Shown here: positions 1 to 64,000 of the stretch, in pieces
Position numbering within the stretch: position 1 is the stretch's first letter
How the letters are laid out: the number at the start of each line of letters is the position of its first letter
IMG/VR virus record: IMGVR_UViG_3300017971_000185
Span: 310,001 to 374,000 of that record
Reading direction: 5' to 3' (one strand)
Length of the DNA: 64,000 nucleotides
Position numbers and translations under genes: made by a program
Notes under the pieces: model-generated
The model's database searches: none
What the model was told of the DNA's origin: nothing
The model's input: only the letters and a program-made list of their open reading frames with translations

Positions 1-44
1 TGGTTGCCTCTGCCTTGAGAGACGCGAGGTGTTCTTCCATTGAG

Positions 45-386
45 TCAGGCACAGGCGGACTCCTCTTCTTCGCGGAGATACTGTTGTCCCACGCACTCGG
101 CGAGTTTGCGGTTGTGCTCCTCGGCGTCCCACTCGGTACACAATTTCTCGCGGCCTGTTTCTCTCATCGATCTGTTGTAGTCGCGGACGTGAGCGGGAGG
201 ATTCTTGCGGTGCAATCGTCCTCTGCCCCAAGCCCGAAGTGTGTAGAGACCCGTCACCACGTCGGCGTAGCGCCAGGGTGAGTAGTTACGGGCCTTGCAG
301 AATTTCGTCCACTCGTCCCAAGAGGTACGGTGGAGTTTCTCGGCTGCGTGTATGTCGTCTACGAGTTTCTTGATGTCGATTTGCAT
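45..386 (-). CDS. hypothetical protein, co-oriented downstream of the Pth2-like gene
   Basis: 113-aa ORF with an SD-like GAGGA before the ATG, starting just after the Pth-like stop. Confidence 0.6.
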   Translation of the reverse strand: MQIDIKKLVDDIHAAEKLHRTSWDEWTKFCKARNYSPWRYADVVTGLYTLRAWGRGRLHRKNPPAHVRDYNRSMRETGREKLCTEWDAEEHNRKLAECVGQQYLREEEESACA

Positions 387-392
387 GTTTCC

Positions 393-689
393 TCAGCGCA
401 GCAACGGCAAGCCGCCGACTGCCTTTTTGATGGGTTGACGGTCGGCTACCGGCGGAATGCCGATTGCCATGATCTCTCCGCACCACGGCTCATCGGGTTC
501 CCGAATTGCGTGGTGTGGAATGTTGAAAAGCCGCAGCTTGTCCTCGATGAAGGACAAGTGCGGCTCGTCTCTCGCAGCTAGCGCTACGGCATGTGTCCCC
601 GGAGGCAGTTGCCCCGGCGACGATTCTCCGGCAGCGTGGATGACCATCGCTGCCAGGACGCCCAACGGAAGGTCGCGGCGGACGATCAC
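393..689 (-). CDS. Pth2-like peptidyl-tRNA hydrolase (phage type); true start uncertain
   Basis: Motifs (HY)VIVRRDL, AAMVIHAAGES, IREPD and MAIGI.P match the Pth2 pattern. Confidence 0.65.
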   Translation of the reverse strand: MIVRRDLPLGVLAAMVIHAAGESSPGQLPPGTHAVALAARDEPHLSFIEDKLRLFNIPHHAIREPDEPWCGEIMAIGIPPVADRQPIKKAVGGLPLLR

Positions 690-707
690 GTAGTGCGTCC
701 AGAACGC

Positions 708-781
708 GCGCTGAGAGGGGGTCGAACCCTCGACCTTCCGGGCGAATACCCCGGCTGCTCGGCCTACTGAGCTTCCAGCGC
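708..781 (-). ncRNA. tRNA-like cloverleaf with a non-canonical anticodon loop, in the 5' region of the Pth-like gene
   Basis: Acceptor GCGCTGG/TCAGCGC, D arm GCTC/GAGC, stem CCGGG/CCCGG with loop GTATTCG, T arm GAGGG-TTCGACC-CCCTC. Confidence 0.7.
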
Positions 782-1376
782 TGGCGTCTGCGGAGTCGCC
801 TGGGGCGCTTCCGCGTGAATTCCGAGGTCCCTCAAGGGGCTGACTGTCATTCGGACTTCATCTGGGTCTCGACTCTAAGACCGGCCCCCGGTGGTGTCAA
901 GGCCGCGCGAGTCGCGCTGTAAACTTCTTACCCACGGCTACCAAGGGATCCCGTCCGCGATTCCCGCGTAGAGGTGAGCCGTCTCAGGGCGTGGGCCGTA
1001 AAGGGTGCCGCTACTTTGAAGGAGGCAACACGGACGCCGGTACGCTGCGCAGGCTTGATTTGGTGCTCGGGGTTCTCAAGTATGCTGTCGACCACGGTCA
1101 ACGAGTGGTCTGGAATTAGCGCCGCTTTGGCACCTTGTTGATCAGCCACAGGGCCATGCGCTCCAGAAGTCCCAGCGGTCGTACTCTCAATTGTGTTGTG
1201 GAGCGGGCAAGGATTTTGACGTAATCCCCGTTCGTCAATTGAATGATATTTCCACGTCGGTAGTCGTGGCCGTCAGGATGTGGAATCCAAGGCATCTTGT
1301 ACTTGGGGAGTTGCATAGACCAAATAGAAAGGGCTTCCCCGTGAGGAAGCCCCGTGCTCGATGACGCGGCCAAAAA

Positions 1377-1946
1377 GTGACCGGCCTCGGTGCGGATACC
1401 TGGCCCGTATCCGACACTTCGCGCCCCGCTGCTTTTGGATCTACGATCCGGCCTTACAGCGATTGGGAGGAGTATAGATGGCCTGGGGGGCGCCCGTCAA
1501 CGCGCCTGGCGCGCGAAGGTTGGTCTATTTTGTGCCGATTCGGCGTATTCTGTAGGTGGATGATGGTCGAATTGGAACATCCTCTGGAGTCGATCGCGGC
1601 TGTGATGGCGTTCTCCACTCTAGACATGAAGCGGAAGTCCCAAGCAGCTTGGGAGGGGGATCGTGTGTGGAACAGCATTGCAGTTTCGCCGGACAGGCCC
1701 CCGATTGATTGGTTGTCCGATCCAAGACTCGCGTGGGTTTGGGGTGTCGTCCACGGCTGGGGTCCAGAAGACGAGGACTGGCATAGAGCGGCCAACGTAA
1801 TCGGTTGGGATGATAGCACTCTCGATCGTTTGCGACGACTTCATCGCAAGTACCGGAATCTTCGTGCTAGTCAGATTGTACGTTCCTACATGAAGATGAT
1901 CGGCATTGCAGAGGAGACTGCTCGTGATCTGGGAGATCTTCCATGA
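1377..1946 (+). CDS. hypothetical protein
   Basis: 189-aa ORF coupled to the next ORF by an ATGA overlap at 1943. Confidence 0.5.
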   Translation: MTGLGADTWPVSDTSRPAAFGSTIRPYSDWEEYRWPGGRPSTRLAREGWSILCRFGVFCRWMMVELEHPLESIAAVMAFSTLDMKRKSQAAWEGDRVWNSIAVSPDRPPIDWLSDPRLAWVWGVVHGWGPEDEDWHRAANVIGWDDSTLDRLRRLHRKYRNLRASQIVRSYMKMIGIAEETARDLGDLP

Positions 1947-2308
1947 ATGAACAGAAGCAAACGTGGTTTCCTCTCGACGCCAGCACGACGGAACAGCATC
2001 GTGCTTGGGGGCTTTTGGTGTACCGCAATGACGGACAGACACGAGGGCACGTAGCGGGCACCATTGTGATGGCTCGCATGGGTGAGGCCAGTGGGGTGGT
2101 GTTTGTGCCGCATGAGCTAATGCCCGCGCCTCGAAAGGGATGACAGTCGAGCACATCCAGAGCGCCGTGGTTCACTCCTGGCGCTGCACGGTCTGCAAGT
2201 ACGAGTGGGATGTCTACGGAGGAGACCCCTACGACTACGACCCGGATGAGGAGCCGGTAGGTCCGGTGCCGGACAGTTGTCCTCGTTGCGGGCCTTGGCA
2301 GCCTACCG

Positions 2309-2998
2309 TCACTCGATAGGAGCCCAGGCCCACTCTGCGGTAGCCGTGAATTTCGCCCGGAAGGGGAACGTGATCTGTCGCGTGTCTGCCCTGATTCGTC
2401 TGGGAGGAACGGCGAGGTTGTCCCAATCGGGGAACAGGATGTCCCAAGCCCCTACGTTGCTCTCTTGAGCCATCCAGTCTTCCCAAGTCTCCTCATCATC
2501 GATCACGCGCCCTACTCTCGGCCACTCGGCGTGCTCGATGATCACCCAGGACCAGACCTTGGGGAAGTGCCGGTTGAGCACCATGGTCTCTAGCTTGCTC
2601 TCGATGATGAGAAAGTCACGTCCGCTTACCCGCGTCCGCATGGCTCGCCGCATGCTTTTCAGGGGGTAGCGGATCACTCCAGTCGTGTAGGCTGCGACGG
2701 TGCCCTTCACATCGCGTCGTTCGTGCTGAGCTTTTTCTGCGTCATCGGCAAGATTCTGAAAAGTGCTCTTGTCGGCTTGCGTCACTTGCCGAACAATGTA
2801 GTTGTCTGCGTCGTTCGCCGCAGCGATCAGAGCCTTGACCAGCTTGGGAAGGATGGTTCGCGCCTGATCTTCGAATACTTCTTTCGCGAGCGACTGGAGC
2901 GCCGAAGGAGGGGCTGCCTTCTTGAGCAAAGGAAGCAAGCCTTCCCGAAGTTGCGGTTGTTGCTGGGCGAGCCGGAGAATGCTGCGTCGTAGGCTCAT
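2309..2998 (-). CDS. hypothetical protein with N-terminal LR..I.RLA...P.L...LLPLLK motif
   Basis: 229-aa ORF; motif shared with 60716..61114. Confidence 0.6.
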   Translation of the reverse strand: MSLRRSILRLAQQQPQLREGLLPLLKKAAPPSALQSLAKEVFEDQARTILPKLVKALIAAANDADNYIVRQVTQADKSTFQNLADDAEKAQHERRDVKGTVAAYTTGVIRYPLKSMRRAMRTRVSGRDFLIIESKLETMVLNRHFPKVWSWVIIEHAEWPRVGRVIDDEETWEDWMAQESNVGAWDILFPDWDNLAVPPRRIRADTRQITFPFRAKFTATAEWAWAPIE

Positions 2999-3514
2999 GG
3001 TCCTACTTCACGATCTTCCATAGCCTACCTATCGAGAGGCTGTTTGGGGTAAGGTGTTCTATCATGGTGTTGGAAGCACTACCGAAGACGGAGCGCATTC
3101 GGCGGCTGATAAAGAAGGCGGATTTGGCAGTTGAGCTTGCGAGGCTGTCGCTCCCAGCGCACTCGAGTCTTGAGGAAGTTGAGGAGAAAGCTCTCAAGTA
3201 CATGAGTCTCACGAACAAGGAGATTCAGGCTCGGATTCGGAAGAAGCAGAAGTAACGTGGATTCGTGGGCGTGTGTGTAAGATGAGAGATGCGTGGGACG
3301 TGGAGGGCGAGGAGTCCGTAGCTCTCGTGAAGTGGTGTGACAAGCGGAAGTGCCTCCGAATCGGCGTACCACAAGGCGGCTGCCGAGGAGCTAGCGGTGC
3401 AAACGGGAGAGCAGAAACCCCGATAACGCTCGGGGCCGGCGGCCCGTCTCTACCCGTTTGCGAGGTCGGCTTTGGACGGAGCCGAGGTCAACCTATCCTC
3501 GCTCCAGTATACCC

Positions 3515-3543
3515 TTGCATTTGCTCAGGGAGTCGTGTAGAAG
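3515..3543 (+). promoter_or_regulatory. sigma70-like promoter of the Ile2/Arg/Val tRNA operon
   Basis: TTGCAT-N17-TAGAAG. Confidence 0.55.
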
Positions 3544-3559
3544 GTGATCAGAGGTCAAC

Positions 3560-3658
3560 ATGTTCATCCTCAGCCGTCGAATATCCAAGCCTGTCGCCCC
3601 CGTTCCCAGCGGTATGGGTGTCGTCGTCGTGCGCTTGGCGTTTGACAGGCGACGGTGA
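3560..3658 (+). CDS. leader peptide MFILSRRISKPVAPVPSGMGVVVVRLAFDRRR
   Basis: SD GAGGT; contains ATA, GTC x4, GTT, AGG and CGG, matching the downstream CAT(Ile2), GAC, CCT and CCG anticodons. Confidence 0.7.
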   Translation: MFILSRRISKPVAPVPSGMGVVVVRLAFDRRR

Positions 3659-3691
3659 ACGCCAGGCTCAAGGACCGCGGAACGGGCGTAT

Positions 3692-3765
3692 AGGCCCGTA
3701 GCTCAGTCGGTTAGAGCGTGGGGCTCATAACCCCGTGGTCCTCGGTTCAATCCCGAGCGGGCCTA
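3692..3765 (+). tRNA. tRNA with CAT anticodon, probably tRNA-Ile2 (lysidine type)
   Basis: Cloverleaf AGGCCCG/CGGGCCT, loop CT-CAT-AA; initiator and elongator Met tRNAs are present elsewhere. Confidence 0.85.
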
Positions 3766-3780
3766 CGAAAAGCATTCAAG

Positions 3781-3854
3781 GAGGACGTATCGGCCCAGTC
3801 TCCTAAACTGGCAAGCCGTAATGGATGATGGGGGTTCGAGTCCCTCCGTCCTCA
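3781..3854 (+). tRNA. atypical tRNA-Arg(CCT) lacking a normal D arm
   Basis: Acceptor GAGGACG/CGTCCTC, anticodon arm CCAGT-CTCCTAA-ACTGG, T arm GGGGG-TTCGAGT-CCCTC; D region reduced to TATCGGC. Confidence 0.65.
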
Positions 3855-3862
3855 CTATACCG

Positions 3863-3888
3863 AGGTTCAAATCCTGCCGGGGACGCCA
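3863..3888 (+). pseudogene. orphan 3' tRNA fragment (T loop, 3' acceptor strand, CCA)
   Basis: AGGTTCAAATCCTGCCGGGGACGCCA with no matching 5' half nearby. Confidence 0.5.
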
Positions 3889-3897
3889 AGGAGAAAC

Positions 3898-4170
3898 ATG
3901 AAGAGACGCACGTTCATAGGCAGCCTGTTCGCGGCCCTTGGAGCGATCTGCTTCCCTTGGAAGAGACGCAAGCGCAAGAAGTCTCTAGAGGAGATCAAGC
4001 AGGAGATCCTCATGGAGTACTTTCGTTCTCCTCAAGCACGAGGGAAACTGGCTGTAGGTATGGCTTTCCCTCTCCGAATGCGTCGCAACTATGCAGAGAT
4101 TGGCAAGAGGATCTTTCTTGTGGAGGAATTGCCATCGGGCGCTCTCCCCTTCTACGACAGGGAGCCATGA
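3898..4170 (+). CDS. small protein: Tat-like N-terminus plus a segment resembling a phage major capsid protein N-terminus
   Basis: SD AAGGAG; MKRRTFIGSLFAALG followed by ARGKLAVGMAFPLRMRRNY...FLVEELPSGALPFYD. Confidence 0.5.
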   Translation: MKRRTFIGSLFAALGAICFPWKRRKRKKSLEEIKQEILMEYFRSPQARGKLAVGMAFPLRMRRNYAEIGKRIFLVEELPSGALPFYDREP

Positions 4171-4357
4171 AAGAGCACTGTACCAGACATCTCCGAAAAG
4201 GGATCAAGAAGCCAGCCGTGTACATCCTCGAAGGCGGGCTATGCGAGACTTGTTGGATCGATTGGTGGATCGAAGGACTGCACATCGAGAACCCGAGAGA
4301 ACGAGCCAAAGTACGTCGAGAGACAAAAGCTGCCTTAAGGAGAAGACGCAAGCGAAA

Positions 4358-4434
4358 GGCCGGGTAGCTCAGATGGTTAGAGCACCATCCCGACACGGTG
4401 GGGGTCCTCGGTTCGATCCCGAGCCCGGTCACCA
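4358..4434 (+). tRNA. tRNA-Val(GAC)
   Basis: Cloverleaf with CCA; loop CC-GAC-AC (C33). Confidence 0.9.
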
Positions 4435-4435
4435 C

Positions 4436-4510
4436 GTTCCTGTAGCTCAGCCCGGACAGAGCGTCACGTTCCGAACGTGAGGGGCGTAGGTTCAAATCCT
4501 ACCAGGAACG
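4436..4510 (+). tRNA. tRNA-Arg(CCG)
   Basis: GTTCCTG/CAGGAAC; loop TT-CCG-AA. Confidence 0.92.
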
Positions 4511-5559
4511 CAAGTATACTTTCTGCCGAAACTCACGTAGACAAGAGCGTGTGGAGACGACACAAACCTCTTCAACGAGCTACTGTAGGAGGTAAGCTAT
4601 GGGCATGCCCCAAAAGGGTTCCCGTACGCGCTTGAAGGATGAAGATGCCGTCGTGTCCCTCTTCGTCATGCGCGACGCCAGCTTCTAGTTGTACGTTTCC
4701 GCCATCGGGAGGCACACGGAATTCTTGCTCCTCTCCGAACCGGCTGCCCGCTTCGCCCGGCTCACCCGGCTCGCCTCCAAGGTCCGCCTGGATCTTGCCT
4801 TCGCCGCCCGGCGTGAGAATGACATCATCAGGATGGGATTCTTGTGGGTTTGTGATCTCTGGCACGTTCCACTCTACCAACCAGAGGTATCGGGATTTGC
4901 CAGCATGGCGTGGCGCTCAGCCACACGTCGGGAGCGTCTGAGGCATCGTGGCTTGCCGTCGATGGGTTTGCCGTCGAGGTACACGAGGTAGTCGTCTGTT
5001 CGCTGTTGTTTCACCGGACGAATTTCGTAGCCCTTCCACGTGTACGTGTACGACGTGTTTCCTTTATCCAGGCGAGGGACCCACGTAGCCATGCTTCTCT
5101 CAAGAGAACACAATACGCTCAGTACCGATCCAGATGGTGTAGAATAGGGCAGTGGACGATTACCGCAAGATCGACGCAGCGGTTCCCGTAGCGAGGAAGA
5201 AGAACCTCACCATCCGCATGGCTTGCTTCAGCGAAGAAGAAGCACGAGCACTAGAGGACTACGCGAAGAACAAGTACCCGGATGTTTCGTTCCAATTCAC
5301 TTGGCTCACGTTTTTCGATCCCAATGAAACAGACGCTAACAACTGAAGAAGTGCTACGACAGCGCGTTCAAGGTGCCATCCGCGAGGAGATTCGGTTGCG
5401 CATAGTATGGGAAAATGCGGTAGAGCGTGCCAAGACAGGCGCTCCTGGTGCGCGGCATGCCGAAGAGGACGCTGCGTATGCCCTCGGCCTAGCTCGCAAA
5501 CAAGTGAACGAGCAAATGCGGCAGTTGATGGAGCACTGTCGCCGGAGGTACGGATACGG

Positions 5560-6489
5560 CTAGTAGAGGTTTCTGATCTCAGGCGCAGCCGTGAACAGGC
5601 GGCAATGCGTTCCCGGTGTATAGTACCGTAACTGCAAACCGTTGCGAGCTAGTGCATGGTGGACGGGAGGATCCGAGATGCGCGTCGTGTTCTGCTGACA
5701 GGCGAACGTCGTTGTCCACGTTGCGTTGAAGGACGGGATGTACTCGTAAGCGGTTCGCGTCACACGGAAGGCTGAGCGGATGGTCTTGATGATTTCGACG
5801 TGGTGAGCATCGAGGGGACCGCTCAGGCGGATGCCTCCTGTCTGTGCGGCAAAGATGCCTCTGTCACGCAGTTTCCCGCCAATGGCCGAGAAGAAGTCCT
5901 TGGTGAACAACCGCTCAGAGAGATTGTTGCTGTCGCCCGTGTCATCGTAGGGCTCAGTGAGATCGGAGATGATCACGTTCCAAGTCTGGTTCTCGTTGAG
6001 CACAGTGGACGCGTCGGAGATGCGGACGGTAACGCGCTCGTCCTCGAATGCGCCGTGTGTCCATTCGGGAAAGAGCACCTTGAAGGTCTCGATCATGTCT
6101 TCATCGATCTCGACCAAGCAGACTTCTTTCACGTCGGGCCACTTGAGCACTTCGCGGAGAGCACAGCCATCGCCGCCACCGAGGATGAGCACACGCCCGA
6201 TGTTCTGGGCCATGACCATGGCCGGATGCACGAGCATGTCGTGGTAGATATACTCGTCACTCTCCGCAACCTGGATGCGCCCGTCTAGAATCAGAGTGCG
6301 TCCGAGGTCCGCGAAGTCTGCTAGCTGGATGAGTTGGTACTCGCTTTGCTTTTCGTAGAGGAGATCGCGGATACCCCACAGAGCGAAGAAGGATTCGCTC
6401 TCTGCCTCAAGAAACCAGCGCGGCTGTCGAGTCTCCAGCAAGTGCGGCAGAGATTCCAACGGACTAAAGATTCGGTTGGCTGGTATCAC
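5560..6489 (-). CDS. speE: polyamine aminopropyltransferase (spermidine synthase family)
   Basis: QSEYQ, LILDGRIQ, YHDMLVHP, VLILGGGDG, VEID and DLTEP motifs; GTG start overlaps the upstream TGA. Confidence 0.92.
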   Translation of the reverse strand: MIPANRIFSPLESLPHLLETRQPRWFLEAESESFFALWGIRDLLYEKQSEYQLIQLADFADLGRTLILDGRIQVAESDEYIYHDMLVHPAMVMAQNIGRVLILGGGDGCALREVLKWPDVKEVCLVEIDEDMIETFKVLFPEWTHGAFEDERVTVRISDASTVLNENQTWNVIISDLTEPYDDTGDSNNLSERLFTKDFFSAIGGKLRDRGIFAAQTGGIRLSGPLDAHHVEIIKTIRSAFRVTRTAYEYIPSFNATWTTTFACQQNTTRISDPPVHHALARNGLQLRYYTPGTHCRLFTAAPEIRNLY

Positions 6490-6691
6490 CAACGGAGTCC
6501 CTCCTTGCGCCGTTGTTCTTGCTCCTCGCAGACGCTCCGAAGCTGGCTCCAATTGCGGATGACGTTGAGATCGTCCAGGGCTTCTTTGGTTTCCTGGGTC
6601 ATCGTGGCTTGGAAAGGCAGCCGATCGTCGTTGCGGAAGCTCTCGCTCGCGTAGTTGAAGGTCGTGATGTTTTGCCGTCTCACACTCTACC

Positions 6692-7120
6692 CTACATCTG
6701 ATGGCCCATCTGGGAGACCACGTTTTGGAACGATTGCTGGAGAAGGGCGTAGAGAATCTCCGCTGCGTTTTCCTTGATGAGCTTTTCGATGCGAATGCCC
6801 GCCATTTGCTTTCCGTCTTCCCAGAATTCCGTCCATTCCTCGGACTCCAGCATTTTCTTGATCTTCGCGCGTGCTTGTTCTTCTAGTACTGAGTGGACGA
6901 TCTGCTGGAGTAGTGGGGGTCGTTCTCTCGCCCGCCCGTACTGATCCTGTTCGGTGTGCCTGTTGAGAAAGGTGTTGATGTGCTCTTGGAGTACCTTTTC
7001 CCACATCTCATCGGGCATCAACTCTGCGAGATCGAGATGGATCTTGTCCTTGAGTTTTTGCGCGAGGGTCATTGCATCGTGGGAAGATTCGTCCTGGGGA
7101 GTGAGGCTGTGGTTTCCCAT
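6692..7120 (-). CDS. hypothetical protein
   Basis: 142-aa ORF in a run of coupled minus-strand genes. Confidence 0.55.
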   Translation of the reverse strand: MGNHSLTPQDESSHDAMTLAQKLKDKIHLDLAELMPDEMWEKVLQEHINTFLNRHTEQDQYGRARERPPLLQQIVHSVLEEQARAKIKKMLESEEWTEFWEDGKQMAGIRIEKLIKENAAEILYALLQQSFQNVVSQMGHQM

Positions 7121-7633
7121 GCAGTCTCTTTACTCCCCTAGCGTGGGGTTGGGAGCAACCTGCGCAACTTCATCCACCAGATGGTCCAGAACCGTAGTTT
7201 GTGGACTACCAGTCCACGTTTGTCCCGTCCTATGATTTTGGCCCAGCCCTTGTCTGTCCAGACGATGGCCCCGTCCTCGAAGAGTTTGTGGGAGGACACC
7301 GGTACTCTGAAGCGGCGTCTATGCATTCTCCTTGCCATGGTGTAGGCTGTGAGGAATGTCCGTTACCTCACTCGTCATCGGGATTGTCGTCGCTGTCGTC
7401 GGGCTTGTGTTCTTCCTTGCTGTCCGATGGCTCCGGGGCTGGCTCGGGGCTGGGGGTGGGCTCATCTTCAGTGTCTCGCGCCCGTGTTCTGATCACCCGC
7501 GCTTTGGGCGGAACCAGGGGCGGACTGGCATCAAGTGAGGCTCTGCTCTTAGCTAGCCGTCCTCGAATGTAGGATCTCGGGCGAACGTTGCGGCTGTAGC
7601 TTGGGGGTCTCATGTACCCCGGCAACGCATACA

Positions 7634-8260
7634 CTAACTATCGTCAGGAGCCGCTGCGATGCGGTAGTTGTCGCTGTTCTTTGGCTTGTGCCTGTCGAGA
7701 AACTCCGCAAACTGTTCGCGCGTGTGTGTTCGTCCGCACTCTCGATCCCAACTACTCAACCTAGCTTGGTAATTTTTCCAGTATTGGTCGAGTTCTTCCT
7801 TGTAGCCTGGAAGATCCGAGATCTCATCTCCCTGAAGCGCTCGGACGATCATCTGCTCCCCGTGTTCGGGGAAGTAGAGGATCTCGTGTTTGGGGTGTTG
7901 CAAGATCTCCTCCAGGTTAGGCCAAGGCCACCATTGGCATGGTAGCTCTCCGCCCCAATCGTCGCTCGTGCCTCCGTTGAGCGCGAACAACCAGCTTTGG
8001 AATTCCTCCAGGTCGAATTTCACGCGAAGCTGCGAGCCGCACTCCGGGCAGTACTCGCTGTCGGCCTTCTTGCAGCAGTCGCGGTATGGCGTTGAGGACT
8101 GGAGAAGCTCATCAGCATACTTGAGGATGAATCCGTGAGCTAGATCCTGAAGGGCATCAATCCCGCGTTCGAATGGAGGACCATGGTTGTCGAAGAACAG
8201 CGTCGCCGTGTGGGCCGACTCCACGTAGCCCATGGTCATACAGATGAGATTGGTTCGCAT
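7634..8260 (-). CDS. hypothetical protein with zinc ribbon (YCPECG)
   Basis: 208-aa ORF. Confidence 0.55.
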   Translation of the reverse strand: MRTNLICMTMGYVESAHTATLFFDNHGPPFERGIDALQDLAHGFILKYADELLQSSTPYRDCCKKADSEYCPECGSQLRVKFDLEEFQSWLFALNGGTSDDWGGELPCQWWPWPNLEEILQHPKHEILYFPEHGEQMIVRALQGDEISDLPGYKEELDQYWKNYQARLSSWDRECGRTHTREQFAEFLDRHKPKNSDNYRIAAAPDDS

Positions 8261-8539
8261 AGGAGAAATCTACCCCACGCGAGCGTACCTGTGAGCCTAC
8301 GAATCTATGGGATGGGGCCCAGCGCCGCGGCGATCACTTCATCCACGTTGTCGTAGGAGAGGTAGAGCGCGTTGTTCTGGTAGGGTACGAGGTACTCGGC
8401 AATCCGACTGGACACTTCCTTGACCATCCGTGCGTGTCCTCTTCGGATGTCCCAGGCCATGAGCTTGATCTCGCCCTCGGTGACAGTGAGCCCATACTTC
8501 TGTTGAATGCCGTCGATGACCTGCTGAGACATGGGGGTC

Positions 8540-8992
8540 CTAGCTGGGGGAAGGGATAGACTCGTTAGGGAAGCAGTGCTGTAGGAGCGGGAGGGGATCG
8601 ATGTTGCGCTCTTTTCTCCAGATACCTACGTGAAGGTGTGAGCCTGTGGTGCGTCCCGAATCTCCCACCGATCCGATGCTCTCACCTGACTTTACTTGTT
8701 CGCCCTTCACGACAGCTATCTGATCCAGGTGGGCATACAAGATCCTGAAGTCGCCTGACTGAATCATGACGTAATTGCCGAATCCGCGGTTTGAGGGGCG
8801 TGTGGCTGTCACTTTTCCGCCCCAGATCGCCCTCACCTCAGTGCCCTTGGGAGCCCCAATGTCCAGGCCCTTGTGCCATCTTCGGCGGTTGCTTGCGATG
8901 GGATCTCTACGCGGCCCCCAAAAAGATGTTATGTGGCCGTCTGTGGGGCAGGAAGGCAACAATTGCAGCCAAAGGAGGATTCCCAGGAACAC
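8540..8992 (-). CDS. M23 family metallopeptidase
   Basis: HKGLD, YAHL and TGSHLH zinc-binding motifs; signal-like N-terminus. Confidence 0.9.
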   Translation of the reverse strand: MFLGILLWLQLLPSCPTDGHITSFWGPRRDPIASNRRRWHKGLDIGAPKGTEVRAIWGGKVTATRPSNRGFGNYVMIQSGDFRILYAHLDQIAVVKGEQVKSGESIGSVGDSGRTTGSHLHVGIWRKERNIDPLPLLQHCFPNESIPSPS

Positions 8993-9057
8993 GTAATCTT
9001 CACTTTCGTCTGGAGAGGTTGTTCACTTTTACTCCCGGTTCGCGTATAAGAGCCTCA

Positions 9058-9771
9058 GTGCATTCAAACTCGCGGGACCAATATCTGCCTTTTCGGAAGG
9101 TGTACGACCTCTACAAGACGATGGTGAGGTATCCTGTGTCGGAAGGTGCGGTCCGGCGTTGGGTCAACCAAGGCAAGATACCGGCGTTCAAGCGAGGTAA
9201 CCGGTGGACGTTCTGCGTCAAGGATCTCGTTCGCTACCACGTGAACAATCTGGGCCAGGGGCCTTCTTACAAGAAGGCTCCCCCGCGCACGACGCGAATT
9301 CGGCCGGTTGCTGATCACGAGCTAGACCCGGTCGAGTGGGAGCCTCACGTCAGGAAGTTTCTCAAGGGACGTACGGTCGTGAGACCACGGCAGATCTGCG
9401 ATCTCGTTGGCGTCGCTCAGGACAGGTTGGGGCCTGAGGTTCGAAACCAGATGGATAGGGTCAAGACGCTGCTCCGGCATCTCGGATGGGAGAGGATGCC
9501 CGAACCCAAGAGCTATGACTGGTCTCCCATTGCGATCGTTCGCAAGGCCAGTGCCAAGAAGCGGGCGCCTGCTCGCACACAGAAACAGATCGAACAACAG
9601 AAACGACAATTGGTACGCCTCCTGAAACGTGAAGGAGGAGCCTATACCGCGGACGAGCTTGCTGAGAAGATGGGGTTGACACGCATTCAGGTTCAACGTC
9701 GTCTTCTTCGTCCGCTGGTCAAGGAAGGCAAAGTCCTCTATATGGGGGCGCAACTCTACTATCACCCCTGA
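9058..9771 (+). CDS. multi-HTH DNA-binding protein (excisionase/MerR-like N-terminus, wHTH C-terminus)
   Basis: VSEGAVRRWVNQGKIPAFKRGNRW; YTADELAEKMGLT...LVKEGKV; start uncertain. Confidence 0.65.
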   Translation: MHSNSRDQYLPFRKVYDLYKTMVRYPVSEGAVRRWVNQGKIPAFKRGNRWTFCVKDLVRYHVNNLGQGPSYKKAPPRTTRIRPVADHELDPVEWEPHVRKFLKGRTVVRPRQICDLVGVAQDRLGPEVRNQMDRVKTLLRHLGWERMPEPKSYDWSPIAIVRKASAKKRAPARTQKQIEQQKRQLVRLLKREGGAYTADELAEKMGLTRIQVQRRLLRPLVKEGKVLYMGAQLYYHP

Positions 9772-9791
9772 CAGACACAGGAACAACAGAC

Positions 9792-10856
9792 ATGCCCAAG
9801 AAGACCAAGAAGCAAAAGACCAAGAAAAAGAAGACTTCCGCCGCGCGAGCCACCAAGGTGAGGAAGCCTCCCAAGAGGAAAACCCCCGGATTGAGCGGTG
9901 CAGAACGAGCCGCCAAGAAACGAGCCGCACGCAAGAAGTTGACTGCGGACAACCGACGCAAGAAGTACGCTAAGCGCACGACGGAGTTTGGCGCACGAAT
10001 CACTCTGACTCGCGCGAAGGGTCTCCTCTCTCTGAATTATGAGGGACAGCGGAACCTCCGTCCCACCAGAGTCGATCAATTCTGTGGCATTCTCCGTCGC
10101 GGGTTGTGGATTGAGTCCGGTGAGCCCATCATCATCGACTGGTTTGGGAACCTGATCAACGGGCAGCATCGGCTGGCTGCCATCGTCAAGACCGGAATCA
10201 CCGCCAAGATCGACATCACCTATGGCGTTCCGCCAAAGGCGTTTGATGTGATCGATACTGGTGCCGTGCGTGCTCTCTACGACATCCTGCCTGTGGAGTT
10301 TCCCAAGCAGGTTTCGGCGCTGTATCGCGTCTACCTGGATTTCAAGACCACCGAGGGAGCGACTTACACCAGCTTTGGTCGACGGAGTGCTTCGGCCTTC
10401 CGTGAGGATCGGACCGGAGCCATCCAGTGGGCGCAGCGGAACGAAAAGCTCTTGACCAAGATCGTCAAGACGTGTCATGTGGACAAGGACGCTCGCGCAT
10501 TGCTCCGTCCTCCCGCAGTGTTTAACGCGTTCTACTTCCTCGTCGCTCGCAAGGCACCCAAGGAAGCGGACACGTTCTTCCGCACTCTGATCGACGGCGT
10601 GGAGTTTGAGTTGAAGGGGCTCGACCCCATCTACCAGCTTCGGCAGAATCTCGTGATGTTCAACGACAAGTACAAGAACAAGCGAGGGACTGCGGTGCCT
10701 CTGTGGATGATCGGAGGCATGCTCATCAAGGCGTGGAATGCCTACATGAAACGTGCGCCCGTTCGCCAGCTTCGGATGATGTCGAGCGAGAAGTGGCCTG
10801 AGATCACGAGTCGGACTACTCGGGCTCGGAAGTCTGCGAGGAAAGCCGCCGCGTAG
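9792..10856 (+). CDS. ParB/Srx-like domain protein with a basic N-terminal tail
   Basis: GEPIIID..GNLINGQHRLAAIV, FDVIDTGAVR. Confidence 0.7.
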   Translation: MPKKTKKQKTKKKKTSAARATKVRKPPKRKTPGLSGAERAAKKRAARKKLTADNRRKKYAKRTTEFGARITLTRAKGLLSLNYEGQRNLRPTRVDQFCGILRRGLWIESGEPIIIDWFGNLINGQHRLAAIVKTGITAKIDITYGVPPKAFDVIDTGAVRALYDILPVEFPKQVSALYRVYLDFKTTEGATYTSFGRRSASAFREDRTGAIQWAQRNEKLLTKIVKTCHVDKDARALLRPPAVFNAFYFLVARKAPKEADTFFRTLIDGVEFELKGLDPIYQLRQNLVMFNDKYKNKRGTAVPLWMIGGMLIKAWNAYMKRAPVRQLRMMSSEKWPEITSRTTRARKSARKAAA

Positions 10857-11529
10857 GCACGTCGATCTCGCCTGAGATCGGGGCCAAGCACGGGGCACCC
10901 TTCGGCCGCATCTTGAGCGGCCCCAGGAGCCGTTTTCCGATCAGGACGGCGGCTTCGATGTCGCCAATGTGGAGCGCCTTCTGGAGCGCCAGAGACGGAT
11001 CTACCTGTCCGTTGGTTCTAGTCAGAACGAGCAAGTCGGCTATGCGCTGCCGGACAGGTGGCTCACGTCTCCAGAAGGATCGTGCGGAGCCACGCATCAT
11101 GTCAGCCACTTGAAGATGGCTGGGTAGGTTCCGTCGTTGGGGAAGAGAAAGCAGAATCTCACGTTGGTGAACGTGCCTGTCAGAGTGCGGCCCCATTGGT
11201 CTCGACAGGTCACTGTGGAAATCATCGTGCCCTCGATCCAGTAGTTGCCGTCTTCGCAGAATCCTGAGTGTGCGGCATGACCCGCAAAGCTCGTGTAGGA
11301 GATATCCGTCCGCACGTTGTCGCCGGGTTCTCCAATCCTCGCAAACCACTGCGCCTCTTGGAGATAGAAGTCTCCGGTTTTGATGATCTGTTCGGCCGTC
11401 GTAAACGCGTGTTGGTGGCGATACGTGATCGGAGTGGGTGGGTGCGGTGTCATGTTTCCCTCGACTGCGGACGCACCACGGCTGTCGGAGAGAGAAAGAT
11501 CTCCGTCGCGAACCCAGACAACTGACTAC

Positions 11530-11739
11530 CTACTTCTTCTCCTCGGCCTTCTTTTCGTCGGCCTTTTTCTCCTCAGCTTTTGCCTCCGGCTTCGCGTCGG
11601 CCTTCTTCTCCTCGGCCTTCTCTTCGGCCTTTGCCTCAGCTTTTGCGTCGGCTTTTTCGTCAGCCTTTTTCTCTTCCTTGGCCGTCTCGGGACAACCCGC
11701 GAGCAGCAGTGTGAACAGGGCTACTGTGGTCTTGCGCAT
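11530..11739 (-). CDS. small Lys/Ala/Glu-repeat lipoprotein
   Basis: Lipobox LLAGC followed by KAEEK-type repeats. Confidence 0.7.
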   Translation of the reverse strand: MRKTTVALFTLLLAGCPETAKEEKKADEKADAKAEAKAEEKAEEKKADAKPEAKAEEKKADEKKAEEKK

Positions 11740-11826
11740 GATTTGCTCCTGAGTGGGGGGATACTATAGCCTACCCACCGTACCGCACAAAACTGGCGCT
11801 ATCTCGTCTATCTCTGACCCTTTCCC

Positions 11827-12123
11827 ATGATGAAGTGCAGGTACTACACACTAGCCCTTGCTCTATCGTTCGGCATTCCCGGATGCTCAACTAGCGACGA
11901 TGACGACGATGGAGGCACTGGAGAAACCGGTTCGGAAACAGGCTCGGAGACCGAAACCCCGACCAACGACGGAACGGGAACCCCGACCAACGACGGAACG
12001 GGAACCCCGACCGATGACGGGACAGAGACTCCGACCGATGACGGGACAGAGACCAACACGCCGACCGACGGAACGGAGACCAACACCCCGACTGACGGAA
12101 CGCCGACAGGCAGCGGTAGTTGA
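11827..12123 (+). CDS. small acidic lipoprotein with TPT(N/D)DGT repeats
   Basis: Signal peptide ending PGC; 24-nt tandem repeats. Confidence 0.65.
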   Translation: MMKCRYYTLALALSFGIPGCSTSDDDDDGGTGETGSETGSETETPTNDGTGTPTNDGTGTPTDDGTETPTDDGTETNTPTDGTETNTPTDGTPTGSGS

Positions 12124-12304
12124 GGTTAGCGACAGCGCCGCTTGCTGAGCAGAACGTGGCGGTATGCCCAGAGAACACTGAGCACCGAATTGCGGCCAGG
12201 ATCTCGGGGCAAATGCAGTTTCCGTGAGAGAGTAGCCTCTCTTGCGAGATCGATGGGAAAGTACATTCAGCGTGGTGCTGTGCCTATAATTGTTCTCTGA
12301 TTGA

Positions 12305-12709
12305 GTGTCCGGGAAGCGCAAGCCTAGCGAGTACGGGTTGCATGGAAGAATTCAGCACTCGGTGACTCGCGTGCAGCCCGGAGCGCCTTCGGCGCAGATT
12401 CACGACGTTACGCCCATTCAGCCGATCGTGATCCAGGTGCCGCGCGAGCGCGAGCCTTCGGGGCCGAAAAATTCGCATCATCGAGGACCAGAGTGGTGGT
12501 TTGTGGGGGTTGTGGTCCTGATAGCGGTCATTTTGTCGGGATCGATCTCGGTATATGTTGCATCGCAATTCCTAGATGAGTACTCCAGTCGCATCGAGCA
12601 ACTGGACCAGAAGATCGAGGAGCTGGACCGCAAGATTCAATTGCACGACATGACTCTCACCCGGATCGAGGCCCAGGTTGAACATCTCAACGAACGTCGA
12701 AACCGTTAG
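12305..12709 (+). CDS. membrane-anchored coiled-coil protein
   Basis: One transmembrane segment followed by heptad repeats. Confidence 0.5.
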   Translation: MSGKRKPSEYGLHGRIQHSVTRVQPGAPSAQIHDVTPIQPIVIQVPREREPSGPKNSHHRGPEWWFVGVVVLIAVILSGSISVYVASQFLDEYSSRIEQLDQKIEELDRKIQLHDMTLTRIEAQVEHLNERRNR

Positions 12710-13296
12710 TCCGTGTCCTCGTTGCGGATCTGTGGACTACACACGCAAGCTGGGTTTGGTCATCGCCGGAACGTCGGTCACTGTGTGTAACCTCTGTGCG
12801 CCCTCTGAAATCAAGATCCCTCTGGAAGTCAAAGAGCAAGACATGACCGTGTCCACGGGTGTCTTTCATGCTCGTCTAGATTGGGAGCACGACAACCCGA
12901 TTCGATCGACTTCGTGGGAGCGTCCTGTCTGGCGAAGGATCGTCAACTGGCTCGGGCTTCCGCTGCACCAGATCTAGTCGCGGCTCGGTAAGTCTTTGGG
13001 TCCGAGCGGTTGCGTGATCGCGTTGGGATCCACGTCGTCGTCGTCGTCGTCGCCTCCGCCGACTTCACCAATTGAGAGATTGAAGCCCTCGGATGCGGAG
13101 ATCCTTTGGATGACCAGCGGCGGTAGATCGAACATCTCGACAAGCTCACAGACCGTGTAGCGCTTGTCGCCCACGTCCCAGGAGCGTAGCTCGCGCAGAA
13201 GCCGATCGATCTTGGCTTTGGTGTCCGCATCCATGGGCTCTCTAGAGGGGAATTATAGGCGCGTGAGGCGGTTTTGGCGCGAGGCCCGCGCCAAAA

Positions 13297-13327
13297 TGTA
13301 AACTTCTTGGAGGAATCCGCGTAGAGG
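13297..13327 (+). promoter_or_regulatory. recurrent phage promoter TGTAAACTT-N12-CGCGTAGAGG (ECF-sigma-like)
   Basis: Near-identical copies at 42247, 61162 and 41516, each upstream of an ORF. Confidence 0.7.
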
Positions 13328-13340
13328 GGTTGGAGAGCAA

Positions 13341-14087
13341 ATGGCACGCAAAGCAACAGCACTTACCAAGCCCGATCTCGACGTTCTTGCACTTCCCGAG
13401 GATGTCACCCTTCTTCCCGACAACAGCACGCACCAGCATCGCTTCGACTTCACATCATCGAGCGGTCGCGTCTATCGGGTCGCGCAGCGGAAGTACAACC
13501 CCAAGACTGGCAAGGGCGGCTGGTGGGCTTGCTCGTGCCCGAGTTTCATTCACGGCCGCAAGGGCTCGAAGGACTGCAAGCACCTTCGTGACTTCGGTCT
13601 CCCCGGCAATCACGAGCGTTTCGAGATTGGCGAGATCTCCGTGGGCGCACTCGACGGCGAAGTGGGCGCAACCACGATGAGGGACTCCGAGCGGGCCGGT
13701 CGCAAGTCGGCACAGAAGACTCAACTTCGCGCAATCGCTGGCGGCGAAGGCAAGGTCGTGGACCCGTCGAGCGGCGCGGCAGATCTCAGCCTGCTCATCA
13801 CCGATCCAAACACGTACTCACTTCGGGATGAGATCAAGAAGCTGGGTGGCCGACCCCGTTACCAAAATAGCAAGTTTCAGGGCTGGCTCATGCCGAACGC
13901 AGCGGCCAAGGCCAAGGTCGAGGCCCTTTTGGCAGAGTCGTCCAAGGCGGCTGCCCCGAAGGCTGAATCCAAGGCACTCCCGGCTGTGAAGCCGACCAAC
14001 GTCGAAATGAAGAACGGCCAGATCGTCGTGACCTTCGATGCGAAGGACCAGGCGGCGGTGTTCGCCCTCCTGAGCAAGATCTCCTAG
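13341..14087 (+). CDS. SWIM zinc-finger protein
   Basis: WACSCPSF...DCKHL. Confidence 0.7.
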   Translation: MARKATALTKPDLDVLALPEDVTLLPDNSTHQHRFDFTSSSGRVYRVAQRKYNPKTGKGGWWACSCPSFIHGRKGSKDCKHLRDFGLPGNHERFEIGEISVGALDGEVGATTMRDSERAGRKSAQKTQLRAIAGGEGKVVDPSSGAADLSLLITDPNTYSLRDEIKKLGGRPRYQNSKFQGWLMPNAAAKAKVEALLAESSKAAAPKAESKALPAVKPTNVEMKNGQIVVTFDAKDQAAVFALLSKIS

Positions 14088-14310
14088 CGTCTGTGCTAAC
14101 CTCCCCCCGGCCCGAGTCAATGGTGGCTCAGGCCGGGTTAACTTTTTCTCTGATCTCGCGTATATGACTCCCGCAGGCACACTAGCTCGTGGTAGCTGTC
14201 AGGACCCAATGCTTGGAGGTCGCAAAGCTGCGGCGCGACAACGCAAGGCGATAGCAGGCTTGTTTGGGCTGGAGCTTGCTTCCTGATCGTTTCCGCTGTA
14301 CACCTGGGGA

Positions 14311-14653
14311 TCGGTCGAGAGGATGAGGAGATCGCAGCCGCAAGGCTGAGGAAAGTCCGGGCTCCGTAGAGCAGCGTGCTTGGGAAATCCAAGTCGGGGC
14401 GACCCGCAGGAAAGTGCCGCAGAAAGCAAACCGCCGATGGCCTTCGGGCACAGGCAAGGGTGAAAGGGTGGGGTAAGAGCCCACCGGGTTCCTGGCGACA
14501 GGGATCGCATGGTAAACCCCACGCGGAGCAAGACAAACAGAGAGCGCTGAAGTTGCTCGCCTAGCTCTCGGGTTGTCGCAAAGATGAATGATCGCCACCT
14601 GGCAAGGGCAACCGACCCAGGGACAGAACCCGGCTTACGACCCTCTCGGCCGA
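14311..14653 (+). ncRNA. rnpB: RNase P RNA (bacterial type A)
   Basis: GAGGAAAGTCCGGGCTCC, GGAAAGTGCCGCAGAAA, GGTAAACCCCAC..GGAGCAAG and ACAGAACCCGGCTTA; P1 TCGGTCGAGAGG/CCTCTCGGCCGA. Confidence 0.95.
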
Positions 14654-14749
14654 TTATTTTCCGTAGCGGTTCAAAAACGGAGCGCTCGCTATACGACTTC
14701 AGCGGCTCTTGGAAGAAAACGGTGTCGGCATTGGTCCGGGGGAATCGCC

Positions 14750-15256
14750 CTAGGACCCGGTGCTTCCGAATCCTCCCTTGCCTCGCTCTGTTTCGGGCAA
14801 CTCTTCAACTTGACGAACACCCCTCGGGGTGGCGACGGCAGCGATGACAAGCTGAGCGATGCGGTCTCCATGCTTGACTGAAAACCCGACGTTGCTGTGG
14901 TTGATCAGAATGACGCCGACTTCTCCTCTGTAGTCCGCGTCGATTGTTCCTGGCGCATTGAGCACTGTGATCTTGTGCTTGAGCGCTAACCCTGACCGCG
15001 GGCGTATTTGTGCTTCAAAGCCAGGCGGGAGAGCCATGGCTATTCCGGTGGGTATGAGTCCTGTCGCGCCCGGAGAGATGATGCAATCCTCGCAGCAGGC
15101 GAACAAGTCTAGCCCGGCCGCATTCGGGCTCATTCGTTTCGGGAGAATGGCTGCGTCGTTGAGCTTCTTGAAAAGGACATTCCAAGAGCCGTCATCGTTG
15201 TAGAATTCGCTACCGAGCATGACTGTATATACTCCGGTCGTTTGGGGTATAGGCAC
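14750..15256 (-). CDS. dut: dUTP diphosphatase
   Basis: AGLDL, RSGLA, GTIDADYRGE, RIAQL and RGKGGFGSTG motifs. Confidence 0.95.
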   Translation of the reverse strand: MPIPQTTGVYTVMLGSEFYNDDGSWNVLFKKLNDAAILPKRMSPNAAGLDLFACCEDCIISPGATGLIPTGIAMALPPGFEAQIRPRSGLALKHKITVLNAPGTIDADYRGEVGVILINHSNVGFSVKHGDRIAQLVIAAVATPRGVRQVEELPETERGKGGFGSTGS

Positions 15257-15574
15257 CCATGCGGCAGCCTCTATTTCAGGCCAAGCTGGCGCGCGTTCCT
15301 ACGCTGCTCACGGCTCAGCGGTTTCTGGCTGATCTCTTCGACTACGAACCGGATGAGATGTTTGCAGCGTTGATGTCTGGCGTGGGAGCGCAGCCGTTGC
15401 ATTCTTGGCCTGGCTGGGTCCCAAGGGTCTCGGGTTGGGAGAGTGTTGAGGTTGCCTACGATGAGTTTCGGTTTGTGAGAGCCGACCTGGAGATTCGGGT
15501 AGCCTATGATCGTGGTGAACGGACCTGGACGATCGTGGGTACTCTGTTTGGGGATTTGCCGTGGGTGGTAGTGG

Positions 15575-16090
15575 ATGGCTAGGCCGACCAAAATCATCTC
15601 TGGAGGGCAAACGGGTGTTGATCGTGGCGCGCTCGATGCCGCCATGGATTTGGGCATCGACCATGGTGGCTGGTGTCCGCCAGAACGATACGCCGAGGAC
15701 GGCCGCATCCCTGAGCACTACGACGTAGAGGAAGTGTCAACAGACCACTTCATCGACCACGGATACGACTATGGAGACTACAGGGAGCACTACCGTCTCA
15801 GGACGATGCTGAATGTCAAGACTGCGGACGCGACCCTGATCTTGACACAGGGGCCAGGTAAGCTGACTCCGGGCACGCGATTGACGCTCACCTTCGTGCG
15901 GGGCGCAGGAAAGCCATGCCTCATGCTCCCCTTCGCAGACGAGGATGCCCCGTGGCGTATCAAAACTTGGGTCGAGGATCAACAGATTACGTGCCTGAAT
16001 GTCGCTGGCCCCCGAGAGAGCAAGATTTCGGGCATTCAGGAGAAGACGCGGAGTCTTCTGATGAAGGCTTTTTCTGGCTCCGGCGGGTAG
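15575..16090 (+). CDS. SLOG-superfamily protein (putative molybdenum-carrier family)
   Basis: IISGGQTGVDRGALD, RT..NV..ADATL, LNVAGPRES. Confidence 0.8.
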   Translation: MARPTKIISGGQTGVDRGALDAAMDLGIDHGGWCPPERYAEDGRIPEHYDVEEVSTDHFIDHGYDYGDYREHYRLRTMLNVKTADATLILTQGPGKLTPGTRLTLTFVRGAGKPCLMLPFADEDAPWRIKTWVEDQQITCLNVAGPRESKISGIQEKTRSLLMKAFSGSGG

Positions 16091-16252
16091 GATTGGCGTG
16101 AGCTTGTCAAACCTCCCGTTTAGGGATACAAGGACGCCTGTTCATTTTTGCCTCAAAAGGCGTAAGTAGGAGACAAGCCTTTGTTACACCAAGGTAAGTG
16201 AATCGGAGGCGTCCTAAACGCCGACCAAATCAAACAGGAGAGATAGGAACAC

Positions 16253-16834
16253 ATGCCCGACGACAACTTTGTCCAAGATCTGGAAGATGGCGTTGAGAAG
16301 GATGCTGAAGAACGCAAACGCTCCGACATCCTCAACCGGCTTGCCACGGTGAACCCCACGCTGGAGGATCTCTTCAACGTCTGTCAGAACAGCAAGCTCG
16401 GCGACGTGATGAAGACTTTTACCTTGGACGACCTTGTATCGACGCGCCAGCCGGTCGTTGACGATGATGACGACGATGACGTGTCGGCGCCAGCACCAAG
16501 GAAAAAGCGCGGCAAGAAGAAGGCCGCCAAGAAGACCGCCAAGAAAAAGGTCGCCAAGAAGAAGGTCGCCAAGAAGAAGGCCGCCAAGAAGAAGGTCGCC
16601 AAGAAAGCGCCGAAGACCGGCAAGGCACGCAAGGCTCGTCAAAACTACGATGAGCTAGCCAAGGAAGTTCACGCCTATATGAAGAAGGCTAAGGAGCCCA
16701 TCTCGACTGGTACGATTGTGTCCGAGTTTGGCGTCAGCGGATCGCAGGCGCGCAAGGTGGCTGAGATTCTCGTTGCGGAGAAGAAGGCCAAGCGGCAGGG
16801 CGCGGGACGGGGCACGAAGTACGAGTTGAAGTAG
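16253..16834 (+). CDS. histone H1-like DNA-binding protein with C-terminal wHTH
   Basis: AKKKVAKKK repeats; GAGRGTKY end. Confidence 0.7.
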   Translation: MPDDNFVQDLEDGVEKDAEERKRSDILNRLATVNPTLEDLFNVCQNSKLGDVMKTFTLDDLVSTRQPVVDDDDDDDVSAPAPRKKRGKKKAAKKTAKKKVAKKKVAKKKAAKKKVAKKAPKTGKARKARQNYDELAKEVHAYMKKAKEPISTGTIVSEFGVSGSQARKVAEILVAEKKAKRQGAGRGTKYELK

Positions 16835-16857
16835 CCGCTACACAGCAGATTCAACGA

Positions 16858-16892
16858 GGAAAACCCGGCCAGCGGAGCCGGGTTTTCCGTTT
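16858..16892 (+). terminator. intrinsic terminator
   Basis: GGAAAACCCGGC/GCCGGGTTTTCC hairpin followed by GTTT. Confidence 0.6.
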
Positions 16893-16907
16893 ATAGGTTC
16901 ACCCAAG

Positions 16908-17492
16908 ATGGTGAAACGAGCAGCCTCACTCCTGTTGTGCGCGTGTGCGGTGACGCAAACTCCCTCCACGGCGATTCCCGAGTACAATCGCAAGGAGTGG
17001 AAGCACTGGATCGATGAAGATCGAGACTGCCAGGACACGCGACAGGAAGTGCTGATTGCTGAGTCCGAGATTCCCGTCACCTTCAAGACCGAGCGTCAGT
17101 GCCGGGTCATCTCGGGTCGCTGGGTTGATCCCTACACAAACAAGATGATCACTGATCCGGGGTTGCTCGACATCGATCACGTGGTTGCGCTCCGCGATGC
17201 GCATGATTCGGGCGGCCATGCTTGGGACGCTGACAAGAAACGAGACTTCGCGAACGATCTCTTCGATCCCGCTCATCTGATGGCCGTCGATCGTTCGGTC
17301 AATCGCAGTAAAGGTTCCCGAGGCCCCGATGCATGGTTACCACCAAACCCAGCTTACCGGTGCGAGTACATCCGAAGCTGGGTGGCGATCATGGGGCAGT
17401 GGGATCTGGACATGACGATTCCCGAAGCCACGATGATTGAGTACATGCTCCGCGTCTGTGATTCAGGTTGTGTGCCTCCGTTGCCGCAGTAG
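16908..17492 (+). CDS. secreted HNH-type nuclease (DUF1524-like)
   Basis: DCQDTRQEVL, DIDHVVAL..AH.SG, NRSKG..GPDAWLP. Confidence 0.8.
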   Translation: MVKRAASLLLCACAVTQTPSTAIPEYNRKEWKHWIDEDRDCQDTRQEVLIAESEIPVTFKTERQCRVISGRWVDPYTNKMITDPGLLDIDHVVALRDAHDSGGHAWDADKKRDFANDLFDPAHLMAVDRSVNRSKGSRGPDAWLPPNPAYRCEYIRSWVAIMGQWDLDMTIPEATMIEYMLRVCDSGCVPPLPQ

Positions 17493-17869
17493 AGTTGGTC
17501 ATGCTCATTCCTGACGACGTGAAAGTACTCTGCAAACACTACGAGCAGTATGTTCCGGTGATCAGGGATCTGGTCACCGAGGCCAATGCGATCATCGAGT
17601 CCCAAGGTCTCACCGAGCTTTGGATCGAGGAGTATAGCGAGCCAGAGCCCTCGATGGGGATCACACCGCTCAAGAACGGCCGAGTCGGGGTCATGGTCTG
17701 GGCTCCCGTGATCAAGGAATTCGATCAAGTGCTCGCGTTTCTCCGTCACAAGGACATCGGTCTGTTCCGTGTGCCGGGCGAATCGATCGGTCGTGTCGAT
17801 GGGATCAGGCTGAGTGGCCCTGACTTCATCGTGCTTCGCGATCTCGCAGACATCCTCGGGAAGTTGTAG

Positions 17870-18478
17870 ATGCCGCGTCCGACGAAACTCGTGTTCGTTG
17901 ACCTGGAAACCACCGGGTTCGATGAAAGCTATCACGAGATCATCGAGGTCGCGATCGTTGCTCAGAACAAGATGCCGCTTCTGCATACGAAGGTTCGGCC
18001 AAAGCATCTCGATGAAGCGATGGCGAAAGACCCGGCCGGAACCAAGCAAGCGTTGGAGCTAAACGGCTACAACGAGTTGGAGTGGAAGAACGAACCGACT
18101 TGGGTCGAGATCGCTCCCCGAGTACGAAGTCTCCTGACGGATGTGGTCATCGTCGGGCACCATCCTGGTTTCGATCTTCGCTTCATCAACGCGTGGCTCA
18201 AACGCACCGAGGTCGGGAATGGAGGAATCCCCTACCACGGGATAGACACGGCCACGCTCGCTCACGAGCACTTGATCCCGTGTGGGGCCAAGAGTGTGAG
18301 TCTGGGGGCTACATGCGCGTTTCTCGGCATTTCCAACGTGGGAGCCCACACGGCGCTCTCTGACGCCCTACGCTGCCGGGCCGTCTACTATGCCCTTCTG
18401 CGTGCAGGGCCTCTGAGGCGGCTCTGGTGGCGTCTGGCGGGGCCGTGGAGGCTACGGAGAGCCCATGCTCGACATTGA
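17870..18478 (+). CDS. DnaQ-like DEDDh 3'-5' exonuclease
   Basis: VDLETTG, GH..FD, AHTALSDA. Confidence 0.88.
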   Translation: MPRPTKLVFVDLETTGFDESYHEIIEVAIVAQNKMPLLHTKVRPKHLDEAMAKDPAGTKQALELNGYNELEWKNEPTWVEIAPRVRSLLTDVVIVGHHPGFDLRFINAWLKRTEVGNGGIPYHGIDTATLAHEHLIPCGAKSVSLGATCAFLGISNVGAHTALSDALRCRAVYYALLRAGPLRRLWWRLAGPWRLRRAHARH

Positions 18479-18714
18479 CGCCTGTTTCGACCGGTGGCGC
18501 GCGCGACAAGCGCAGATTGCCCATCTTCTGACGCGGCTGGAGGAAGAGGCCGCGGCTCAGGCGATGCTTCTGGAGGGGTTGCGAACTGTTTGGGTGAAAC
18601 GTGGGTATAGTTTCTCGAAGCTGCGTTTTTCTGCCTATACAACGCAGGAAAGGAGAGACGCGATGTCCAAGATCAAGGTGATTCGCGTCAGCGCCACCGA
18701 ATTCGAGACCGAAG

Positions 18715-19461
18715 ATGGCAAGGTCTTCCCCCACCCGATCCCCTTCCAAGACGGCAAAGTCCCGTCCGTCGAAGAATTCCAGGCGATCCACGACCAGTGG
18801 CGGGAAATCTTTCAATCCCAAGGACTCCTCCCAGGAGCGCCTCCTGGGCCCGGGAAAGACCGCTGAGCTTCTCGGCGTCCACATCAGCACTCTCCGCCGA
18901 TGGGACGAAGACGGCACCCTGGAGGCCGTCAGGACACCCGGAGGATGGCGAAAATACCGCCTCTCCGACATCGAAAGGTTCCAAGGCCGAGAATCTCCTG
19001 AACGTGAAAAACAGGAGATTCGGGCGGTCGCCTATTGCCGGGTCAGCAGCCACGACCAGAAACAAAAAGGAGACCTCGAACGCCAGTCAGATCGCGTCGT
19101 CGCCCACGTCGCCCGCCAAGGCTACAAGCTGGTGGACGCACTCGAAGAAGTCGGCTCGGGAATGTCGGATACGAGACCGAAGCTCCATCGGCTGTTCAAG
19201 CTAGTGGGCGATCACGAGGTCGATGTCGTGGTCGTCGAGCACAAGGACCGCCTGTGCCGGTTCAATTTCGGTTTCCTCCAAGCGTACTTCCAGAGCCACG
19301 GGGTCGAGGTGGAGTGGATCGAGGATGTGCTCGGTAGAAGCTACGAGGAGGAACTTGTGGAGGACATGCTGTCGTTGATGTCGAGTTTCTCGGCTCGCAT
19401 CTACGGCAAGCGCAGCGCGGAGAACCGTCGCAAGAAACGAAAGAAGGAGAAAGCAGCATGA
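18715..19461 (+). CDS. tnpA: IS607 serine-recombinase transposase
   Basis: MerR-like HTH (LGVHISTLRRWD), YCRVSSHDQ, DRLCRF, ELVEDM..SFSARIYG. Confidence 0.92.
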   Translation: MARSSPTRSPSKTAKSRPSKNSRRSTTSGGKSFNPKDSSQERLLGPGKTAELLGVHISTLRRWDEDGTLEAVRTPGGWRKYRLSDIERFQGRESPEREKQEIRAVAYCRVSSHDQKQKGDLERQSDRVVAHVARQGYKLVDALEEVGSGMSDTRPKLHRLFKLVGDHEVDVVVVEHKDRLCRFNFGFLQAYFQSHGVEVEWIEDVLGRSYEEELVEDMLSLMSSFSARIYGKRSAENRRKKRKKEKAA

Positions 19462-19973
19462 CTCCAGCACAGAAGATTCTGAAAGAGATCAAGGAACAAG
19501 GCGTCATCAGGAGACTCAATGTCATCGTGAAATGCGACGGCCCATGGTCTCCTGTGCGAGTGTCCGGGACCGTGCTCCAGTGGGTCACGCACGAGGTAGC
19601 TGAGGTGTGTCGTCAGGACACCGACGAATTGGGTTACGCTTTCCTCGCACCAACCCGCGATGGGGGAGGCTGGTGGTGGCGACGGTGGGACGAGGAAACG
19701 AAGTCCAAGTTGAGGGCCGCTGCGGAACACGGGTTCCGCGTCCAGATCAACCGGGAACTGGGGTGCCTGGAATTCCGTGCTGTCGAGAAAGCTCAGGAGC
19801 AGGCCCTCCGGGATCTGAAAGACCGCAACGAACGTGAAATGCTTCTTCGCATGAGAGGTGAGAAGCTTTTCGGGAAGATCGCCGAGGAACTCAACGTGTT
19901 CTTCCCGGAGGAACGCACCAGGGAGACGTGGGTGCAGATCTGCGTTGCTCTCGCTCTCGCGGAAGGGAAATGA
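19458..19973 (+). CDS. hypothetical cargo protein inside the IS607 element
   Basis: ATGA overlap with tnpA. Confidence 0.55.
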   Translation: MTPAQKILKEIKEQGVIRRLNVIVKCDGPWSPVRVSGTVLQWVTHEVAEVCRQDTDELGYAFLAPTRDGGGWWWRRWDEETKSKLRAAAEHGFRVQINRELGCLEFRAVEKAQEQALRDLKDRNEREMLLRMRGEKLFGKIAEELNVFFPEERTRETWVQICVALALAEGK

Positions 19974-20181
19974 CAATGACCACCTTCAAAGATCTTGATG
20001 ACGTGCAGCTTCTTCAGGCGCTCCAAGATGCCGAGAACGAGGCACAACGTATTCGGCAGGAGATCCGATTCCGTGGTGTTTCAAGATACGGCTCGCTGTT
20101 TGATGCTGTCGGAGACGCCACCCGTGAAGCACTTGACTGGCCATCCATGATGGAGCGGTCTCGGAAATCTGAACTGGACCG

Positions 20182-21609
20182 ATGAAGAAGTCTCGTCACC
20201 TCTACCTCCACCCGGAGACCAATCCGGGCAAGATTGCCGCCCTGGAGGCCCTTCACGTCGAGTACGTCAGGTACGTGCGCATCTGCGTGCAGATCATGCT
20301 CGACAACCAGAGGCTCTCCCTCAAACGGTCGGAGAAGCAAGTCTTCTTCCCGAAGGCCGAGAACCTCACCAGCCAGATCCAGAAGAACGCCCGAGACCAC
20401 GCCATCCAAATCGTGAGTACGTGGGCCAAGGCCACCTACGAGCGTGCCGTCAAGAAGCACCTCACCCGAGCACACAGGTTCGGCCAACTTTCCCAGGACG
20501 AACGACACGCCCTCTGCACGGTTGGAAAGCACCTGATCTCAGTGCCTTGGAAGCACGTCACCCAGGAGACCATCGACGCCTACTGGGCACTCCTGCTCGA
20601 CCCAGAGGTCTCTGGTAACCAGCCACGGGTGTCCGAACGCATCCCGATGCGGATGTCGGAGAACACATGCACACTGGCCGACACTGACGAGGCCATCCAC
20701 GCTCCCATGTGGATCAAGATTTCCACGCTGGTCAGCCGGAAAGTCGTCTGGCTTCCGCTCGCAGGGAATCCCTACGTCAAGTCGGCCAACGACGTGTCGA
20801 AGGGAGTCCACGCAAGGAAAGACAAGCGTGGGCGCTGGAGGTTCGAGGTTGTTGAACGCAAGGAGTGGATCGTTCCCGAACTTCAACCCGATGCGCCCAG
20901 GATCGGTGTCGATGTCGGCCTGAACGTCGTGGCCGCCACCTCGGATGGCCGGACGTTCGGAGCAAGTCTCAAACCCAAGTTCGACCGCCTCTACGAGCGC
21001 GTCAGGAACCTTCGTGCGAACCGTCAACGACAGGGTTTCAAGGAGAACAGCCCTCGGCTCAACCGGCTCGAAGACAAACTCACCAGGATGGTAAAGACGA
21101 TCACCGGGGAGGTGGCCAACAGGCTCATCAAGAGCGCACCCGAAGGCACGGTTTTCGTGATCGAAGACTTGGACCTGCGTGGGTGCCGTGGTCAGAAGAG
21201 GTTCGCGTACCGGGCCCTGGCCCACAGCTTGGAGACGAAAGCGCCCACCTTGAAGGTGAATCCGGCGTACACGTCTCAGACTTGCCCTTCCTGTGGTTAC
21301 GTCTCTCGACGTAACCGATCAGGAACCGATTTCGTCTGCCGCTCATGTGGCAGGCGTTCTCATGCCGACGTGGTGGGAGGGATCAACCTGCTGAGACGTT
21401 CTCAGGACGAACAGGTTGACCTCAACGATCACCATCGAGACGTGAGGGAGTTGCTGCGAAAACGATACCGGGCCCGTAGGGCCGGGGACAGTTCCGCAGG
21501 ACTCTGCCGAAAGGCACCCGCGCCTGAACCGTCAGGCCGGAGGCTCACTACCGGAGTATCTCCCCCGAGGAGAGGACGGCACAGCCTCGAATCCGATGCT
21601 TACCTTTGA
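20182..21609 (+). CDS. tnpB: TnpB RNA-guided RuvC nuclease
   Basis: GVDVG, IEDL, PAYTSQTCPSCG, CRSCG..HADVVGGIN; catalytic D/E/D intact. Confidence 0.9.
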   Translation: MKKSRHLYLHPETNPGKIAALEALHVEYVRYVRICVQIMLDNQRLSLKRSEKQVFFPKAENLTSQIQKNARDHAIQIVSTWAKATYERAVKKHLTRAHRFGQLSQDERHALCTVGKHLISVPWKHVTQETIDAYWALLLDPEVSGNQPRVSERIPMRMSENTCTLADTDEAIHAPMWIKISTLVSRKVVWLPLAGNPYVKSANDVSKGVHARKDKRGRWRFEVVERKEWIVPELQPDAPRIGVDVGLNVVAATSDGRTFGASLKPKFDRLYERVRNLRANRQRQGFKENSPRLNRLEDKLTRMVKTITGEVANRLIKSAPEGTVFVIEDLDLRGCRGQKRFAYRALAHSLETKAPTLKVNPAYTSQTCPSCGYVSRRNRSGTDFVCRSCGRRSHADVVGGINLLRRSQDEQVDLNDHHRDVRELLRKRYRARRAGDSSAGLCRKAPAPEPSGRRLTTGVSPPRRGRHSLESDAYL

Positions 21610-23277
21610 GTAGGTTTTGGAGTACGGTATAAGGTAGGACACAGAGGCACGAATGGACGTTCCCGGTTGAGTGAGGCCAAACTAGATGCCCCGCAAGATG
21701 CGTAAGAGTATCTCAGTAAAAGGACTGACCTATTTTCGACTTCAGCGCTTGGCTGAGGAAAGGGGCGTGGGTATCGGTGGTCTGGTTGAAGAGTGGGCGA
21801 GAGAGGACATGCTCAAGAAGCATCCTCCACAACCGCACATTCTCTACGAGGTTCGGACCGGCCTGAAGGCGGGCACGAGCAAAGACACGATGATCCATGT
21901 CGTTGCTCCCTCGGTAGAGAAAGCGACAATGTGGGCCGAGATGGAATTGCAGGCGGCCACGGGAAGTCTCATCGTCATGCCTTCGCAGCGTCCGTTCAAC
22001 CCGGACAAGATCACCTACGCCCACATCGGCGTAGTAAACTCCAGCGAGCTAGCGGAGATCTGTCGATGACCGATCGAGTACATGCGTTGACCGTGATCCT
22101 TGAACGCGAGTACCGGGATGATGACGTTGAGGCAATCGTCAACGCGATCAAGATGATGCGTGGTGTTCTTGATGTGAAGCCGCACATCATCGAGGACATC
22201 GATTTCTACTCGTCGCGGGAGCAGGCCAAGTTTGAGCTACGACAGGAGATGCGCGAGGTTTTGTGGCCCGGCATTGCGAAGCGGAAAGGGTAACCATGCG
22301 CTTGGCGTGTTTCTGTTGGGGTGTGGCGAAAGATGGCCACACCTTGCATACGAACACCGCTGCACGACAGAAGAGGCGAAAACCGCTCTGGCGGCTTGGG
22401 TAGCGGCGTGCATCAAGGACGCGAACCCCATGTCTGATGAAGAGCCTGAGGATTGGATCTATCAGTGCGAGAACACGGGGAAACGTATCTTGTGTGAGGA
22501 GGTTCCCGTAGTGGTCTACATACCTAGCGGGTCGAGCAACTGGAAGAAAGTGTCCTGCGCGAAGGCTCACGAATCGATCAGGGACGTTTGTCCCAGGTAG
22601 GCCATGCGGACACGAGACGTGCTGCTGGTACTTGTCGCCGGTTTCTGCCTTGGCGTCACCTACACCGTTAGCGTGCTCTACCTATCGCGGAGCCGAGAGC
22701 GTATGCCTGGGACTAAGCCCATGATGCTGTCGTGGAATGGGTCGCCTGTAGACTGCATCCCGCTTTGTGGGTGTTTCACACCGATTCTTGACGATGGTGA
22801 CGTGGCGATCGTGCATGGCTTTACCGTGGCCACAGATCTGAACGCCCCAACATCAGCCAACCCAGCTTTCTTCGCTCGCTGTACGGTCTGCGGCCAAACC
22901 CTGAAGCGTTGGGTTGAGGTTCCTGACCGGTAGAGTGACGGTATGTTTGACGATGAGTCCATGATCGTCGTGCATGTGGGCTACGCATGGGACGGTCAGG
23001 ACGGCTGGACGTTTGCGCTGAGCCCTGAAACAGCGCATCGTCTTGAGGAAACGAAGACCCATCGGGCGACACGAGTTTTCGTTGGGAACGGCAACCCCGG
23101 TGATACAGACCCGAGGCAGTACGCTCACCTAGGCGATGGCGTGGGTCCTGAGAAGAAATGGAAGCGATGGAAGATCATCGCCTCGATGTTGACGGGAATT
23201 CCAGAAGCCGATCTGCCAACGTGCATGTTTCGTCGGATGCCCGAGGACACGTTGCTGGAGACGCTGGAAAAAAGCGC

Positions 23278-23306
23278 TTGACTTTGGCTCTGTCTGTCCG
23301 TACAAC
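23278..23306 (+). promoter_or_regulatory. sigma70-like promoter of the Pro/Arg/Leu/Tyr tRNA operon
   Basis: TTGACT-N17-TACAAC. Confidence 0.7.
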
Positions 23307-23326
23307 TGCATCTGAGGCGGAAAGCC

Positions 23327-23446
23327 ATGACACAAATGCGGAACACACTCGGGTTGAGCACCTACCAGTCATTACTGGCGGGGAGGCTCCCCTTGCGTCC
23401 GTATTTGCGCCCGCTGCCGCCACCCCGACTTAGGGGCGCCCTCTAG
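23327..23446 (+). CDS. leader peptide MTQMRNTLGLSTYQSLLAGRLPLRPYLRPLPPPRLRGAL
   Basis: 24 of 39 codons are Leu, Pro, Arg or Tyr, the amino acids of the downstream tRNAs. Confidence 0.75.
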   Translation: MTQMRNTLGLSTYQSLLAGRLPLRPYLRPLPPPRLRGAL

Positions 23447-23487
23447 GCTAGAGGGCAGGCGACAGCGGGAGAGACAGCCCGCGCACG

Positions 23488-23564
23488 CGAGGCGTAGCGC
23501 AATCTGGTAGCGCGTTCGGTTTGGGTCCGAAAGGATGCTGGTTCAAATCCAGTCGCCTCGACCA
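23488..23564 (+). tRNA. tRNA-Pro(TGG)
   Basis: Cloverleaf with CCA. Confidence 0.93.
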
Positions 23565-23565
23565 C

Positions 23566-23644
23566 GCCCCTGTAGCTCAGTGGACTCAGAGCATCGGTCT
23601 ACGGAACCGAGTTGTCGGAGGTTCGAATCCTTCCAGGGGTGCCA
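23566..23644 (+). tRNA. tRNA-Arg(ACG)
   Basis: Cloverleaf with CCA. Confidence 0.93.
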
Positions 23645-23646
23645 AA

Positions 23647-23724
23647 CGAGGCGTGGCTCAGTCTGGCTAGAGCGCCGCGTTCGGGACGCGGAGAACGGTG
23701 GTTCGAATCCACTCGCCTCGACCA
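23647..23724 (+). tRNA. tRNA-Pro(CGG)
   Basis: Cloverleaf with CCA. Confidence 0.93.
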
Positions 23725-23764
23725 AAGGAGTACAAAGAGGAAGAGGAACAAAGGAACAACGAAA

Positions 23765-23839
23765 CGGGATGTGGCTCAGTCTGGTTAGAGCACCGGTCTG
23801 GGGGACCGGGGATCACTGGTTCGAATCCAGTCATCCCGA
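23765..23839 (+). tRNA. tRNA-Pro(GGG)
   Basis: Cloverleaf. Confidence 0.92.
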
Positions 23840-23870
23840 CGAAGGTAGTGGTCGGGGTAGGATGTGGGTG

Positions 23871-24452
23871 ATGGCGTCCGACCACAAACGATGTAATCGG
23901 TGTGGGACTACAAAACCCACATCTGCTTTTTCCTACAAAACAGTCTACGGAGGTCGGTATCTCCGAACAGCTTGTCGGATCTGTGAGAACAAGAAACGAA
24001 GTGAAAGGAGGAAACGTTCGCCAAGCGCGGCGGACAAAGTAAGAGAGCAAAGACAACTGGATAGAAGATCGCGTATGCGGGCCGCAGGCATCGATTTGCC
24101 AAGATGGATCCTAACGGATTCGCGAGCGTCCGATCGAAAGAAAGGGCTTTCTAACGACTTGACCAAGTCGTTTATCGCAGAACGGATAGCGCAGGGCTGT
24201 TGCTATTGTGGCGACAAGACGATCCGTATGACCTTGGATCGGATTGACAACAACCAAGGACACACCCGAAACAATGTTGTACCGGCCTGCATTCGATGCA
24301 ACTACATCCGAAGGGACATGCCTTTCGAAGCATGGTTGCTTGTCACGGGAGCGATTCGGGAAGCTCGGAAGAGAGGGTTGTTCGGAGAATGGACTGGAAG
24401 AGCACGCAAGCCGCGGATGGCGTCAAAAGCGCGGGTGGTGAAATTCAGGTAA
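23871..24452 (+). CDS. HNH-type homing endonuclease inside the tRNA cluster
   Basis: CNRCG..CRIC; CCYCG..TLDRIDN..GHTRNNVVPACIRCN. Confidence 0.8.
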   Translation: MASDHKRCNRCGTTKPTSAFSYKTVYGGRYLRTACRICENKKRSERRKRSPSAADKVREQRQLDRRSRMRAAGIDLPRWILTDSRASDRKKGLSNDLTKSFIAERIAQGCCYCGDKTIRMTLDRIDNNQGHTRNNVVPACIRCNYIRRDMPFEAWLLVTGAIREARKRGLFGEWTGRARKPRMASKARVVKFR

Positions 24453-24514
24453 ACACGCAGCCTTGAGGTGGCTGTGCCCAACAGGGTTTGAGGGTTCGAG
24501 TCCCTCCTCGCGCA
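24429..24514 (+). tRNA. tRNA-Leu(GAG)
   Basis: Type II cloverleaf. Confidence 0.92.
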
Positions 24515-24526
24515 CGAGCGACATGA

Positions 24527-24602
24527 GCGCAGGTAGCCCAACTCAGGTAGAGGCGCTGGATTTAGGTTCCAGAGGTTGCGGGTTCGACTCCCGCCTTGCG
24601 CA
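24527..24602 (+). tRNA. tRNA-Leu(TAG), short variable loop
   Basis: Loop TT-TAG-GT; no long variable arm. Confidence 0.88.
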
Positions 24603-24610
24603 CGGATTCT

Positions 24611-24696
24611 TGGTCGGTATGCAAGAGGTTAAAGCAAGCAGTCTGTAAAACTGCCGCGTTCGCGCTTCGTGGGTTCAAATCCCTCCCGGCCAGCCA
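24611..24696 (+). tRNA. tRNA-Tyr(GTA)
   Basis: Type II cloverleaf, loop CT-GTA-AA; unusual T1-A72 and G73. Confidence 0.88.
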
Positions 24697-24722
24697 GATT
24701 CGGAGTAGAAAGGAGAAGAAAC

Positions 24723-25898
24723 ATGACACAGAAGCAGCACATCAACGTAGGAACCATCGGACACGTGGACCACGGGAAGACCACCCTCACGGCGGCCATC
24801 ACGATGGTCATGGCAGCGATCAACGGAGGCGAGATCAAGACCTTCGATCAGATCGACAAGGCGCCCGAGGAGCGTGAGCGAGGAATCACAATCAACACGG
24901 CGCACGTCGAGTACGAGTCGGAGACTCGCAACTACGCGCACATCGACTGCCCAGGCCACGCCGACTACATCAAGAACATGATCGTCGGTGCGTCCCAGAT
25001 GGACGGCGCGGTACTGCTTGTGGACGCTTCTCAGGGGCCGCAGCACCAGACGCGTGAGCACGTTCTCCTGGCGAAACAGGTGGGCGTCTCGCACATGGTG
25101 GTGTTCATCAACAAGGTGGATATTGCAGATCCCGAGATGCTGGAGCTTGTAGAGATGGAGGTTCAAGATGCTCTTGCCCAGATGGGCTTCGAGGACACTC
25201 CGTTTATTCGGGGCTCCGCGCTCAAGGCACTGGAGGCCGCGAGCGAGGGGAAGATGGACGATCCCGAGATCGAGCCAGTCAAGGCGCTCATCGCCGCGAT
25301 GGACGAGCACCTTCCGGTGCCCAAGCGAGATCGGGAGAGTCCGTTTCTCATGCCCATCGAGAATGTCCACACGATTCCAGGCAGGGGCACGGTCGTGACA
25401 GGTCGTGTGGAGAGGGGCATTCTCACCAAGGGGCAGACGGTGGAGATCGTGGGTCGGACGGACGGGAAGCCCCTGGCTGCGGTCGTCACGGGAATCCAAG
25501 CGTTCCACAAGGACATCCCCGAGGCGGCGGCGGGTCTCAACATCGGCATGCTCCTACGTGGCATCGATCGGGATGAAGTCCTGCGTGGTCAGGTAGCAGT
25601 TGCTCCTGGCTCCTTGCTTCCTCACGAGAAAGGCAAGGCCGAGATCTTCACACTCACAGCCAAGGAGGGTGGTCGTCACACTTCGTTCTCTGGCGGATAC
25701 AGGCCACAATTCTACTTTGGCGCCACTGACGTGACTGCGGCAGTCGTGCCGGAGGATGGGAAAGTCGTCGAGCCTGGCGATCGGGCCACGGTGGACTTTG
25801 AGCTAGTGAGTCCGGTTGCTTGCGAGCCCGGCATGAGGTTCGCCATCCGCGAGGGTGGCAAGACCGTAGGTGCTGGGATGGTCACGGAGGTAGTCTAA
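24723..25898 (+). CDS. tuf: elongation factor Tu
   Basis: [50 protein letters not shown]; SD AAGGAG. Confidence 0.97.
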
Positions 25899-25925
25899 CA
25901 ACCTGGAGGGCTGAGGCCCTCCTCT

Positions 25926-26012
25926 GCTCGAATGGCGGAATCTTCGGTAGACGCGCACGGTTCAGGTCCGTGTACCCTCACGGGTGTAGGGGTTCGAGTC
26001 CCCTTTCGAGCA
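25926..26012 (+). tRNA. tRNA-Leu(CAG)
   Basis: Type II cloverleaf. Confidence 0.92.
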
Positions 26013-26093
26013 CTAAAGGGGTAATGGAGGCAGATGACCAAAACATGCCAAACGTGTAAATTTTGGAAGCATTCGATGGTGAAGAGAAAAAGC

Positions 26094-26163
26094 AAGCAAA
26101 GGACCCTGTACTTCTCCATTGGTTCTCAAAGCAAAGGACCCTGTACTTCTCCATTGGTTCTCA
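26094..26163 (+). repeat. 35-nt tandem duplication inside a degenerate small ORF
   Basis: AAGCAAAGGACCCTGTACTTCTCCATTGGTTCTCA x2. Confidence 0.85.
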
Positions 26164-26281
26164 GAGGGTACGGGCACGCCGAACCTCCCGAGAGAGGGCT
26201 TCTCGTGGAAAATGACGAAGAGTGGGGGCATCCTCACGGGGCCTTACTTCGGCTGTGTCAACCACGAAGAGTGATTATCGA

Positions 26282-26368
26282 GGCCAGGTGGCGAAGTTGG
26301 TAGACGCAGCGGATTCAAAATCCGCCGCCCTCACGGGCATGAGGGTTCGACTCCCTCCCTGGCTACCA
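26282..26368 (+). tRNA. tRNA-Leu(CAA)
   Basis: Type II cloverleaf with CCA. Confidence 0.93.
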
Positions 26369-26375
26369 CTCTGGT

Positions 26376-26617
26376 AGAATCGAGACATCATGGCAGTCAA
26401 GATGGACCCACTTGGCCGGAGGATCATGAGGTTTTTTCGTCAGCTTGGATATGAGGACGGTACGCAGGTTGCATTGCACGCGGGGTTGCTGGGCTGCCTC
26501 GTGATTTGTGCGCTGTTCATAAATTACTGCGGTGCCAAGCCAACGACCGAAAACGATCCAGCTTCGCGGGCGCGTATTCGACGAGAATCGAGACATCATG
26601 GCAGTCAAGACGGACCC
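26376..26617 (+). repeat. 34-nt direct repeats at 26376 and 26584
   Basis: AGAATCGAGACATCATGGCAGTCAAGA(T/C)GGACCC. Confidence 0.85.
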
Positions 26618-26637
26618 GGCAATTTTTCGTTGCAAGA

Positions 26638-26829
26638 CTATCCTGAGTAACCGTCTTTTCCCCATCCAACGCCGCCAGGAGCCAACATGAAGTTGCTGAC
26701 TCCCATAATTTGTTCCATCGTGCCCTTTGAGTCGCACGCGGCACACTTGGCCGGAGGAGGATCGTTCATCTTCTGGATTTCCTCGACTACGTGTCCGCAT
26801 TTACGGCACTTGTAGACGTAGATGGGCAA
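26638..26829 (-). CDS. FmdB-family zinc-ribbon protein
   Basis: MPIYVYKCRKCGH...CAAC...GWGKDGY. Confidence 0.85.
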   Translation of the reverse strand: MPIYVYKCRKCGHVVEEIQKMNDPPPAKCAACDSKGTMEQIMGVSNFMLAPGGVGWGKDGYSG

Positions 26830-26849
26830 CGATCACACCATACCGAGAC

Positions 26850-26922
26850 GCGCAGGTACGCCAACGGTGAGCGGGCCGACTTAAAATCGGCTGTCCTGCG
26901 GGTTCGACTCCCGCCCTGCGTA
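26850..26922 (+). tRNA. tRNA-Leu(TAA), short variable loop
   Basis: Loop CT-TAA-AA. Confidence 0.85.
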
Positions 26923-26969
26923 CTCCTTGTATACTTTCACCCGGATCTGGCGTAGATTGTCATGTCCAG

Positions 26970-28268
26970 ATGAGAGCGAGGAAGAAACTACGCGCAGCGC
27001 GAGCGCGAGCGCATTGGGAGAGGGTTTCCCAGGCCCGAGCGGAGCAGCGGGAGAAGTCTCGCGTGGAAACAGCAAAACGTGATACTGCCATTCGCAAGGC
27101 TTTCGAAACTAAGTCAGATCGCGCGAAGGAGCTTCTCCTCAAGCACGACATTCTGGGTGAGTTTGGTGCGGCGCTTCTCAAGAAGGCTCCGAAGCTGGCG
27201 GACGAGCGGTACGCTTTTGGTCTTCGGTTTCTCAAGGCGCGTCAGCAATCGTGGGAACGTCCTCTGGAGGACTGGAAGCCCAAGGGGAAGGCCGCCGACA
27301 CGCAGTTCCGATCGTTGGTACGGCATCTCATCGTGAAGTACTCGGTGCCGCAGTTTCTCTACTCCGTCTTCTGGGACGACACTGACGGGTTGCGGCATCG
27401 GGGGTCGTTTTTGTTTTACTATCTCGCTCAGGGAGGTAGCCTGCGAAAGGCAGTCAAGCCGGACTTCTCCTATGAGCTTCGGGGTGAGTGGGTCCATGCG
27501 TATCGGCCGTTGTTGCCCGTGCCGCTCACGAAGCGGATGTGTCACACGTTCACGCAAAGCACGAGCGAGCACACGTTGGTGTCGGCTGTGCGTCATGCGC
27601 AGATCGAAGCGTTCGGCGGCGGCCAGCGGGTTGCGGAGCGAGTGTGCGCGACGCACCTAGGGCGAGATCTGGCTGGGGGGTCGTTGGCAGAGGAGTTTTG
27701 GCAGTCGGTTCTCCAGTGGGTGTGTAACCAGACGATGCTGGACCCGGCGCGGATCGGGAACATCGTGGATTGGGTTCGGCACAGGCGGATGGAGGATGCA
27801 AACACATTCTCCATGAAGGGCCGTACTGCCGTCTCTGTGCTGCGTGAAGTCGAGCGATGGCACACGGACCTGGCTGCGCAACGAGACGCTCTGAAGGGCA
27901 TCTACGAGTCCTCAGGCATCAAGCCCTATCGTGGCGTGCGCAAGGTCAGGCTGCCGACAGGAGCAGATCACAAGGAGATCTGGACCATCACCGAGATCTT
28001 GAACGGTAAGGAGTTGCGCGAAGAGGGACGAGCCCACCGCCACTGTGTGGTGAGCTATGCGCGGAGCATCGAGGATGGCGGAACGTCGATCTGGAGTCTT
28101 CAAGTAGATGGCGTGCGCAGGGTGACGATCGAGGTCAACAATCGCACGCGACAGATCGTACAAGCAGCCGGAAAGTTCAATCGCCGTGCGACTCCGGTTG
28201 AGAAGAAAACCATCGATCAGTGGGTAGCCAAGAACGGGCTTGCCAAGAACAAATGGCTGCGGTGGTAG
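26970..28268 (+). CDS. PcfJ-domain protein
   Basis: FSMKGRT..WH, ELREEGRAHRHCVVSY, TIEV..IVQA.GKFN. Confidence 0.85.
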   Translation: MRARKKLRAARARAHWERVSQARAEQREKSRVETAKRDTAIRKAFETKSDRAKELLLKHDILGEFGAALLKKAPKLADERYAFGLRFLKARQQSWERPLEDWKPKGKAADTQFRSLVRHLIVKYSVPQFLYSVFWDDTDGLRHRGSFLFYYLAQGGSLRKAVKPDFSYELRGEWVHAYRPLLPVPLTKRMCHTFTQSTSEHTLVSAVRHAQIEAFGGGQRVAERVCATHLGRDLAGGSLAEEFWQSVLQWVCNQTMLDPARIGNIVDWVRHRRMEDANTFSMKGRTAVSVLREVERWHTDLAAQRDALKGIYESSGIKPYRGVRKVRLPTGADHKEIWTITEILNGKELREEGRAHRHCVVSYARSIEDGGTSIWSLQVDGVRRVTIEVNNRTRQIVQAAGKFNRRATPVEKKTIDQWVAKNGLAKNKWLRW

Positions 28269-28307
28269 CTTGTCTATCCTGGCGGATAAGTCAGGAGGCC
28301 CCGTGGA

Positions 28308-28652
28308 TTGCTCGGACGACACGCCATTATCGACGGCAACGGCGCAGACGCCGCGTTGCTCGATGATCCAGGGCGCCTTGAGGCGCTCCTGAAGGCTGCT
28401 GTCGAGGAGACCGGGGCGACCGTCCTGAGTTGTCACAGTCACCAATTCGAGCCCCAGGGCGTGACTGTCGCGATTATCCTGGCCGAGAGCCACGCGACCA
28501 TCCACACGTATCCCGAGCACGGCTGCTACATGGCCGACGTGTTCACTTGCGGGAGCCTCGATCCGACCGCCGCTGTCGAAATCCTGAAAACCTCATTTGG
28601 CGGGGACGCCCGTGTTCTCCAGCTATCGCGAGGAGTGACTTCCAATGATTAG
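28308..28652 (+). CDS. speD: S-adenosylmethionine decarboxylase proenzyme
   Basis: HQFEPQGVT..LAESHATIHTYPEHG..DVFTCG; SD AGGAGG. Confidence 0.93.
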   Translation: MLGRHAIIDGNGADAALLDDPGRLEALLKAAVEETGATVLSCHSHQFEPQGVTVAIILAESHATIHTYPEHGCYMADVFTCGSLDPTAAVEILKTSFGGDARVLQLSRGVTSND

Positions 28653-28685
28653 TGCGGGGCTCGGATGTAGCTAGGGCGACTGTAG

Positions 28686-29243
28686 CTACGTTTGCTTCTC
28701 TGTACCATGGTTGAATTTTGATTCGTGTTCGGCGTGTTCGAATGAGAGAACAGTGTGGTCGTGCAGGAAAGCGATTTCTTCGCCTGTTAGTGGCCGGACA
28801 ACGACTCGCGGGCCGTACACGGTTAGCGTATTCTTGCGGTCGGGGACATGAGCCAGGATCTCTCTAGAGCGTAGATGATTCCACATCATGTCGTAGCCGC
28901 AAGCACTCCCGTCTGTGTTTTTGCCGAGATAGATGATGATCTCAGCGTCGGCCAGGATATCCACGATGCCGCATCTCCAGTTGACGATCCAAGACGCGAG
29001 CACTACCTTTGCTCGTTCGGTCAGGTTGTGGAAGTAGGACTGAAGACCTTGAACACGAGAGTCAGGAGAGTCGGGCAGCGGGTGTCTGTCCACCGCGATG
29101 ACTCTGTGTGCGCCGAGGTCAACAAGAGTCAGGGCCATTTTCAGGTCGCCTGCGCCCAAGTCCATTACGGTCTGGCCATGGACGAATCTTCGCACCACGC
29201 GGGCTTGGGGGCTGGATAGGGGGCTGGATAGGCGTCCGCTCAT
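28686..29243 (-). CDS. SAM-dependent methyltransferase-like protein
   Basis: VMDLGAGD, VIAVD. Confidence 0.6.
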   Translation of the reverse strand: MSGRLSSPLSSPQARVVRRFVHGQTVMDLGAGDLKMALTLVDLGAHRVIAVDRHPLPDSPDSRVQGLQSYFHNLTERAKVVLASWIVNWRCGIVDILADAEIIIYLGKNTDGSACGYDMMWNHLRSREILAHVPDRKNTLTVYGPRVVVRPLTGEEIAFLHDHTVLSFEHAEHESKFNHGTEKQT

Positions 29244-29948
29244 GTAAGGCTCAGGTCCACCTGTCGTCGCCCGGCGGGAGGGATTCGAGCCATTTCGTAG
29301 CATCGCACGGGGATACTTGTGGGAGCCCAAGCGCTTCTTTGTGGTGTACGAAGGTGCCATCCTGTCCTAGCGTGGCCTGCCCCCGCTCGACGCACCTGGC
29401 ACACATCGTGCGGGCGACTTCGTGGGCTATTCGGTCTGCGAAACGTTCGGCAGCATCACAGTCTCCCTTGTTCCACACGGCTCGGTTGTTTTGCATCATG
29501 CCTCCGCGAAGGAACGCGATCACTTCGCGAATGCCGTCGAGCCTACCTGTCTTGTACACGTCGCGAAGATGCTGATCTGCGAAGGCAGCGTCTATGTCGA
29601 TGTGCGGTTTCATTGCATCCCCCTTTCTCGTTCGGCTGCTTCCAAAATGGAAGCCATGGCTCCCGAATACGGACCTGATATCCTGTATCTGAACATGGTG
29701 CAGTTGTTGGGATCGTTCGGTTGCCGGAAGGCTTTGCGAGCATTCGCGCACAAGTTGTTCGAAGTCGTTACGCGCTCCCGAATCTGTAGGATATCCAGCA
29801 GCCGTCTGAGTCTGACCAAAAGAAGCCAAGCCCCTCAACAGCAGCAATGTCTTCTTCGGCCATCTGTTCCTTGGCTAGTCAGGTGCGAGAGATCATGGCG
29901 AGTAGCTGCCTGTTTGTTCGTACCATTGTCTCGCATTCCCAGTTGGCC

Positions 29949-30626
29949 CTAGTACCTGTAATTCTTGTGTGGCTTGCGAACGCGCACGAGCCATTCGGAG
30001 TTGTTCTTCTCGTTCACGCCAGGCTTGAGAAGGCCGCCGGGGTCTTTGAGAACGAGACCTTCGATCTCATCCATGTCAACGAGCCGGTTGAAAAGCTCGC
30101 CTGCCTCATCGGCGTTGGCGGGAGTGAAGGTTTCAGCCAGCCAGACGTTCTGTGCGGCTACCAGAGCGACTTTCCGGCCCGTGTCCTCTTCGTACTTGGT
30201 CGGGTTCCCGAGCGTTTCTCGGAGCCGTGAGAGCCTCTCCTGGTAGGCCGTGCCCGTCAGGTAGCTCCCGTTGTGAACGAGGATGTCCCAGAGCACGATC
30301 CGGTCTTTGAGGCTGACCGTTTTAGAGTGCAGGATTTCGCCATCGAATACCTGCCACTTTCCGCGCTCCAGGAGGTCGCTGTCAAGCAGAGACTTGAGTG
30401 CTTGATGCGTCTCCGGGTGCTCGTGAATCAGGTAGAGTTTGTGTTCCTCGCGGTGGCGGCTGCGAAGATGCACTTCGCCATCTGGATCGAGGAAGATAGT
30501 CGTGCGTGTCCCATTGAATTTGAATTGGGCCAGCCAGCCTGGAAATTTCCCCAAGTCGCGGGGGTGGACGGAGCCCTCCGGTCGTGGGGGCCACATCACA
30601 AACATCTTCTTGTATGGGATGCTCAT
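29949..30626 (-). CDS. ATP-dependent ligase-type nucleotidyltransferase, adenylation domain only
   Basis: KFNG, FDGE, WDIL and EGLVLK motifs; no OB domain. Confidence 0.8.
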   Translation of the reverse strand: MSIPYKKMFVMWPPRPEGSVHPRDLGKFPGWLAQFKFNGTRTTIFLDPDGEVHLRSRHREEHKLYLIHEHPETHQALKSLLDSDLLERGKWQVFDGEILHSKTVSLKDRIVLWDILVHNGSYLTGTAYQERLSRLRETLGNPTKYEEDTGRKVALVAAQNVWLAETFTPANADEAGELFNRLVDMDEIEGLVLKDPGGLLKPGVNEKNNSEWLVRVRKPHKNYRY

Positions 30627-31029
30627 GTGGATTGCTTGGAAGGATACCAGCCGCCGCGCGCCAGCGTCTTGAGCCGTTCCTCACGGATGGGTTTGCAGAG
30701 CCAGTGGTCGCACTCGCGCTTTTGGTGCGAACGGCACCCGAAGATCTGGTGAAGGTGCTCCTCGATGTCGGGATACTGTCGAGTCTTGTCGCCCTCGCTC
30801 ACGCGAATGGCAAGGGCAGTCTCGATGTCCCCGTCGCGGAGGCACTGGATGATGTCGGAGATGCAAGAACGCCCGCCACCGTGAAACTCATCCATTCGCT
30901 GTAGCTCAGCGATTTGCTCCTCGGAGACGGGATATCTTGGCTTGTGCATCGTGCTTTTCAGAGAATGGAGAGCGCCCCGGTCCTCCCGAAAACTGAAGCG
31001 AGAGGACCGGGGCAGGAGATGACCACCCT

Positions 31030-31854
31030 CTAACCCTTGCCCTGCAACGTCGCCATCGAGGTTTCGTTGATCAGGGCGAAACACTCGTCGGGATCCTTGC
31101 CGCCAAGGTCCGCCTTCTTGACTTGCGGCACGGGCTTCAGAATCTCCATGATGGCCTGGATCTTCTCGGCAAGCTCACCGTCCGCCTCGCACTCCTCCGC
31201 GATGCCGGGGAGAGCCTCCATGATGCCATCCTTGGCCGTGACCTTGGGACGGAAGATCTGCCCCACGTGCTCGGAGGCTCCGTCCTTGACCTTGACCTTG
31301 GAGAGATCGGCGCCGCACTGGCTGCAAAACTTCACGTTGCCCATCTTGGTGTCGCACTTGGGGCACATCTTGTGGCCGCCAACGAGATTCTGGATGGCTT
31401 CCTGAAGGTCATCCATGTAGCCCAGAGTCTTCACGGCGTCCATGTCGATCTCGATGCCGGAAGTCTCGATGTACTCGGAGAGATCGGCTCCGATCATCTC
31501 CAGCGCCTCTTGCTTCTCGGCCGTGACCGTGATCCGCCGAGTCATGGTGTACTGGAAGGTGCTCTCGTTGCCGCTGCAATTGCACATGTCGGGGCGCTTG
31601 CCCGTCTCTGCAAACTGCTCGCACCACCACTGGAGCAAGTGAGCCTTGACGCGCTTCTCGGCAAGCTCACCCTTCTTCTTGAGATCGTCCTTGATCACCT
31701 TGTACGCCATCGCAATGTCAGCGACTTGGCGTAGCTCCTTGGGAAGATCAACTTCCGCGCGGACCTTGGCGCTCTTGCCCTTGGATTTGGTCTGGGCTGC
31801 CTTTCCTCCGAAGAGGCCATCGACGGCGGCAGCGGTAGCTTTCTTCTTTGCCAT
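31030..31854 (-). CDS. hypothetical protein with a double zinc ribbon
   Basis: CPKC..FCSQCG; SD GAGGAG; phage promoter motif upstream. Confidence 0.65.
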   Translation of the reverse strand: MAKKKATAAAVDGLFGGKAAQTKSKGKSAKVRAEVDLPKELRQVADIAMAYKVIKDDLKKKGELAEKRVKAHLLQWWCEQFAETGKRPDMCNCSGNESTFQYTMTRRITVTAEKQEALEMIGADLSEYIETSGIEIDMDAVKTLGYMDDLQEAIQNLVGGHKMCPKCDTKMGNVKFCSQCGADLSKVKVKDGASEHVGQIFRPKVTAKDGIMEALPGIAEECEADGELAEKIQAIMEILKPVPQVKKADLGGKDPDECFALINETSMATLQGKG

Positions 31855-32405
31855 GTGGTCTTTTCTCCTCTAGAGGCTCTACGCGAGAATGGCCCGATAG
31901 TATACTTTTGGGGGTAAGGTACTTGAAAAGATTGGGGTTTTTCGAGCGCTTTGCTGACGCTCGATCCTTTTGGCGTAGGATAGGACACATGGCCGGTGGA
32001 GGAATCCCAGTCCAGTATCTCATTCCCGAGCGCTACGTGGAGACCAAGGTTTGCCGCTGCGCTGACCATCCCGACGCTCGCGCTTCCTTATTTGAGATTG
32101 CCTTCCGTGTCGCGTGTCCTGTGTGCGGCAAACCAATGGAGCGGATCTCCAAGTGGATTGATGCCTGGACCTTAACTCTGGAGCCTGGTTGGACCGGAGA
32201 CCCGCACCCTCCGAAGGGTGCCGTCTCTATTAAAGGAAGCTGAGCCCGTGGCTCGCACTACCGCCGGTAGTGTGGGGCATGTCGGCAAACAGCGATCACG
32301 TGGTGGGATTGGTACAACGCCAACCAGGCCAGCTATCGGTGGGAGGTCATCAAGGAGGCGGAGTTTCCCGCAAACATGCGCGCGCGAGCGTGATCCAATT
32401 TCTGC

Positions 32406-32434
32406 TTGACTTCCAGCAGGAAGAGGCGTACACC
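32406..32434 (+). promoter_or_regulatory. sigma70-like promoter of the Thr/Asp/Val tRNA operon
   Basis: TTGACT-N17-TACACC. Confidence 0.6.
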
Positions 32435-32482
32435 CGTTCTAGTCGCTCCCCTTGGCAGGACAGCGACGGAAACATTCACGCC

Positions 32483-32578
32483 ATGACGAAACGCACCACA
32501 ACAACAGCTATGCTCAGTGCCCGAGTGGCCCTGCATGGCTTTGTACGTCCAAATATGGACGATACGACCCCGTGTTGA
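32483..32578 (+). CDS. leader peptide MTKRTTTTAMLSARVALHGFVRPNMDDTTPC
   Basis: 7 Thr codons (ACG, ACC, ACA) plus GAC/GAT and GTA/GTG. Confidence 0.75.
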   Translation: MTKRTTTTAMLSARVALHGFVRPNMDDTTPC

Positions 32579-32656
32579 GCGTTTCCCCGGCGTGAACCAA
32601 GACAAAGAGACAAAGCGCCGGGGGCCGCCGGTACGGGCAGGGCTGCCTAGCCGAAC

Positions 32657-32728
32657 GCTAGCGTAGCTCAACGGTAGAGCAGAGCACTTGTAATGCTCAG
32701 GTTGTCGGTTCAAATCCGACCGCTAGCT
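32657..32728 (+). tRNA. tRNA-Thr(TGT)
   Basis: Cloverleaf. Confidence 0.93.
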
Positions 32729-32741
32729 CAGAAAGGAGAAC

Positions 32742-32814
32742 GCCGCTGAAGCACAACAGGTCGTGCGTCTGATTCGTAATCAGGAGGTAGAGGGTTCGAG
32801 TCCCTCCGGCGGCT
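32742..32814 (+). tRNA. tRNA-Thr(CGT)
   Basis: Cloverleaf. Confidence 0.9.
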
Positions 32815-32826
32815 CAAGTTGAAATT

Positions 32827-32899
32827 GCCGATGTAGCTAAGTGGGAAGGCGCCGCCTTGGTACGGCGGAGATTCGTGGGTTCGATTCCCACCATCGGCT
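32827..32899 (+). tRNA. tRNA-Thr(GGT)
   Basis: Cloverleaf. Confidence 0.92.
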
Positions 32900-32901
32900 C
32901 T

Positions 32902-33049
32902 GGGAGACACAGGATCTCGTTTCGAGGTCACAAGCACGGTAAGACGCAGCATTCATAACGCTGAGACTGTGGGTTCAATCCCCACCCCCGCTTTCATGGC
33001 GGGGTAGTCAAATCGCAAGAACACCTGACACACTCTCCTGTGTCCTCCC
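32902..33049 (+). ncRNA. Y-like RNA: tRNA mimic opened in the D loop, acceptor stem closed, CACAAGC/CACTC module
   Basis: Outer stem GGGAGACACAGGA/TCCTGTGTCCTCCC; order 3' D strand, anticodon arm (CAT), T arm, CCCCGC-loop-GCGGGG, 5' D strand. Confidence 0.75.
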
Positions 33050-33094
33050 GACCCTTCCAGACTTCAACCCGCAACCCGAAAGGAGGACAATCTG

Positions 33095-33220
33095 ATGCCT
33101 GACGATGATGACGATGACGATGATCGCTTGCCCGCGTTGGTGAAGTCTGGTCTATCACGCTTGGTTGTCAGCCAAGAGGTCATGGGTTCAAATCCCATAC
33201 GCGGGGCTGGAGGTCCGTAA
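33095..33220 (+). CDS. leader peptide MPDDDDDDDDRL..., reading through tRNA-Asp
   Basis: SD AAGGAGG; 8 consecutive GAC/GAT codons ending 6 nt before tRNA-Asp. Confidence 0.8.
   Translation: MPDDDDDDDDRLPALVKSGLSRLVVSQEVMGSNPIRGAGGP
33131..33206 (+). tRNA. tRNA-Asp(GTC)
   Basis: Cloverleaf, loop TT-GTC-AG, G73. Confidence 0.9.
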
Positions 33221-33284
33221 CTCAGTTGGTCAGAGTGCCGCCCTTACAAGACGGAAGTCGCCGGTTCAACTCCGGCCGGGCCTA
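33211..33284 (+). tRNA. tRNA-Val(TAC)
   Basis: Cloverleaf, loop CT-TAC-AA. Confidence 0.88.
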
Positions 33285-33325
33285 CAAAGGAAGGTTTTGG
33301 AGTATATACAGGAAGGAGCGAAACC

Positions 33326-33865
33326 ATGAACGGAGAAGCATTTGCATTTTCCGACGAATCGCGCAAAGCTCAGTTTGGCGCGACTAAAGTCTGTTCTAGG
33401 TGTCGTAGGGAGCTTCCTGTTGCCGACTTTTCGTATGCGAGCCGTGTAAAGCTCTATGCCTGGTGTCGCGACTGCGCACGGACTTATCAGCGGGAAGTCT
33501 ATCGGACGTTTGAGGGGCAGATGAAGCATCGGGTTCGTGCGGCGCGAGGAAGGGCTCAGCGATTTGGTTTAGATTTCGATCTTGCCGTTCAGGATCTTCT
33601 TGAGTTGTGGGACGAACAGGACGGGAAGTGTGCAATTTCAGGATTGCCCATGGTCATCGATAGCGAAGAGGAGAAAGGGAAGCAAGCGTTTCGTCCGTCC
33701 GTTGACCGCATCGTTCCGAAACGCGGATACGTTCGGGGGAACATTCGGCTGGTGACGACTATCGTAAACTTCGGGATCAACAAGTGGGGTCTCGATCCGT
33801 TTCTTGCCATGTGCGAAGGTGTTGTTCAAACCATAGGCGAAAGGAAGGCATACCATGACTGTTGA
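33326..33865 (+). CDS. HNH-like endonuclease
   Basis: CSRC..CRDC; GKCAISG..PSVDRI....GY..GNIRLV..VN. Confidence 0.75.
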   Translation: MNGEAFAFSDESRKAQFGATKVCSRCRRELPVADFSYASRVKLYAWCRDCARTYQREVYRTFEGQMKHRVRAARGRAQRFGLDFDLAVQDLLELWDEQDGKCAISGLPMVIDSEEEKGKQAFRPSVDRIVPKRGYVRGNIRLVTTIVNFGINKWGLDPFLAMCEGVVQTIGERKAYHDC

Positions 33866-35747
33866 AAACCTGGGGCCTGCTGAAAAGATCATCCAAGCTC
33901 TTTTGACGCACACGGACCATCTCTACCACAACCGACCGGGAATCGTGGTTGCCGACCGGCGTACCACGACTGGCGTGCGGTGGGATCCTGTCACGTGGAA
34001 GGCAGGCGAGAACGGTGAGCGTACCGTCTACCGTTTGGTGAAGGCGGGACGTAAGCAGCGTCGTGTCGAGATCGGCACGATGAACGGCGAGAACCGCAAG
34101 ATCATGAAGGACGGAGCCGAGGTAGGCGAGTACCGTCCGAGCGGCTTGTACCCCGAAGTCGCCATTTGGTTCTACAAGCAAGTTGCCGAAGTGTGGAAGC
34201 TGGACAACGAGTTTGCCGCACGTTGGGCATCGTTCGCGTTCCGTCAGGACCACCGCGATCTCAAGGTCGTTCTGGCCGCCTTCCTCTTGGTCCAGTCGCG
34301 TAAGGGCGATCCCGTCATGGACGGCATGGTCCGTCTGTTCGCGGATGAGGACTACAGGGACGTGGGCGAGGCGATGATCTTGCTCCAAGAGAAGGGCAAG
34401 GATCTCAACCCGAAGCTGTTGCTCCGCATCTGGGAGGTTCTCTCGTTGCCGGAGATCGCGGCTGTCAACCGCGAGCTTGGTTTCGGCAAGTCGGCAAAGC
34501 GTCCATTCCTGGGTCGTTGGAGCAGGGCGGTCGAGAAGTGGCTCCGCTACCGTGAAGAGAACCCGAAGATGCTGGAGGGTCTCGTCAAGGCCGGATTCAG
34601 AACCACGGTGATGACGCTTGCCCGGAAGATCGGCTACAAGCCCACGACTGATCGGTTCTTCGAAGTCCTGCGCTGGAAGCAGAAGCAGGCCGAAGATGGC
34701 CGTCGTGAGATGGCGATTGGCAAGGAAGTCAAGGCGGCCGAGTCTTGGGCGGATCTCGATGAAATGTCGATCTGCGAGATCATCGAGAAGACCAAGCCGA
34801 ATTGGAAGCGGATCGTTGGTTTGCTTCCTTCCGAGGTTGGCGTGACCCGTGCAATCATGGCTGCGGCCATCGAGGCAGGCTCTCTGTCGGACAAGGACAT
34901 CATCATCCTGACGCCGACGTTGGAGGAGCTTGGGCTGCTCAAGGTCCAAGAGATCAAGGAACGTCTCGACTCGGCCCTGGCTCGGGCGAACGACATGCGT
35001 GCGGCCAACATCGCTCGCAACGTCCGTGACAAGGAGACCAAGGAGACGCTGGAGGCGGGTGCCGACAAGGCCGCTCAGAAGGTGGTCGAGGAAGTCGCAC
35101 GCGACATCACCATCGACTTCATCGTTGACATTTCGGCTTCGATGGAAGGCGCCCTGGATGCGGCCAAGCCGCTCATCGCCAAGTTTCTCCAGGCCCTTCC
35201 GGCTGATTACGTCAATGTTGCCGTGTTCAACACGGCAGGCCGTGAGGTCAAGGTCAAGCACAACTCGACCAAGGGCGTCGAGGCCGCTTTCCGCGGCATC
35301 AAGGCCGGAGGAGGCACTGACTACGGTGCGGGTGTGCGGGCAGTCCAGAAGCACGCGACCCCGGAAGGCCACGATCGCATCATGGTCTTCATTGGGGATG
35401 AGGAAGCACGGCCGTTCGATGAGGCTGTGAGGGTGTCGGGTCTCAACCCGGTTGCCTTCGGATTCCTCAAGACGGTTCCCTTCGGAGGAGCCGCAGCGTG
35501 GCGTTATCGGCACTACGGGCCGGACGGCAACATCGCAGTGCGGGAGACGGCTGCTCGTCTCAACATCCCATGCTTCATGATCGATGACCGCACTTTCGAG
35601 GACCCCTACGCAATCACTCGCACTCTCCAGGCTTTGATTGCGGCGACTCCGGTTGGGGAAGTGACTCAGGCTCGTCCGCGTCCGCGCGTGACGCTCGTTG
35701 ATCAGATTCTCAACACTGAGTTGCTTGCTAAGCCCGCATGGGCATGA
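33855..35747 (+). CDS. Ro60/TROVE-like protein with a C-terminal vWA domain
   Basis: Long helical N-terminal region, then MIDAS motifs VDISASM, GGTD and IGDE; TROVE assignment inferred from architecture and context. Confidence 0.65.
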   Translation: MTVENLGPAEKIIQALLTHTDHLYHNRPGIVVADRRTTTGVRWDPVTWKAGENGERTVYRLVKAGRKQRRVEIGTMNGENRKIMKDGAEVGEYRPSGLYPEVAIWFYKQVAEVWKLDNEFAARWASFAFRQDHRDLKVVLAAFLLVQSRKGDPVMDGMVRLFADEDYRDVGEAMILLQEKGKDLNPKLLLRIWEVLSLPEIAAVNRELGFGKSAKRPFLGRWSRAVEKWLRYREENPKMLEGLVKAGFRTTVMTLARKIGYKPTTDRFFEVLRWKQKQAEDGRREMAIGKEVKAAESWADLDEMSICEIIEKTKPNWKRIVGLLPSEVGVTRAIMAAAIEAGSLSDKDIIILTPTLEELGLLKVQEIKERLDSALARANDMRAANIARNVRDKETKETLEAGADKAAQKVVEEVARDITIDFIVDISASMEGALDAAKPLIAKFLQALPADYVNVAVFNTAGREVKVKHNSTKGVEAAFRGIKAGGGTDYGAGVRAVQKHATPEGHDRIMVFIGDEEARPFDEAVRVSGLNPVAFGFLKTVPFGGAAAWRYRHYGPDGNIAVRETAARLNIPCFMIDDRTFEDPYAITRTLQALIAATPVGEVTQARPRPRVTLVDQILNTELLAKPAWA

Positions 35748-35754
35748 GGTCGTC

Positions 35755-36684
35755 ATGGGTTGGAGGGATCTACTTTCGACAGGGGAAGAGAATGTAACTC
35801 TTCCCTGGACCGGTGGTGGGTCCCTCCACTCGGCCTCGCGGGTATTCAAGCTGGACAAGCGACCCCGTGAGTTTGGCTGGTACACCTTCCAGATCAACGG
35901 GACCAAGGCCAACGAGCCCAAGCCAGCAGAAGCCGATCCCGATTTGCTCAAGCACACGGTCGTCGGTTACCTCGTTGGAGATCGTCTAGTACCCGACGAT
36001 ACCCGGATCGATCCCGACCCTGGGAAAATCGTCAACTATTCCGAGAAAGTGTACATTCTTTCCGAGGAATTGGAACGTTTCTCTCGCATTCGTGCGGGAA
36101 GGGTGTATCCTGAGGGTCCGCTCATTTTCCGAGAGCAGGTTTTTCCTCTCGGACCGGAAGATGAAGTAATGGACGCTTTCCTCGACAACCGAAGCGAAGT
36201 ACACAGCATCCCCGGAGTCGTTCCGGCTCTCGATGCTGCCTTTCGAATGGAGGTTTACCAACGCGATCAAGCTGAGAAACGACGCCAGGAAATCGCTCGC
36301 AAACGAGCCGAGGAAGAGGCCCGCAGGCTACAGGAGCAGCGTCGCAAGGAGCTACGCGAAAAGCTCGGAGATGGCCAAGGGCGTCGGGCCATGGCTCATC
36401 AGGGAGACTTCAAGGAAGCGGCTCAGGCAGCGCTCCAAGTGGGCGGTGCCGTGTATCTCGACCACCGCTGCATCCGCGGAGGCGAGTGGGCCGTGAAGTA
36501 TCGTGTCGATGGACACCGACTGGAGTGCGTTTGCACAACGCACATGCAGATCATCGACGCGGGCATTTGCCTGGAGGATCACCACACGGGCGAGAGAGGC
36601 GACACTTACTTCACCCTGGAGAGTTTGCCTGCGGTCATTCGACAAGCCCTCCGCGAAGACAGACTCGTGTATAGGCACGTATGA
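35755..36684 (+). CDS. putative E2-like conjugating protein
   Basis: In an operon with JAB, Ubl and E1; C-terminal IIDAGICL resembles the UBC G.ICL active-site Cys. Confidence 0.5.
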   Translation: MGWRDLLSTGEENVTLPWTGGGSLHSASRVFKLDKRPREFGWYTFQINGTKANEPKPAEADPDLLKHTVVGYLVGDRLVPDDTRIDPDPGKIVNYSEKVYILSEELERFSRIRAGRVYPEGPLIFREQVFPLGPEDEVMDAFLDNRSEVHSIPGVVPALDAAFRMEVYQRDQAEKRRQEIARKRAEEEARRLQEQRRKELREKLGDGQGRRAMAHQGDFKEAAQAALQVGGAVYLDHRCIRGGEWAVKYRVDGHRLECVCTTHMQIIDAGICLEDHHTGERGDTYFTLESLPAVIRQALREDRLVYRHV

Positions 36685-37253
36685 TGGACTTCGACATCAA
36701 AGCTGTTGGTACTGATCTTCTTCTCGTTGGGGGCGTCTGGGCAGGCGACCACAGCACGTACATCTGTGTGTTTCCCGAATTCCACGGGATTCCCGAGGAC
36801 ATCCACGTGCTCAGCATGTCCGGCGATGAGTGGAAGAAGTTGATCAGGCAGTCCGATCTCGTAGAGAAGGAAGTGCTGGAAAAGGCCGAGGACGGGAAAC
36901 TGATCAAGGCCGTTGCGAGGAAGTGTCAGCGCAGCATCGATCAGAACGTCTCCTGGGCGGTCTACAGGCGAGACGAGTTTCGTTGTCGGTACTGCGGCAA
37001 CGACAAGGTTCCGCTCACCGTCGATCATCTCGTTTTGTGGGAGGAGTGCGGCCCATCAATTGAGGACAACTTGGTTGCTTGCTGCCGTCGTTGCAATAAG
37101 ACGCGCGGCAACATGCAGTACGCGGATTGGCTCAAGCATCCGTACTACCGGAAGGTGTCCCAAAACCTGACTGCGCTGACCAGGACCGACAACGAAGAGC
37201 TAGTCGAAACCCTCGATGCGATTCCACGCGTGATTAAGAAGAGGAAGCGATGA
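36681..37253 (+). CDS. HNH endonuclease
   Basis: RDEFRCRYCG..LTVDHL..NLVACCRRCN. Confidence 0.85.
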   Translation: MMDFDIKAVGTDLLLVGGVWAGDHSTYICVFPEFHGIPEDIHVLSMSGDEWKKLIRQSDLVEKEVLEKAEDGKLIKAVARKCQRSIDQNVSWAVYRRDEFRCRYCGNDKVPLTVDHLVLWEECGPSIEDNLVACCRRCNKTRGNMQYADWLKHPYYRKVSQNLTALTRTDNEELVETLDAIPRVIKKRKR

Positions 37254-37636
37254 TCGAAGCAGGCGTAGTCGTGACCGGATGGGGTCCAATGTACTGGCAT
37301 CTGCCGAAGGGAAGGTCCGGCGGCAGCATTCCAGACAGCAGGAAACTGTGGGATGTGTTGTGGGATCTGCGGCAGGAAGCGTTCCTGGGATTCGCCCACA
37401 GCCATCCTGGGTCTGGTAAGCCAGGTCCGTCCATGACCGATCTGACCACGTTTGCTGCCGTGGAGCTTGGGTTGGGACGAAGGCTGACGTGGTGGATCGT
37501 GAATTCTGATTCGATGATCGGTCTGCAATGGGAGGGACCGGAGAAGTACGACTACAACGAGTTTTCTGTGAACACGCCACCATGGGCTCGAAAGCTGATG
37601 GTGCTTTCAGAGAGAGAGGAAGAAAATGGAAGCTAA
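37250..37636 (+). CDS. JAB/MPN+ metalloprotease (deubiquitinase-like)
   Basis: N-terminal E, HSHP......PS.TD JAMM motif. Confidence 0.85.
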   Translation: MIEAGVVVTGWGPMYWHLPKGRSGGSIPDSRKLWDVLWDLRQEAFLGFAHSHPGSGKPGPSMTDLTTFAAVELGLGRRLTWWIVNSDSMIGLQWEGPEKYDYNEFSVNTPPWARKLMVLSEREEENGS

Positions 37637-37883
37637 CGAAGCACGAGTGAACATCACTTACCGCGGCCAAAACGGCGACCTGCCTGACCCGGTGAATAAG
37701 GACGCCACCGAAGCCGACATCAAGTCGTGGGTTACGGAAGCCGTAGCCAATGGGTCGGTTCCGGGCATCCCGGCGGATGCCACCGCGGATTTCACCGACT
37801 TCGTGGTGGACCGTTTTGAGGCCAACCAGGAGCGCGAGTGGTGTTTAATCCAGGTCCGCCCCAAAACCCCATTTGGGTCGTGA
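37626..37883 (+). CDS. ubiquitin-like (beta-grasp) protein
   Basis: 85 aa between JAB and E1; C-terminus RPKTPFG-S. Confidence 0.65.
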   Translation: MEANEARVNITYRGQNGDLPDPVNKDATEADIKSWVTEAVANGSVPGIPADATADFTDFVVDRFEANQEREWCLIQVRPKTPFGS

Positions 37884-38156
37884 TGCTGGGAATCCTTTAT
37901 TGGTTGTTCGGCTTCGCCACAGCTTGTGTGATTCTATGGCCGTTGCGTCGCAAGAGGACGTGGAACGAGAAGGATGGCTGGTGTGGCGACCCGGCTTGTC
38001 AGGTATGCGTGCGTCCGTCAGGGGCGCGGTGGGGGTCCGAGTGACGATTGAGGGAATCGCAGAATGGGCGCATGAGTGGCGCGCATGGCTAGCTCTTGCG
38101 TTCCTGGCAACGGTTCTCTTCCTCTGGGACCGAAGGATCCACAAGTGGAGGAAGCG

Positions 38157-38729
38157 ATGAAGATCACGATCATCGGAGCGGGAGCACTCGGGTCGCACTT
38201 GGTGCAGGCTCTACGGAACGAGGACGTGACCCTCAAGGTCGTGGATCACGACAGGGTCGAGATGCGCAACGTTGCGTCTCAGTTTCACTTCAAGCAGAGC
38301 GTGAGCAAGAAGAAGACCGACTCGCTCAAGCAGGCCATGCAATTCTGCTACGGCCGCAAGATTGAGGTTGTGGGGAACAAACTCACATCCAACAACTGCG
38401 AGCAACTCCTGAGCGGGGCAGATCTCTTGGTGGACTGTCTGGACAACGGAGAGGCTCGTAGGCTCGTCCAGGGCTTTGCCCGGTCCAAGAACGTCCCCTG
38501 TCTCCACGGGGCTCTGGCGGCCGATGGGGGCTTTGGGCGGGTCATCTGGAGCGCCGATTTCGTGATCGATGAGGAGGATGTCGCGGGAGCCGCTACCTGC
38601 GAGGGCGGCGAATTCCTGCCATTCATCGGAATCGTCGCGTTCTACATGGCTTACGCCGTCCAGCGGTTCGTCAAGGACAGCCGGATGACGGGCTACTCCA
38701 TCTCTCCAGCGGGGGTCGAAAAAATCTGA
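38157..38729 (+). CDS. ThiF/E1-like adenylyltransferase
   Basis: IIGAGALGS, DHDRVE.RN..SQ, DCLDN..AR; candidate catalytic Cys in ATCE. Confidence 0.9.
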   Translation: MKITIIGAGALGSHLVQALRNEDVTLKVVDHDRVEMRNVASQFHFKQSVSKKKTDSLKQAMQFCYGRKIEVVGNKLTSNNCEQLLSGADLLVDCLDNGEARRLVQGFARSKNVPCLHGALAADGGFGRVIWSADFVIDEEDVAGAATCEGGEFLPFIGIVAFYMAYAVQRFVKDSRMTGYSISPAGVEKI

Positions 38730-38738
38730 CAGACCCCC

Positions 38739-38767
38739 TTGACAGGCGGCCTTTCTTCCTTCAGACT
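38739..38767 (+). promoter_or_regulatory. sigma70-like promoter of the ncRNA array
   Basis: TTGACA-N17-CAGACT. Confidence 0.55.
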
Positions 38768-38774
38768 GCCGCCC

Positions 38775-38838
38775 TGGCTCGTTCCAAACGCGTAGATCTC
38801 ACAAGCTCGTGACCCAGATCCCGCTCTCGGAAGGACCA
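38775..38838 (+). ncRNA. minimal CACAAGC module without a tRNA domain
   Basis: TTCC..GATCT-CACAAGC-..-AGATC..CTCTC-GGAA. Confidence 0.55.
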
Positions 38839-38845
38839 AAACCAA

Positions 38846-38973
38846 GCCGGACATGACCCGTGGGGGTCACCCGATTTTCCATCGGTAACGATCCGACAGC
38901 ACCACTCGCCCCTCAAGAGGGGCTCACGGATGATGTCCACAAGCACTGCCAGGTTCGACTCCTGGGTCCGGCG
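38846..38973 (+). ncRNA. tRNA mimic type A1 (open acceptor, module inserted in the variable loop)
   Basis: GCCGGAC/GTCCGGC; D, anticodon and T arms; GACA..CACTC-hairpin-..TGTC-CACAAGC insert. Confidence 0.75.
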
Positions 38974-38974
38974 C

Positions 38975-39104
38975 TGAAGCAACCAACCAGACAGGGCTCA
39001 CACGCAAAGTAGCTCATTGGGTAGAGCATCGGTATCGCAAACCGAGGGTAGCTGGTTCAAGTCCAGTCCTTGCAACAAACAAGCTCTTCAACTCGGTTGC
39101 TTCA
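38975..39104 (+). ncRNA. Y-like RNA type B1 (whole tRNA mimic nested inside the module)
   Basis: Outer stem TGAAGCAACC/GGTTGCTTCA; loop ATCGCAA. Confidence 0.75.
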
Positions 39105-39144
39105 CCCATTTTCTGACAATCTTTCTGGCGATCATGCGCAACAC

Positions 39145-39272
39145 GGCGGACCAGGCCCGGTGGGGGCCAACCGACTTACACTCGGCAACGATCCGACACC
39201 AACACTCGCCTCTTTCGAGGCTCCTCGGTTGAATGTCCACAAGCTAGCCTGGTTCGATTCCAGGGTCCGCCT
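39145..39272 (+). ncRNA. tRNA mimic type A2
   Basis: Paralog of A1 with compensatory changes (GGCGGAC/GTCCGCC; CCTGG/CCAGG). Confidence 0.75.
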
Positions 39273-39274
39273 CT

Positions 39275-39404
39275 GAAGCGACCAAACCCGAAAGGGCTCA
39301 CAAGCAAAGAAGCTCATTTGGCTGAGCGTCTCGATCATAACGAGAAGGTAGCTGGTTCAACTCCAGTCCTTGCACTCTGTTCAGCCCCTCAACTCGGTCG
39401 CTTC
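39275..39404 (+). ncRNA. Y-like RNA type B2
   Basis: Paralog of B1; GAAGCGACC/GGTCGCTTC; loop ATCATAA. Confidence 0.75.
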
Positions 39405-39412
39405 CACTATTC

Positions 39413-39556
39413 GATCAACGCCAACAGATCAATCTCACAAGCATTGTTGGTTCGATTCCAACCCCCGCCACTCATGGCGGGGTAGCCAAATGGTAAAGGC
39501 ACCGGTACAAGGAACCGGCGTGAAAACGCAATCAGGTTTTTCACTCGGCGTTGATC
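39413..39556 (+). ncRNA. Y-like RNA type C1 (permuted: T arm, closed acceptor, D arm, anticodon arm)
   Basis: GATCAACGCC/GGCGTTGATC; CCCCGCCA-CTCA-TGGCGGGG. Confidence 0.8.
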
Positions 39557-39612
39557 AACTTTCCCTTCTCGGGTGCGGCTCTCGCGAGCCCCCGATTTTC
39601 ACCCCAACAGTA

Positions 39613-39765
39613 TTGGTCAATGCCAACAGATCAACCTCACAAGCATCATGTTGGTTCGAGTCCAACCTCCCCCACCCATGGGGGAGTAGCCTAACTGGAA
39701 AAGGCACCAGACGTGTAAATCTGGCGTGTAAACGCAATCAAGGTTTCTCACTCGGCGTTGACCAA
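39613..39765 (+). ncRNA. Y-like RNA type C2
   Basis: TTGGTCAATGCC/GGCGTTGACCAA; CTCCCCCA-CCCA-TGGGGGAG. Confidence 0.8.
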
Positions 39766-39769
39766 GTTT

Positions 39770-39853
39770 TTCTCCCCGAGCGACGGCGCTTTCGCCAACT
39801 CCGTCAGGACCGGAAGGTAGCAGCGGTAACGGAGGACCGGGTGCTCGGGGGAA
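39770..39853 (+). ncRNA. ffs: small SRP RNA (4.5S-like)
   Basis: Helix-8 motif GTCAGGACCGGAAGGTAGCAGC inside a hairpin closed by CCCCGAGC/GCTCGGGG. Confidence 0.85.
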
Positions 39854-39905
39854 CGTTTCACCGAGCCGGGGTCGTCGGTGGGCGCTTATCGCCGCGGAGA
39901 GGCGT

Positions 39906-40085
39906 CTGATCCGGTTCCGGGGTTTGGAGTCGCGTCCAAACCTCGGGCCGGGGAACCCCGCATGATGATTTTCCTTGACCCTTTCTTGGAGGTTCGGCAC
40001 ACTCAACACATCGTAATCCCGAGGGCGGTCGCCCCATCTACGGAACCGGCCTCGAATCTCTAACCCCAACCAGAGCACGGATCAG
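39906..40085 (+). ncRNA. 6S-like RNA candidate
   Basis: 180-nt rod: CTGATCCG/CGGATCAG, GGGGTT/AACCCC, central bubble, GGGCCGG/CCGGCCT. Confidence 0.4.
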
Positions 40086-40087
40086 TG

Positions 40088-40156
40088 ATGGACGACGACA
40101 TTAGCGACATTATCCGACATGGGTTCGTAGCTCAGTTGGTTAGAGCGCTGCCCTGA
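40088..40156 (+). CDS. leader peptide MDDDISDIIRHGFVAQLVRALP, reading into tRNA-Ile
   Basis: ATT..ATT ATC ending 6 nt before tRNA-Ile(GAT); stop lies in the anticodon loop. Confidence 0.6.
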   Translation: MDDDISDIIRHGFVAQLVRALP

Positions 40157-40194
40157 TAAGGCAGAGGTCGCTGGTTCAACTCCAGCCGAGCCTA
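40121..40194 (+). tRNA. tRNA-Ile(GAT)
   Basis: Cloverleaf. Confidence 0.93.
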
Positions 40195-40342
40195 CAGATT
40201 TCCGCAGCCAACAACTGCGGGCCAACACGACCGATAGCGGAAGGAATCCAGCAGCGCAGGGGACGACGATTGATATGTAGAATCGGGCCCTGTTTGACAA
40301 TCTCCGCCGAACCAAGTGCTTGGAACAGAAAGTCCCCTATGA

Positions 40343-40419
<77 letters not shown>

Positions 40420-40485
40420 AGGAGATCCATGACGCGCAAGATCACATACGATGAGCGAATGCCAAGGGCAGATCTACAGATCTGC

Positions 40486-40562
40486 ACCGGGATAGCTCAG
40501 GTGGTCAGAGCGGGGGTCTCATAATCCCCAGGTCGCCGGTTCAACTCCGGCTCCCGGTACCA
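40486..40562 (+). tRNA. elongator tRNA-Met(CAT)
   Basis: Cloverleaf with CCA. Confidence 0.88.
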
Positions 40563-40737
40563 TGAGCGAGATTCCAGACTGTCTCAAATCGCTTCCCCCA
40601 GAGGAGCTAGCGAAAGTCAAACCGATTTCGAAGGAAGAAGTAGACGAGGCCCTGCGGCAAGGGGCCGAAGACAGACGACGGGCCGAGAAGTACGTCAACG
40701 CCGTCGTGATCCCCAACATCCCTTTCAGGTAAGCGCC

Positions 40738-41114
<377 letters not shown>

Positions 41115-41597
41115 CTCCTTGAACGGGAGAGTCGTTCGATGGAATTCGTCAGTGCCGAGCTTGGCTTGGAAAGGCCCTCACCTTGTCATCCCGAGCAGTA
41201 CGTCGTCACCATCGGGCGCGCAGACGAGCCCGTGTCATCCGCATCCTCAGCATCTGGTTTGGTTCGCTACGAGATCATCCCGATTTCGAGGAGAACGATC
41301 CCTGGGTCTATCGCCGCATCAACGGGATCACCACGTGCTCGTGCATCCTGTGCTGCAACATCCGTCGAGCCCGAGGGTTCAAAGGCCCTGTGAGGACTCG
41401 TCAAGAGCGTCTTGCCGAGATTGCTCAGCGAGAGCAGCTAGAGGAGATTCCCTAGCTTTTCAGGCCCGGTTGGCGAATGGTCGCAGGCTCGGGTTGCCTC
41501 CGCGCTGATTGCGCGTGCAACTTTCTTTGGAATTTCGCGTAGAGGTTGTCAGGTCAAGCGAGCCCATTCCGTCTAGCAGTCAAGGAGGCAGAAACCA

Positions 41598-42220
41598 TGA
41601 CTACAATCGGCGTCAACAGCTTCGTGACCAGGCAGACGGCAGACAGCGAATTCACGCACTTTGAGGGTGACGGCGGTTTCGAGCGCGTCGGTGAGTTGGT
41701 CCTGGAGCATTTCTCTATGGCCAAGGCTGGCTACCGGGATGGCGTCGTGTTGGTGCCCGTGCCGCCAGATGGCTTCTACTGTGGTGTGGTCACGCTCAAG
41801 GAAGGCGACAGGCTCGTAGGTCGGTACGAGGCTCGGCGTGAGGGCGAGGAGCCTCGCCAGGAAGTCCGAGTCGTGCGTGCTCGTGTTTTTCGGCCTGGTC
41901 CCAAAGGGATGGAGCCGTCTTGGGAAATTCCGGCGGAGGGAGCAGGTAAAGAACCGTGTCTCCATGTGGACGTGGTGCTCTACCGCCGAGACGTTCTTGA
42001 GAGCAACGGAGAGGAGTGTACGGGCTGCGACTGGGACATCGTGAGCATCAACGGGCGCACCACCGATGAAGAAGCTCCCATCGCGCCGATGACTCTCATC
42101 GCCAATCACTTCGAGCTAGACGGCGGGACGGCGACCGGCATGACGCCTGAGAAATTCGAGGCGAAGTTGCGCGAGTCGGTCCTGTATTGGAAGGACAAGG
42201 CTCTGCTGGCGAGCGAGTGA
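41598..42220 (+). CDS. DUF3228-like protein
   Basis: GYRDGV, YEARREGEEP, DVVLYRRDVL, P..PMT..NH..GGT; SD AAGGAGG. Confidence 0.65.
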
Positions 42221-42284
42221 GTTGCGCTTTTCCCGCACTTTCGGTGTGTAAACTTCTTCGCGAAACCCGCGTAGAGGGTGTGAG

Positions 42285-43106
42285 ATGGCACTCGCTCACT
42301 TCAGCAAGCTCGGTCCTGCTCCGTTCACCGTCGCTGACATGATTGGCCCGGATGACGCGATCTACGGTGGCTCGGACCCATTCGAGGGCGTCGAGGGTGC
42401 CCATGACCGTTGCGAGTGCTGCGGCAAGAAGCTGTCCTGGCGAGTGCTTCTCGTTGATGGCGCTGGCAAGCCTCATGTCGTTGGCCGATCCTGCGCCGCG
42501 CAGGCTGAGGATTTGAAGGGTGTTTCGCTACGGGACGCAGAGTTGAAGGCGAAGCGCCGGGTGCTCGACACTTGGATGACGAGCGAGCATGGTGCGGCTT
42601 TTCGCGAGTGGGCATCGAAGGTGCCTCATCCGAAGGGTTGGAGTGGTCGCTCGCTGCTCGATGACCTTCGGTACTGGACTCGACGCAAAGGCGCGGATGC
42701 CCTTCCAAAGATCCGCAAGGCGCTCAAGGCGTTTGGTGCGGGCGATGCTGCTGAGCTACTGGAGGAGGAGCGCAAGGCCGAGGCTCACAGGGAAGCGAAG
42801 AAAAGGCGCAAGGCTGCCTACGACATTCGGTACAGGCTCCGTTCCAAGTTGGAAGAGGAGAAGAGGACGGATCCTTGGGAAGTACATGAGTGGTTCAAGG
42901 CGCGCCATCTGAATGATTTGGACGCGGACCCTGCATTCCTTGCCAAGTACAACGCACAGGAAGAGGCGAAGCTGAGGAAGCTCTATGGTGAGCCGAAGGA
43001 TTGGGATGCACGGTTCGCTGCTCTTGAAGCCATGACGGACGATGAGCTTTGGACCGCGGCCGAGAAGGCTGGTTGGGTGTATCGAGGAAGGCTCAACGGG
43101 TGCTGA
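42285..43106 (+). CDS. hypothetical protein with CECCG/VGRSC motifs
   Basis: 273-aa ORF directly after the phage promoter at 42247. Confidence 0.6.
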   Translation: MALAHFSKLGPAPFTVADMIGPDDAIYGGSDPFEGVEGAHDRCECCGKKLSWRVLLVDGAGKPHVVGRSCAAQAEDLKGVSLRDAELKAKRRVLDTWMTSEHGAAFREWASKVPHPKGWSGRSLLDDLRYWTRRKGADALPKIRKALKAFGAGDAAELLEEERKAEAHREAKKRRKAAYDIRYRLRSKLEEEKRTDPWEVHEWFKARHLNDLDADPAFLAKYNAQEEAKLRKLYGEPKDWDARFAALEAMTDDELWTAAEKAGWVYRGRLNGC

Positions 43107-43123
43107 GCGAGAGGCTCGGTAAC

Positions 43124-43603
43124 ATGCCTTCTGTGGCTGAGCTATCCTTCCAGACGGCGATCTCGCGGACACGTCTCTCGGCTCCCTCGGCTTACTTGCT
43201 GGATCAGGGGTTGCTGAAGGGGCGCATCCTCGACTTCGGCTGTGGGAAAGGCGACCTAGCCAAGTTTCTGGACGGAGACATCGAGGAGTACGATCCCCAC
43301 TATGCCCCGAAGCGGCCACGGGGGAAGTTTGATGTGGTCGTCTGCAACTACATCCTCAACGTTCTTCCCGAGAAAGATCAGCGCAAGGCTCTCCGAGATG
43401 CGCTTTCGTTTCTCCGCAAGGATGGTGTTCTCTACGTGACCGTTCGTCGCGATCTGGAGAAAGAGGCCACCACCACACTCGGGAAACGGCAGTTTCATGT
43501 GGACTTGCGGATGCCGTCCCTTGTGCATCGCCGTGGGCGATTCGAGATCTACGCCATCAGCGCCGAGCATGTGCGTAAATCAGCAGCCAGATGGCGGCCC
43601 TGA
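43124..43603 (+). CDS. class I SAM-dependent methyltransferase
   Basis: ILDFGCGKG, YDP, FDVVVCNYILNV; start uncertain. Confidence 0.8.
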   Translation: MPSVAELSFQTAISRTRLSAPSAYLLDQGLLKGRILDFGCGKGDLAKFLDGDIEEYDPHYAPKRPRGKFDVVVCNYILNVLPEKDQRKALRDALSFLRKDGVLYVTVRRDLEKEATTTLGKRQFHVDLRMPSLVHRRGRFEIYAISAEHVRKSAARWRP

Positions 43604-43609
43604 CGATGC

Positions 43610-43638
43610 TTGACAACGGCCTGGAGACCAGCTACAAG
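43610..43638 (+). promoter_or_regulatory. sigma70-like promoter of the tRNA-Lys operon
   Basis: TTGACA-N17-TACAAG. Confidence 0.7.
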
Positions 43639-43647
43639 GTCTTAGTC

Positions 43648-43680
43648 ATGTCCGGTATCCGTCTGAAACGCAAGACCTAG
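43648..43680 (+). CDS. leader peptide MSGIRLKRKT (probably leaderless mRNA)
   Basis: Contains both AAA and AAG; pairs with the 5' end of tRNA-Lys. Confidence 0.65.
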   Translation: MSGIRLKRKT

Positions 43681-43719
43681 CCCGAGGGAAGTCCCCTTGG
43701 GCTGGTAGAAGTGCGTTTT

Positions 43720-43795
43720 GGGCCGGTAGCTCAGTAGGCAGAGCGGCGGACTCTTAATCCGCAGGTCGAGGGATCGTCACCCTCCCGGCTCTCCA
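43720..43795 (+). tRNA. tRNA-Lys(CTT) with atypical T loop ATCGTCA
   Basis: Cloverleaf with CCA. Confidence 0.88.
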
Positions 43796-43874
43796 ACGAG
43801 GATAGTGCCGAACCTGCATGCAGTCGGTGCCCCTCGGGTGCGGATCGAGTGCAAGGCGAAGATCCGCACCACCT

Positions 43875-43947
43875 GGGCTCGTAGCTCAATCGGTAGAGCG
43901 ACGGACTTTTAATCCGTAGGTTTTCGGTTCGATTCCGAACGGGCTCG
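43875..43947 (+). tRNA. tRNA-Lys(TTT)
   Basis: Cloverleaf. Confidence 0.92.
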
Positions 43948-44580
43948 CTGTTTTTGAAAGAGAGCTTTGAGTGCTGGAGAAGGTTCCTTCGGCGGACTGT
44001 TGAGGATCTCCAGCAGCCGTTTCATCGCGGGCTCGGGAAGCCGGATGATGGGGTCGATGACCCACTTCTCGCTCTCGTCTCGCTCACTCGACATCGCTTA
44101 GAATCTTACCACCCATAGAGCCTGGTTTTAGCGATCTCGATCGCTCGCTGAAGCGTTAAGCCGTCTCCTTGTTCTTTGCGGCCTCCGGCGTCGGTTAGCT
44201 CGACTTGCCAATGCCCGCACTCTTGCCAGATCGTGACTTGGGTACGGCAGCTAGGTCGATAGCTCGGGTTCATCTGGCCCTTGCGCCTGGCATCCTCGCG
44301 GACCGAACGGCAGAAGAACAGATGGAGTGTGTCTTCGATGGTCGGCGTCAGCCTTCCGATTGGGTCGATGCGCATGTGCATGTCCGGTGGTGAAGCAAGT
44401 GGCGTACCGGACGTGATTTCGCGGGCTTAGGTCGCTCAGCGTCGGTTGTGGCGGGGGATTGCCGCCTGCCTGTCGGCAAATTCACCGACAGGGTAGCCAA
44501 TTGGAGAGGGCTCGGGTATAGTCTGGAGCGTGGCGGTGACGCCACGTTCTCACCAACGGCCAAAGCCAAAGGGTGGGTCA

Positions 44581-45780
44581 ATGACCAAGAGCCGCAAACA
44601 GCGACAAGCTGATCAGCTTGGAATGCCGATTGGGACTGCGCGAAGCAAGCTCCAACGGAAGATCATCTGGGACCTTCTGGTTCGCCAGGGGGAAAACCAA
44701 TGCGCTCGCTGCGACGATTGGATCAACTCAGCCGAGGACTTGGCCATCACCCACATCGAGCCCTGGCTCGATAACGACCCAGAGTTGTTCTGGGATCACA
44801 ACAACGTCGCCTTCATGCACCCGACCTGTGCCGAGGAGTATGCATCAGAGAGGGAGGCTGCACGGCGGCAGAAAGAGCGCGACATGGAAATCGTAAGAGT
44901 AGGAATCATCAACGAGCGAGGAGAATGGCTCCCAGGTTGCTTCCACGATGGGAAGGTCTACGTCGTCGGCAAACATGGTAGCCGGTACAGCATCCACTTG
45001 CGCAATCTCACCGGAGAGCGCATCGAGGTCGTGCTCACGGTCGATGGGCGCGATGTGATCACGGGAGAGGAAGGCTCCACGAAGAATCGTGGATACATCC
45101 TTCACGCTTTCGAGACATGCACGATCGAGGGCTGGAGAACGAGCGACGAAACCGTTGCGGCCTTCCGTTTCGGAGCAGACAAGGACAAGGCGTACTCGAC
45201 ACAGCTAGGAACCGGAGCCCATCTCGGGGTGATCGGTGTGGCTGTCTTTCAGGAGTACTTCAGGCCGCAGTCTTCGTTCACCATCCTGCGGAGTTGCGGA
45301 TACTCCAGCGACTCCATACCTGTCGGCGCGAGCGCGGAGAGCGTGAAGATTTCGGCTTCGACAGAGACGAGTGGCGGAGCAACCTATTCTGTTTCGTGCA
45401 ACAACGTCAGCGACGAACCGATGTTGGGGTTCTCCGACGAGTCACGCAGGGCGTCACGCAGGGAGCGAGAGGAGCGGGCTCAGGCCCCGCTCCGTCGTCG
45501 CAGTATGAGGCGGAAACGGTTGGTCGAGGAACAGGAGCCTCGCGAGGAAGTCAAGCTCGGAACCAAGTTTGGAGAGGAGCGTCGGTCGAAGGTAGGCAAG
45601 ACGACTTTCACACGTCGGACTACGGAGGCTGCCTGGACGCTCACCATCGAGTACGACACGTTCAAGAACCTCAAGAGACGGGGCATTCCGATCAAGCGGA
45701 CGCAGCCGAAGAAGGAAGCGCCCACACCGAGTGCCTTCCCTGCCGACAACGAGTACTGCAAGGCTCCGCCGCGGAGGTAG
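44581..45780 (+). CDS. fusion of a degenerate HNH-like domain with an uncharacterised beta-rich domain
   Basis: CARC..HIEPW..NVAFMH; VLTVDGRDVITG..IEGWRTS..AAFRF..GVIGVAVF. Confidence 0.65.
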   Translation: MTKSRKQRQADQLGMPIGTARSKLQRKIIWDLLVRQGENQCARCDDWINSAEDLAITHIEPWLDNDPELFWDHNNVAFMHPTCAEEYASEREAARRQKERDMEIVRVGIINERGEWLPGCFHDGKVYVVGKHGSRYSIHLRNLTGERIEVVLTVDGRDVITGEEGSTKNRGYILHAFETCTIEGWRTSDETVAAFRFGADKDKAYSTQLGTGAHLGVIGVAVFQEYFRPQSSFTILRSCGYSSDSIPVGASAESVKISASTETSGGATYSVSCNNVSDEPMLGFSDESRRASRREREERAQAPLRRRSMRRKRLVEEQEPREEVKLGTKFGEERRSKVGKTTFTRRTTEAAWTLTIEYDTFKNLKRRGIPIKRTQPKKEAPTPSAFPADNEYCKAPPRR

Positions 45781-47468
45781 CATGAAACGTCGAACGTGTC
45801 CCAAGTGTTTGTCTGGCTGGATCACGGTCCGATACGAGAAGACCCACATCCGTGAACGTCTCCGGTACACCTGCACGAGTTGCGGATATACGTGGACGGG
45901 GCCGTGCGCGGACGAGCGTGACTCGATCTGGCCGCCTCCATCTGGTCCGTGGCAGCCTTCCGGGCCATGGCGACCAAGGCCCAAGCGTCGGGTGGTTCGG
46001 ACGAAAGCCGCTCCCGAGATACCCTGTCCTGACTGTGGGTGTACAGGAGCGCACTTCTGTACAGGCAAGCCGTTGCCCGAGGAGACCATCTACGTGCTAG
46101 AGAGGTAGCATGAGAATCAAGGTCGATCTGAAAGTGCAAATAGACGACGGTCCCGTGAAGGAGTCCACTCTTCGCATGGGGGACAGGGACTACCCTGCGG
46201 AGCAGATTGCTCCTCTCACGGTCGCCGCCGTTACCTACACGATCAACCAACTCCTCGACCAAGATGTCCTGGTTGTGGGACGCGAGCCTTCTTTCGAGGA
46301 GCTTCGCAACGTGTTGCACAGCAGTCTGCATCCGTCATCTGAGGAAATGCGCAAGATTCGGAAGGCCGTGGAGGAGAGCCATGCCACAGATCGCAATCGG
46401 TGATCCAGACCCGCCCGAGACGCCAGGATCAGGGAAAACGTACATTCCGTACTACCCGTATCCCTTCGTTCCGTTCCCGTACATTCCATTCGTGCCCGAT
46501 CCGTATCCGTGGACGCCAGTGCCGAGGGAGAACAGGTGCCCCAGATGCGGGATCAAGTGGGAGGGAGTCATGGGCTATGTTTGCGGAGATCCCAACTGCC
46601 CCATGCAGCCGCGCATCACGTGGTGAAACGGGGTAGACTCCCCACATGCTCGATCGGAAAGAGCTACAGCACTGGCTCAGCGCGAGTATGACCTTCTACG
46701 CCGGGGCCTCCTGCGCAGCGTTTGCGTTCGGGGAACACTTTGAGGGGTTCGTGGGAGTCGCCCTGATCTTGGTGACCTTCGTGGTGTTGGTGACGATGAA
46801 AGGTTCCGACAAAGATGCCGACAAGGACGTTCAACGGTAACGAGATCGAGTGGCTCATGCAGTCGGATCGCGTCGTCCAGACGACGCCCGTGGAGGGGCT
46901 GGAGGGCGGTTACCAGATGAAGGAAGTGGTCGTGGATCATCCAGATGGAAAGCTCTATCGGTTCACGTACTACTACGACACCGAGCACGGCATGACCATG
47001 AGCAGCGAAGAACCTGACGGGAAATTCGAGGCTATCGAAGTCAAGGCTGTTCCTATCACGACGTATCGCTACGAGCCGGTGTAGGCATGTCACAGGATCG
47101 GTTTGTTACCTTCGACAAGCGCAAGCCGACGCGCGATGAGGTCGAGTCTGTGCTTCGCAACTACTTCGATGAAGCTGCGGACATCAAATGGGCCGACGAT
47201 CGCTGGATTGCTACTCTCCCCGGCAAGTGGAGTTTTCCGTTTGTCGAGATCGTTGGGTATTCGCCCCGACCGCGGGAGATAGCGGAGCGTTGGATCGAGG
47301 TCTATGTCGGGAAGCGGTCTAAGGTAGGAAACCTGGACGTGATCACGCGCCAGCAGGATGAATACACCAACGTTCTCGCTGACGGGCTGGCGCGGATGTT
47401 TGCTCGGTATTGGGAAGGCAAGCTGGACGACGGGTCCTAGACACTCCGGCGGCGGCTGAAGAAAGGGC

Positions 47469-47497
47469 TTGACGGGCCGCCTAACGTCCGCTACAAG
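47469..47497 (+). promoter_or_regulatory. sigma70-like promoter of the tRNA-Glu/Asn operon
   Basis: TTGACG-N17-TACAAG; same GCTACAAGG..GTCATG layout as the Lys operon. Confidence 0.7.
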
Positions 47498-47506
47498 GGT
47501 GTTGTC

Positions 47507-47593
47507 ATGTTGAGTCGTCTGAATACCAGCCCGCGCAGGCCCGCTCTCGTTGAACGAGAGCGCGAGGCTGAAGTACGCCTGCGCGGGGAGTAA
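47507..47593 (+). CDS. leader peptide MLSRLNTSPRRPALVEREREAEVRLRGE
   Basis: 5 Glu codons (GAA and GAG) in the 3' half. Confidence 0.75.
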   Translation: MLSRLNTSPRRPALVEREREAEVRLRGE

Positions 47594-47645
47594 CACAGAC
47601 GGTTCCAGACAACAGAGACCGCTGCCCCGCGCAGGAGCTTCACGC

Positions 47646-47718
47646 GCGGGCATCTTCCAAATGGTCAGGATCTCGGCCTTTCAAGCCGAAGATACGGGTT
47701 CAAGCCCCGTTGTCCGCA
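47646..47718 (+). tRNA. tRNA-Glu(TTC)
   Basis: Cloverleaf, loop CT-TTC-AA. Confidence 0.88.
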
Positions 47719-47721
47719 CCT

Positions 47722-47794
47722 GTCCCTGTCGTCTAGTGGCCTAGGATTCTGGAACCTCACTCCAGAGACGCCGGTTCAAATCCGGCCAGGGGCG
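47722..47794 (+). tRNA. tRNA-Glu(CTC)
   Basis: Cloverleaf, loop AC-CTC-AC. Confidence 0.85.
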
Positions 47795-48446
47795 CAGCAT
47801 CCAACATTCCCATGATCTCGTACCAGAGGTCTGCATTGCGAGTCCCAATGGTTAGAGTGCCGTGGTAATCCTGTCTTCGAATCCGACGTTTGCTTGAACT
47901 AGGAAGAACAACCCACGTCCGCTCGTTTTTCAACCTCGAAAGGTTTAGACGGCGTTTCCACCAACGAAGGTGTTTCTCAACATCGTAACCCGGAGCGATA
48001 CACAGTCGGATTGTGAGATCCTGATTCCGCAACCCGAAGCCTCGGAGCCATTTCAGGAAAACTTCGTGTATTCGGGGGTCCATGTTAGACATTGAGAGAT
48101 CGCCAGGTTCTCTCTTGGACCCTTCACCCCAATACAACCCCAGCCCCAACATTAGGAGGTCACGTCCCGTTCCATTTCCAAGGCGATCGGCACCCATTCG
48201 TCGCTGTTTTGTGCGAAGGGCTTTGCGAAGCGCCTGACGTTTCTTGTTCGACCGTCGAAGCGCACGGCTCTGAGGAGCGCGCGCATTGTTGTCGATTTGA
48301 TCGCGTTGCTCCGGCGTAAGTTCGATGTCGTGGCACCAGCGGTGGACGCTGCCGGGCGAAACTCCTAAAGCCTTCGCAATCTGTTTCATGGATCCCCCAC
48401 GTAGCCGCATTTGCCGAGCCTTTTCATGTTCTTCTGGCTTTGCCAT
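47757..48446 (-). CDS. HTH plus LAGLIDADG-like protein, antisense within the tRNA operon
   Basis: SMKQIAKALGVSPGSVHRW; LGLGLYWGEGSK..SNMDP. Confidence 0.65.
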   Translation of the reverse strand: MAKPEEHEKARQMRLRGGSMKQIAKALGVSPGSVHRWCHDIELTPEQRDQIDNNARAPQSRALRRSNKKRQALRKALRTKQRRMGADRLGNGTGRDLLMLGLGLYWGEGSKREPGDLSMSNMDPRIHEVFLKWLRGFGLRNQDLTIRLCIAPGYDVEKHLRWWKRRLNLSRLKNERTWVVLPSSSKRRIRRQDYHGTLTIGTRNADLWYEIMGMLDAAPLAGFEPASLE

Positions 48447-48496
48447 CTCAAACCCACGATACCCACCTACACACCATTGGTCCGAGGGTTCTTTTT

Positions 48497-48572
48497 GACT
48501 CCGTAGCTCAGTCTGGCCAGAGCGGGAGGCCGTTAACCTCTGCTAGCGTAGGTTCGAATCCTACCGGGGTCG
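48497..48572 (+). tRNA. tRNA-Asn(GTT), atypical copy
   Basis: Loop CC-GTT-AA; G1-C72. Confidence 0.85.
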
Positions 48573-48583
48573 CCGATTCACAT

Positions 48584-48656
48584 TCCAGGGTAGCTCAGTT
48601 GGCGGAGCGTCGCACTGTTAATGCGAATGTCGTGGGTTCGAGTCCCACCCCTGGAG
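48584..48656 (+). tRNA. tRNA-Asn(GTT)
   Basis: Canonical U1-A72, G73. Confidence 0.93.
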
Positions 48657-48705
48657 CTATTAAGACCTTACCAGACTTTACTGCGATATGGAGTAAACCA
48701 TCATC

Positions 48706-49506
48706 ATGGGCAGCAAAAGCTCACTTGGGGACCGCATGAAGCGATACGAGCAAGTGCCGCGCACATCGCTCACGCCCCGGACTCCCATGATTATCCGCAT
48801 CGATGGGCGGGCGTTTCACACGTACACGAAGAACATGCAGAAGCCGTGGGACCCGGTTCTGCGGGATGCTCTCACGGCCGCTGCACAGGAGCTTCTGCGC
48901 GAGATTGCTGGAGCGAAGCTGGCTTACCTCCAGTCGGACGAGATCTCTGTGCTCGTGACCGACTACGACAAGCTCACGTCGCAAGCGTGGTTCGACAAGG
49001 TGGCCCAGAAGATCTGCTCCGTGTCGGCGTCTATCACCACAGCCGTCTTCAACCGCGGCGTACTGGAGACTTTCCTTGGGCGCTACGATGTTCGCGAGTT
49101 GAAGGGGGCTGACGGCAGTCTCGACACAGCGATGCTTCCTCCTCCGGCACATTTCGACAGCCGATGTTTCGTGGTCCCGCGTGAGGATGTCACCAACTAC
49201 TTCGTGTGGCGCCAGCAGGACAGCACGCGAAACTCCGTCTCGGCTCTCGCGCAATCGCACTTCTCACATGAGGAGCTACAAGGCAAGAAGTGGGGTCAGA
49301 TGCAGGAGCTACTGTTCCAGGAGAAGGAGATCAACTGGAACGACTGCGAGACCTGGCAGAAGCGTGGTTGGTGTGTCTTGCGGAGCACTGTGGAGATCGA
49401 ACCGGGCAAGATGCGAGTGATCGTTGAGCCGGACCTGGAGGTCCCTGTTTTCTCCAACTATCGCGCGTACATCGAGAAGTATCTTCATTTGGACACGGAC
49501 GCCTAG
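48706..49506 (+). CDS. thg1: tRNA(His) guanylyltransferase Thg1-like protein
   Basis: IIRIDGRAFHTYT, YLQSDEIS, FDSR, YFVWRQQD..RNS. Confidence 0.92.
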   Translation: MGSKSSLGDRMKRYEQVPRTSLTPRTPMIIRIDGRAFHTYTKNMQKPWDPVLRDALTAAAQELLREIAGAKLAYLQSDEISVLVTDYDKLTSQAWFDKVAQKICSVSASITTAVFNRGVLETFLGRYDVRELKGADGSLDTAMLPPPAHFDSRCFVVPREDVTNYFVWRQQDSTRNSVSALAQSHFSHEELQGKKWGQMQELLFQEKEINWNDCETWQKRGWCVLRSTVEIEPGKMRVIVEPDLEVPVFSNYRAYIEKYLHLDTDA

Positions 49507-49526
49507 TCGTTGGGGTATATCTAGGC

Positions 49527-50132
49527 ATGGAGACAGGAATCCGCGTTCCCACACTCGGTTTCATCACTGGCGGCACCGGGGAGTCGAACCTCGGAATCCC
49601 TCCGCAGGAGTACGAGACGTTCGCATACGATTCCGCACTTCTGAGGGCAGGGATCCAAAACTTCAACGTCATGGAGTACACGTCGGTGCTTCCGAAGGAG
49701 CTACACGGCAACATCCATGACATCAGTCAGGTTTCGCGTCACTTCCACCATGGCGGTGTCTTGGAAGTGATCATGGCCGGCACGGGGGCTGCTCAGAAGG
49801 ACTACGCCGCCATCGCTACGGGCATTGGGATCTGTTGGGCTCGCGAGCGTCCTCCCACGGGACGGGATTGCGACTCGGAGATCATTGGTGGGTTCGCGGC
49901 CGAGTTTGTCCAGCGATACACGGCCCAGATAGATGCTCAGATAGCCCAGGCCGAAGCCCACATGTGGCTCACGAAGTCCCTGACCCATGAGTTGAAGATC
50001 CGCAAGCTCTTCAAGCACGGGGAGTTTGAGTTTTTCGTCAACTGGACGAACATCAGCGAGCGATTCGGCTACTGCCTCACGGCTCTGGGCTTCTTGAATT
50101 TCATGTGGACAGAGCCGATTGGGTTAGTTTAG
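49527..50132 (+). CDS. pyruvoyl-dependent arginine decarboxylase-like protein
   Basis: GTGES, YDSALLRAGIQNFNVMEYTSVLP (T-S cleavage site). Confidence 0.8.
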   Translation: METGIRVPTLGFITGGTGESNLGIPPQEYETFAYDSALLRAGIQNFNVMEYTSVLPKELHGNIHDISQVSRHFHHGGVLEVIMAGTGAAQKDYAAIATGIGICWARERPPTGRDCDSEIIGGFAAEFVQRYTAQIDAQIAQAEAHMWLTKSLTHELKIRKLFKHGEFEFFVNWTNISERFGYCLTALGFLNFMWTEPIGLV

Positions 50133-50141
50133 GATTCCAGC

Positions 50142-50663
50142 ATGAGTTACATCATGGTCGATATCGAGGCCGATGGCCCGATCCCTGGCGACTACTCGAT
50201 GATCTGCTTCGGGGCAGTAGTCGTGCGTCCGGGGTTGAAGGACACGTTCTACGGGACCTGCAAACCGATCTCAGACAAGTGGGTCCCCGAGGCTCTAGCC
50301 GTCAGCGGGTTCTCTCGCGAACAGACGTTGGCCTTTGACGATCCCGAGGGGACGATGCGGGAGTTTGCTTCGTGGCTCAAGGTCAGGAGCGAAGGAAAGC
50401 CTCGCTTCATCGCGGACAACAACGGTTTCGACTGGATGTTCGTGTGCTGGTATTTCCAGCACTTCTTGGGGAACAACCCGTTCGGTTTCTCGTCCACGAA
50501 TCTGGGATCGCTCTACAAGGGGCTCGTCAGGGACGTTCGCAAAAACTTCAAGCATCTGCGGAAGACCAAGCACACACACCACCCGGTCGATGACGCCAAA
50601 GGCAACGCTGAGGCTCTGCTCCACATGAAGGAGAAGATGGGTCTCAGGATCCCACTGGACTGA
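50142..50663 (+). CDS. DEDDh 3'-5' exoribonuclease (Rv2179c-like)
   Basis: VDIEADGP, FDWMF, HHPVDDA. Confidence 0.85.
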   Translation: MSYIMVDIEADGPIPGDYSMICFGAVVVRPGLKDTFYGTCKPISDKWVPEALAVSGFSREQTLAFDDPEGTMREFASWLKVRSEGKPRFIADNNGFDWMFVCWYFQHFLGNNPFGFSSTNLGSLYKGLVRDVRKNFKHLRKTKHTHHPVDDAKGNAEALLHMKEKMGLRIPLD

Positions 50664-50673
50664 AGCCGTCATT

Positions 50674-51330
50674 ATGCTGAGCCATAAACGGATGTCGCTA
50701 GACGCGCTCGATGTCACTCCGGCGGAGATGGCGGACATCTTTCGAGAGAACCCCAGTTTGTATGCGATGTTGAAGGGCTATGTAGGGGAGCGGAAGCTAA
50801 GAGACTTTCTTTTGGAGCATGAGGACGTGGATGCCTGCGAGAAAATGGATGATCACAATCGAGAACATAAGTACGATTTGCAGGTTCGGTATCGCGGGCA
50901 GCACTTCAAAGTTGAATCGAAAGGGATACAGACGAACACGATCCGACGTACAGGATTGCCTTCGGTACATTGGGGGGCGTGGCAGTACAACACCAGCAAT
51001 CGCCGACAGATCCGAGTTGGAGGGGTTCGGCTTGACACGTCGAGTATTCCGTTTGGGATGTGTGACGTGGTGGCCGTCCCTTTATGGGATTTTCATGGCC
51101 GCTGGGAGTTTGCATTTGTACTCAATCGGGATCTGAAGCCGTCGAATTCTCAGTCCTTTCCGCACGAGGTTCGCCATCTGTTGGTTGCGACTTCGCAGCG
51201 TATCCGATACCCTCTCGTGGAACCATATCGCTCTGAGCCCTTCTCTCTGTTTGATGAGCTTTTTGCGGGGAAGTGCGCGGAAGCCAAACACACGGTGCTG
51301 GGTTTCTTTGGAAAGGAAGCCAAGGCATGA
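50674..51330 (+). CDS. PD-(D/E)XK restriction-endonuclease-like protein
   Basis: LKGYVGE, YDL..KVESK. Confidence 0.6.
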   Translation: MLSHKRMSLDALDVTPAEMADIFRENPSLYAMLKGYVGERKLRDFLLEHEDVDACEKMDDHNREHKYDLQVRYRGQHFKVESKGIQTNTIRRTGLPSVHWGAWQYNTSNRRQIRVGGVRLDTSSIPFGMCDVVAVPLWDFHGRWEFAFVLNRDLKPSNSQSFPHEVRHLLVATSQRIRYPLVEPYRSEPFSLFDELFAGKCAEAKHTVLGFFGKEAKA

Positions 51331-52400
51331 CCAGCCCGTATAGAAGCCCGACCGGACTCGACTACGAGCAGCGTGTGAAGGATCTGATGGAAGCCTGGGC
51401 TCCGCCGCATGCCAAGATCTAATGAAGCGGGGATGGCGTTTGAGCGATGGGCAAGGTCTTACCTGGGTCCGCAACGACAAGCCAGGACTCCTCTTGTCCG
51501 ACGAGAAGGCGAGAAGCCTCTACAACCGACGCACGCACATCGAGAGCGGTCTCCGGTCAGCGGGAGACTATCGGGACTGGCAACAATGTGATCGGCTGGA
51601 GAAGCAGCTAGAGGAGTTGCCGACCTACGAGGAAGCAGGACGGGATCGCAGCGTACCTCCAGATCCGTGGTGAGAACGATGAGCCATTTCCGATGTCCGC
51701 GGTGTTCGTTTACCTACCCTGACGATGGTCAGGTTTACTTGTGGCCCAATGTGGGAACAGGAACAACCTGGCACCTATACAAGTGCCCAGGGTGCGAACG
51801 TTTGTTTGCTTGTGAGATGCCAGGCGGCTACATCCCTGAAGCGGCAAAGAACGATCCGACAATCGAGGTTGTCGAATTCAAGGACTTGACCGCGCCAGGT
51901 ACGCGCTAGCAACTCTCTCGGCAGAGGCCCTGTGCTGCCCTTTGTGCTTTCGCTTGCGATAGGGACGCAGGGACTTTTGCTTCTTGGACGGGATGACTGT
52001 TCCGCGTCCAGCGCCAGCTAGCCCCGCCTGCCCCATTTCCTTGCGCTCTTTGTGAAGAGCCTTCTCGATCGCCTGTTGGTCGATCGACTTCGGCTTCTTC
52101 CGTTTGCCGGGGCCAAGTTTGGTCCGCCGAGCCCGAGCACGATCTCTACGGCTGCGGCGTTCCTTCTTGCCCGCAGTGGCCATGGCCTACTCGGGAACGG
52201 CTTTGGTGCAGCCCTTGGTTCTACAGACTAGCTCCCCCGTTTCGTCACGAGCCATTTTGTAGCCACAAGCCTGACAGGTTTCGGCTGCTTGTTTGGGGAA
52301 GTTGTTGATGTCTTCGGCCGCGATCTGTTTCGCGGGTGCTGTACCGGTTTTGAGAAACGCCATGTGGTCCCTCCCTACCAGGGGTTGTGTGATAGACGGA

Positions 52401-53033
52401 CTACTCAGAGTCCGGGTTGCTATGGTGGGCGACTACAGCATGGCAAAATTCCACTAGGCAATCGTCTGTAAAGCGATTCTTGGCGAAATTAGCGATGCAT
52501 GCTACGAAGCGCACGTTTCCTTTGACGTAGCCGAGGGCGTTCTCAATGCGATCCAGGCTAGGCTTCCAGGGGTCATTTTTGCGTTGTTCCCATGCCACCA
52601 CGGTCGGCGGCAACGTCAATTGGATTCCAGAGATTGCGCAGCGGCCTTGCTGTTTTTCCCACAGGGTCTTGAGGTAAGGAAGATCGATATTGACATGATG
52701 TTTTCGCTGTCGAGCTTTGCGTAAGAAGTATCGAAAGGGCGAGAATTCATCGCGACGATTGTCCGCGCGAAGCCTGCTTGTATCGCAGTCGGGCTTGAGA
52801 GGCGCAGCGCCGTGCGCGCCAAAACACTTCAAGGTGCAGTAGAATTTCCGATGGGGGTTGCGTTTTCGCTGGCGTTTGATTTCAGAGGGATCTTTCTCGA
52901 ACAATCGCCCGCAACCGTCACAGGAGATCTGTTCTAACAAACGCAACCGTGTGACTGTAGGCTGCTGTCGGAACGCTGTCAAGCCTAGTCCGCCTATAGA
53001 GGCTCCTATGTAGTAGGCCGCGAAGAACGCCAC
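52401..53033 (-). CDS. HNH-like endonuclease
   Basis: GRCAISG..PSLDRIENALGYVKGNVRFV..AN; start uncertain. Confidence 0.75.
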   Translation of the reverse strand: MAFFAAYYIGASIGGLGLTAFRQQPTVTRLRLLEQISCDGCGRLFEKDPSEIKRQRKRNPHRKFYCTLKCFGAHGAAPLKPDCDTSRLRADNRRDEFSPFRYFLRKARQRKHHVNIDLPYLKTLWEKQQGRCAISGIQLTLPPTVVAWEQRKNDPWKPSLDRIENALGYVKGNVRFVACIANFAKNRFTDDCLVEFCHAVVAHHSNPDSE

Positions 53034-53047
53034 ATAGGAGGCGCCAG

Positions 53048-53608
53048 ATGGGCTGGAACCCGTTTCGAGTATTCAGAAAGAACCGCAAGCTGAGCAAAAA
53101 CTTCCTCAAGTGGGCGGGCCAGGACACGTACCTGTATGACGATAAGATCCCTTCGGATCCCCAGAAGTCTCTGGATCTTGCCAAAGCGCTTCTGAAGAAA
53201 GCCGGGTACAAATTCTGTCGGCGCAAAGGCACCTTTGAGCACGGCCGCAAGTTCACCATGACGCTGCGTAGGCGGATTGCACTTTCCGCCAATTGGGACA
53301 AGTACAGCACGGCCAAGCAAGCTGAGATTCTGTGGCACGAGCTAGTACACGTTCGCCAGCGCAAGAGATGGGGTCACGCGAAGTTTCTGCGTCGGTACAT
53401 AACGGCCGAGGGACGCTGGCTCATCGAGGTTCCTGCCTACAGGGAGTCGATCCGGGCCAAGAAGGCCCTGGAGAGCTATAGCTCCAGCAAGGTCAAGAAG
53501 TACGCCGAGTGGAAGGTAGATTCCCTACGCAAGAATTACAAGCTGGGAAGGCTCCACAAGGGCCAGTATGAGAAGGAGACCGAGAAGATCTGGATGAGAG
53601 AGGCGTAG
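53048..53608 (+). CDS. zincin-like metalloprotein (HExxH)
   Basis: ILWHELVHVRQ..IEVPAY. Confidence 0.65.
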   Translation: MGWNPFRVFRKNRKLSKNFLKWAGQDTYLYDDKIPSDPQKSLDLAKALLKKAGYKFCRRKGTFEHGRKFTMTLRRRIALSANWDKYSTAKQAEILWHELVHVRQRKRWGHAKFLRRYITAEGRWLIEVPAYRESIRAKKALESYSSSKVKKYAEWKVDSLRKNYKLGRLHKGQYEKETEKIWMREA

Positions 53609-53661
53609 AGTCCAACAGTCAACAGTGGGCCGTACAGCGCGGCCTGGACAGGAGACAGACC

Positions 53662-54117
53662 ATGAGTACGCGAGGCGCAGTAATCGCGGGCAACGACAGT
53701 GTACTGAAAGCAGTACAGAGGGAACGTGCCGCAAAGGCAGGGATCGACACAGAGTACGAGACGCAATTCGTGCTCGAAAGGGACCGCAACCTGCCTTTAC
53801 GGTTCTGGGGGGACAAGATAGGCAGCGGGGTTCGCCAGTTTGAGGACGACAAGGGTTGTGACCGCGGCACGGAAGTGATCATTTATGCCACAACCTCTGG
53901 CAAGATCGTCACTGAGGTTCACCAGTGGAATAATGACCCAAACGGTGAGAGCCGGAGCAGACGCGATGCTGCGGCCCATTCTCGACCGGAAGATGCCCTG
54001 GAGTGGCTCAGGCAGGACGGAAAAGGGTCTCTAGGCCCCGCTAGCAAGGCAGCATGGCTAGAAGCGTGTGAGACGTTTGAACCACTCAAACGCTTTGCCG
54101 TGGAAGATGTGGACTAG
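53662..54117 (+). CDS. hypothetical protein
   Basis: SD AGGAG; repeated leader hairpin upstream. Confidence 0.6.
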   Translation: MSTRGAVIAGNDSVLKAVQRERAAKAGIDTEYETQFVLERDRNLPLRFWGDKIGSGVRQFEDDKGCDRGTEVIIYATTSGKIVTEVHQWNNDPNGESRSRRDAAAHSRPEDALEWLRQDGKGSLGPASKAAWLEACETFEPLKRFAVEDVD

Positions 54118-54125
54118 GATTTAGA

Positions 54126-54400
54126 CGCGTTCAAGTCCCATGCGCCTTAAGGCGTATCGAGATTAGACGGGCCAACAGCATGGATCCGGCTTCTGAGCCC
54201 GATCTCTAGCGTTCTGCGGGTTATGATCGTATGGATCGTGCCTGCGGAGTGAACGTGTCGGCATATCGCTAGGAGATATGACTAAGACTCAGCTATCCAT
54301 GACCAAGCAATGAGATAGGTGTTGTGGCCTCGTCGGAAGCACCTGAAATCATTGGCTTTTCCAAGCAACACCTTGACTCATGCTTTGGTCTTGAACCGTT
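54126..54400 (+). ncRNA. unidentified, highly structured RNA of about 270 nt
   Basis: GTTCAAG/CTTGAAC closing stem; CATGGAT/ATCCATG, ATCTCTAGCG/CGCTAGGAGAT, AGGTGTTG/CAACACCT; G-U pairs favour the + strand. Confidence 0.5.
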
Positions 54401-54468
54401 TCTTATCAAGACGATAACATAAAAAGTCCTGGCGCTGGCCCCCGCACGATCATATAATCCAACTTGTT

Positions 54469-55014
54469 ATGGCTTACGGTGCCATACAGGATCGCTTCTG
54501 GAAGCATGTCCGCAAACAGTCTGATGGCTGCTGGGTCTGGACGGCATCTCTTGATGATGGGTACGGACGGTTCCGTATCAGTCCCTATGAGCGTGTCTAT
54601 GCGCATGTGTGGCTGTATGAGCGCGAGATAGGAGCTGTCCCAGATGGGTACGTCGTTGACCACACATGCCGCAACCGAGCCTGTGTAAATCCCGCTCATC
54701 TGGAAGCCGTGACGAGCGCTGAGAATACGAGACGGGGAGCCTCCACGCCAGGGCAGAACGCTCGTAAGACCCATTGTCATCGGGGTCACGAGTTTACAGC
54801 CGCCAACACCATCTGGAAGGGGAGTCGGCGGAATTGCCGCGAATGCCGACGACTGGACAGAGAAGCTAAGCGGCAAGCTGTCCAGAAGCGACAACCCAAG
54901 CGTCCTCACGCGGCCCAGATCGCAAGAGATCGCAAGAAGGGGCTGACTTGGCAGGAGATCGGTGAGAAGTACGGGGTCGCTGAATCAACGATTCGGAAGT
55001 ACGCCAAACGTTAG
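54469..55014 (+). CDS. HNH homing endonuclease with C-terminal HTH
   Basis: CWVWT..GYGRF, DHTCRNRACVNPAHLEAVT..EN, THCHRGH. Confidence 0.9.
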   Translation: MAYGAIQDRFWKHVRKQSDGCWVWTASLDDGYGRFRISPYERVYAHVWLYEREIGAVPDGYVVDHTCRNRACVNPAHLEAVTSAENTRRGASTPGQNARKTHCHRGHEFTAANTIWKGSRRNCRECRRLDREAKRQAVQKRQPKRPHAAQIARDRKKGLTWQEIGEKYGVAESTIRKYAKR

Positions 55015-56265
55015 CTAGCCTATTGAACGATGGGGTTAGAACGTGGGTCGTACAGCGCGGCCCGAAACAGGAGACAAACAATGAGAAACCCCACCGGTTG
55101 TGATGTCGTGCTTCGTTGGTTCCTAGCGCACCGAGAGGAGCGTCGTGCCTTGCTTGCTAAGTTGCCTCCCGAGGAGAAACCCAAGGAGATCCGGGTAGGT
55201 CTCGGAGGCAGGTTTCCCGTCGTGTTTACGGATGATTGCCACGATTGTCCGCACCGGAAGTGATTGATGGGTTGGGCTGATCGAAGCATTGCCGTCAAGG
55301 CTGTTCAAGGCCACGGCAAGAAACGTCGCTTCTTGATCGGAAACAACCGTGGAGGCATCAACGGCTGGGTCAGTCGCAACGGCGTGTTTGGGGTCGTTAC
55401 GAAGGTCGCAGATTGAGGCTATAGGTAGCGGTTGGTATGGACCCGTCCCTGAGACACGAGCCGGTTCTGGACGGCAGCGAGGAGCCGTACAAATTCATCG
55501 TGCGGGCTGAGGGCATCCCCTCGCGGGGTTCTGCCGGATCGGTCCTCGCGATCACAGGTCATGTCTGTCGGCACTGTGGGTGTCTCTACGACCCTGTGGT
55601 GGAGGCGATTTGCGCGACGCGATGGTTCCGGGCAGAGGAACGGAGACGCCATGTCTGACGAGGTCTCGTGGCCCAGCTCGTTAGATATCGATTGCTCTAT
55701 CTCATGCCATCTGAGGGCACCCGCTACGAAAGTGCCTCTAGTGAGTTTCGCACGTTGCGGGGTTTGATCGTCTTCATCAAGAAGATACAAGAGGACGGAG
55801 GATCGGTGCGAAGTGTCGAAAAATGGGAACAGACCGAATGGACCCCACAGGAGTTGCGGATGGTCCGGTCTTTGTTGGGTGTGGAGTTGCCGGGTAGAAT
55901 CAAAACATGAGCCTCCTTCATGATCTACTCGACGCCTTACCCGAGTGGGAACGAAAGCATGCCCTTGCCCGTCTCGATCATGAGCTTTCTCCTGCTGCAC
56001 AGGAGGCCGATTGGATTGTCATAGAGCAGCCTTACGGGACTGTTCTGCATCCCGGTCCGCAGGCGGAAGCCGACCTGTATCGGAGACGGTGTGATACGCG
56101 CCGTCGCGTTTACGAGGAGCTAGTCAAGGAGCTAGGTGTTGAGGACAAGCTAGCGATCGAGCAGGACCCGCGATGGAGATACCCGCTCGGAGATGGCATT
56201 GAGCCTTCTGCGCCGGTCCTCTTGGGTCGCGTGTGGGTAGTGGTTGACGCTCGGTAAGGTGTGGC

Positions 56266-56880
56266 ATGGCAATTACTCGGAGGGCTTTTGGCAAGCTGCT
56301 TGGAGCAGTAGGGGCGGCGCTCGGCACCGGCTTCGTTCCGTTGGATGTCCTGGCGCGTCCCTCTGTTCTGGAATCGCTCTTGCCGTTTGTGGGCACCTAC
56401 GAATTCCGTCGTCTCATTCCGCGTGAGAATTCGATTTACGGAGCCGTTTCCAACGATGGCTCAGAGATCTGGAAAACCATTGAAGGACGTGATCCTGAAT
56501 CAGGGATTCGCACACCCGGCACCCGCGAAACTACCACCCTTGCCAAAATGCTTGCGGGAACGTTCAAAACCTCACCAGACGGGACATTCGCCGTTGTCAT
56601 AGTTGGTCCCGGTCTGGCAGGCCACGCCAAGAACGTCCGAACGAAAGGCGTGCAAGTGGTGGTCGAGAAATCACAGCCGGACCGTGATGTGTTCGTGATT
56701 GCCGGACTCAACAAGCCGATCAAGGCTCTCGAAGATCTCGATCCGCGATGCCTGGCACGAGTCACGTTGGGGCATCATGGGCCTTTCATCGGAGCCACAC
56801 GCGACGATTACCCCACAGGATGGAAGGCTTCTAGGCCCTGGGCTCCAGTCCTGTTGTACCGGCCCGATCGGGGCAGTTGA
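56266..56880 (+). CDS. hypothetical protein with a Tat-like signal
   Basis: MAITRRAFGKLLGAVGAALG. Confidence 0.5.
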   Translation: MAITRRAFGKLLGAVGAALGTGFVPLDVLARPSVLESLLPFVGTYEFRRLIPRENSIYGAVSNDGSEIWKTIEGRDPESGIRTPGTRETTTLAKMLAGTFKTSPDGTFAVVIVGPGLAGHAKNVRTKGVQVVVEKSQPDRDVFVIAGLNKPIKALEDLDPRCLARVTLGHHGPFIGATRDDYPTGWKASRPWAPVLLYRPDRGS

Positions 56881-56883
56881 CGC

Positions 56884-56912
56884 TTGACAAGGGCTCAGAG
56901 GGCGCGTAGAGT
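56884..56912 (+). promoter_or_regulatory. sigma70-like promoter of the Arg/Ser/Gly/Ala/Trp/Cys tRNA operon
   Basis: TTGACA-N17-TAGAGT. Confidence 0.75.
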
Positions 56913-56927
56913 CTCCCTGAGGTCAAA

Positions 56928-57080
56928 ATGTTTACCCCAGTCCAAACCATCGTTGAGAACGCACGCTACGCAGCACCCGCCATTGCGGCTGCCGCCGCGG
57001 GATCGTGTGCCTCCGATTGGTCAGGACTCGGTACACGGCCCAGTAGTGGTGCTCTGTCCAGGCAGAGACGCTCCGTTTAG
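56928..57080 (+). CDS. leader peptide MFTPVQTIVENARYAAPAIAAAAAGSCASDWSGLGTRPSSGALSRQRRSV
   Basis: SD GAGGT; 11 Ala, 7 Ser, 4 Gly, plus TGT, TGG and AGG/AGA. Confidence 0.75.
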   Translation: MFTPVQTIVENARYAAPAIAAAAAGSCASDWSGLGTRPSSGALSRQRRSV

Positions 57081-57085
57081 CACGC

Positions 57086-57161
57086 GGGGCACTAGCTCAA
57101 AGGACAGAGCTTCCGGCTTCTAACCGGACGGGTGCGGGTTCAAATCCCGCGTGCCCTACCA
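57086..57161 (+). tRNA. tRNA-Arg(TCT)
   Basis: Cloverleaf with CCA. Confidence 0.92.
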
Positions 57162-57200
57162 CTACTGGGCGGAACCAAGGACGCCGCCCAACGACAACCT

Positions 57201-57289
57201 GGAGCGGTGGCCGAGTCTGGCTGAAGGCATCGCCCTGCTAAGGCGACATACCCGCAAGGGTATCGAGGGTTCAAATCCCTCCCGCTCCG
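57201..57289 (+). tRNA. tRNA-Ser(GCT)
   Basis: Type II cloverleaf. Confidence 0.93.
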
Positions 57290-57298
57290 CAAAATCAA

Positions 57299-57385
57299 GG
57301 AACGGTGGCCGAGTCTGGCTGAAGGCGCTCGACTGGAAATCGAGTGTAGGGAAACCTACCGGGGGTTCAAATCCCTCCCGTTCCG
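57299..57385 (+). tRNA. tRNA-Ser(GGA)
   Basis: Type II cloverleaf. Confidence 0.93.
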
Positions 57386-57402
57386 CCCGAAAGGAGAATC
57401 TA

Positions 57403-57641
<239 letters not shown>

Positions 57642-57673
57642 ACATTTTCACAACAACCCAAACCAAGAACCAA

Positions 57674-57762
57674 GGAGAGTTGGCCGAGTCTGGCTGAAGG
57701 CGTCGCATTCGAAATGCGAAGTGGGTGAAAGCTCACCAGGGGTTCGAATCCCTTACTCTCCG
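57674..57762 (+). tRNA. tRNA-Ser(CGA)
   Basis: Type II cloverleaf. Confidence 0.93.
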
Positions 57763-57767
57763 CCCAC

Positions 57768-57838
57768 GCGCGCGAAGTGTTATGGCTGCACGCTTCCCTG
57801 CCTAGGAAGAAGTAGGGGTTCGATTCCCCTTGCGCGCT
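57768..57838 (+). tRNA. tRNA-Gly(GCC)
   Basis: Cloverleaf, U73. Confidence 0.88.
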
Positions 57839-58100
57839 CGAAAGGAACAAGCCATGAACGAAGGAGGCAAGTAAGGAAAAACTGGCGTCAGTGCCGCCTA
57901 GAACGAAGGGAAGGAAGCTGCACAGTCGAGCACACATGCTGGTTGCCTGAGAAAGTGGTCAAGGTGGGGAAGGTCGTGAAGGTCATGGGGGCAACCTGGA
58001 AGATCACCGCAGCGTGGACAATCCTTTCGTACCGGCCCGACTGGCGAAGGGCTATCCGAAAGCATCGGCACGAAACAGGAGACGATCAACCGAAGAAGTC

Positions 58101-58172
58101 GCGTGTGTAGCTCAGTTGGCAGAGCATCAGCTTCCATGCTGAGGGTCGCGGGTTCGATCCCCGCCACATGCT
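58101..58172 (+). tRNA. tRNA-Gly-type body with a 6-nt anticodon loop (probably a defective Gly(CCC))
   Basis: TCAGC-TTCCAT-GCTGA. Confidence 0.65.
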
Positions 58173-58191
58173 CGAAAGGAAGAACATGAAC

Positions 58192-58264
58192 GCGGGAGTA
58201 GCTCAACTGGTAGAGCGTCAGCCTTCCAAGCTGAATGTAGCGGGTTCGACCCCCGTCTCCCGCT
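58192..58264 (+). tRNA. tRNA-Gly(TCC)
   Basis: Cloverleaf. Confidence 0.93.
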
Positions 58265-58267
58265 CAA

Positions 58268-58340
58268 GGGGCCTTAGCTCAGTTGGGAGAGCGGTGGCTT
58301 TGCAAGCCACAGGCCGCCGGTTCGATTCCGGCAGGCTCCA
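58268..58340 (+). tRNA. tRNA-Ala(TGC)
   Basis: G3:U70. Confidence 0.93.
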
Positions 58341-58559
58341 CGGAAGAACATGAGTCAACGAATCAACCATCGTCGGGAAGGAAAGAGGCATCAAGACAAC
58401 GGGCCTCGATGGAAGAGCAGAAACCCCATGGCGGGGGCAAACTCGACACACGTAGCACGCGCACGAAGGGGATGGCGAAACATCCTACGACGGAGGAAAA
58501 GGCGAAAGATCAAAGATGTGATTCAGCAGCATCTAGCCGAGATGGGGTAGTAGCGAACA

Positions 58560-58934
58560 ATGGCACAGATCACCAAAGAACAGGTCATTGACTATCTGGG
58601 GGCCCTCTCGCCTTCGGAAATGGCTATCCTCATCGAGAACCTGGAAGAGACGTGGGGCATGGAGATGTCCCGGCCAACTCAGCAAGCACCGAAGGTCGAG
58701 CAAGAGAAGGAGGAAGAACAGACGGAATTCGAGGTCATACTTGAGAGTTTCGGAGACAAGAAGATCGACGTGATCAAGACCGTTCGCCAGGAGAAGCCGG
58801 GGATGGGTCTCAAGGAAGCAAAGGAGTTTGTCGAGTCTGCGCCGGTTACGATCGGTGAGGCGCTCTCAAAGGAGGAAGCAGAGGAAGCCAAGGCCAAGCT
58901 GGAGGAGGCAGGCGCAACGATCACGATCAAGTAA
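58560..58934 (+). CDS. rplL: 50S ribosomal protein L7/L12
   Basis: EEQTEFEVIL..GDKKIDVIK.VR...GLKEAKEFVESAP..SKEEAE..KAKLEEAGA. Confidence 0.95.
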   Translation: MAQITKEQVIDYLGALSPSEMAILIENLEETWGMEMSRPTQQAPKVEQEKEEEQTEFEVILESFGDKKIDVIKTVRQEKPGMGLKEAKEFVESAPVTIGEALSKEEAEEAKAKLEEAGATITIK

Positions 58935-59007
58935 GGGGCAGTAGCTCAGATGGGAGAGCGCGTGTCTGGCAGACACGAAGTCAGGGGTTCGATCCCCCTC
59001 TGCTCCA
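58935..59007 (+). tRNA. tRNA-Ala(GGC)
   Basis: G3:U70. Confidence 0.93.
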
Positions 59008-59013
59008 CAATCA

Positions 59014-59072
59014 AGGGACGTAGCTCAATGGAAGAGTGCCGGAAGCTGCGGGTTCGAATCCCGTCGTCTCCA
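59014..59072 (+). ncRNA. anticodon-arm-less tRNA-Ala-like RNA
   Basis: Acceptor with G3:U70 and A73; D and T arms present; only GCCGGAAGCT between them. Confidence 0.65.
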
Positions 59073-59086
59073 CAAAGGCAAGCAAC

Positions 59087-59644
59087 ATGAGGAAGGACAA
59101 ACACACACGGACATCGAAGCTGTTGTCCATGCTTCTGCGCCATCGGCCAGAGGCCGCGGGTCTCGTGTTGGATGAGGCCGGCTGGGTTGGTGTGGATGAG
59201 TTGCTCGCGGGAATCGGGAACAAACGAGGATTCGAAGTGACTAAAGACTTGCTTCGGCAAGTCGTAGATACCAACAACAAGAGGAGGTTTGAATTCAACG
59301 AAGACGGGACCAAGATTAGAGCCAGACAAGGCCATAGCGTGCGTGTGGATCTGGGGCACGAAGCCCAGGAGCCGCCCGAGTACCTGTACCACGGAACGGC
59401 AACTCGAAACCTCGCAGCGATTCGCGAGGGAGGGCTTCAGAAGATGAGCCGACACGCGGTTCATCTCTCACTCGATCTACCAACGGCAACCAGTGTTGGA
59501 TCTCGGCACGGGAAGCCAGCCATTCTCAAGATCCGGGCGAAGCAGATGCACGATGATGGCCACGTGTTCTACCTGACGGAGAACAAGGTCTGGTACACCG
59601 ACAACATCCCCGTCGCCTACATCATCTTTCCAGAGGACTCGTGA
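59087..59644 (+). CDS. kptA: RNA 2'-phosphotransferase
   Basis: SKLLSMLLRH.P, KRRF, IRARQGHS, LYHGT, R.AVHLS. Confidence 0.95.
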   Translation: MRKDKHTRTSKLLSMLLRHRPEAAGLVLDEAGWVGVDELLAGIGNKRGFEVTKDLLRQVVDTNNKRRFEFNEDGTKIRARQGHSVRVDLGHEAQEPPEYLYHGTATRNLAAIREGGLQKMSRHAVHLSLDLPTATSVGSRHGKPAILKIRAKQMHDDGHVFYLTENKVWYTDNIPVAYIIFPEDS

Positions 59645-59719
59645 GGGGCAGTAGCTCAGTTTCGGGAGAGCGCCACGTTCGCAACGTGGAAGTCAGGGGT
59701 TCGATTCCCCTCTGCTCCA
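59645..59719 (+). tRNA. tRNA-Ala(CGC)
   Basis: G3:U70. Confidence 0.92.
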
Positions 59720-60034
59720 CAATATTTCGTCACCATCGAAAAGGACAGAAGGAACAACATGTAATCATCAACAAGGAGGTCGTCATCATGCGTACCGTAT
59801 ATGCAGACCTGAACATGCGTAACCGAACCCGTGACTGGAAGATCCCGCTCGGAGGCAATACCGTTTCCCTGCGTGCGATTGCAAAGCCGGGCACGGTGGT
59901 CCGTGTGACTGACGACGATCTAGAGGTCGAGGCTATGGTCGAGATCCGCAACGGGATGCTCGTTGCGGACGCCCGCTGGAACACGCTGGCGTATGTCCAC
60001 TAGACCAGGCCCGGCTAAGCAAGGAGGAAAGCGT

Positions 60035-60067
60035 ATGGAACACGAACGATGGCGAGGCTGTCCGTAA
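60035..60067 (+). CDS. leader peptide MEHERWRGCP
   Basis: SD AAGGAGG; TGG and TGT codons; stop lies in the loop of a GCTGTCC/GGACAGC hairpin, just before tRNA-Trp and tRNA-Cys. Confidence 0.7.
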   Translation: MEHERWRGCP

Positions 60068-60075
60068 GGACAGCT

Positions 60076-60148
60076 AGGGCGTTAGCTCAGTTGGGAGAGC
60101 GACGGACTCCAAATCCGTAGGTCGCGGGTTCGATCCCTGCACGCCCTG
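60076..60148 (+). tRNA. tRNA-Trp(CCA)
   Basis: Cloverleaf. Confidence 0.93.
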
Positions 60149-60152
60149 CCGC

Positions 60153-60224
60153 GGCTCCGTAGCCAAGTGGGAAGGTAGCGCTCTGCAAAAGCGCCATTCG
60201 TCGGTTCGACTCCGACCGGAGCCT
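60153..60224 (+). tRNA. tRNA-Cys(GCA)
   Basis: Cloverleaf, U73. Confidence 0.93.
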
Positions 60225-60295
60225 CCGCGATGAAACAACCGAACGACAACTAGCCCCCAGGGGTCTCGCTGCTCCTGGGCAACAGGAGCAAGACG

Positions 60296-60730
60296 ATGAC
60301 CAGCCTGGCATACAAGACTACCTACGACACTCTGACTACCGAGGGTCTCCCGAAGCGGGGGACTCGTGACTGGTACCTGGCAAAGCGAGCCAGGAAGCTG
60401 GGAAGGGTGAAGGGTCGGGGGCGAGTCGCCAAGTTTCGAGAGATCGCGCGGTACAAGCCCGTGTTGATTGCTGATCTTATTCTTGGGCGATTGCCCCGTA
60501 TCCTAGAGAGCGAATTCTGGTTCTACGTCTGGCACGTGGACGGTTTGTGCGTCTACTGCAAGGCCAAGCTCACCAAGCAAAACCACACTCTGGATCACGT
60601 AATCCCGCGTGCCCAGGGCGGTGGTCAGCTTGGTCGCCAGAACCTCATGCCCTGCTGTCAGGCGTGCAACTGGACCAAGGCCGACAAGCCTCTATTGGTG
60701 TTCCTGTCCGAGCGACTAGAACACCTTTAG
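60296..60730 (+). CDS. HNH endonuclease
   Basis: CVYC..TLDHVIPRAQGG..NLMPCCQACN..K. Confidence 0.85.
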   Translation: MTSLAYKTTYDTLTTEGLPKRGTRDWYLAKRARKLGRVKGRGRVAKFREIARYKPVLIADLILGRLPRILESEFWFYVWHVDGLCVYCKAKLTKQNHTLDHVIPRAQGGGQLGRQNLMPCCQACNWTKADKPLLVFLSERLEHL

Positions 60731-61114
60731 GATCTCGTTGATCGTGGCCTGCGTGTACTCTTCGACCGCATCACGGCCGGCAGACAGAGTATCGGGGCTA
60801 TTCGCTCCGGCGTCTCGATGCTTGTAGCCTACACGCTTGAGATTCTCCAGCGACTTGTGGACTGCACGCGCGAGCGCCTTGCCTAGCTTGTCGATCTCAT
60901 TGTTGCCTTTCACCAAGGCGGCGGTGAGATCGCGAGCGGCATCATGGGTGCCTTCGTAGTCCGAGTCGAGGCCCCATGCTTCGGGCTTGCTACGGTAGAT
61001 GCTCGGATACTGCGCTTGCTTGAGCAGCGGAAGGATCGCTTCTTGGATATTGGGGTTTTCGTGAGCCAGCCTGATCAACTGGCCGCGGAGGCTGCGTTTG
61101 CGTGTGCCTGCCAT
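60716..61114 (-). CDS. hypothetical protein with N-terminal LR..LIRLA...P.....LPLLK motif
   Basis: Motif shared with 2309..2998. Confidence 0.6.
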   Translation of the reverse strand: MAGTRKRSLRGQLIRLAHENPNIQEAILPLLKQAQYPSIYRSKPEAWGLDSDYEGTHDAARDLTAALVKGNNEIDKLGKALARAVHKSLENLKRVGYKHRDAGANSPDTLSAGRDAVEEYTQATINEILKVF

Positions 61115-61205
61115 GGTCTACCTACGGTGCGCGATAGGCGAATTAGGCGCGGGGTTTGCGCTGTAAACTTCTGTGGGAATCCCGCGTAGAGGGTCGGAGA
61201 GAGGA

Positions 61206-61598
61206 ATGGCAAGAACCACTTCAGATCCATGCGGCCGATGCGGCGGAAGCGGCTATCTTCCGCAGTATCGTCATGTCGAGGGCGGTGTTTGCTTTCGGTG
61301 CCGGGGAAGCGGCATTGATCCTGGGGGTCGCCGTGGGGGTCGCCGGGCCAAGAGGCTCTCAGACGAAGCCAGGGGCTTCCTGGCGGCGTTGGTGGAGAGC
61401 AGAATCTCGCTGCCCCCGCAAGAGCCGGAGCCGCTGGACGAGCTTCTGGGCGCTGGGCTCGTTGCTCCCGTGAGGGTGGTGGACAAGACCGGGAAAAAGC
61501 GCTCCGAGTACTACGCGACGGAGCGTGGGCACGAGAGCTATCAAAAGGCTGTAGAGGCGGGGTTGATTCGGGCCCGGCCAGGGGAATGGGTGCAGTGA
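61206..61598 (+). CDS. DnaJ-type CxxCxGxG zinc-finger protein
   Basis: CGRCGGSG..CFRCRGSG; directly after the phage promoter at 61162. Confidence 0.65.
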   Translation: MARTTSDPCGRCGGSGYLPQYRHVEGGVCFRCRGSGIDPGGRRGGRRAKRLSDEARGFLAALVESRISLPPQEPEPLDELLGAGLVAPVRVVDKTGKKRSEYYATERGHESYQKAVEAGLIRARPGEWVQ

Positions 61599-62586
61599 TG
61601 AAGATCCTTCCGTCCTATTTGAGAGCGAAAGCCCTCGATGCGCTGGCACGGCTTGACGGCTTGCCGCCTTACGATGGGCCTTCCAACATCTGTCGGAACG
61701 ACGGCTACTACGCGCAGTCCATCGAACAGACGTTTGGCATGTCCATCGTGGATCTGCGCAAGAGTGTGGAGAGAGACAATGGATGACGTAGCTCGAATTC
61801 GTGAGGCGCAGGAGCATCTCTACGTTGCTGTCCTGCAATCGCTCAAGACGGATGATGACATCATCATGGGGCACGTTCGCGATGCTCTGGATCAACTGGA
61901 TCAGGTTCTCGGCGGCAACTATCCGGCGCGAACCCGTGAGATGCTCGAAAGGAAGGGGCTGAGATGAGCGAGTCACCGAGAGGTAGTATCAAGTCTCCGA
62001 TTCGTCCGTTTGGCGACGCTTATTGGGAGCGAGTCGAGCGCAGCAGGGACGGACAGACAGGAGCCGAATGTTGTCTTTGCGGCAGACCGGGACGTGGTGT
62101 TGGTCGTTTCTTCATCGCGATTGATCTGGGCGATCATTCGCTCTATCCGGCCACTTTCGACGTGGATACTCTGGGTGGAGACTTCTCTGTTGAGCGCGTA
62201 GGGAGCACTTGTGCTCGGAAACTTCGCGGGCTCGGGGCGCTACGCGACGTAGACGGAAACCCTGTGGATTGAGACCCGGATCAGGCGTAGAATCCACTGA
62301 TGCTGCGCCGATTCCGACAGTGGGTTCGCCAATGGCTCGACGTTCCGACTGTGGGGCGTGAGTCCGAGGACTTTGCTCGGAGTGAGACAATGGCTGTAGT
62401 GGGTGCTCTGGTGCAGCAGTGTCCCTCGTTGATCTACTATCCTGAGCTTATTCGCTTCATGGTCGGCGGCATCGGCGGCATCAACGGAATCTACGAGTTT
62501 ACCCACGTGGCGACTGGCCGCTGGGTCTGGACCGGAGGCCGCTGGGTTCACGAGTCGCGGCAGAAACCGGGTCTGAAGGTGGTGAA

Positions 62587-63312
62587 ATGACACAAGACGA
62601 GCAGAGACAACAGTTGTTCGATGCGCTGCCCGGTGACATCCGTCAGCAGTTTCATGATCTTCTACAGAGTCGCCAAATTTCCATCTACTGGTCCGATGGC
62701 GAGTACGGCGCGAGACCGTTGACGCATAGTGAAATGTCGGCCATTCTCGATCTCTTGATCGACTCGATCGGATCGGAGGTTGCGCTTCGCTTCACGAAGG
62801 AAGCGAGGTTCCGGTCTCCGCGGGATGAACCAACCGGGGAGGAGTTGGAAGAGGTCATCAAGGCGGGATGGGACCGCACGAAACTCTGGCCCTCGCAGAA
62901 GCCGGAGCCCGTGGAGATCACGGACGTGAGAGCAAAGCTCTGGCAGAGAGGGCAGCTTGCTTCCTATCTGTACTCGACAGATTGGCAATTCCAGAACGAA
63001 GACCGTCCCTTTATCGCTGTGTCTCGTTCTCCAGGGTATCTGGCGCACCTAGAGACGGGGGTTCTTGACGCACAGTCCTACGAAGGGCTGCTGCGCCAGA
63101 TAGACTTCGGCCGGTGGGGGTTTCCATTCGACGGCGTGGTGTACGAGCGTTTTTTCAATCGGGGTTCGCAGGTCTGGTTCAAGATCAGAGGATCGTTCAA
63201 TTTTTGGCGAAAGTACTGGCCTGATGACGACGTGTTGATGAAGGCTCGCAAAACCGTTCTGCCTCCGGGGGCAGAGATCAACGATGGTGACAGGGGCAGG
63301 GGCAGGGGATGA
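62587..63312 (+). CDS. hypothetical protein
   Basis: 241-aa ORF with an ATGA overlap. Confidence 0.55.
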   Translation: MTQDEQRQQLFDALPGDIRQQFHDLLQSRQISIYWSDGEYGARPLTHSEMSAILDLLIDSIGSEVALRFTKEARFRSPRDEPTGEELEEVIKAGWDRTKLWPSQKPEPVEITDVRAKLWQRGQLASYLYSTDWQFQNEDRPFIAVSRSPGYLAHLETGVLDAQSYEGLLRQIDFGRWGFPFDGVVYERFFNRGSQVWFKIRGSFNFWRKYWPDDDVLMKARKTVLPPGAEINDGDRGRGRG

Positions 63313-63636
63313 CCAAAATTCTCCGCTTTCTCCGTTTCTTTTCCCTGCGCTGTTATCCGTTTTTGGCTTGTAGCAGGCATGGGCGTTGCTGGACACATTC
63401 GGAGTGGGCAGACGATGGAGATCACAGACGAGATCGGTAGGGAGATCTGGAACAAGCTGATCGAGCACTGTGGCGCTCGCGACATGCCTGAGTGGGAGCT
63501 TGCCAGTACGTTCACTCGTGCGCTTCGTGAGTACTTCATAGAGCGTCGTGAGAAGGTCGGCCGTGCTAGCTGGCCTTTCGAGTGGCGCTTTCAAGGAGTG
63601 CTAGGGTTTCGCCACCAAGACGGCGATGGGTTCTAC

Positions 63637-64000
63637 GTCAACTACCTCCGGCTAAAGCCGGAGGCTTGTACCTGAGATCTCCCCATGGAGTTGTCCCGAT
63701 ACCTTGATCTCCTGACGGAGACCGTTTGGCCGATTGACTGCGGCCCTGGCACGGATGTTCCGCGCCGCGATGATGTCGGCAGGCCCAGCGTGCCCGCACG
63801 ACTCACAACAAAACCTGTCCCTCGTCGGCCTGTTCTTCCTCGAACAATGCCCGCACTCAGGACAGGTCTGGCTCGTGTACGCGGGATCGACGGCAACCAC
63901 GGGAACCCCAGCCAACAACGCCTTGTACTCGATGAATGCGCGCTGTTGATGAAAGGACCAGCCGTGCAGTCGTGCTCGCTGTCGGCGGCGGGCCGTTACC
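63637..64000 (-). mobile_element. tnpB: IS200/IS605-family element: right end and tnpB C-terminus (partial; continues beyond the window)
   Basis: VDPAYTSQTCPECG..CESCG..ADIIAARNI; terminal hairpin CCTCCGGC-TAAA-GCCGGAGG next to a GTCAAC end. Confidence 0.85.

What the first reader, a model, noticed from the sequence alone, without database searches (positions are those of the whole stretch)
60021..60224. Trp+Cys mini-leader directly before tRNA-Trp and tRNA-Cys
A perfect SD (AAGGAGG) precedes MEHERWRGCP. Two of the rarest amino acids appear in ten codons, in the same order as the two tRNAs that follow. The stop sits in a GTAA tetraloop hairpin that ends next to tRNA-Trp.
Basis: partly seen in the sequence, partly recalled or inferred. 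Interest (0 to 1): 0.65.

Follow-up and report, generated by a model that had tools for sequence, protein, structure and literature searches.

The report
Conserved mini-gene abutting phage tRNA-Trp
A ten-codon mini-gene ending in Arg-Trp-Arg-Gly-Cys, whose end is folded into a hairpin that touches the start of tRNA-Trp and tRNA-Cys, is kept in seven lineages of one clade of huge phages. It probably links translation to the maturation of those two tRNAs, which would be a new kind of control, but its function is untested.

Summary
The window lies in a 497-kb phage record whose 46 tRNA genes form one array. Seven diverged lineages of this clade all keep the Shine-Dalgarno site, an ATG 7-9 nt after it, a 10-12-codon frame ending in R-W-R-G-C-x-stop, a hairpin carrying the Cys and stop codons that ends 0-2 nt before tRNA-Trp, and then tRNA-Cys. 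In the five core codons only third positions vary. All three changes are synonymous and compensated in the hairpin's other arm. N-terminal length changes by whole codons. So this is a translated leader fused to a selected RNA structure, not chance. It is not a classical attenuator: there is one W and one C codon, no terminator and no alternative hairpins. The UGG codon plus C can also pair with the tRNA's 3' G-C-C/U-R end, a pairing known to slow RNase P, so UGG has a rival RNA-level explanation. My best reading is that a ribosome on the leader melts the structure over the RNase P site, so decoding of UGG and UGY gates maturation of tRNA-Trp and tRNA-Cys. That reading is inference. I found the element only in this clade. 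Similar cognate-rich mini-frames precede the Asp, His, Ile, Thr and Met tRNAs, but the statistics for them are weak apart from Asp.

The parts
59788..60003 (+). Upstream 71-aa ORF of unknown function with its own SD. It was used as an unbiased handle to find homologous loci.
   Evidence: No Pfam match. The AlphaFold2 model is poor, pLDDT 63. Distant homologues sit beside tRNA-Ala arrays without the leader or tRNA-Trp.
60021..60027 (+). Shine-Dalgarno site AAGGAGG of the mini-ORF.
   Evidence: It is kept in 7 of 7 lineages (GGAGG in L041), while the 7-9-nt spacer to the ATG varies in sequence.
60035..60067 (+). Mini-ORF MEHERWRGCP* (10 codons plus TAA).
   Evidence: Homologues have 10-12 codons, always in frame, and always end R-W-R-G-C-x-stop.
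60047..60061 (+). Invariant core codons CGA TGG CGA GGC TGT (R-W-R-G-C).
   Evidence: None of 10 non-third positions vary and 3 of 5 third positions vary over seven lineages (one-sided Fisher p = 0.022). In the neighbouring ORF only 2 of 16 fourfold sites are invariant.
60050..60053 (+). Leader UGGC, the 5' strand of a possible 4-bp helix with the 3' end of tRNA-Trp.
   Evidence: RNAalifold. All cells are paired in 6 of 6 lineages, with one-sided changes only. The helix is present in the window's minimum-free-energy fold.
60056..60075 (+). Hairpin: 5' arm 60056-60063 (Gly, Cys and part of the Pro codon), loop 60064-60067 (the stop codon 60065-60067 fills its last three bases), 3' arm 60068-60075. 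It ends at position -1 of tRNA-Trp.
   Evidence: Three pairs show compensatory double changes. 92% of cells are paired, against at most 65% when the 3' partners are slid. The covariation score is reached by 1 of 500 shuffles.
60076..60150 (+). tRNA-Trp (anticodon CCA).
   Evidence: ARAGORN; Rfam 67.5 bits.
60148..60151 (+). G73-C-C-G, the discriminator plus an RCCA-like 3' end. It is the 3' strand of the possible helix with leader UGGC.
   Evidence: The variants are GCCG, GCUG and GCCA, and all can pair.
60153..60226 (+). tRNA-Cys (anticodon GCA), 2 nt after tRNA-Trp.
   Evidence: It follows tRNA-Trp in every lineage whose contig reaches that far, with a spacer of 0-60 nt.
60296..60730 (+). 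HNH endonuclease gene downstream (context only).
   Evidence: Pfam PF01844, E = 2.4e-10.

Best explanation
This is a translated 10-12-codon leader ORF whose 3' half is built into the RNA structure that sits on the RNase P cleavage site of tRNA-Trp. Two structures are involved. One is a covarying 8-9-bp hairpin that carries the Cys codon and the stop codon and ends 0-2 nt before tRNA position +1. The other is probably a short helix between the UGG codon plus C and the tRNA's 3' G73-C-C/U-R end. A ribosome decoding UGG, UGY or the stop must melt these helices, so translation and the closed junction are mutually exclusive. The proposed mechanism runs as follows. In the closed form the 5' leader is double-stranded up to the cleavage site and the RCCA-like end is sequestered, which is a poor RNase P substrate. 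A ribosome that dwells on UGG or UGY, as it would when charged tRNA-Trp or tRNA-Cys is scarce, holds the 5' arm and leaves the 3' arm and the tRNA 3' end single-stranded. tRNA-Trp and the adjoining tRNA-Cys are then matured faster. Fast read-through and release let the junction close again. This is a homeostat at the level of RNA processing, not of transcription termination. What is shown: conservation of the SD, ATG, frame, core peptide, stop position and hairpin; covariation in the hairpin; and the geometry. What is inferred: that the ORF is translated, that the closed junction slows RNase P, and that the input is Trp/Cys decoding speed. I put about 0.6 on the first layer (a translated leader that competes with a structure at the RNase P site) and about 0.3-0.35 on the whole chain including Trp/Cys sensing.
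For: Seven lineages were recovered through the flanking 71-aa ORF, which is 63-89% identical among them. All keep the SD, an ATG at 7-9 nt, and an in-frame 10-12-codon ORF ending RWRGC-x-stop. N-terminal length differs by 0, 1 or 2 whole codons. Variation in the core is confined to third positions (p = 0.022), while neighbouring fourfold sites are near saturation, with only 2 of 16 invariant. All three substitutions are compensated in the 3' arm: A:U to G:C, C:G to U:A, and U:A to C:G. The stop codon (TAA, TGA or TAG) always lies at the junction of the loop and the 3' arm, and the hairpin ends 0-2 nt before tRNA +1. Leader UGGC can pair with the 3' GCCG, GCUG or GCCA in 6 of 6 lineages. [quoted passage not shown] W and C are the two rarest residues, at 1.5% and 1.3%, and P(both in a five-residue core) is 0.004. 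Distant homologues of the flanking ORF lack the leader exactly where they lack tRNA-Trp and tRNA-Cys, so the leader travels with the tRNAs. The same genome has cognate-rich mini-frames before tRNA-Asp (p < 5e-6), tRNA-His (p = 0.009) and tRNA-Ile (p = 0.04).
Against: There is no expression, ribosome or RNA-end data, because no RNA run holds the phage. There is only one W and one C codon, whereas known amino-acid-sensing leaders use runs of codons. R, R and G are as invariant as W and C, which a pure codon sensor does not require. The unpaired GAA-CGA codons show no synonymous change in 6-7 of 7 lineages, which points to an additional constraint at the RNA or codon level. The UGGC:GCCR helix has only 4 bp, two of them wobble pairs in three lineages. 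It shows no double compensatory change, and it appears in the single-sequence minimum-free-energy fold only for the window. The genome-wide test of cognate enrichment before all 29 tRNA groups is not significant overall (Fisher p = 0.44; label permutation p = 0.023, driven by Asp). The element is confined to one clade.
Confidence: 0.35

Rival explanations
1. Nascent-peptide arrest leader. The invariant C-terminal R-W-R-G-C-x makes the ribosome stall at or just before the stop codon, either constitutively or in response to a small molecule, as TnaC does with free tryptophan. The stalled ribosome holds the hairpin open or covers the RNase P site. On this reading W and C matter as residues in the exit tunnel, not as codons that report tRNA supply.
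For: The whole pentapeptide, not only W and C, is invariant. Its distance to the stop is fixed at one residue in 7 of 7 lineages. The N-terminus varies freely in sequence and length, and the stop codon identity varies. This is the usual conservation pattern of arrest peptides (my own knowledge of TnaC, SecM and Erm leaders). R-W-R also fits the '+x+' shape of drug-dependent arrest motifs (own knowledge).
Against: I recognise no sequence similarity to any characterised arrest motif. The residue in the P site at termination is not conserved (P, R, L or A). R2, G and C are also constrained by the hairpin, so their invariance is not independent evidence for a peptide role. No stalling data exist.
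Confidence: 0.2
2. An RNA-only processing or stability element. After RNase P cuts at tRNA +1, the hairpin is the 3'-terminal stem-loop that protects the upstream mRNA (the 71-aa ORF) from 3' exonucleases, or it defines the RNase P site. UGGC is kept for pairing with the RCCA-like end. The open reading frame is incidental or serves only to stop ribosomes before the tRNA.
For: There is strong covariation in the hairpin. Other tRNAs in the array also have stems ending at -1 to -3: Met at 40486, Lys at 43720 and Phe at 41042. Protein-gene stop codons abut tRNA +1 elsewhere, at 58934|58935 and 59644|59645, so the tRNAs are cut out of mRNAs. The unpaired GAA-CGA shows no synonymous variation.
Against: The SD and the ATG are invariant while the spacer between them varies. 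All indels are whole codons. All substitutions in the 5' arm fall on third positions and are synonymous (p = 0.022). The stop is kept at the same structural position with three different stop codons. An RNA-only element needs none of these.
Confidence: 0.2
3. A classical trp-type transcription attenuator. Ribosome stalling at the W and C codons chooses between an antiterminator and a terminator, and so sets transcription into tRNA-Trp and tRNA-Cys.
For: It is a short SD-led ORF with a Trp codon, and its stop is next to a hairpin upstream of Trp-related genes.
Against: There is a single hairpin, no U-run after it (the tRNA starts 0-2 nt later), no alternative pairing partner, and no terminator-like site on the + strand in 56500-62000. 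There is one W codon and one C codon rather than tandem codons.
Confidence: 0.04
4. A free 10-12-residue micropeptide with a trans function (for example metal or thiol chemistry through Cys), merely encoded next to the tRNAs.
For: There is a conserved C-terminal motif with a good ribosome-binding site.
Against: It is very short, its N-terminus is unconstrained, and the motif overlaps a selected RNA hairpin. It is strictly linked to tRNA-Trp and tRNA-Cys and absent wherever they are absent. RWRGC is not found before tRNAs anywhere else.
Confidence: 0.05
5. A chance ORF in a conserved spacer.
For: The window copy alone is statistically unremarkable.
Against: Conservation is heterogeneous: there is a 14-nt invariant block next to variable N-terminal codons. 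The frame, SD, ATG and stop are kept in seven lineages whose synonymous sites are otherwise close to saturation.
Confidence: 0.03

Closest known systems
Ribosome-mediated attenuation leaders (E. coli trpL and relatives)
   Same: A short SD-led ORF carries codons for the amino acid to which the downstream genes relate. The end of the ORF is embedded in RNA secondary structure, so ribosome position decides RNA folding.
   Different: The downstream genes are tRNAs, not biosynthetic genes. There is one W and one C codon, not tandem runs. There is no terminator, no U-tract and no antiterminator alternative. The whole pentapeptide is conserved. The plausible output is RNase P processing, not transcription termination.
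Regulatory nascent-peptide arrest leaders (TnaC, SecM, Erm leader peptides)
   Same: The ORF is tiny, with a variable N-terminus and an invariant C-terminal motif at a fixed distance from the stall or stop site. It contains a conserved Trp. A ribosome held on the leader would remodel the downstream RNA.
   Different: I recognise no sequence similarity to a characterised arrest motif. The last residue is not conserved. The target is a pre-tRNA junction rather than a Rho site, an SD site or a secretion signal. Arrest has not been shown.
[quoted passage not shown]
   Same: Leader nucleotides complementary to G73-C74-C75-A76 extend the acceptor helix. Such pairing lowers RNase P kcat/Km in E. coli.
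   Different: The pairing strand lies about 23-28 nt upstream (23-26 nt in the window) and is separated from the cleavage site by a hairpin, giving a three-way junction. It coincides with a Trp codon inside a translated frame. In three lineages the 3' end is GCUG, so two of the pairs are wobble pairs.
T-box riboswitches
   Same: The concept is shared: a cis element that reads the state of a specific tRNA and controls genes of the same amino-acid system.
   Different: A T-box is a roughly 200-nt untranslated RNA that binds the tRNA directly. Nothing of the kind is present here, the spacer is 72 nt, and the element is translated.

Membership tests
trp-type leader-peptide transcription attenuator | Short translated ORF with its own ribosome-binding site in the leader | tested here: met
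   The SD, an ATG at 7-9 nt, the frame and the stop are kept in 7 of 7 lineages. Translation itself has not been observed.
trp-type leader-peptide transcription attenuator | Several (usually tandem) codons of the regulatory amino acid | tested here: not met
   There is one UGG and one UGY codon in every lineage.
trp-type leader-peptide transcription attenuator | Mutually exclusive antiterminator and intrinsic terminator (hairpin plus U-run) | tested here: not met
   There is a single hairpin followed by tRNA +1 after 0-2 nt, and no U-run. No terminator-like site lies on the + strand.
trp-type leader-peptide transcription attenuator | Response of downstream expression to starvation for the amino acid | not testable with these tools
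   No RNA run holds the phage.
Nascent-peptide arrest leader | Conserved C-terminal peptide at a fixed distance from the stall or stop codon, with a variable N-terminus | tested here: met
   RWRGC-x-stop occurs in 7 of 7 lineages, and the N-terminus varies in sequence and length.
Nascent-peptide arrest leader | Demonstrated ribosome arrest (toeprint, peptidyl-tRNA accumulation) | not testable with these tools
   This needs in vitro translation.
Nascent-peptide arrest leader | Constraint on the peptide that is separable from constraint on the RNA | tested here: inconclusive
   Variation only at third positions (p = 0.022) favours a coding constraint. However, R2, G and C lie in the hairpin arm, and UGG can pair with the tRNA 3' end.
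T-box riboswitch or any Rfam cis-regulatory family | Match to the family covariance model | tested here: not met
   In 59700-60320 only the two tRNAs match, and nothing in the leader reaches E <= 10.
Pre-tRNA with 5' leader-3' RCCA pairing | Leader bases complementary to the discriminator plus CCA | tested here: met
   UGGC pairs with GCCG, GCUG or GCCA in 6 of 6 lineages, with 100% of cells paired.
Pre-tRNA with 5' leader-3' RCCA pairing | The pairing directly extends the acceptor stem from N(-1)/N(-2) | tested here: not met
   The pairing strand is separated from position +1 by the 20-nt hairpin.
Pre-tRNA with 5' leader-3' RCCA pairing | Reduced RNase P cleavage | not testable with these tools
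   This needs an enzyme assay.
Intrinsic terminator of the upstream ORF | GC-rich stem followed by a U-run | tested here: not met
   and the sequence.

The most novel reading that the evidence does not exclude
In this clade of huge phages, the tRNA genes in the array are individually gated by tiny translated leaders that carry the codon or codons read by the tRNA behind them. Candidates are W and C before tRNA-Trp/Cys, eight D before tRNA-Asp, HHH before tRNA-His, I-x-x-I-I before tRNA-Ile, TT before the tRNA-Thr cluster, DER-M before tRNA-Met, and Y-A-Y before tRNA-Tyr in a relative. Several of these begin with an acidic tract of the kind known to destabilise ribosomes. Ribosome dwell time on the cognate codon would then decide whether the pre-tRNA junction is open for RNase P. 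This would be a virus-encoded, amino-acid-specific feedback on tRNA maturation, a type of control not described for any tRNA gene.
Probability: 0.15. Interest if true: 0.9.

Novelty: new variant of a known kind. Interest (0 to 1): 0.62.

Why it matters
Leader peptides are known to control amino-acid biosynthesis, aminoacyl-tRNA synthetase genes and resistance genes. I found no report of a translated leader in front of a tRNA gene in two full-text searches, and I know of none. Huge phages carry near-complete tRNA sets, and how they dose these tRNAs is unknown. If the ribosome itself gates RNase P access to a pre-tRNA according to how well the matching codon is decoded, that would be a new and very compact feedback principle. 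It would also be a simple design for synthetic control of tRNA supply. Even on the most sober reading, the locus is a clean natural example of 15 nucleotides under simultaneous selection for a peptide and for an RNA helix, placed exactly on an RNase P site.

Tried and rejected
1. Expression data. The look-up of sequencing runs lists only DNA holders, from sediment and seawater metagenomes.

2. Known RNA families. Nothing in the leader matches.

3. Promoter and terminator scan. Nothing lies near the leader.

4. Folding energy of the spacer. It is not better than shuffles. The case for the hairpin rests on covariation, not on energy.

5. Generality of cognate leaders within the genome. Label permutation gives p = 0.023, close to the floor set by the single Asp case. 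With a genome-wide null, only Asp (p < 5e-6), His (p = 0.009) and Ile (p = 0.04) stand out. Trp alone gives 0.57, and Fisher's combined p is 0.44. A post-hoc 'acidic tract then cognate residue' motif gives p = 0.01-0.05 and also picks up two incidental hits. I therefore keep this only as a hypothesis.

6. Generality outside the clade. Three IMG/VR scans, for MDDD before a tRNA, for five Asp codons before a tRNA and for RWRGC plus a tRNA start (and 90/91), return only this clade plus chance hits.

7. The unbiased metagenome scan with the tRNA-Trp 5' half returned mostly bacterial rpmG-tRNA-Trp loci without any leader.

8. The 56-aa ORF next to tRNA-His was tried as a handle for homologues of the other leaders. 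No homologue was found.

9. The AlphaFold2 model of the flanking 71-aa ORF is of low confidence (pLDDT 63), so I ran no fold search.

10. The idea that the mini-ORF is a remnant of rpmG, which precedes tRNA-Trp in bacteria, is rejected: there is no similarity to the L33 C-terminus seen.

11. Sequestration of the SD by a CCUCC in the 3' arm is rejected: that sequence is present in only some lineages.

Full report
**Context.** The window is bases 310001-374000 of a 497-kb IMG/VR virus record that CheckV rates 94% complete. All 46 of its tRNA genes lie within about 66 kb and are grouped by amino acid. A bacterial-type RNase P RNA and an SRP RNA lie in the same stretch, as do an L7/L12 homologue and a Tpt1 RNA 2'-phosphotransferase. 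The tRNAs are packed between small ORFs on one strand. Two protein genes end exactly at position -1 of a tRNA (58934|58935 and 59644|59645), so the tRNAs must be cut out of mRNA-like transcripts. The phage recurs in sediment and seawater metagenomes from nine studies, all of them DNA runs.

**Observation.**
- AAGGAGG lies at 60021-60027 and ATG at 60035.
- The frame reads MEHERWRGCP, with TAA at 60065-60067.
- An 8-bp stem spans 60056-60063 and 60068-60075, and its GUAA loop holds the stop.
- tRNA-Trp starts at 60076 and tRNA-Cys at 60153.

Taken alone, this copy is not statistically striking. AAGGAGG occurs 102 times in the genome and mostly has no gene after it. The spacer folds no better than shuffles. 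One W near a tRNA is common (p = 0.57). From the phage's own codon usage (W 1.5%, C 1.3%), the chance that nine codons hold both residues is 0.013.

**Conservation.** I retrieved homologous loci through the flanking 71-aa ORF, so the search did not select on the leader. The sources were IMG/VR, the 5.8-billion-protein collection and the contigs that encode those proteins. This gave seven distinct lineages whose flanking ORFs are 63-89% identical and whose third codon positions are 45-87% identical in pairwise comparisons. All seven have the SD, an ATG 7-9 nt after it, and a 10-12-codon frame:
- window: MEHERWRGCP
- L103: MEHERWRGCR
- L044: MKHERWRGCL
- L011: MTRTERWRGCR
- L101: MKRIDERWRGCP
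- L042: MNGIDERWRGCP
- L041: MNHTNTRWRGCA

The stop codon is TAA, TGA or TAG and always lies at the junction of the loop and the 3' arm of a hairpin. That hairpin ends 0-2 nt before tRNA-Trp, and tRNA-Cys follows wherever the contig reaches that far. An eighth contig (L102) diverges inside the SD and may be chimeric.

**Coding signal.** The N-terminal part varies in sequence, and its length differs only by whole codons. In the core CGA-TGG-CGA-GGC-TGT, none of the 10 non-third positions varies and 3 of the 5 third positions vary (one-sided Fisher p = 0.022). The three changes are CGA to CGG, GGC to GGU and UGU to UGC, and all are synonymous. In the neighbouring ORF only 2 of 16 fourfold-degenerate sites are invariant over the same lineages, so the 14-nt invariant block is not due to lack of divergence. 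The SD and ATG are fixed while the spacer between them varies. Together these points make a translated ORF the most economical reading.

**RNA signal.** The same three substitutions lie in the 5' arm of the hairpin, and each is matched by a change in the 3' arm. RNAalifold and explicit pair counting give three pairs with compensatory double changes. They also give 92% of cells paired, against at most 65% when the 3' partners are slid, and a covariation score reached by 1 of 500 shuffles. The few 'unpaired' cells come mostly from the window sequence, which MAFFT places one column out of register because its loop has 4 nt. The hairpin is therefore selected as a structure, while its loop (GUAA, 3 nt or 5 nt) is not.

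RNAalifold also proposes that leader UGGC (60050-60053, the Trp codon plus C) pairs with the discriminator and RCCA-like end of tRNA-Trp (60148-60151). The 3' variants GCCG, GCUG and GCCA all pair in 6 of 6 lineages, but only one-sided changes are seen. The helix appears in the single-sequence minimum-free-energy fold only for the window, so I rate it as possible. It matters because pairing between the leader and the RCCA end is known to slow bacterial RNase P (PMC9433436), and because it offers an RNA-level reason for keeping UGG.

**What it is not.** There is no U-run, no second hairpin and no terminator-like site. There are no tandem regulatory codons. No Rfam family, T-box included, matches the leader. 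Classical attenuation is therefore excluded by the anatomy. The element is also not tied to the flanking ORF. More distant homologues of that ORF, found with a profile search, sit after tRNA-Ala arrays and before an HNH gene or a terminator, without the leader and without tRNA-Trp or tRNA-Cys. So the leader travels with the two tRNAs. Bacterial tRNA-Trp genes with the same 5' half lie after rpmG and have no such leader. RWRGC followed by a tRNA start was found nowhere else in IMG/VR, nor in the 120 bacterial-genome places returned.

**Mechanism (inference).** A bacterial ribosome unwinds mRNA to about 11-13 nt downstream of the first base of the P-site codon (established knowledge of ribosome helicase geometry; own knowledge).
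- With UGG in the A site, the UGGC strand and the first half of the 5' arm are inside the ribosome.
- With UGU in the A site, the whole 5' arm and the loop are inside.
- With the stop in the A site, the ribosome reaches position +1 of the tRNA.

A ribosome pausing at UGG or UGU would thus free the 3' arm and the tRNA 3' end. That gives RNase P the single-stranded leader it prefers. Without a ribosome, the cleavage site sits in a three-way junction. This yields negative feedback: a shortage of charged tRNA-Trp or tRNA-Cys leads to faster maturation of exactly those tRNAs.

I favour this model because it uses every conserved feature: the SD, ATG and frame, the W and C codons, the stop inside the hairpin, the abutment on +1, and the complementarity to the RCCA end. 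Its weak points are the single codons, the equally invariant R, R and G, and the lack of synonymous change in the unpaired GAA-CGA codons. The two main rivals are an arrest-peptide mechanism, in which RWRGC acts in the exit tunnel, and an RNA-only role in processing or mRNA 3'-end protection. They remain serious and are scored accordingly.

**A wider pattern?** In the same array, other mini-frames directly upstream of tRNAs are rich in the cognate residue:
- MPDDDDDDDDRL, with a perfect SD, reads into tRNA-Asp.
- ..TDDEPHHHTY precedes tRNA-His.
- MDDDISDIIRH precedes tRNA-Ile.
- MDDTTPC* lies 78 nt before three tRNA-Thr genes.
- MTRKITYDERM.., with an SD and a 7-bp hairpin abutting +1, precedes a tRNA-Met.
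- In the relative G001, MDDDNYAYSS precedes tRNA-Tyr.

Several of these share an acidic tract before the cognate codon. Acidic N-terminal tracts are known to destabilise translating ribosomes (PMC9718836; 10.1101/2021.02.02.429294), which could sharpen a pause sensor.

The statistics do not carry this yet. Asp is extreme (p < 5e-6), His gives 0.009 and Ile 0.04, but the remaining 26 groups show nothing, and the combined tests are weak or post hoc. The relatives in hand lack these tRNAs, so conservation could not be checked. IMG/VR-wide scans found no such leaders outside the clade. I report this as the novel case, not as a finding.

**Verdict.** The feature is real, conserved and under dual selection for a peptide and an RNA structure. 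It is best filed as a new variant of leader-ORF cis-regulation, attached for the first time, as far as I could find, to tRNA genes, with RNase P processing as the likely output.

Noticed in passing
window 33075-33130 (tRNA-Asp at 33131): A perfect SD (AAGGAGG) is followed, 8 nt later, by an ATG at 33095 and the frame MPDDDDDDDDRL. The eight Asp codons mix GAC and GAT. The frame runs without a stop into tRNA-Asp. Against random genome positions, p < 5e-6. Across IMG/VR, five Asp codons before a tRNA were otherwise found only before a tRNA-Tyr and a tRNA-Met.
   Followed up: partly
window 40088-40120, 40738-40785, 32555-32578, 40429-40485; L039:9495-9537: Mini-frames before other tRNAs hold an acidic tract followed by the cognate residue. 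They are MDDDISDIIRH before tRNA-Ile..TDDEPHHHTY before tRNA-His, MDDTTPC* before three tRNA-Thr genes, and MTRKITYDERM.. before tRNA-Met (with an SD and a 7-bp hairpin ending at -1). In the relative G001, MDDDNYAYSS precedes tRNA-Tyr. A post-hoc motif test gives p = 0.01-0.05. Conservation could not be tested.
   Followed up: partly
window 56928-57080 (tRNA-Arg UCU at 57086): A 50-aa ORF ends ..SRQRRSV* 5 nt before tRNA-Arg(UCU). The Arg codons are AGG, AGA and CGC, and the two AGR codons together make up about 17% of this phage's Arg codons. A small hairpin overlaps the AGA codon. The C-terminus is kept in L040 and in L044, where one codon is deleted in frame.
   Followed up: partly
window 58932-58935 and 59642-59645: The stop codons of the L7/L12 homologue and of Tpt1 lie directly at position -1 of tRNA-Ala(GGC) and tRNA-Ala(CGC). 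RNase P cleavage would therefore end these mRNAs exactly at their stop codons.
   Followed up: no
window 40468-40485, 43660-43719, 40990-41039: Other stems end 0-3 nt before a tRNA 5' end: tRNA-Met at 40486, tRNA-Lys at 43720 and tRNA-Phe at 41042. Abutting hairpins may be a recurrent feature of this array.
   Followed up: no
window 14315-14653, 39767-39859, 58560-58934, 59036-59644: The phage encodes a class A RNase P RNA (247 bits), a small SRP RNA, a ribosomal protein L7/L12 homologue and a Tpt1/KptA RNA 2'-phosphotransferase inside the tRNA array.
   Followed up: no
window 60044-60049 and homologues: The unpaired codons GAA-CGA just before UGG show no synonymous change (GAA in 6 of 7 lineages, CGA in 7 of 7), although neighbouring fourfold sites are nearly saturated. 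This is unexplained; I found no pairing partner.
   Followed up: partly
L138:2137-3176; L136:43-660: Distant homologues of the 71-aa ORF lie directly after tRNA-Ala or tRNA-Gly arrays. In one 792-kb bacterial contig the homologue lies before an HNH gene. None has the leader, tRNA-Trp or tRNA-Cys. The tRNA-Ala / ORF71 / HNH module looks older than the Trp-Cys insertion.
   Followed up: partly
L063:1790-1978 and L073:435-623: In an unrelated phage fragment of lower GC content, a 62-aa ORF ends ..TEGWRKYVGCD* 6 nt before a tRNA-Trp with the same 5' half. It has W and C near the stop again. This may be coincidence, and its other tRNAs show no cognate leaders.
   Followed up: partly
window 58101-58173, 706-781 (-), 59014-59072, 3781-3854: There are several odd tRNA calls. 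ARAGORN reports a two-base anticodon 'cc' for a tRNA that Rfam scores at 58.8 bits (probably Gly-CCC). It also reports a tRNA-Asn(ATT) on the minus strand. Rfam reports two extra tRNA-like hits that ARAGORN does not call.
   Followed up: no
L042:2865-2938: One lineage carries a second tRNA-Trp upstream of the 71-aa ORF. It is preceded by an SD and MNALPII.., a frame that runs into the tRNA. It has no RWRGC leader and no hairpin.
   Followed up: no
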